Counted from the first letter of the stretch, positions 1 to 17,819 are shown. The stretch: DNA of 17,819 nt from Gemmatimonadota bacterium (GCA_031372565.1 JANMLN010000140.1:1-17819), one strand, 5' to 3'. Translations and numbers: made by a program. Notes: generated by a model not told the origin, from the sequence alone.

Positions 1-78
1 GGCGACTCCTACCGACTCCGCGAGAAGCGGAAGGCGGGGCTCGTCGGCTCCACCCTGACGACTCCCTCTGAGTCGTGA
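1..78 (+). CDS. istB: IS21-family helper ATPase IstB, C-terminal end (partial, enters from left edge)
   Basis: Frame 1 reads GDSYRLREKRKAGLVGSTLTTPSES* (TGA 76-78). G-x-SYRL followed by basic residues is the typical IstB C-terminus, and an IS21-like end follows immediately. Confidence 0.85.
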   Translation, partial: GDSYRLREKRKAGLVGSTLTTPSES

Positions 79-141
79 GGTCACTCGGGGTGGGGACTTT
101 CAGATGATCACTGGGTGGGGAATTTCACGCGAGCATTGACA
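1..141 (+). mobile_element. IS21-family insertion sequence, right end
   Basis: Two subterminal direct repeats 25 bp apart, GGGTGGGGACTTTCA (88-102) and GGGTGGGGAATTTCA (113-127). The element ends ...GCATTGACA at 141. A 5'-CA-3' tip with multiple internal repeats is characteristic of IS21 ends. Confidence 0.82.
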
Positions 142-142
142 G

Positions 143-232
143 CTGGGCGTGCCGCTGGCGCGCATCGCGCTGGGGGATGCGGGGGCGGAGGCGGTGGATG
201 CGGCGTTGGAGGAGGTGGAGGCGCGGGCGTAG
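143..232 (+). pseudogene. C-terminal remnant of a gene interrupted by the IS21 element
   Basis: Directly after the IS tip: LGVPLARIALGDAGAEAVDAALEEVEARA* with strongly GC3-biased codons and no start of its own. Confidence 0.55.
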
Positions 233-361
233 GCGTGACGCGGATGGCGGGCGCAATTCTTTGGTTATGCACTTTGCCGCTGTCGCGCGCACAGTTGGGG
301 GCAAGTCCTCGCGGTTGGGATGGTCCGCCGCGAAGACTCCCTCATCATTTCCGTCGCCCTA

Positions 362-390
362 TTGCGACGCTATATCGGAGTTTATATACT
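362..390 (+). promoter_or_regulatory. Sigma70-like promoter with overlapping palindromic operator for the TA operon
   Basis: TTGCGA (362-367), 17 bp, TATACT (385-390). The imperfect palindrome TATATCGGAGTTTATATA (371-388) overlaps the -10 box. ATG at 393 with no SD sequence. Confidence 0.6.
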
Positions 391-392
391 CC

Positions 393-728
393 ATGCCACC
401 GAAGGCATTGTACTGGGTTGGAACTTCGCTCGATGACTTGCGGCGGCTGCCCGATGAGGCGCGGCGTGCATTGGGCATCGGACTCTGGCGGGTCCAGCAG
501 GGCGAAGAGGCGCGCGATTGGAAGCCGATGAGCGCTGTCGGGGCTGGCGTCATCGAGATTCGGGTCCGCGCAGGCGGCGCGTTCCGCTTGATGTATGTGG
601 CCAAATTTGCGGAGGCTATCTACGTGTTGCACGTATTCCAGAAGAAGAGCCGCAAGACCAATCCGCTCGACATCGCCGTCGCGCGAAGCAGGCTGGCCGC
701 CGTGCGGCGCGGCCACCATGAGGACTGA
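393..728 (+). CDS. higB: RelE/ParE-family (HigB, gp49/DUF891-like) toxin
   Basis: MPPKALYWVGTSLDDLRRLP...DWKPMSAVGAGVIEIRV...AFRLMYVAKFAEAIYVLHVFQKKSRKT. The start is placed at ATG 393, inside ORF 177..728. Confidence 0.9.
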   Translation: MPPKALYWVGTSLDDLRRLPDEARRALGIGLWRVQQGEEARDWKPMSAVGAGVIEIRVRAGGAFRLMYVAKFAEAIYVLHVFQKKSRKTNPLDIAVARSRLAAVRRGHHED

Positions 729-731
729 CCG

Positions 732-1028
732 ATGAAGATCCGGATCAAGCGCTCTTCGGGCAACGTCTTCCGCGATGTCGGTTTCTCCCGCGAAGAAGCC
801 GCGCACCTGCTCGTGCGCGCGGACCTGATGGTGCAGCTCTCTCGCATCATCAAGCGTCGCGGCCTCACGCAGGCCCAAGCGGCCAAGGCGATGGGGGTCA
901 CGCAGCCGCGCGTGTCGAACCTGACCCGGGGACGGATCGAGAAGTTCAGCATCGACACGCTGGTGGACATGCTGGCGAGCCTGGGCGTGTCGGTGACGAT
1001 CAAGACGACGCGGCGGACGGCGGCCTGA
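732..1028 (+). CDS. higA: XRE-family HTH antitoxin (HigA-like)
   Basis: SSGNVFRDVGF...GLTQAQAAKAMGVTQPRVSNLTRGRIEKFSIDTLVDML; starts 3 bp after the toxin stop, toxin-first order. Confidence 0.9.
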   Translation: MKIRIKRSSGNVFRDVGFSREEAAHLLVRADLMVQLSRIIKRRGLTQAQAAKAMGVTQPRVSNLTRGRIEKFSIDTLVDMLASLGVSVTIKTTRRTAA

Positions 1029-1071
1029 GGCGGTTCCGGGGCCTGTGGGAAGTCTGCCGTGCAAGGATTTG

Positions 1072-1109
1072 GTACGCCATTGACGTATAGCTGATCCGAA
1101 CGGTATCGT
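1072..1109 (+). promoter_or_regulatory. Promoter with palindromic operator upstream of the orphan antitoxins
   Basis: TTGACG (1080-1085), 18 bp, TATCGT (1104-1109). The palindrome TACGCCATTGACGTA (1073-1087) overlaps the -35 box. Confidence 0.6.
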
Positions 1110-1136
1110 GCCCGGTGAACCCGCCACGAGATCCTG

Positions 1137-1487
1137 ATGCGAAAGACAGACTTCGACGCGCTGCTTCAGGGCGTCGCCGAGATGAAGGCGATCGAGGCGG
1201 GCACGCTGAAGCCGTCCCGGGTCTATCGAGGCGAGGACATCCTCGCGTCGTTTGTCCCCGACGCCGCTCGCATCCGGAAGTCGCTCAAACTGAGTCAAGC
1301 GAAGTTCGCGACGCTCCTCGGCATCAGCGTGGACACGCTGCAGAACTGGGAGCAGGGACGGCGCAGTCCCGACGGACCGGCGCGTGTGTTGTTGCGGGTG
1401 GCGAGCGCGCATCCGGAGGCGCTGATGGATGTGGCGAGGCGGACTACGCGGTCGACTGGCAAGCGCAAAGCTGTGCGGCGCGGCTAG
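1137..1487 (+). CDS. HigA2/NadS/YiaG-like XRE HTH protein (antitoxin-type), copy 1
   Basis: FDALLQGVAEMKAI...PDAARIRKSLKLSQAKFATLLGISVDTLQNWEQGRRSPDGPARVLLRVASAHPEAL. Confidence 0.88.
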   Translation: MRKTDFDALLQGVAEMKAIEAGTLKPSRVYRGEDILASFVPDAARIRKSLKLSQAKFATLLGISVDTLQNWEQGRRSPDGPARVLLRVASAHPEALMDVARRTTRSTGKRKAVRRG

Positions 1488-1490
1488 CGA

Positions 1491-1525
1491 ACTCGGAAGC
1501 ACTCGGAAGTTGATCGCTTCCGAGT
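1491..1525. repeat. Direct plus inverted repeat ACTCGGAAG between the two antitoxin genes
   Basis: ACTCGGAAGC (1491-1500), ACTCGGAAGT (1501-1510), inverted copy GCTTCCGAGT (1516-1525). Confidence 0.8.
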
Positions 1526-1538
1526 CTAGGGAGCTCCC

Positions 1539-1880
1539 ATGAAGGGAAAGGACTTCGAAGACCTGTTGGAGAGCGTCCGCGAGGCCGGCAGCATTCTGCG
1601 CGGCGAGCGACGCCCCGCACGCGTCACGACCGTCAAGGACCTGCTCGCGACCGGCACCCCTGACGTCGGCCTGCTTCGCGCCCACTTCAAGCTCAGCCAG
1701 GTCAAGTTCGCCGCACTGCTCGGCATCAGCGTGGACACGCTGCAGAACTGGGAGCAGGGACGGCGGAAGCCGGAGGGGCCGGCGCGCGTGCTATTGCGTG
1801 TGGCGGCAGCGCATCCGGAGGCGCTGCTGTCGGTGGCCCAGTCCACACCGAAGCGGCGGCGGGGACGCTCGGCGGCGTAG
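1539..1880 (+). CDS. HigA2/NadS/YiaG-like XRE HTH protein (antitoxin-type), copy 2
   Basis: DFEDLLESVREAGSILRGERRPARV...LSQVKFAALLGISVDTLQNWEQGRRKPEGPARVLLRVAAAHPEAL; GGGAG RBS upstream. Confidence 0.88.
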   Translation: MKGKDFEDLLESVREAGSILRGERRPARVTTVKDLLATGTPDVGLLRAHFKLSQVKFAALLGISVDTLQNWEQGRRKPEGPARVLLRVAAAHPEALLSVAQSTPKRRRGRSAA

Positions 1881-1887
1881 AACCGAT

Positions 1888-1919
1888 GTTCACGGTTCAT
1901 GAACCGTGAACGAACCGTG
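1888..1919. repeat. Perfect 24-bp palindrome plus an extra half-site
   Basis: GTTCACGGTTCATGAACCGTGAAC (1888-1911) followed by another GAACCGTG (1912-1919). Confidence 0.85.
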
Positions 1920-1978
1920 TGCTTGCACTCCTCGCCGAACAGCCGATCGCCACGTCGCAAGATCAGGTTCATCTCGGC

Positions 1979-2017
1979 ACCATGAAGATTCCGAATGACG
2001 CGCGGGTTCTTCATGGT
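1979..2017. terminator. Inverted repeat at the 3' end of fic, between convergent genes
   Basis: ACCATGAAGA (1979-1988) / TCTTCATGGT (2008-2017); no U-tract. Confidence 0.35.
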
Positions 2018-3219
2018 CAGTCGCGTCGGCGAGTCTTCCGCGTGGCGGTGGTCGGCGTCGCCAGCGGCAACTCCGCCTCGAGCAGCCGCACATACCGGTG
2101 ATAGCTGAACACCCGGCCGCGCGCCCGGTGCGTCAGCTCGCGCACGATGCCGAGTTCCTCCAGACGAGCGAGCGACTTGTTCACGGTGATGGCCGTGAGC
2201 CCCGTGCTCCGCACCAGCGCCGGCGAGGTGATGATCGGCTGGTGCTGCAGGGCATCGTGCACGCGCGCTGCCGCGGGGGCTGCTCGTCCCAGCGCCATCA
2301 GTCGCGCACGATCCTTCGTCACGAGCGCCAGGAGCGCCTGCGCCATGGCCACCGCTTGCGTCGCACTCGCCTCCACCCCCTCGGCGAAGAAGTCGAGCCA
2401 CCGCTCCCAGTCACCGTGGACCCGCACCTCCCCGAGCAGTTCGTAGTAGAGCGCACGGTGCGTCTTGAAGAAGAGACTGAGCATGAGCAGCGGCTCGCGC
2501 AACACGCCATCCGCCACGAGCTGCAACACGATGAGCAGTCGGCCCACGCGGCCGTTGCCGTCGAGGAACGGGTGAATGGTCTCGAACTGGACGTGCGCGA
2601 GCGCAGCCTTGAGCAGCGGCGAGATCGGCTCTGGCACGTCGTTCATGAAGCGTTCGAGGGCGGCGAGGCACACGGGCACTTCGCTGGCCGGCGGCGGCAC
2701 GAACACGGCATTGCCGGGGCGCGTCCCGCCGACCCACACCTGCGATCGCCGGAGCTCGCCGGGCGCCTTGTCCCGACCGCGCGGGTGGTCGAGGAGCACC
2801 GCATGCACCTCCCGCAGCAACCGATGACTCACCGGGATGCCTCGCCGCAGCAGCGCGAGCCCGTGGTCGAGCGCGGCCACTACGTGGCTGACCTCGCGCG
2901 CATCGTCAAGCGGCACCCCAGGCTGCTCGTCGATCTCGAACAACAGGAGGTCGGCGAGCGAAGACTGAGTGCCCTCGATCTGCGACGAGAGCACGGCCTC
3001 CTTTCGCACGAAGCTGTACAGCAGCAGCGCGGCGTTGGGCAGCATGCCCGATATCGCGTCGAGACGTCCGAGCGCGACGTGAGCGGCGTCAAAGCGCGCA
3101 CGCAGCGCCGGCGTCCAGCTGACGACGGGCGTGGGCGGCAGCGGCGCCGGCACGAACGCACGGAATTTCTCCCCGGGTGCCGAGACGCTGATGTAGTGGC
3201 CGGTGGGCGGACGACGCAT
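2017..3219 (-). CDS. fic: Fic-family protein (Fic_N + Fic + C-terminal wHTH), class II autoinhibited
   Basis: Canonical HPFLDGNGRVGR catalytic motif, N-terminal SSQIEG inhibitory motif, and C-terminal 'TGLTAITVNKSLARLEELGIVRELT' winged helix. Confidence 0.93.
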   Translation of the reverse strand: MRRPPTGHYISVSAPGEKFRAFVPAPLPPTPVVSWTPALRARFDAAHVALGRLDAISGMLPNAALLLYSFVRKEAVLSSQIEGTQSSLADLLLFEIDEQPGVPLDDAREVSHVVAALDHGLALLRRGIPVSHRLLREVHAVLLDHPRGRDKAPGELRRSQVWVGGTRPGNAVFVPPPASEVPVCLAALERFMNDVPEPISPLLKAALAHVQFETIHPFLDGNGRVGRLLIVLQLVADGVLREPLLMLSLFFKTHRALYYELLGEVRVHGDWERWLDFFAEGVEASATQAVAMAQALLALVTKDRARLMALGRAAPAAARVHDALQHQPIITSPALVRSTGLTAITVNKSLARLEELGIVRELTHRARGRVFSYHRYVRLLEAELPLATPTTATRKTRRRD

Positions 3220-3227
3220 GTATGGCG

Positions 3228-3280
3228 AAAGTAGAATGGGAGCGATAGTTATTCTATTTAATTGATTAAAGTAGAATAGC
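3228..3280 (-). promoter_or_regulatory. AT-rich promoter/operator of fic
   Basis: AAAGTAGAAT at 3228-3237 and 3268-3277. Near-perfect inverted repeat GTTATTCTA-TTTAAT (3248-3262) / ATTAAAGTAGAATAGC (3265-3280). Confidence 0.7.
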
Positions 3281-3442
3281 GAGGGACCGGCGTCTCAGCA
3301 CTGAGTCGCGCAGGTGGCCAAGGCGACGGGCGGACTGTTTTCTGACCGCGGATTTCCTGGGCATCCCGGTGCGCCCTTGGCGCGGCTTCCTTTGCATGCC
3401 GCCCGCATCGTGCGCGCTGCCACTCAGCCAGGGACGTCACCC

Positions 3443-3540
3443 ATGCCCAACCGGTCCATCCGTCGTCTGCTCGGCCTCGTCCCGTTCATGGCGGCGTGCG
3501 CGTCGCTGACGAGCACCATCTCCACCGATCCGGGATGCGT
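3443..3540 (+). pseudogene. Truncated lipoprotein N-terminus
   Basis: MPNRSIRRLLGLVPFMAA-C-ASLTSTISTDPG has a signal peptide and lipobox; the downstream part of the ORF is not protein-like. Confidence 0.4.
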
Positions 3541-4249
3541 TCCGTCAATGTCGCCGGCGACATCGGGTCCCTTGGCATGCGCTACGAGGCACGGCCGAAG
3601 CGCTGAGCGGTGGCAGGTGCATGAAGCGGATGCCGAGCGTCCGGCTGGCGGCCGCCCGCGCCGTCACTCCTTGGACGCGGCCGCCCCCTGCTGCTCATAC
3701 GCCATCGTCGCCTGCCGCACCACGTACGCGCGCACCAGCTCGGCGTCCCCGGCCGCTCGGGCGGGCGCGATCCGTCGGCCGCGGTGTCCCTCAACGCATT
3801 CCTGACGCACAACGATCGGCTCGCGATTGCATCGGCCTTGGGCGTCAGCCGCATCCTCTGGAAGCTCCTCGCGGGGGAACAACCGAGCGGACCCGAGTGG
3901 TGGCTCGACCGCTAGATCGAGTTCGCGCGACCGCTGGAGGATGCCAAGCCGTAGGCGACCCGCGGTCCCGCAGGGGCGCTACCTCGGTCACGGTGCGGCC
4001 ACGCAGTCGGTGCCACGCGCTCGCCGTAGCTCGCCCGATCGAGCGAACTGTCGATGCGCCTACCAGTCAGAAGATGATTGTCCGGCTATAATGGCATGTT
4101 GATGTCTATTTGATGTTAGAGCGACAACATGAGATCCTCGAGATCGACTGGCGATCACCGGCTACTACATGCGCGTGTGTGCCCGAAGTCGCCAGTGACA
4201 CCCGCGACGCGAGCGGAGTACCTCTCTCCGGACCCTCCACGCCTCCGCG

Positions 4250-4660
4250 ATGCCCGCCTTTCACCGACGGACAACCGTTCGCTGCGCAGTGCTGACGCTC
4301 GTATCGGGAGTGAGCGGCTGTCTTTTCCCGTCGGACCCGATCGGCTGCACCGCGGACCTGCGCGAGGCGGTCGCCGTCTACGTGCGGGATGCTGCCTCCA
4401 ACGCATCCATTGCCACCGGCGCCACCCTCGTGTTACGGGATGGGCCCTTCGCGGATTCCATCACCTCCCCGTTCTATAACCCCAGTGACAACCAGGGGGC
4501 GCTCATCACGCCAAACACGTTCGAGCGGGCGGGCACCTATGCCGTCACCGTCCGCCGGGCCAATTACGCGTCGTGGGACACGGCGGGGGTGCGCGTGACG
4601 CGGAACGTCTGCCATGTCAACACGGTGACCCTCACCGCCAGACTGTCTCCGCTTCCGTAG
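4250..4660 (+). CDS. Lipoprotein with carboxypeptidase-regulatory-like beta-sandwich domain (candidate gene cassette)
   Basis: Lipobox VSG-C; ERAGTYAVTVRRANYASW motif; two further cysteines; followed by a degenerate attC. Confidence 0.75.
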   Translation: MPAFHRRTTVRCAVLTLVSGVSGCLFPSDPIGCTADLREAVAVYVRDAASNASIATGATLVLRDGPFADSITSPFYNPSDNQGALITPNTFERAGTYAVTVRRANYASWDTAGVRVTRNVCHVNTVTLTARLSPLP

Positions 4661-4675
4661 AGCGGTCTCGTGCGG

Positions 4676-4773
4676 GCGCTACGCCGCCGCTTGCTGCCGA
4701 CAGCCACGCTACTGAAGCGGGCGCTGCGCGCCCGCAGCTGCTGGAGTGTGTGCAGTAGAAGCAAAATTTCGGC
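4676..4773 (+). mobile_element. Degenerate integron attC site
   Basis: L''-like TTGCTGCCGAC (4691-4701), apex hairpin GCGGGCGC-TGC-GCGCCCGC (4717-4735), L'-like GCAGTAGAA (4752-4760), R'-like tTTCGGC (4767-4773); R'' eroded. Confidence 0.55.
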
Positions 4774-4809
4774 GTACCGAAACTCCTGTTCCCCGCTATC
4801 TTTTCAGCC

Positions 4810-5031
4810 ATGATGGACTGGTCCTCCTGCGAAGCGGTCGAGCGCGACCCAGAGCGGTACAGCGGAGCCTGGGTGTTCCGCGGTACTCGCGTGCCGATCG
4901 CCGCCCTCTTCGAGAACCTCGAGGACGACGCCTCGGCTCACGACTTCGTCGGCTGGTTTCCTGGCGTCACGCTGGCGCAGGTACGGGCGGTACTCGAGCA
5001 TGCGGCGCGCAGCGGACTGAGCGCCGCGTAA
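4810..5031 (+). CDS. DUF433-family antitoxin
   Basis: DWSSCEAVERDPERYSGAWVFRGTRVPIAALFENLEDD...WFPGVT; TATCTT 7 nt upstream of the ATG suggests its own leaderless promoter. Confidence 0.9.
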   Translation: MMDWSSCEAVERDPERYSGAWVFRGTRVPIAALFENLEDDASAHDFVGWFPGVTLAQVRAVLEHAARSGLSAA

Positions 5032-5352
5032 GTGCGCGTCCTGTTCGATCAGGGCACGCCGGCGCCGCTGCGCCATGAGCTGCCGCTGCATTCGGTCGAG
5101 ACCGCCCATGAGCGCGGCTGGGCCACGACGCGCAACGGTGACCTCCTGCAGGCGGCCGAGGATGCGGGCTTCGACGTGCTGATCACCACCGATCAGAACC
5201 TGCAGTATCAGCAGAACTTGGCCGAACGGCGCATCGCCATCATCGTATTGAACACGACGAGCTGGCCTCGCATCCGCACGGCGTCGGCCGCGATCGCGGC
5301 TGCCGTGATCCAGTGTGCGACGAAGCGGTTCATCGAGATCAGCATCCCATGA
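5032..5352 (+). CDS. PIN-like toxin (DUF5615/VapC45-like)
   Basis: MRVLFDQGTPAPL...GW...NGDLLQAAEDAGFDVLITTDQNLQYQQNL; abuts the DUF433 gene. Confidence 0.88.
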   Translation: MRVLFDQGTPAPLRHELPLHSVETAHERGWATTRNGDLLQAAEDAGFDVLITTDQNLQYQQNLAERRIAIIVLNTTSWPRIRTASAAIAAAVIQCATKRFIEISIP

Positions 5353-5356
5353 GGAC

Positions 5357-5450
5357 GCCGAACAACGTGTTGCAGCTGACAAGCGATTCAACGAACGCTC
5401 GCTGCGCTCGCTCTCATTGATTCGCTTGCAACTGAACGCAAACGTTCGGC
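5357..5450 (+). mobile_element. Integron attC site (94 bp)
   Basis: R'' GCCGAAC (5357-5363), 6 nt, L'' TTGCAGCTGAC, stem AAGCGATTCAA...TTGATTCGCTT, L' GCAACTGAA, 7 nt, R' GTTCGGC (5444-5450). It has the expected unpaired extra bases and lies 4 bp after a stop codon. Confidence 0.88.
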
Positions 5451-5502
5451 GAGCCGTGATCCGCCTGCCCGGGATCGGATCCGCCCCCCGCTCACGCACC
5501 CC

Positions 5503-8500
5503 CTAAAACGCGTACCGCACCCCCAGCTGCACCTGGTACGGGTCGCCGCGCTTCGCCAGCACCCCCACGCTCTCGTTCACCGTATACGAGTAGCGCCGCG
5601 TCACCTGGTTGAAGCCCGTCACGTTGAGCAGCGGCAGCTGCTGCGAGATCGGGTTCGACGCCGAGATCCCCTGGGGCAACAGGTACTGGCCCCCCCAGTC
5701 GGGGTTGAGCAGGTTCGCGAAGTTGAACACGTCCACGAACAGCGTGGCCCGCTGCGCGGCGAGCGTCGTGAAGGCGCGCGACAGTCGCACGTCCACGCGG
5801 CCGTTCCATGGCGCGCGCGCACCATTGCGGGTAGCCATCCGTCCGAGATGTGCTGTCAGGTAGTCGCGCGCGACGCTGCCGCTGTTCGCCAGCAGCCGCC
5901 GCATCGACGCCGCGACGGCGGCCGGCGTCGCGGGGTCATCCGGATTCGGGATGAACGCGAGGTCGTTGCCTGAGTAGTCGTCGCCGTTGATGTCGCCGTT
6001 GACCACCAGCGAGAACGGCCGCCCCGAGCTCCCCACGTAGCGCCCGCCGAGCACGAACCCGGCCCAGGACGGCAGTTCGCCGTACACCACCACCTTGTGG
6101 GGCACGGCGACGTCCGAGGGCCCCCAGCTCCCGGTGAGGTCGCGCGGATCGCCCACCACCGGCGTGAAGAGCGAACTGGTGCGCGCGATGCAGCAGTTGA
6201 AGGTCGAGTTGTCCTCCGCTCGGCTCCAGGCATACGACGCGCGGACCGAGCCCCCGCGCGGCAGGGCGAGCGCTGCGTCGAGCACGAACGCTTGGCTGCG
6301 CGAGCGCCCCGTGTTCACCAGTTCGAGCACGTGCGTGAAGGCGGGGTTCACGAAGGCGAAGCGCGCCGTCGTCCGGCCGCTCGCCGCGATCGTGGCGGCC
6401 GGCACGAACACGGGGCGGCTCCCCTCGTTGTCGAGGGTGAACGCGGGCTGGGCAAGGTTGCGATCGGCGTACTGATAGTTCTCCCACGTCTCCGACGCGA
6501 GCAGCGTGGCCCCGAGGCGCAGGCGCTCGCCCACGCGGCGCGTCCAGCTCACGCTCCCCTTCCAGGTGAGCGGCGTGACGAACGACGCCGAGATGAGGTT
6601 CACGTAGGCGGGCGCCGTTGTACCGGCGGGCACGCCGGGGACCGCGGCGAGTGACCCCCGGTACGCCGCGAAGTTGGGCGCCGGCACGGCCGCCCCCTGC
6701 AGCGTCAGGTCGGCGAGTTGCGTGCCGTTGAAGAAGAGGTCGTTGGCGTGGAGGTAGTCGTGCGGCTGCGCCGCGAAGGCGCCCGCCCCCAGCTGCACCA
6801 CGTCGCGCCCATCGCCCCCCACGTCCCAGGTGAGCGAGACCCTCGGCAGCACCTTGCCCCAATCGGTCGGGGCCTCATCGGTGCGCAGGCCGCTGAACGC
6901 TGCCTCGACCGCCGTATTCCGCACCGCTGGCGTGCGATACTGCGTCACGTCCCAGCGAACACCGGCCTGCGCGCGCACACGCGAGAATGGCTGCCACTCC
7001 ACCTGCGCATACGCCCCCGCGTCGAGCACCCACTGCCGCGCGTACGTGGTGCCACCCAGCGGCACCTGCCGGCTGAACCGGGAGGGCCGGAGGTTGTCGA
7101 GGGCAAGCAGCGAATCGAACTGAAAGAGTCCGCCTTGGTCGGTCGGCACGTACGTCGAGAGCCAGGTGAGCGACTGATCGATTCCCGCCGTGATTACGGC
7201 ACTCCCGGCCTGCCAGGCGAGCGTGTTCGCCAGCTGGAACTGCCGCTCGCCGCTCTCCTCGGGGGAGAGCCGGTTGCCCCCGAACTGGAGCTGCACGTCG
7301 CCCGTGGTGCCGTCGGGGAGCGCCGAGCGCACGCGCACGAAGCCGCGCGGAATCGTGGTGTTGGGCACGAGGGTGCGTCCCCCCACGCTCACCCCCAGCT
7401 TGAGCTCGTTCTGCACGGTGGCGGCCAGCTGCGATCGGAGCGACACGAGGAACTGGTTGTCGCTCGACCGGCTGCTCGAACGCGATTCCAGCAGCGCGAC
7501 GAGTTGGTCGCCCACGCCGTCGTTCGGGCTGTCGGATGCCGTGAAGTTGTGGCGCACGGTGAGCAGGTGGCGGTCGGAGATCGCCCAGTCGAGCCGCGCG
7601 AACAGGGTCGTTGCCTGCGCGCTGCGATTGAACACCCCCACCTGCGGCGCGCTGCCCAGCCCATACTTGGCCTGCAGGATGTTGACGAATCGCACCAGCG
7701 AATCGCGTGCGAGCTGCGCCGCGGTCTCGTCCGCGCTGGTGCGGAGGTCCGCGATCGCGAGCGGCACGTTGGCGTCCTGCCGGTCGAGCGCCACGAAGTA
7801 GTGCAGCCTGTCGGGCACGATCGCCCCCCCGGCGCTCGCGCCATACTGCCACACGGTGCTCGGCCGCGCCGACCGGTCGCGCCCCTGGAAGTCCGAGGCC
7901 GCGCTCAGCTGCTCGTTGCGCAGGTAACCGAACGCGGAGGCCTCGCGTGCGTTGCTTCCCGCACGGGTGACGGCGAGGATCGCCCCGCCGCCTTGGCGCC
8001 CCTGCGTCACGTCGTAGACGTTCGTCGCCACCTCGAACTCGCGGATCGCCTCGAGCGAGAGGGTGTACGGCCCGCGCCCGAGCTCGCCGCCGCGGAGTCG
8101 GTTGCGAGCGGCGAGTCCGTCGATGCGGATGTCGGTGCTCGTGGCGCGAGCGCCGCCCAGCGAGAGGTCGGCGCCGGCGAGCGGCGCGAGCGCGGCCAGG
8201 TCGGTGAAGTTGCGGTTGGCGGCCGGCACGGTGGCGATGGTGCGCGCGCCAATGCGCGTTGTGCCGCCGTCGCGCTCGCGGGCGCTGTCACGGAGGGCCG
8301 CGCGGATAACCATGTCCTCGACCGCGACCGCGCGTTCCTCGAGCGTCAGGTCCACGCGAAGCCGCGCTCCGAGGGTGAGCATGAGGCCGTCGCGCTGGGC
8401 GGGCGCGAAGCCCAGGCGGCGAACCGTCACCGTGTACGGCCCGCCGAGCGGCAGGTCACCCAGCCGCCAGGCTCCCGAGGCGCCGGTGCGCGTGGTGATG

Positions 8501-8679
8501 GCGACGCCGGTTCCGCCATGGACGGCGCGCACCATCGCGTCGGCGATCGGGGTGCCATCGCCTCGCGCGACGCGTCCCTCGATGCTCGCGTCGGTGCCTT
8601 GGGCCGAGACGGCGGGCGCGAGAAGGAGGAAGAGCAGCGCGAGTCGCGCTGCGACGGAGATCGACGGGGGCGTCCGCAA
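5503..8679 (-). CDS. TonB-dependent receptor, Oar-like, with N-terminal carboxypeptidase-regulatory-like domain
   Basis: Signal peptide ending VSA-Q; GGPYTVTVRRLGF; plug motifs NRNFTDLAAL and AIREFEVATNVYDVTQGRQGGG; C-terminal QVQLGVRYAF; 1058 aa, TTG start. Confidence 0.92.
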   Translation of the reverse strand: MRTPPSISVAARLALLFLLLAPAVSAQGTDASIEGRVARGDGTPIADAMVRAVHGGTGVAITTRTGASGAWRLGDLPLGGPYTVTVRRLGFAPAQRDGLMLTLGARLRVDLTLEERAVAVEDMVIRAALRDSARERDGGTTRIGARTIATVPAANRNFTDLAALAPLAGADLSLGGARATSTDIRIDGLAARNRLRGGELGRGPYTLSLEAIREFEVATNVYDVTQGRQGGGAILAVTRAGSNAREASAFGYLRNEQLSAASDFQGRDRSARPSTVWQYGASAGGAIVPDRLHYFVALDRQDANVPLAIADLRTSADETAAQLARDSLVRFVNILQAKYGLGSAPQVGVFNRSAQATTLFARLDWAISDRHLLTVRHNFTASDSPNDGVGDQLVALLESRSSSRSSDNQFLVSLRSQLAATVQNELKLGVSVGGRTLVPNTTIPRGFVRVRSALPDGTTGDVQLQFGGNRLSPEESGERQFQLANTLAWQAGSAVITAGIDQSLTWLSTYVPTDQGGLFQFDSLLALDNLRPSRFSRQVPLGGTTYARQWVLDAGAYAQVEWQPFSRVRAQAGVRWDVTQYRTPAVRNTAVEAAFSGLRTDEAPTDWGKVLPRVSLTWDVGGDGRDVVQLGAGAFAAQPHDYLHANDLFFNGTQLADLTLQGAAVPAPNFAAYRGSLAAVPGVPAGTTAPAYVNLISASFVTPLTWKGSVSWTRRVGERLRLGATLLASETWENYQYADRNLAQPAFTLDNEGSRPVFVPAATIAASGRTTARFAFVNPAFTHVLELVNTGRSRSQAFVLDAALALPRGGSVRASYAWSRAEDNSTFNCCIARTSSLFTPVVGDPRDLTGSWGPSDVAVPHKVVVYGELPSWAGFVLGGRYVGSSGRPFSLVVNGDINGDDYSGNDLAFIPNPDDPATPAAVAASMRRLLANSGSVARDYLTAHLGRMATRNGARAPWNGRVDVRLSRAFTTLAAQRATLFVDVFNFANLLNPDWGGQYLLPQGISASNPISQQLPLLNVTGFNQVTRRYSYTVNESVGVLAKRGDPYQVQLGVRYAF

Positions 8680-8707
8680 GCAGGGCCAGTGGGTATTTGA
8701 GGCCCTA

Positions 8708-8752
8708 CAAGGTACACATTTAAGGCACTTAAGGGAATATAAAGTCCCTTGA
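8708..8752 (-). promoter_or_regulatory. AT-rich promoter/operator of the TonB receptor gene
   Basis: Inverted repeat AAGGGA-N8-TCCCTT (8731-8750); direct repeats CAAGG/TAAGG/TAAGG/TAAAG at 8708, 8721, 8730 and 8740. Confidence 0.55.
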
Positions 8753-8760
8753 ACGCCAGC

Positions 8761-9183
8761 TCAGGTCGACCCCGGCTCCCGCGCGATCATGATCTCCGTG
8801 CTCTTGATGACCGCCAGCACTTCCAGCCCCACCGCCAGGCGCAAGCGCTCAGCCGACGACCGCGTGATGATGGAGACCAGTTCCTGCCCACCGATCGCGA
8901 GCCGGACCTCGGCCATCACGCCATCGGCGACAATGGCGGTGATGCGCCCGCGCAGCCGGTTGCGCGCGCTGATCTCGAGCGCGCCATCGGCCGGGGCCTC
9001 GGAGGCGGGGTGAGCCCCGCCGCCCGATGGTCGCTGCGCCGCCATGAGCGCCCCCCGCGAGAACAGCCACTTCCGGCCGAAACGCACCGCGGGCAGCTCG
9101 CCCGAGCGGGCCAGATGCTGCACGCGCTTCACGTGCAGGTGCAGCAGCGTGGCGGCCTCCTGGGCGGTGATCAGGTCGTCCAT
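8761..9183 (-). CDS. Excisionase-type HTH (HTH_17) fused to a TOBE/Mop domain; putative molybdate/tungstate-sensing regulator
   Basis: N-terminal LITAQEAATLLHLH...GELPAVRFGRKWLF; C-terminal ISARNRLRGRITAI...GVMAEV...SIITRSSAERLRL...AVIKSTEIMI (Mop SARN, T-x-x-S and K-S/A ligand motifs). Confidence 0.9.
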   Translation of the reverse strand: MDDLITAQEAATLLHLHVKRVQHLARSGELPAVRFGRKWLFSRGALMAAQRPSGGGAHPASEAPADGALEISARNRLRGRITAIVADGVMAEVRLAIGGQELVSIITRSSAERLRLAVGLEVLAVIKSTEIMIAREPGST

Positions 9184-9216
9184 GCGGGGAAGTCTAGTCG
9201 CGCTACTTGTTGGCGG

Positions 9217-9897
9217 TCACGTCTCGTCGTCGGCCTTGGTCGCTCCTTCACCGACGACGTCGCGCATCAAGGCCTTCCAGCCGCCGAGCATCACGACGCC
9301 GATCGCGGTCATGATCCATGCGCCAAACCGCGACAACGTGGCCCATGTGGAGTACTGCTCCGCGTCGAGCGTCGCCTGCGCGGAGAGCGCCTTGAGCTCC
9401 TTGAAGAAATGCTCGCCGGCCGAGTCGAAGTGGGCCAGCACGACACTGTCCTGCTCGACGGTGGTTTCGGGGTTGCCGTATTCCGCGACAAGGAGGTTGG
9501 CCGCGGCGGTTGCACTGTCCCCCGCCTGATGCACCTTGGCCGATTCCGTATCATCGATGCCGAGCGCCTTCAGATGGGCGGTGAAGCCGGCGACGCGCTC
9601 CTTGAGCTCGGTGCCGGCCGAGTCGATCTCCGCTTCGAAGGCTGCGTCCTTATCGACGGGTGTGGCGACGTTGTTGACCTGGTGCTCCAGCTTGACCAAA
9701 CGGCTCAGGGTGGCGCGCTGGTCCCGCTCCTGCTGCTGGCGCGCCTCCTCGTCGTCGAGCGCCACCTGGATCTGCTGCGAGGCCGTGGACGCGCTCTCGA
9801 GCCCGACCGCGATCTGGTCGCGAAGGAGCCACGGGACCACGATGATCGCGATCCCGAGGAGACGTCGTCCCCTGCCACCTGGTGCGATGCCGGCCAT
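9217..9897 (-). CDS. Hypothetical membrane protein (two TM segments flanking an acidic helical domain)
   Basis: Hydrophobic LLGIAIIVVPWLL and FGAWIMTAIGVVMLGGW segments; GGGAG RBS; GC3-biased codons. Confidence 0.65.
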   Translation of the reverse strand: MAGIAPGGRGRRLLGIAIIVVPWLLRDQIAVGLESASTASQQIQVALDDEEARQQQERDQRATLSRLVKLEHQVNNVATPVDKDAAFEAEIDSAGTELKERVAGFTAHLKALGIDDTESAKVHQAGDSATAAANLLVAEYGNPETTVEQDSVVLAHFDSAGEHFFKELKALSAQATLDAEQYSTWATLSRFGAWIMTAIGVVMLGGWKALMRDVVGEGATKADDET

Positions 9898-9963
9898 GCG
9901 CGCTCCCGTGAGAATGTCGTGTTGCGTGTGGGGGAGAGTATGGGACCGGTCGGACGGTGGGCG

Positions 9964-10569
9964 CTAGGTGCCGAGCCGTTCCTCGCGCCCGCCGCGATAG
10001 GCCCGCACGCCATCGGTCACGCCATAGAGCAGCATGAGCGCGTCCGGCCGTCCGTACTGTCGCATGACGTCGAGCATCATCGCCTCGTCGCCGGGCCATG
10101 GGTATGCGAACACCACGTCGAACTCCTCCAGCGCACAGCCGAGCGCGAGGTAGCCCGAGCGGCCTGAGTCCACCCTCCCCGTGCGGCCGTCGCGCTCTCG
10201 CGAGGCCCACCGGTACCCCTCGGGAAGGAAGCTCCCGGTGATGAAGCGCGCGTTGGACGCATGTCGCGTCGCGAGCGCCTCGGCAGTCCGCACGAGGCTC
10301 GCGTCGATCTCGATGCCGCAGGCGTCGTAGCCGAGCAGGTCGGCCATGATCGCGATCACTCCTGACGCCGATCCCCACTCGAGGAACCGGCGCTCAGGGT
10401 GATAGACCTGGACGAGCGCCGCCTGGACGGCCTCGTAGTTGGCCGCCACGAACGAGTGGAACCGGTGGTCGCGCACGTCGTGCTCGAACTTCTCGAAGAT
10501 GGCCCACCCCTCGTCGCAGAGCGCCGAGAGCCGCGCGCGCAGCGCCCCGTCCACCACGGCGGGACTCAT
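9964..10569 (-). CDS. Class I SAM-dependent methyltransferase
   Basis: FLEWGSASG (motif I), GIEIDASL (motif II), FDVVFAYPWP; start placed at ATG 10569 inside ORF 9964..11328. Confidence 0.82.
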   Translation of the reverse strand: MSPAVVDGALRARLSALCDEGWAIFEKFEHDVRDHRFHSFVAANYEAVQAALVQVYHPERRFLEWGSASGVIAIMADLLGYDACGIEIDASLVRTAEALATRHASNARFITGSFLPEGYRWASRERDGRTGRVDSGRSGYLALGCALEEFDVVFAYPWPGDEAMMLDVMRQYGRPDALMLLYGVTDGVRAYRGGREERLGT

Positions 10570-10745
10570 GGCGGTGCTACCGCGAGGGTCAGCGTCACCC
10601 GCTCGAGCAGCGCGCGACAACGCGGATGCGCATGATACGGGTGGAAGCAGGGCTGCATGCCGACAGTGTACATCCAGTCCGACTTCTCCGCGCAACCGCG
10701 CTCGAGGGCGTCCGTCAGGGTGTCCACGTCGCCGGTGAACGCGGG
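10566..10745 (-). pseudogene. C-terminal remnant of a TPR-tail signalling protein (kinase/adenylate-cyclase type)
   Basis: PAFTGDVDTLTDALERGCAEKSDWMYTVGMQPCFHPYHAHPRCRALLERVTL...* resembles the 'G..D.AL..LE.A......DP.F..L...PRF..LL' tail. Its stop overlaps the methyltransferase ATG (ATGA). Confidence 0.6.
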
Positions 10746-10760
10746 GCCCCGCGTCGTGCG

Positions 10761-11390
10761 CTACGGAGTGCCGGTCGGTACCAGCCGCGGATCGTGAACG
10801 AGCAGCCATGCCTCGTCCTCTCGGCCGATAAGCGCTCCCGTCACGCCACCAGCAACGACGCCAGCCACGCCACCACCGAGAATGCCACCCACAACCGCGA
10901 TCCCGACGTTCTGCTGGCAGAAGACGAGGCAGTTGGGTGACTGTTTGTAGTTGCTCTCGGTGATGGCCGCCACGGCTCCCCCAACGACCGCGCCCAGCAG
11001 GAGTCCCCACTTCGCGCCTCGCCCGGCACCGCTTGCCGCCGATCGCGGCTGCAGCACCGGCACGCGCACCTCGCGCACGTCGGGCCACGGCACCTGCACG
11101 CCGAGTGAGTCGTTGCGCAGGGAATCCACGACCGGCGTCTTGAGAAACCAGGCGAGCGCCTCGCCTCGGCCTCCGCGAGCGGGAATGCGAACCGTCAGCC
11201 CACGGTCGTCGACGTTGGTCACGCGGCCCTCGAGCGGCTCGCTCGCAGAGACGGCCCGCGCGTGCGTGATGCGCACCGTGGCCCCGAGAGACACCGCAGC
11301 GGGCGCGCCACCCGCCTTCTGCGCGCACACGACGGACGAGAATCCAGCGACCGCGAGCACCGCGATGACGACGTCACGAGAAAGCGGCAT
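10761..11390 (-). CDS. Secreted/membrane protein with beta domain and C-terminal glycine zipper
   Basis: Signal peptide ending VCA-Q; GATVRI...LEGRV; GLLLGAVVGG...CxxxC...GGILGGGVAGVVAGGVTGALIG...W. Confidence 0.75.
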   Translation of the reverse strand: MPLSRDVVIAVLAVAGFSSVVCAQKAGGAPAAVSLGATVRITHARAVSASEPLEGRVTNVDDRGLTVRIPARGGRGEALAWFLKTPVVDSLRNDSLGVQVPWPDVREVRVPVLQPRSAASGAGRGAKWGLLLGAVVGGAVAAITESNYKQSPNCLVFCQQNVGIAVVGGILGGGVAGVVAGGVTGALIGREDEAWLLVHDPRLVPTGTP

Positions 11391-11491
11391 GAGGCTCACC
11401 ACACGGATGGGGTGGGGGCAAACGGTTCACGTCATCGTGAACTCCGCGACCGATACGATGCGCCGACCGGTGCTGAGCCGCAACCCGCGGG

Positions 11492-11584
11492 CTACGTCGC
11501 GCGCGTCTGCTGGGCCCCGGACGTCTTCGCGCCGAGCGCGACCATGGAGAGCAGCAGGCAGCGCGCCAACGTCGGTCAATTCAT
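11492..11584 (-). pseudogene. Signal-peptide remnant with in-frame stop
   Basis: MN*PTLARCLLLSMVALGAKTSGAQQTRAT*; the ATG overlaps the upstream stop (ATGA). Confidence 0.5.
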
Positions 11585-12033
11585 TCGCGTCCCTCCGTTT
11601 GCGGAGGACGCGCGACTACGACCCAGGCGTCGCTATCATCGGCCGCCAGTGCACCAATGCCGGCGCTCCGCATCACTGCGTCCGACTGCACCGGCCGCGT
11701 GCGCACCTCGCGCGCCTCGCTCCAAGACACGAACGCGCGGACGGAATCGGTCCAGGCCGTGTCCAGCAATCGCATCCTGAGCGACAGGGCGAGCGCGCTG
11801 CCACGTCCCTTCACGTCGCCGATGCGGAACCGTAGCCCCTCGCCATCCGCATGCTCAACGCGCCCCTCGATCGCGGGCGTGAGCGGGTCGGCGTTCACAT
11901 GCAGGATGCGCACGATGGCGCCGGGCGTCAGCACGGCAGGGGAGACATTCCTGCTCGAGTCCTGCGCGCCAACCTTGGCGACGCTGACGCTGAACGAGAC
12001 AACAGCCGCGGCGAGACAGCACGGAAGCCGCAT
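11581..12033 (-). CDS. Paralog of 10761..11390 lacking most of the glycine zipper
   Basis: GGAGG RBS; signal peptide ending VGA-Q; GAIVRILH/IEGRV/GRGSALA/W..AREVR/DAWVVV align with the neighbour. Confidence 0.7.
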   Translation of the reverse strand: MRLPCCLAAAVVSFSVSVAKVGAQDSSRNVSPAVLTPGAIVRILHVNADPLTPAIEGRVEHADGEGLRFRIGDVKGRGSALALSLRMRLLDTAWTDSVRAFVSWSEAREVRTRPVQSDAVMRSAGIGALAADDSDAWVVVARPPQTEGRE

Positions 12034-12294
12034 GGGGCCCTCCGGAAGCACGAGTGTGGTTGGGAGCGGGTCACGTCGTCGTGAACACCTCGCGGGGAAC
12101 TATGCGGCCTGGGGTTGGACTGTCAATTGGAGTCGGTCGACTACTCGTCGAACGTACGGCCGCCCGCAGCGGTCGCCGACGTCGCGTGCGAGACGATCCG
12201 CCGCTTCCTCGAGGCCGCGCCGCGTGCCGCGAGATGACGGTGCCGCGCGCGCTCACGCTGCGCCGCACGCGCGACAGCTGCCGGTTCAGGTCCG

Positions 12295-12620
12295 GCCGAC
12301 CTGGGGTTCTCCGACGGACCGGTCGCCGCGAAAGGGAAGCCCAAGGGAGCTGCCAAGACACCGGTCGGCGACAGCGGACAGCACGCTCCCTCCCCAACAT
12401 TGGGAGGCATGATCTCGTTGTCGGTCACGCCCGATGCTGCAGAGATCGTCATCGACGACGTGTGGCGCTTCAAGGGACGCGTGGCCAACTGGTTGCTGGC
12501 GCCAGGGAAGCACTCGATTCGAATCAGCGCCGATGGCTACGAGAGCACGACGAGGATCATCAACGTGCGTGCCCTGGAAAGGGTCTCGCTCGGCGCACTC
12601 GTGCTCAAGAAGCTGCCTGC
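12295..12620 (+). pseudogene. PEGA-domain C-terminal remnant
   Basis: Pro/Lys-rich linker then GMISLSVTPDAAEIVIDD...LAPGKHSIRISADGYESTTRIINV; no convincing N-terminus, and the frame runs on antisense into vapC. Confidence 0.6.
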
Positions 12621-12654
12621 GGTGAAGGAAGGCCCCGCCAGCGGGGCGACCATC

Positions 12655-13068
12655 CTACGTGCGCGCCGGAAACGGAGCGGCGACCTTCAGGCCGCTGACG
12701 GCACGGCGGAGCGCGGCGAACCCCTGATCGCGCGTCACAAGCGTCCAGCCAAACTCGCGCGCCTGACAGGCCAAGAGTGCATCGTTGAACCCGCTACCGC
12801 TCGCGGTCTCCCGAAGCTGAGCAGCGCGACGCCAGGCGCCATCGGTCGGCGCCAGCACGCGCCCGCGGCGATCGAAGGGGGACAGGAACAGCCGGTTCAG
12901 CACGTCGAGCGCCTTCCCGCTGCGGGTGCCGGCAATCAGCTCCGCCGCGACGACGCTCGATACGACGGTGGAGGGAAGCGCCCAGCTGAGGAACGCCTTC
13001 AAGCGATCGAGCTCGGCGGGTTGCCAGGCGGCGTCAATGAGGACGTTGCTGTCGAGGGTATAAATCAC
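12655..13068 (-). CDS. vapC: VapC PIN-domain toxin
   Basis: YTLDSNVLID...SSVVAAELIAG...NDALLACQAREFGWTLVTRDQGF with the acidic tetrad; the GTG start overlaps the antitoxin stop (GTGA). Confidence 0.9.
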   Translation of the reverse strand: MIYTLDSNVLIDAAWQPAELDRLKAFLSWALPSTVVSSVVAAELIAGTRSGKALDVLNRLFLSPFDRRGRVLAPTDGAWRRAAQLRETASGSGFNDALLACQAREFGWTLVTRDQGFAALRRAVSGLKVAAPFPART

Positions 13069-13277
13069 CCGCCATTGCGGGCAGGGGCGCCGAACGCGCC
13101 CACGGCCGCCAAGGCATCGAGGCCGCGGAAGACTTCCGTGCGGAAGACGACGAGGTCGAGGGCGGCGTCCACTGCTGCGGTTTCCGTGTGCGCGCCCAAC
13201 GCGGCCTTGGCCGCATCCAGCTTTCGCTGATCCATCAGCATGTTCTTGCGGCGGATCACCCCGCGAACTTTGGCCAT
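13065..13277 (-). CDS. vapB: VapB-type antitoxin (RHH-like)
   Basis: RRKNMLMDQRKLDAAKAALGAHTETAAVDAAL; translationally coupled upstream of the PIN toxin; GGAGAGAGG RBS. Confidence 0.85.
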   Translation of the reverse strand: MAKVRGVIRRKNMLMDQRKLDAAKAALGAHTETAAVDAALDLVVFRTEVFRGLDALAAVGAFGAPARNGG

Positions 13278-13598
13278 CCCTCTCTCCCGTTGGGTCTGCG
13301 CGGAAGGTAGCGCGACATACAGCTAGGAGCAATGTGGTGTCTGTATAACGCCGGATGACGCGCCAGTTGGCGTTCATTTAGGAGGACGAACTGAGTCGCG
13401 GCATGGACGGCGTGATGCGCTCGTTCGGCCCGCGGCCGCTCGCCAAGGAGCTGCGCCTGGACATCGCGTTCGTCAACCGCGACCGGTCGGCGGTCGGGCT
13501 CGGGATACCCTGGCTGGGGTTCAGCGCGAAGCGCGGGAGTGGCGGCGCCACGCCTCGCCGCCGCCCCACTCGCCCGATGGTCGGCGAGTTCACCACAC

Positions 13599-13615
13599 TT
13601 GGAACGAATCTTGCT
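13599..13615 (+). promoter_or_regulatory. Sigma-54 (-24/-12) promoter
   Basis: TTGGAACGAATCTTGCT versus consensus YTGGCACGRNNNTTGCW: one mismatch, correct GG-N10-GC spacing, about 105 bp before the PEP-CTERM ATG. Confidence 0.7.
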
Positions 13616-13719
13616 TCTACGACCCTTCGCTGCGGCCAAAACCGCGCCGAGCCGCGACTTCGAGCGCGCGCTTGGCGACCCGCGTCGCGACTCCCACCCT
13701 CCTCCTGCCCTCCCATCCC

Positions 13720-14346
13720 ATGCGCCTCGCCGCTGCTCTGACGCTCGCTGCACTCCTGCCCGCCACCGGCGCGGCCCAGACCAGCTTCTTCACCTCCCGC
13801 CTCGTGTGGGACCCCGCCTCCTCGGCCGGGATCGTGGCCGACTTCAACGCGCGTCCCATCGGCGGAACTGGCAGCTTCAGCGAGGGCGGCATCACCTTCT
13901 CCTCGCCGGGCAGCCAGCTCTACATCGTGCCCATCGGGTCCACCGACTCCAATCCCCTGCCGACCTCGCCGTATCTCGTCGGCAATGGCCCCGACATCAT
14001 CCTGATGAGCTTCGGCAGCGGCATCCGGGGGATCGGCTTCGACGTGACCTCCAACCGCTACGCCCCCGCGTCCATTGATGTCTATGGCGCCGGCAACCTG
14101 TTGCTCGGGAGCTACACCATGACGCAGGCGCCCAACAGCTACGGGTTTGTGGGCATCTCGGCAACCTCGGACATCACCTCGGTGCTGTTCACCGCCGTCA
14201 ACGGGCAGATCCAGGACGCGGGAGTGGACAACATCCGTCTGATGGGCGAGCCGACCTCCACGGTCCCCGAACCTGCCTCGCTGGCGCTGGTCGCGACCGG
14301 ACTTGGCCTCGTCGGCCTCCTGCGGCGGCGCCCGCGCCACGGATAG
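13720..14346 (+). CDS. PEP-CTERM sorting-domain surface protein
   Basis: Signal peptide MRLAAALTLAALLPATGAA-Q; Ser/Thr/Gly-rich beta region; C-terminal VPEPASLALVATGLGLVGLLRRR. Confidence 0.92.
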   Translation: MRLAAALTLAALLPATGAAQTSFFTSRLVWDPASSAGIVADFNARPIGGTGSFSEGGITFSSPGSQLYIVPIGSTDSNPLPTSPYLVGNGPDIILMSFGSGIRGIGFDVTSNRYAPASIDVYGAGNLLLGSYTMTQAPNSYGFVGISATSDITSVLFTAVNGQIQDAGVDNIRLMGEPTSTVPEPASLALVATGLGLVGLLRRRPRHG

Positions 14347-14390
14347 TTCGGCAACCAGCGGGACGCTCGATCGCGGGCCGACTGCGTCAT

Positions 14391-14433
14391 CCGGGGAATC
14401 GCGAAGGCGTCAACGGCCTTCGCGATTCCCCGG
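14391..14433. repeat. 18-bp perfect stem-loop (terminator- or REP-like)
   Basis: CCGGGGAATCGCGAAGGC-gtcaacg-GCCTTCGCGATTCCCCGG; no U-tract; part of the arm, GCGATTCCCC, recurs at 14463-14472. Confidence 0.75.
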
Positions 14434-14667
14434 GCGCGTGTTGCCCCCAACGGCGCCGCCATGCGATTCCCCCACGCATCGCGCCGCGCCATCGTCTCTC
14501 TGCTGTGCGCCGGACCGTACGTGATCACCGTCGCGACGGGTGCGAGGTATACTGAACCTGTGCCCGGGCGGTCCCTGCTGGTCCGCATCGCACTCGATCG
14601 GGCATCGTCCGGCGTACGCTGAGTCCTGCGTTCGCGGTCATCTGTTTCAGTAGGCCCACTCGACGGT

Positions 14668-16101
14668 ATGCAACGCGCGTCTCCCCGTTTCGCTTTCGCG
14701 ATCGGCATCGCCACCGTGCTTGCGGCGTGCCAGAGTGGTGGCGTGCGTCGGCCGGCCGCCGACGCGATTGTGGCAGGCCGCGTGGACAGCACCTTCGTGG
14801 TGGACACGATCAACGACGGTACCGCCGTCGGCCTCAAGAGGGCGCACTGGAGTCTGCGGCAGCACAATGCCGAGGCGCGCGACTTCTGGACGGATGTGTC
14901 GGCACTCGATGTGCCGAACGCGGAGCAGAGTGCGCGCACGATGGATCAGCGTGCATTCGTTCTGGCGTTGCGAGAATTGATGGCGAGTGAACCGAAGAAG
15001 GCCGCCGTCGCATTTGTCGCCGCGCAGAGCAGCACAACCGATGCATTGGTCCGAGCGCGCGCGCGTATCGGTCTGACGGTGGCCCTCTCCTGGTACAGCG
15101 ACTGGCCAGCACTCGCGCGCATTGCGGTGGACCCGGATACCGCCGATGTGGCGGATTCGCTGACGACGCAGGCGAGCGTGGACCGGTGGGCGCGAGCGCT
15201 GGCAAGGTTTCCCGTGCCGGAGATCGACGTGCCGGACATTCCGGTCACCTTTCCGCTGCGCCGCAGCGCCTTCGGTACTCCGGTCATCACCGTGCGCATC
15301 AACGGGCGTTCGCACGAATTCTGGCTCGATACGGGCGCGAGCCTGACCGTACTCTCAGTGGACGTGGCACGCGACGCCGGTGTCCTCCTCGCCTCTCAGG
15401 ATCCCCTCGCGCTCGGTGTGGTGACGGGCCACATCCCTGCTCGAGCGGTGCTGATTGATTCCCTGGGGTTCGGGCCCGTCGTGGCACGCGGCATCAGTGC
15501 GGCGCTCGTCAATCCAGGTGAATTGCGGTTGGATCACCGCATCGTGAATGGATCGATGGAATCAATCAAGATCGACGGCGTGATCGGCACCGATCTCCTC
15601 AGGCACCTCGACCTCGTATTGGATGCCGAGGCGGGTACGATCACCGTCCGTCGCCCGCGCGCGGATGCTCGCGTGGCGAGAAACCTCTATTGGGTGGGCT
15701 ATCCGGTCGTTCGCCTCGTCACGGTCGATGGGAGCCCCGTGCTCCTTGGTCTGGACACCGGTGCCGAGGGCTCGTATGTCACCACGGGCCTCCTGCAAAA
15801 GCTGCCCCGCACGCCGGTGGCCATGCGTCGCCGCACGATCAGGGGATTGGGCGCCGAGGAGCTGAAGACGGAGTGGGTCGCCCGCGAGCTTTCGCTGAGC
15901 GATGGCGACTACGCGCTCACGCTGGAAAATGTGCCCGTCACGCCGGAGCGACGCTTCACCTTCGTCGTGCTTGATGGGGTGATCGGAAGTGACGTCGCGC
16001 TCTCCTCGCGCCTGCACCTGGACTTCCTGAACGGCGTATTCGATGTGCGTCCGAGTTCCAGTCTTCCGCTTGGCAAGGTCAAGGTGAAGGTGGGACACTG
16101 A
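14668..16101 (+). CDS. Lipoprotein with two retropepsin-like aspartyl protease domains
   Basis: Lipobox LAA-C; FWLDTGAS...DGVIGTD and LGLDTGAE...DGVIGSD. Confidence 0.88.
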   Translation: MQRASPRFAFAIGIATVLAACQSGGVRRPAADAIVAGRVDSTFVVDTINDGTAVGLKRAHWSLRQHNAEARDFWTDVSALDVPNAEQSARTMDQRAFVLALRELMASEPKKAAVAFVAAQSSTTDALVRARARIGLTVALSWYSDWPALARIAVDPDTADVADSLTTQASVDRWARALARFPVPEIDVPDIPVTFPLRRSAFGTPVITVRINGRSHEFWLDTGASLTVLSVDVARDAGVLLASQDPLALGVVTGHIPARAVLIDSLGFGPVVARGISAALVNPGELRLDHRIVNGSMESIKIDGVIGTDLLRHLDLVLDAEAGTITVRRPRADARVARNLYWVGYPVVRLVTVDGSPVLLGLDTGAEGSYVTTGLLQKLPRTPVAMRRRTIRGLGAEELKTEWVARELSLSDGDYALTLENVPVTPERRFTFVVLDGVIGSDVALSSRLHLDFLNGVFDVRPSSSLPLGKVKVKVGH

Positions 16102-16110
16102 GCGGCCGCC

Positions 16111-16153
16111 GATGCCCGTCAACGCGCAGATCGCGCGCGTTGACGGCGGCATC
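16111..16153. terminator. Hairpin between convergent genes
   Basis: CCGTCAACGCGC (16116-16127) / GCGCGTTGACGG (16135-16146), extendable by GATGC/GCATC. Confidence 0.55.
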
Positions 16154-16174
16154 CCGCACCACGCCGCTTGGGCG

Positions 16175-17819
16175 TTACGGAACCACCCGCGTCTTCGGTG
16201 GCTCCTTCCCGACCGCTCCGATCCCGGCGTCCGACAGCTTCCGGTTGAGCGCCGGAATCTCTTCGTTGACGATGGCGTCAGACCGTGCCTTGAGCGCAGC
16301 CCACGCCTTGTCGAGTTCCGTCCGGCGCTCCTTCGCGGGCTGGTTCACCTGCGGCCGCTCACTCTCGGTCTGGTTGAGCAGGAAGATGTAGTGCGCGGTG
16401 AACTTCTGCGGGAAGTTCTCCACGTCGTCGTACACCTTCGTCCGGCGCTGGATCATCTCCTCATCCCACGCCTTGAGCTTGGCGAGGAGCGCTGTGCCGT
16501 CGCGCTTGAGGCCGGCGTATGCGGCGTCGGCCGGCAGCTCCGCGAGCACCGACGTGAGCCGTTCCTGCATCGGCAGCAGCTTGTTGACGGTCTCGTGCAT
16601 CTGCGTGAGCTCGCGCTCCATCGCGGACATGAAGGCATCGTACTCCGCGTAGCCGGCGGCATCCATCGCATAGAGCGGGTTGGCGAGGATCGCGGCCTCG
16701 GTCGTGACGGTCCGGCTTCCCAGCGTCAGGGTGAACCGATACGACCCCGGCGACGCCTTGTGTCCGCGGTAGTTCGCCTCCATGTGGACGCCGGGCACCC
16801 CCGGCATGGTCGCATGCCGGAGATCCCAGACGATCCGGTTGAGCCCCGTGGCGGTGGGGAGCACCGGGTCGGCCGGCGGGGCGCTGCCCCACGTCTTCAC
16901 GGTCGTGTCCTGCACTGACGAATAGCGCCGGACCAGCGTGCCCGCGGCGTCGCGGACCTCGAGGGTCACGCGCTCGGTCGTGTCGCGCTTCGGCAGCCGG
17001 TAGTACAGCACGATGCCGGTCGCCGGGTTGACCCCCCGGGTCAGGTCGGCACCAGTGAACGACTCATTCGACTGATCCAGTTCGCTGCCACTGTTCGTCA
17101 GCCACGCGTCCGCGGGCCGATAGAGCGCCAGGTCGGGACCATCGGCGCGATACTGCCGGAGCAGCGTCAGGTCGTCGAGCACCCAGAGCCCGCGGCCCGC
17201 AGTGGACGCGATCAGGTTGCCGCGATGGACACGCAAGTCGGTGATCGGCGTGACGGCCAGGTTGCGCTGGAACGGCGACCAGTCCTTCCCCCCGTTCCAG
17301 GAGATGTACAGCCCCAGCTCGGTGCCCGCGAAGAGCAGGTCGCGCCGCACGTCGTCTTCGCGGATCACTCGGGTGAACGCGTTCGGCGCGATCCCCGTGT
17401 TGATGCGCGTCCACGTCTGGCCGTAGTCGATGGTCTTGTAGAGCCCGGGCGTCTGATCGTTGAGCTTGTACCGCGTGGTCGCGATGTACGCCGTGCCCTT
17501 GTCGAACGGTGACACCTCGATCGCATTGATGAGGCACTCGGCGAGTCCCTTGGGCGTCACGTTCTTCCAGCTGACGCCGCCATCGCGCGTCAGGTGCACG
17601 AGTCCGTCGTCGCTCCCCGTCCAGATCACGCCGCGCTCGTGCGGCGACTCCACCACGTACGACAGGGTGCCGTAGTTCTCGGCGCCCACTCCTTCATTGG
17701 TGTAGGGGACGCCGGCCTTGCCCTGCTTCTCCTTCTCGTTCCGCGTCAAGTCGGGCGAGACTTCCGTCCACGACTTGCCCATGTCGGTCGTGTTGAGGAG
17801 GAGCTGGGCGCCGTGATAG
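16175..17819 (-). CDS. BNR/Asp-box (VPS10/YCF48-like) beta-propeller glycosyl-hydrolase-like protein, 3' part (partial)
   Basis: Asp-box repeats [42 protein letters not shown]; coiled-coil tail; the frame stays open to the window edge. Confidence 0.88.

Follow-up and report, generated by a model that had tools for sequence, protein, structure and literature searches.

The analysed window, a stretch of 17,819 nucleotides taken at its full length, carries on its minus strand a regulator gene (8761-9183, 140 aa) that sits 81 bp 5' of a co-oriented gene for an Oar-like TonB-dependent transporter (TBDT; 5503-8679, 1058 aa), the spacer length holding if the receptor starts at its TTG codon. The initial annotation had described this arrangement as an HTH-Mop regulator next to a TonB receptor, and both the open reading frames and the domain matches agree with it. 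A 231-aa open reading frame directly after the receptor (4804-5499, minus strand) was rejected as an artefact, as the real genes there are on the plus strand, namely a DUF433 gene (4810-5031) followed by a 106-aa open reading frame (5032-5352), both convergent to the receptor. Hence, the unit consists of two genes, and no phosphoesterase gene is present at the locus directly 3' of the receptor.

The receptor begins with a signal peptide (8602-8679, minus strand; residues 1-26, ending in ...APAVSA) with a probable cleavage site LLFLLLAPAVSA/QG, where Q27 is invariant in 21 receptor homologs. It is followed by a CarboxypepD_reg extension (8338-8586, residues 32-114; PF13620, E 3.3e-18), which is a beta sandwich in the AlphaFold2 model (pLDDT 83.5, pTM 0.82), and by a disordered linker (residues 118-135, pLDDT < 50). 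Within the linker, the sequence VAVEDMVIRA (8299-8328, residues 118-127) aligns to the plug start of the solved TonB-linked receptor 9gbc and is a candidate TonB-box-like stretch. The remainder (5506-8274, residues about 136-1058) is assigned to a plug and a 22-strand-type barrel based on the predicted structure, Foldseek and the match to OMP_b-brl_4 (PF25183, E 3.8e-43, residues 355-992), and the protein terminates with an aromatic residue (...RYAF). Thus, PF13620 and PF25183, which together make up the architecture of the Oar-like subfamily, are both matched. A profile search against the PDB matched the receptor at its N-terminus only, and at E <= 0.01 Pfam returned no match to its Plug model. 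The predicted structure nonetheless has the fold of a TBDT: the top Foldseek matches are all TBDTs, led by YddB (6ofr, E 9.3e-44, TM 0.71 on the target) and including FusA (4zgv, E 4.6e-42), with at least 500 TBDT chains at E <= 0.001.

The regulator is composed of an N-terminal HTH_17 domain (9040-9174, minus strand; residues 4-48), a Pro/Gly/Ala-rich linker and one C-terminal Mop/TOBE domain (8776-8976, residues 70-136). The former, of the excisionase/MerR-like type, exceeds the cut-offs of PF12728 (E 1.1e-11; 45.2 vs 27 bits) and TIGR01764 ('excise'; E 1.5e-10; 41.3 vs 28.8 bits). The latter matches the Pfam TOBE model (E 1.9e-18, residues 72-133) and the NCBIfam Mop model TIGR00638 (78.5 bits vs a cut-off of 55), and is the only TOBE match found in the source genome. 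It aligns end to end with two solved molybdate binders, ModG (1h9j, E 3e-16) and Mop II (1gug, E 1.7e-9), with which it shares the motifs SARN and (V/I)K(S/A)T (VIKSTE in the regulator), and also scores against the C-termini of WtpC and ModC. Five orthologs (80% identity in G001, 72-82% in G003, 63% in G039 and 52% in G022) retain L13, L14, H15, V18, K19, R20 and V21 of the HTH domain, as well as S72, A73, R74, N75, K127, T129 and E130 of the Mop domain. Membership in the ModE family was rejected, as the regulator combines HTH_17 with one Mop domain instead of the ModE winged helix with two; moreover, the ModE N-domain model (TIGR00637) has no match in the source genome. The regulator would therefore be ModE-like in its working, yet lies outside the ModE family.

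The 81-bp spacer (8680-8760), which presumably holds the receptor control region, has a GC content of 49.4% against 67.9% in the whole window, and just 0.24% of the 81-bp windows of the genome are as low, in accord with its initial description as AT-rich. No Rfam family was matched over 8400-9400, and a consensus scan of the spacer returned neither a sigma-70 promoter nor a terminator. The TAAGG repeats of roughly 10-bp period noticed in the initial annotation stand in part: TAAGG occurs exactly twice on the plus strand (8721-8725 and 8730-8734, spacing 9), two further copies read by eye are degenerate (CAAGG 8708-8712 and TAAAG 8740-8744), and the word by itself is not enriched in the window (3 observed vs 5.0 expected). 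On the coding strand these form four direct repeats, CTTTA (8744-8740), CCTTA (8734-8730), CCTTA (8725-8721) and CCTTG (8712-8708), with spacings of 10, 9 and 13, and we infer from the repeats and their comparison that 8708-8744 is a putative operator.

The comparison of orthologous spacers gave a common 10-bp periodicity. Across eight regulator-receptor spacers, self-similarity has a sharp maximum at shift 10 (sum 134), a value reached in 0 of 300 shuffles (89 +/- 5.1; z 8.8, which is overstated because the eight loci are related). G001 and G003 share the blocks TATATTCCCTTAA(G/A)TG and GTACnTT(G/A)TAGGG with the source genome, the metagenome loci L153-L159 contain tandem GTTCCCTAAC-like units, and G022 has three perfect 10-bp repeats. 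The repeats of the source genome are degenerate, and the third of them is not kept in G001 and G003. Directly after the last repeat there is a candidate -10-like element, TAGGGC (8702-8707, minus strand), which was read by eye and is not supported by the consensus promoter scan; the metagenome loci have TAGATT at this position. The previously noticed palindrome does exist (AAGGGA-N8-TCCCTT; 13-nt arms, 77% complementary), but the two congeneric spacers do not preserve its left arm, and it is therefore unlikely to be the operator. A search of the source genome, the region upstream of its MOT1 gene included (see below), gave no further operator-like site, and the same repeat word was not seen in the modABC-heading regulator homologs examined.

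We further analyzed the neighbourhoods of the regulator family in 80 metagenome loci, 64 of which contain a full-length homolog and 55 of these at least 300 bp of downstream DNA. Among the 55, the first co-oriented gene is modA in 39, a receptor of the present type in five, modB in three and wtpA in one; in three others an unknown gene is followed by modB, modC or wtpA, and the remaining four have none. Thus, modA, modB, wtpA or a mod-linked gene follows the regulator homolog in 46 of 55 metagenome loci. On a short locus (L165), the homolog runs into a MOT1 homolog; in G039 the ortholog heads modB/modC, ModA (136 bits vs a cut-off of 62.5), ModB and a Porin_O_P gene. A divergent Porin_O_P gene was identified upstream of the regulator homolog in 23 of 64 loci (21 of the 44 with at least 600 bp upstream), so that the regulon regularly includes an outer-membrane step. 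The associations of the family are with mod, wtp and MOT1 genes rather than with pst/pho genes.

The source genome encodes MoeA and eight molybdoenzyme-type matches (five to PF00384 and three to PF02738), and MoeA is also present in all five other receptor-bearing genomes tested. As initially annotated, the window lacks modABC, and searches of the entire assembly (95.85% complete, so that a negative means not found rather than absent) were negative too: ModA gave neither a TIGR01256 match nor a tblastn match with the G039 protein, and WtpA was not matched with the G007 query. A WtpA-like protein is the commonest type of Mo/W binding protein in the order (16 of 41 genomes). A weak tblastn match to ModB was rejected as PstC, and the only SBP_bac_11 matches are PstS-like and PhnS-like; a PstS-PstC-PstA locus is located elsewhere in the genome. 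A MOT1-type permease was identified (G000:C4:12501-13664; PF16983, 169.1 bits, two MFS_MOT1 stretches, over the cut-off). This gene content supports a Mo-using genome in which neither a mod nor a wtp transporter is found.

The gene-neighbourhood survey proposed with the initial annotation showed that the adjacency is kept. The pair occurs in three of the six genomes of the genus (G000, G001 and G003) and on five metagenome contigs (L153, L154, L155, L157 and L159); it was not found in G002 and G004 (both 85% complete) or in G005 (93% complete). Orthologs of the receptor at 45-53% identity adjoin a regulator of another type, which has a ModE N-domain (TIGR00637, E 3.6e-25 and 7.5e-24) and is co-oriented with the receptor in G011, G015 and G247 and divergent from it in G279, G368 and G174. 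The three co-oriented spacers carry CGATATATAC-N5/6-GGTACATCG, resembling the E. coli ModE box ATCGNTATATA-N6-TATATANCGAT as quoted in PMC545781. G007 has an ortholog of this second regulator ahead of a WtpA-like gene (E 6.3e-63), which is preceded by ATCGATATATT-CAGGCG-AATATATCGAT. No TOBE domain was found in any of the five genomes that have a regulator with the ModE N-domain only beside the receptor, so a Mo response of these regulators is putative.

All regulator-linked receptors form one clade (10 rows, support 100, in both the FastTree tree of 58 rows and the IQ-TREE tree of 34 rows), which grows to 12 rows with the same support when L153 and L155 are added. Ten of the 12 members adjoin a Mo-type regulator, four of them HTH_17-Mop and six the ModE N-domain type, and the other two show no regulator in the 1.5 kb seen; these 12 loci are related rather than independent and represent about four distinct arrangements. 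The neighbourhoods thus support an independent association of the receptor clade with a second, unrelated Mo-type regulator. These data bear on the possibility that the adjacency is meaningless, the regulator controlling itself or another target and the receptor belonging to the numerous Oar-like transporters that handle peptides, proteins or glycans. Oar-like paralogs are indeed common (35 of 41 Gemmatimonadota relatives have matches at E <= 1e-60, often several per genome), the best fold matches, YddB and FusA, are protease-associated importers, and the Mo/W control of receptor expression is putative. We nevertheless consider a chance adjacency highly improbable: the pair persists with a conserved periodic spacer in eight loci at 56-73% receptor identity, the HTH_17-Mop label occupies one branch (support 100; 0 of 500 label shuffles as low), and the second regulator type marks its sister subclade.

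The nearest outgroup receptors, from Bacteroidota and some Gemmatimonadota, have a different context. Homologs at 39-48% identity are followed by an NPP-type phosphodiesterase, a PLC-type phosphoesterase or a 5'-nucleotidase in 25 of 33 genome-contig loci, and phosphoesterases also lie 3' of receptor homologs in three Gemmatimonadota loci (L066, L071 and L076), whereas a Mo-type gene is present in only one of 34 genome-contig loci. Clustering of receptor homologs with phosphatases, named at the outset as an observation that would speak against a Mo/W function, was therefore seen for distant homologs; both trees place these outside the regulator-linked clade, and the DNA seen around the 12 clade members contains no adjoining NPP, PLC or 5'-nucleotidase gene. 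An alternative explanation is that the receptor still imports a phosphorus compound (a phosphate ester, polyphosphate or similar), with the Mo-type regulators adding cross-regulation or sensing phosphate-like anions. Besides the outgroup neighbourhoods, it is favoured by G279, which carries both an NPP-linked and a ModE-N-linked receptor copy, and by the ModE-N-only genomes that lack a Mop domain. In addition, the Flavobacterium johnsoniae TBDT Fjoh_3841, annotated with pf13620 alone and at most a possible relative of the clade, is induced by phosphate depletion (PMC8115612, Table 1). In contrast, the 3' neighbours in the window are the DUF433 pair, the regulator has the Mop motifs of solved molybdate binders, the regulator family keeps company with Mo/W rather than phosphate genes, and the genome owns its separate phosphate locus, all of which makes a retained phosphorus function unlikely.

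We therefore favour, as the probable scenario, that the pair forms an outer-membrane uptake step repressed by Mo/W, with a receptor descended from phosphate-scavenging ones. The regulator would sense cytoplasmic MoO4/WO4 via its single Mop domain. Since the oxyanion sites of Mop domains lie between subunits, loading should favour oligomers, whose HTH_17 domains may occupy the ~10-bp direct repeats running up to the -10-like element and shut off receptor synthesis, acting by repression rather than activation. When Mo/W is scarce, the sites would be free and the receptor made, and TonB energy would concentrate Mo/W in the periplasm. As the genome is without ModABC and WtpABC, the MOT1-type permease is proposed to take molybdate across the inner membrane. 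The receptor clade would have arisen within a family whose other members adjoin phosphoesterases, consistent with a change of substrate from a phosphate-bearing compound to the look-alike tetrahedral oxyanion. Tentatively, we prefer the free oxyanion as the substrate; that it is a Mo/W complex, such as a chelate or cofactor, seems rather doubtful. Counting against the scenario are the phosphorus-linked outgroups, the missing TOBE domains in the ModE-N-only genomes, the two clade members and three congeneric genomes in which the pairing was not found, the degenerate repeats with no further site in the genome and no counterpart ahead of modABC, and the undetected Plug model. Regarding the energised import proposed in the initial annotation, the regulator family context, the kept adjacency, the second Mo-type regulator and the Mo-using genome without mod/wtp speak for it, whereas the substrate form and the Mo/W control are putative.

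The unit might alternatively serve another TOBE/Mop-compatible oxyanion (sulfate, vanadate or tungstate only), Mo not being the physiological ligand. Mo and W are inseparable from sequence, the Mop domain resembles the WtpC as well as the ModC C-terminus, and the WtpA-like type prevails in the order, but the genome encodes many Mo-type enzymes along with MoeA, the usual partner of the regulator family is ModA, above its cut-off in G039, and MOT1 is a molybdate-transporter family. Counting non-Mo/W anions only, as tungstate falls under the favoured reading, this alternative has very little probability. That a Mo-using genome in which no standard molybdate pump is found has an energy-driven receptor directly behind a putative molybdate sensor suggests that entry of Mo or W through the outer membrane is active rather than diffusive. 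More speculatively, and with considerable doubt, the clade may contain the first TBDT for a free oxyanion, recruited from phosphate-scavenging ancestors and forming, together with MOT1, a complete ABC-free Mo route across both membranes; if true, such a route would explain part of the Mo-using bacteria without a known transporter. The initial annotation knew of no such receptor, and our literature search likewise turned up no account linking TonB to molybdate.

Several known systems share elements of the proposed unit. As in the ModE-modABC system of Escherichia coli, uptake genes would be controlled via a promoter site by Mop/TOBE molybdate sensing, homologs of the regulator usually head modABC, and ModE-type N-domains with ModE-like boxes are found in the sister subclade of the receptor; here, however, HTH_17 replaces the winged helix, one Mop domain replaces two, direct repeats replace the palindrome, and the target is an outer-membrane TBDT in a genome where modABC is not found. 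Oar of Myxococcus xanthus, the name-giver of the receptor subfamily, is likewise described as CarboxypepD_reg followed by a large TonB-type barrel, and its reported role is in protein export or development, not metal uptake. The copper transporter OprC, which is among the Foldseek matches to the receptor, and ZnuD, a metal-regulated TBDT for a scarce metal, have the same fold and the logic proposed here, in which a metal-sensing repressor turns on an energised outer-membrane importer at scarcity. They carry cations or metallophores under Fur/Zur/CueR-type control, whereas the present receptor is associated with oxyanion sensors and carries an N-terminal CarboxypepD_reg domain of the Oar type.

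The tungsten-responsive TaoR and TaoR-like regulators (PMC11980592) also employ HTH_17 in W/Mo sensing, combined with a periplasmic-binding-protein-like domain, with or without TOBE; a Pfam search found no such binding-protein-like domain in our regulator, and the TaoR target is an aldehyde oxidoreductase, not an uptake gene. The phosphate-starvation TBDTs that accompany periplasmic phosphoesterases in Bacteroidota (Lidbury et al. 2020, PMC8115612) resemble in their context the closest receptor relatives, which have the same architecture and precede NPP, PLC or 5'-nucleotidase genes; unlike the present receptor, these relatives lack a Mo-type regulator. Finally, the OprP/OprO-family porins (Porin_O_P) encoded beside modABC provide an outer-membrane step under the same regulator family and likewise belong to a phosphate-type family that appears in a molybdate setting, but a porin allows passive diffusion, whereas the receptor would be an energised transporter.

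The unit under study consists of a regulator gene and a receptor gene on the minus strand of the window, which corresponds to contig C89 in an assembly of 4.44 Mb with 95.85% completeness; the sequencing runs containing this DNA carry the label freshwater sediment metagenome, and no RNA run was listed for 5400-9300. The product of the regulator gene (8761-9183) is a protein of 140 aa that combines HTH_17 with a single TOBE/Mop domain (Pfam E-values 1.1e-11 and 1.9e-18, respectively); it scores 78.5 bits against the NCBIfam Mop family TIGR00638 (cut-off 55) and also matches the 'excise' family TIGR01764. The whole of its Mop part can be aligned with two molybdate-binding proteins of known structure, ModG (1h9j, E 3e-16) and Mop II (1gug, E 1.7e-9), whose SARN and VIK(S/A)T motifs it retains. 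The receptor gene (5503-8679) has a TTG start and encodes a 1058-aa Oar-like protein with CarboxypepD_reg and OMP_b-brl_4 domains. A phmmer search of the receptor against solved structures matched no relative, and a profile built from 21 receptor homologs matched the N-terminus alone, in two TonB-linked receptors of known structure. The AlphaFold2 model built on the alignment of these 21 homologs (pLDDT 83.5, pTM 0.82) matches TonB-dependent transporters throughout, for example, YddB (E 9.3e-44) and FusA (E 4.6e-42), with at least 500 matches at E <= 0.001.

A candidate third operon gene downstream of the receptor, a 231-aa ORF (4804-5499, minus strand), was rejected as an artefact, having no Pfam match and a DUF433 gene (4810-5031, plus strand; E 1.3e-12) on the opposite strand. 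The true genes at this location are convergent on the receptor stop codon, and therefore the unit comprises two genes. The DUF433 gene abuts a 106-aa ORF (5032-5352, plus strand) without a Pfam match, and the two look like a small toxin-antitoxin-like pair. The upstream neighbor of the regulator (9217-9897) encodes a membrane-anchored protein without an informative family. Other genes of the window, unrelated to metal uptake, encode a Fic_N-Fic-HTH_24 protein (2017-3219, minus strand), a PIN-domain protein (12655-13377, minus strand), one containing a retropepsin-like aspartyl protease domain (14668-16101, plus strand) and a sortilin/Vps10-like repeat protein that runs off the end of the window (16175-17818, minus strand). 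A TAGnAT-like hexamer is located 6-8 nt before the regulator ATG (within 9184-9216), with equivalents at the related loci L020, L021, L023 and L024; together with the lack of space for a ribosome-binding site, it suggests leaderless regulator mRNAs.

Among 41 related genomes, full-length regulator orthologs were found in the congeners G001 and G003 and in G012, G022 and G039. The G003 ortholog (L023:2518-2985, minus strand) has an insert of about 20 residues made of HANAA-type repeats in the HTH-Mop linker, with the frame intact. In G039, the regulator heads a set of genes comprising modB/modC, ModA (TIGR01256, 136 bits; cut-off 62.5), ModB (TIGR02141, 215 bits) and a Porin_O_P gene. In G012, the gene that follows the regulator is weakly Porin_O_P-like, an observation that, like the G012 spacer, comes from this genome alone and on which the argument does not depend. 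Scanning metagenome contigs with the alignment of the five orthologs yielded 80 loci with 64 full-length homologs, 55 of which have at least 300 bp downstream. At these 55 loci the first co-oriented gene is most often modA (39 loci), followed by the receptor (5), modB (3) and wtpA (1); three others have a gene for a 287-aa protein, with modB, modC or wtpA next where the contig continues, and four have nothing recognized. At the short locus L165, a regulator homolog runs directly into a homolog of the MOT1-type permease. Given these mod, wtp and MOT1 neighbors, the regulator thus belongs, by context, to a family of Mo/W uptake regulators. A divergent Porin_O_P gene is located upstream of the regulator at 23 of the 64 loci (21 of the 44 whose upstream flank reaches 600 bp or more), a count that is unchanged when the G012 query is omitted; an outer-membrane channel thus often belongs to the regulon of this family. 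The 287-aa protein, which is secreted and has no family, is found behind the regulator and tandem 10-bp repeats in G022 (L024:7203-8066) and at L151, L152 and L162; it is followed by modB and modC in two contigs, with wtpA in addition at L152, and appears to be a component of Mo/W uptake loci.

The adjacency of regulator and receptor proved to be conserved, occurring in the genome that holds the window (G000), in G001 (where the contig ends, with 60% identity across 163 aa), in G003 (73%) and at five metagenome loci (L153, L154, L155, L157 and L159; receptor identity 44-62%). The pair was not found in the congeners G002 and G004 (both 85% complete) or G005 (93%). In a sample of the phylum, for which two candidates per genome were scored, 15 of 401 genomes have a receptor match at E <= 1e-180. 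We compared 20 receptor loci of at least 42% identity, including two from other relatives and leaving out two further copies from G023: the neighbor is an HTH_17-Mop gene in two and a gene with the ModE N-domain (ModE-N) in six, and neither is present within 1.5 kb in 12. An adjacency without any meaning appears very improbable.

The 81-bp spacer between the two genes (8680-8760), which contains the putative operator, is indeed AT-rich as initially described, with a GC content of 49.4% vs 67.9% in the window, a value as low being reached in only 0.24% of the 81-bp windows of the genome. No riboswitch or other RNA was matched in Rfam at E <= 1 in 8400-9400, and neither a consensus sigma-70 promoter nor an intrinsic terminator is present in 5300-9400. 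Read by eye, the coding strand of the spacer shows the repeats CTTTA, CCTTA, CCTTA and CCTTG at spacings of 10, 9 and 13, closed by TAGGGC, which we took, also by eye, as a -10-like element. The two congeneric spacers keep the blocks TATATTCCCTTAA(G/A)TG and GTACnTT(G/A)TAGGG; the palindrome AAGGGA-N8-TCCCTT is kept in neither. Five metagenome contigs with the regulator-receptor pair have two to three tandem GTTCCCTAAC-like units, with TAGATT about 20 bp further on, and three perfect 10-bp repeats follow the regulator ortholog in G022. A repeat-finding tool applied to seven spacers reported tandem 10-bp copies at L157 and in G022 and a pair spaced by 18 bp at L159, and no repeats at L153, L154, L155 and L162. 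Because of this patchy outcome, a self-similarity test was used. The self-similarity of eight regulator-receptor spacers peaks at a shift of 10 (sum 134 vs 89 +/- 5.1, z 8.8; reached by 0 of 300 shuffles), a statistic that is overstated because the eight loci are kin. Even so, the roughly 10-bp periodicity claimed in the initial annotation holds as a property of the family and not as a product of chance. The word TAAGG alone is not enriched in the window. In a search of G000 for a second operator (10-mer with up to one mismatch, 18-mer with up to four, triple CCTT[ACG]), the window site was the sole convincing match, and the repeat word of the window is absent, at up to two mismatches, upstream of 22 regulator-modABC operons.

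ModE-N genes are co-oriented with the adjacent receptor in G011, G015 and G247 and divergent from it in G174, G279 and G368; complete genomes exist for relatives of this type. The ModE-N proteins match TIGR00637 with E-values of 3.6e-25 and 7.5e-24, under the curated cut-off. All three co-oriented spacers contain CGATATATAC-N5/6-GGTACATCG, which is near the E. coli ModE consensus quoted in the consulted part of Rodionov et al. (PMC545781). In G007, an ortholog of the ModE-N regulator precedes a WtpA-like gene (NF003196, E 6.3e-63), with a near-perfect box between them. A TOBE domain was found in none of the five genomes whose receptor-linked regulators are ModE-N-only, and how such regulators sense the metal is a question raised for Desulfovibrio in the same part of that work (PMC545781). 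An inner-membrane Mo transporter of a recognized type was not found in G011. We consider an anion other than Mo/W very improbable. In G006, a ModE-N-only regulator that shares 66% identity with its G011 counterpart lies 13 bp ahead of a gene for a 399-aa secreted protein without a family match (L129:1840-3039, plus strand), possibly under Mo-type control. In G022 (L147, contig C5, 6548-10860, minus strand), a distant Oar-like receptor paralog (27% identity) overlaps the start of a WtpA-like gene by 4 nt, and a ModE-N-like gene is convergent; this is a second, independent link between a receptor and Mo/W. Adjacency of Oar-like receptors and WtpA as a general rule was rejected, as it occurs in G022 only and at none of ten other WtpA loci (1.5-kb flanks).

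The main competing explanation is that the receptor imports a phosphorus compound. A scan of genome_contigs for the receptor gave 34 loci, one of the regulator type. Mo-related genes are absent from the other 33 (mostly Hymenobacter, Pedobacter and Cytophagales; 39-46% identity), 25 of which have downstream genes for NPP-type phosphodiesterases, PLC-type phosphoesterases or 5'-nucleotidases, as do three Gemmatimonadota loci. The receptor tree included 58 sequences; three partial ones under 1000 aa were dropped, the 811-aa G003 sequence was retained, and paralogs under 37% identity were excluded save eight outgroup sequences. In the FastTree phylogeny, all regulator-linked receptors form one clade of ten (support 100; two linked to HTH_17-Mop, six to ModE-N and two to neither), with a sister group of seven without a marker and all 28 phosphoesterase-linked sequences outside. 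The identical clade was recovered by IQ-TREE with 34 sequences (SH-aLRT 100). With L153 and L155 added, an HTH_17-Mop subclade of four (100) lies inside a clade of 12 (100), and a Mo-type regulator (HTH_17-Mop or ModE-N) adjoins the receptor in ten of its 12 members. G279 has two receptor copies, one linked to ModE-N and the other to NPP. The phosphatase link is therefore a feature of the wider family, and the link with Mo regulators that of a derived Gemmatimonadota clade. Proximity to phosphatases, named at the outset as an observation that would refute Mo/W uptake, does apply to the relatives outside the regulator-linked clade. A phosphorus substrate for the receptor seems unlikely, if less so than the two preceding alternatives. 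Residues that distinguish the Mo clade from the phosphoesterase clade include R272/Q, H645/V and R833/N. Origin in a phosphoesterase-linked family, which parallels the phosphate-type porins beside modABC, suggests that the receptor recognizes a tetrahedral oxyanion.

The genome carries MoeA, five PF00384 matches and three PF02738 matches. ModA, WtpA-like and ModB proteins were not found in its assembly (95.85% complete), and its two SBP_bac_11 matches are PstS-like and PhnS-like. The only Mo importer of a known type found is a MOT1-type permease encoded outside the window (contig C4:12501-13664, minus strand; PF16983, two repeats, 169 bits). The regulator has the sole TOBE domain found in G000, where no ModE N-domain was found. 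Among the 41 relatives, ModA exceeds the cut-off in five, a WtpA-like protein is present in 16 and MOT1 in eight. G000 itself and four of the five congeners are among the MOT1 genomes. All five further receptor-bearing genomes that were checked encode MoeA. Mo/W uptake, whatever the form of the substrate, is the most economical reading and, in our judgment, a reasonably probable one. The receptor would then provide a TonB-energized outer-membrane uptake step repressed by Mo/W, standing where an anion porin stands in related regulons and feeding the MOT1 permease.

A review names porins as the presumed route of molybdate through the outer membrane (PMC8264917). In the consulted part of a genomic survey, 278 of 3683 Mo-using bacteria have no known transporter (Table 3), and the outer membrane is not mentioned there (PMC6147048). 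Our literature search, which lay outside most subscription journals, retrieved no description of a TonB-dependent molybdate or tungstate transporter and, for the HTH_17-Mop regulator, TaoR-like architectures only. If the proposed reading is true, trace Mo/W acquisition in Mo-poor waters and soils would be modelled differently, with an energized and Mo/W-regulated outer-membrane step; the list of substrates known for TonB-dependent transport would gain an oxyanion, and the receptor lineage would offer a worked example of a change from one anion to another that resembles it. Direct tests of the idea are feasible, given a small regulator, a 40-bp putative operator and the complete genomes of ModE-N-linked relatives. 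Among known systems, the unit would work like ModE-modABC, although its regulator fails membership in the ModE family; with the tungsten regulator TaoR, as described in the consulted part of its report (PMC11980592), it shares the type of DNA-binding domain.
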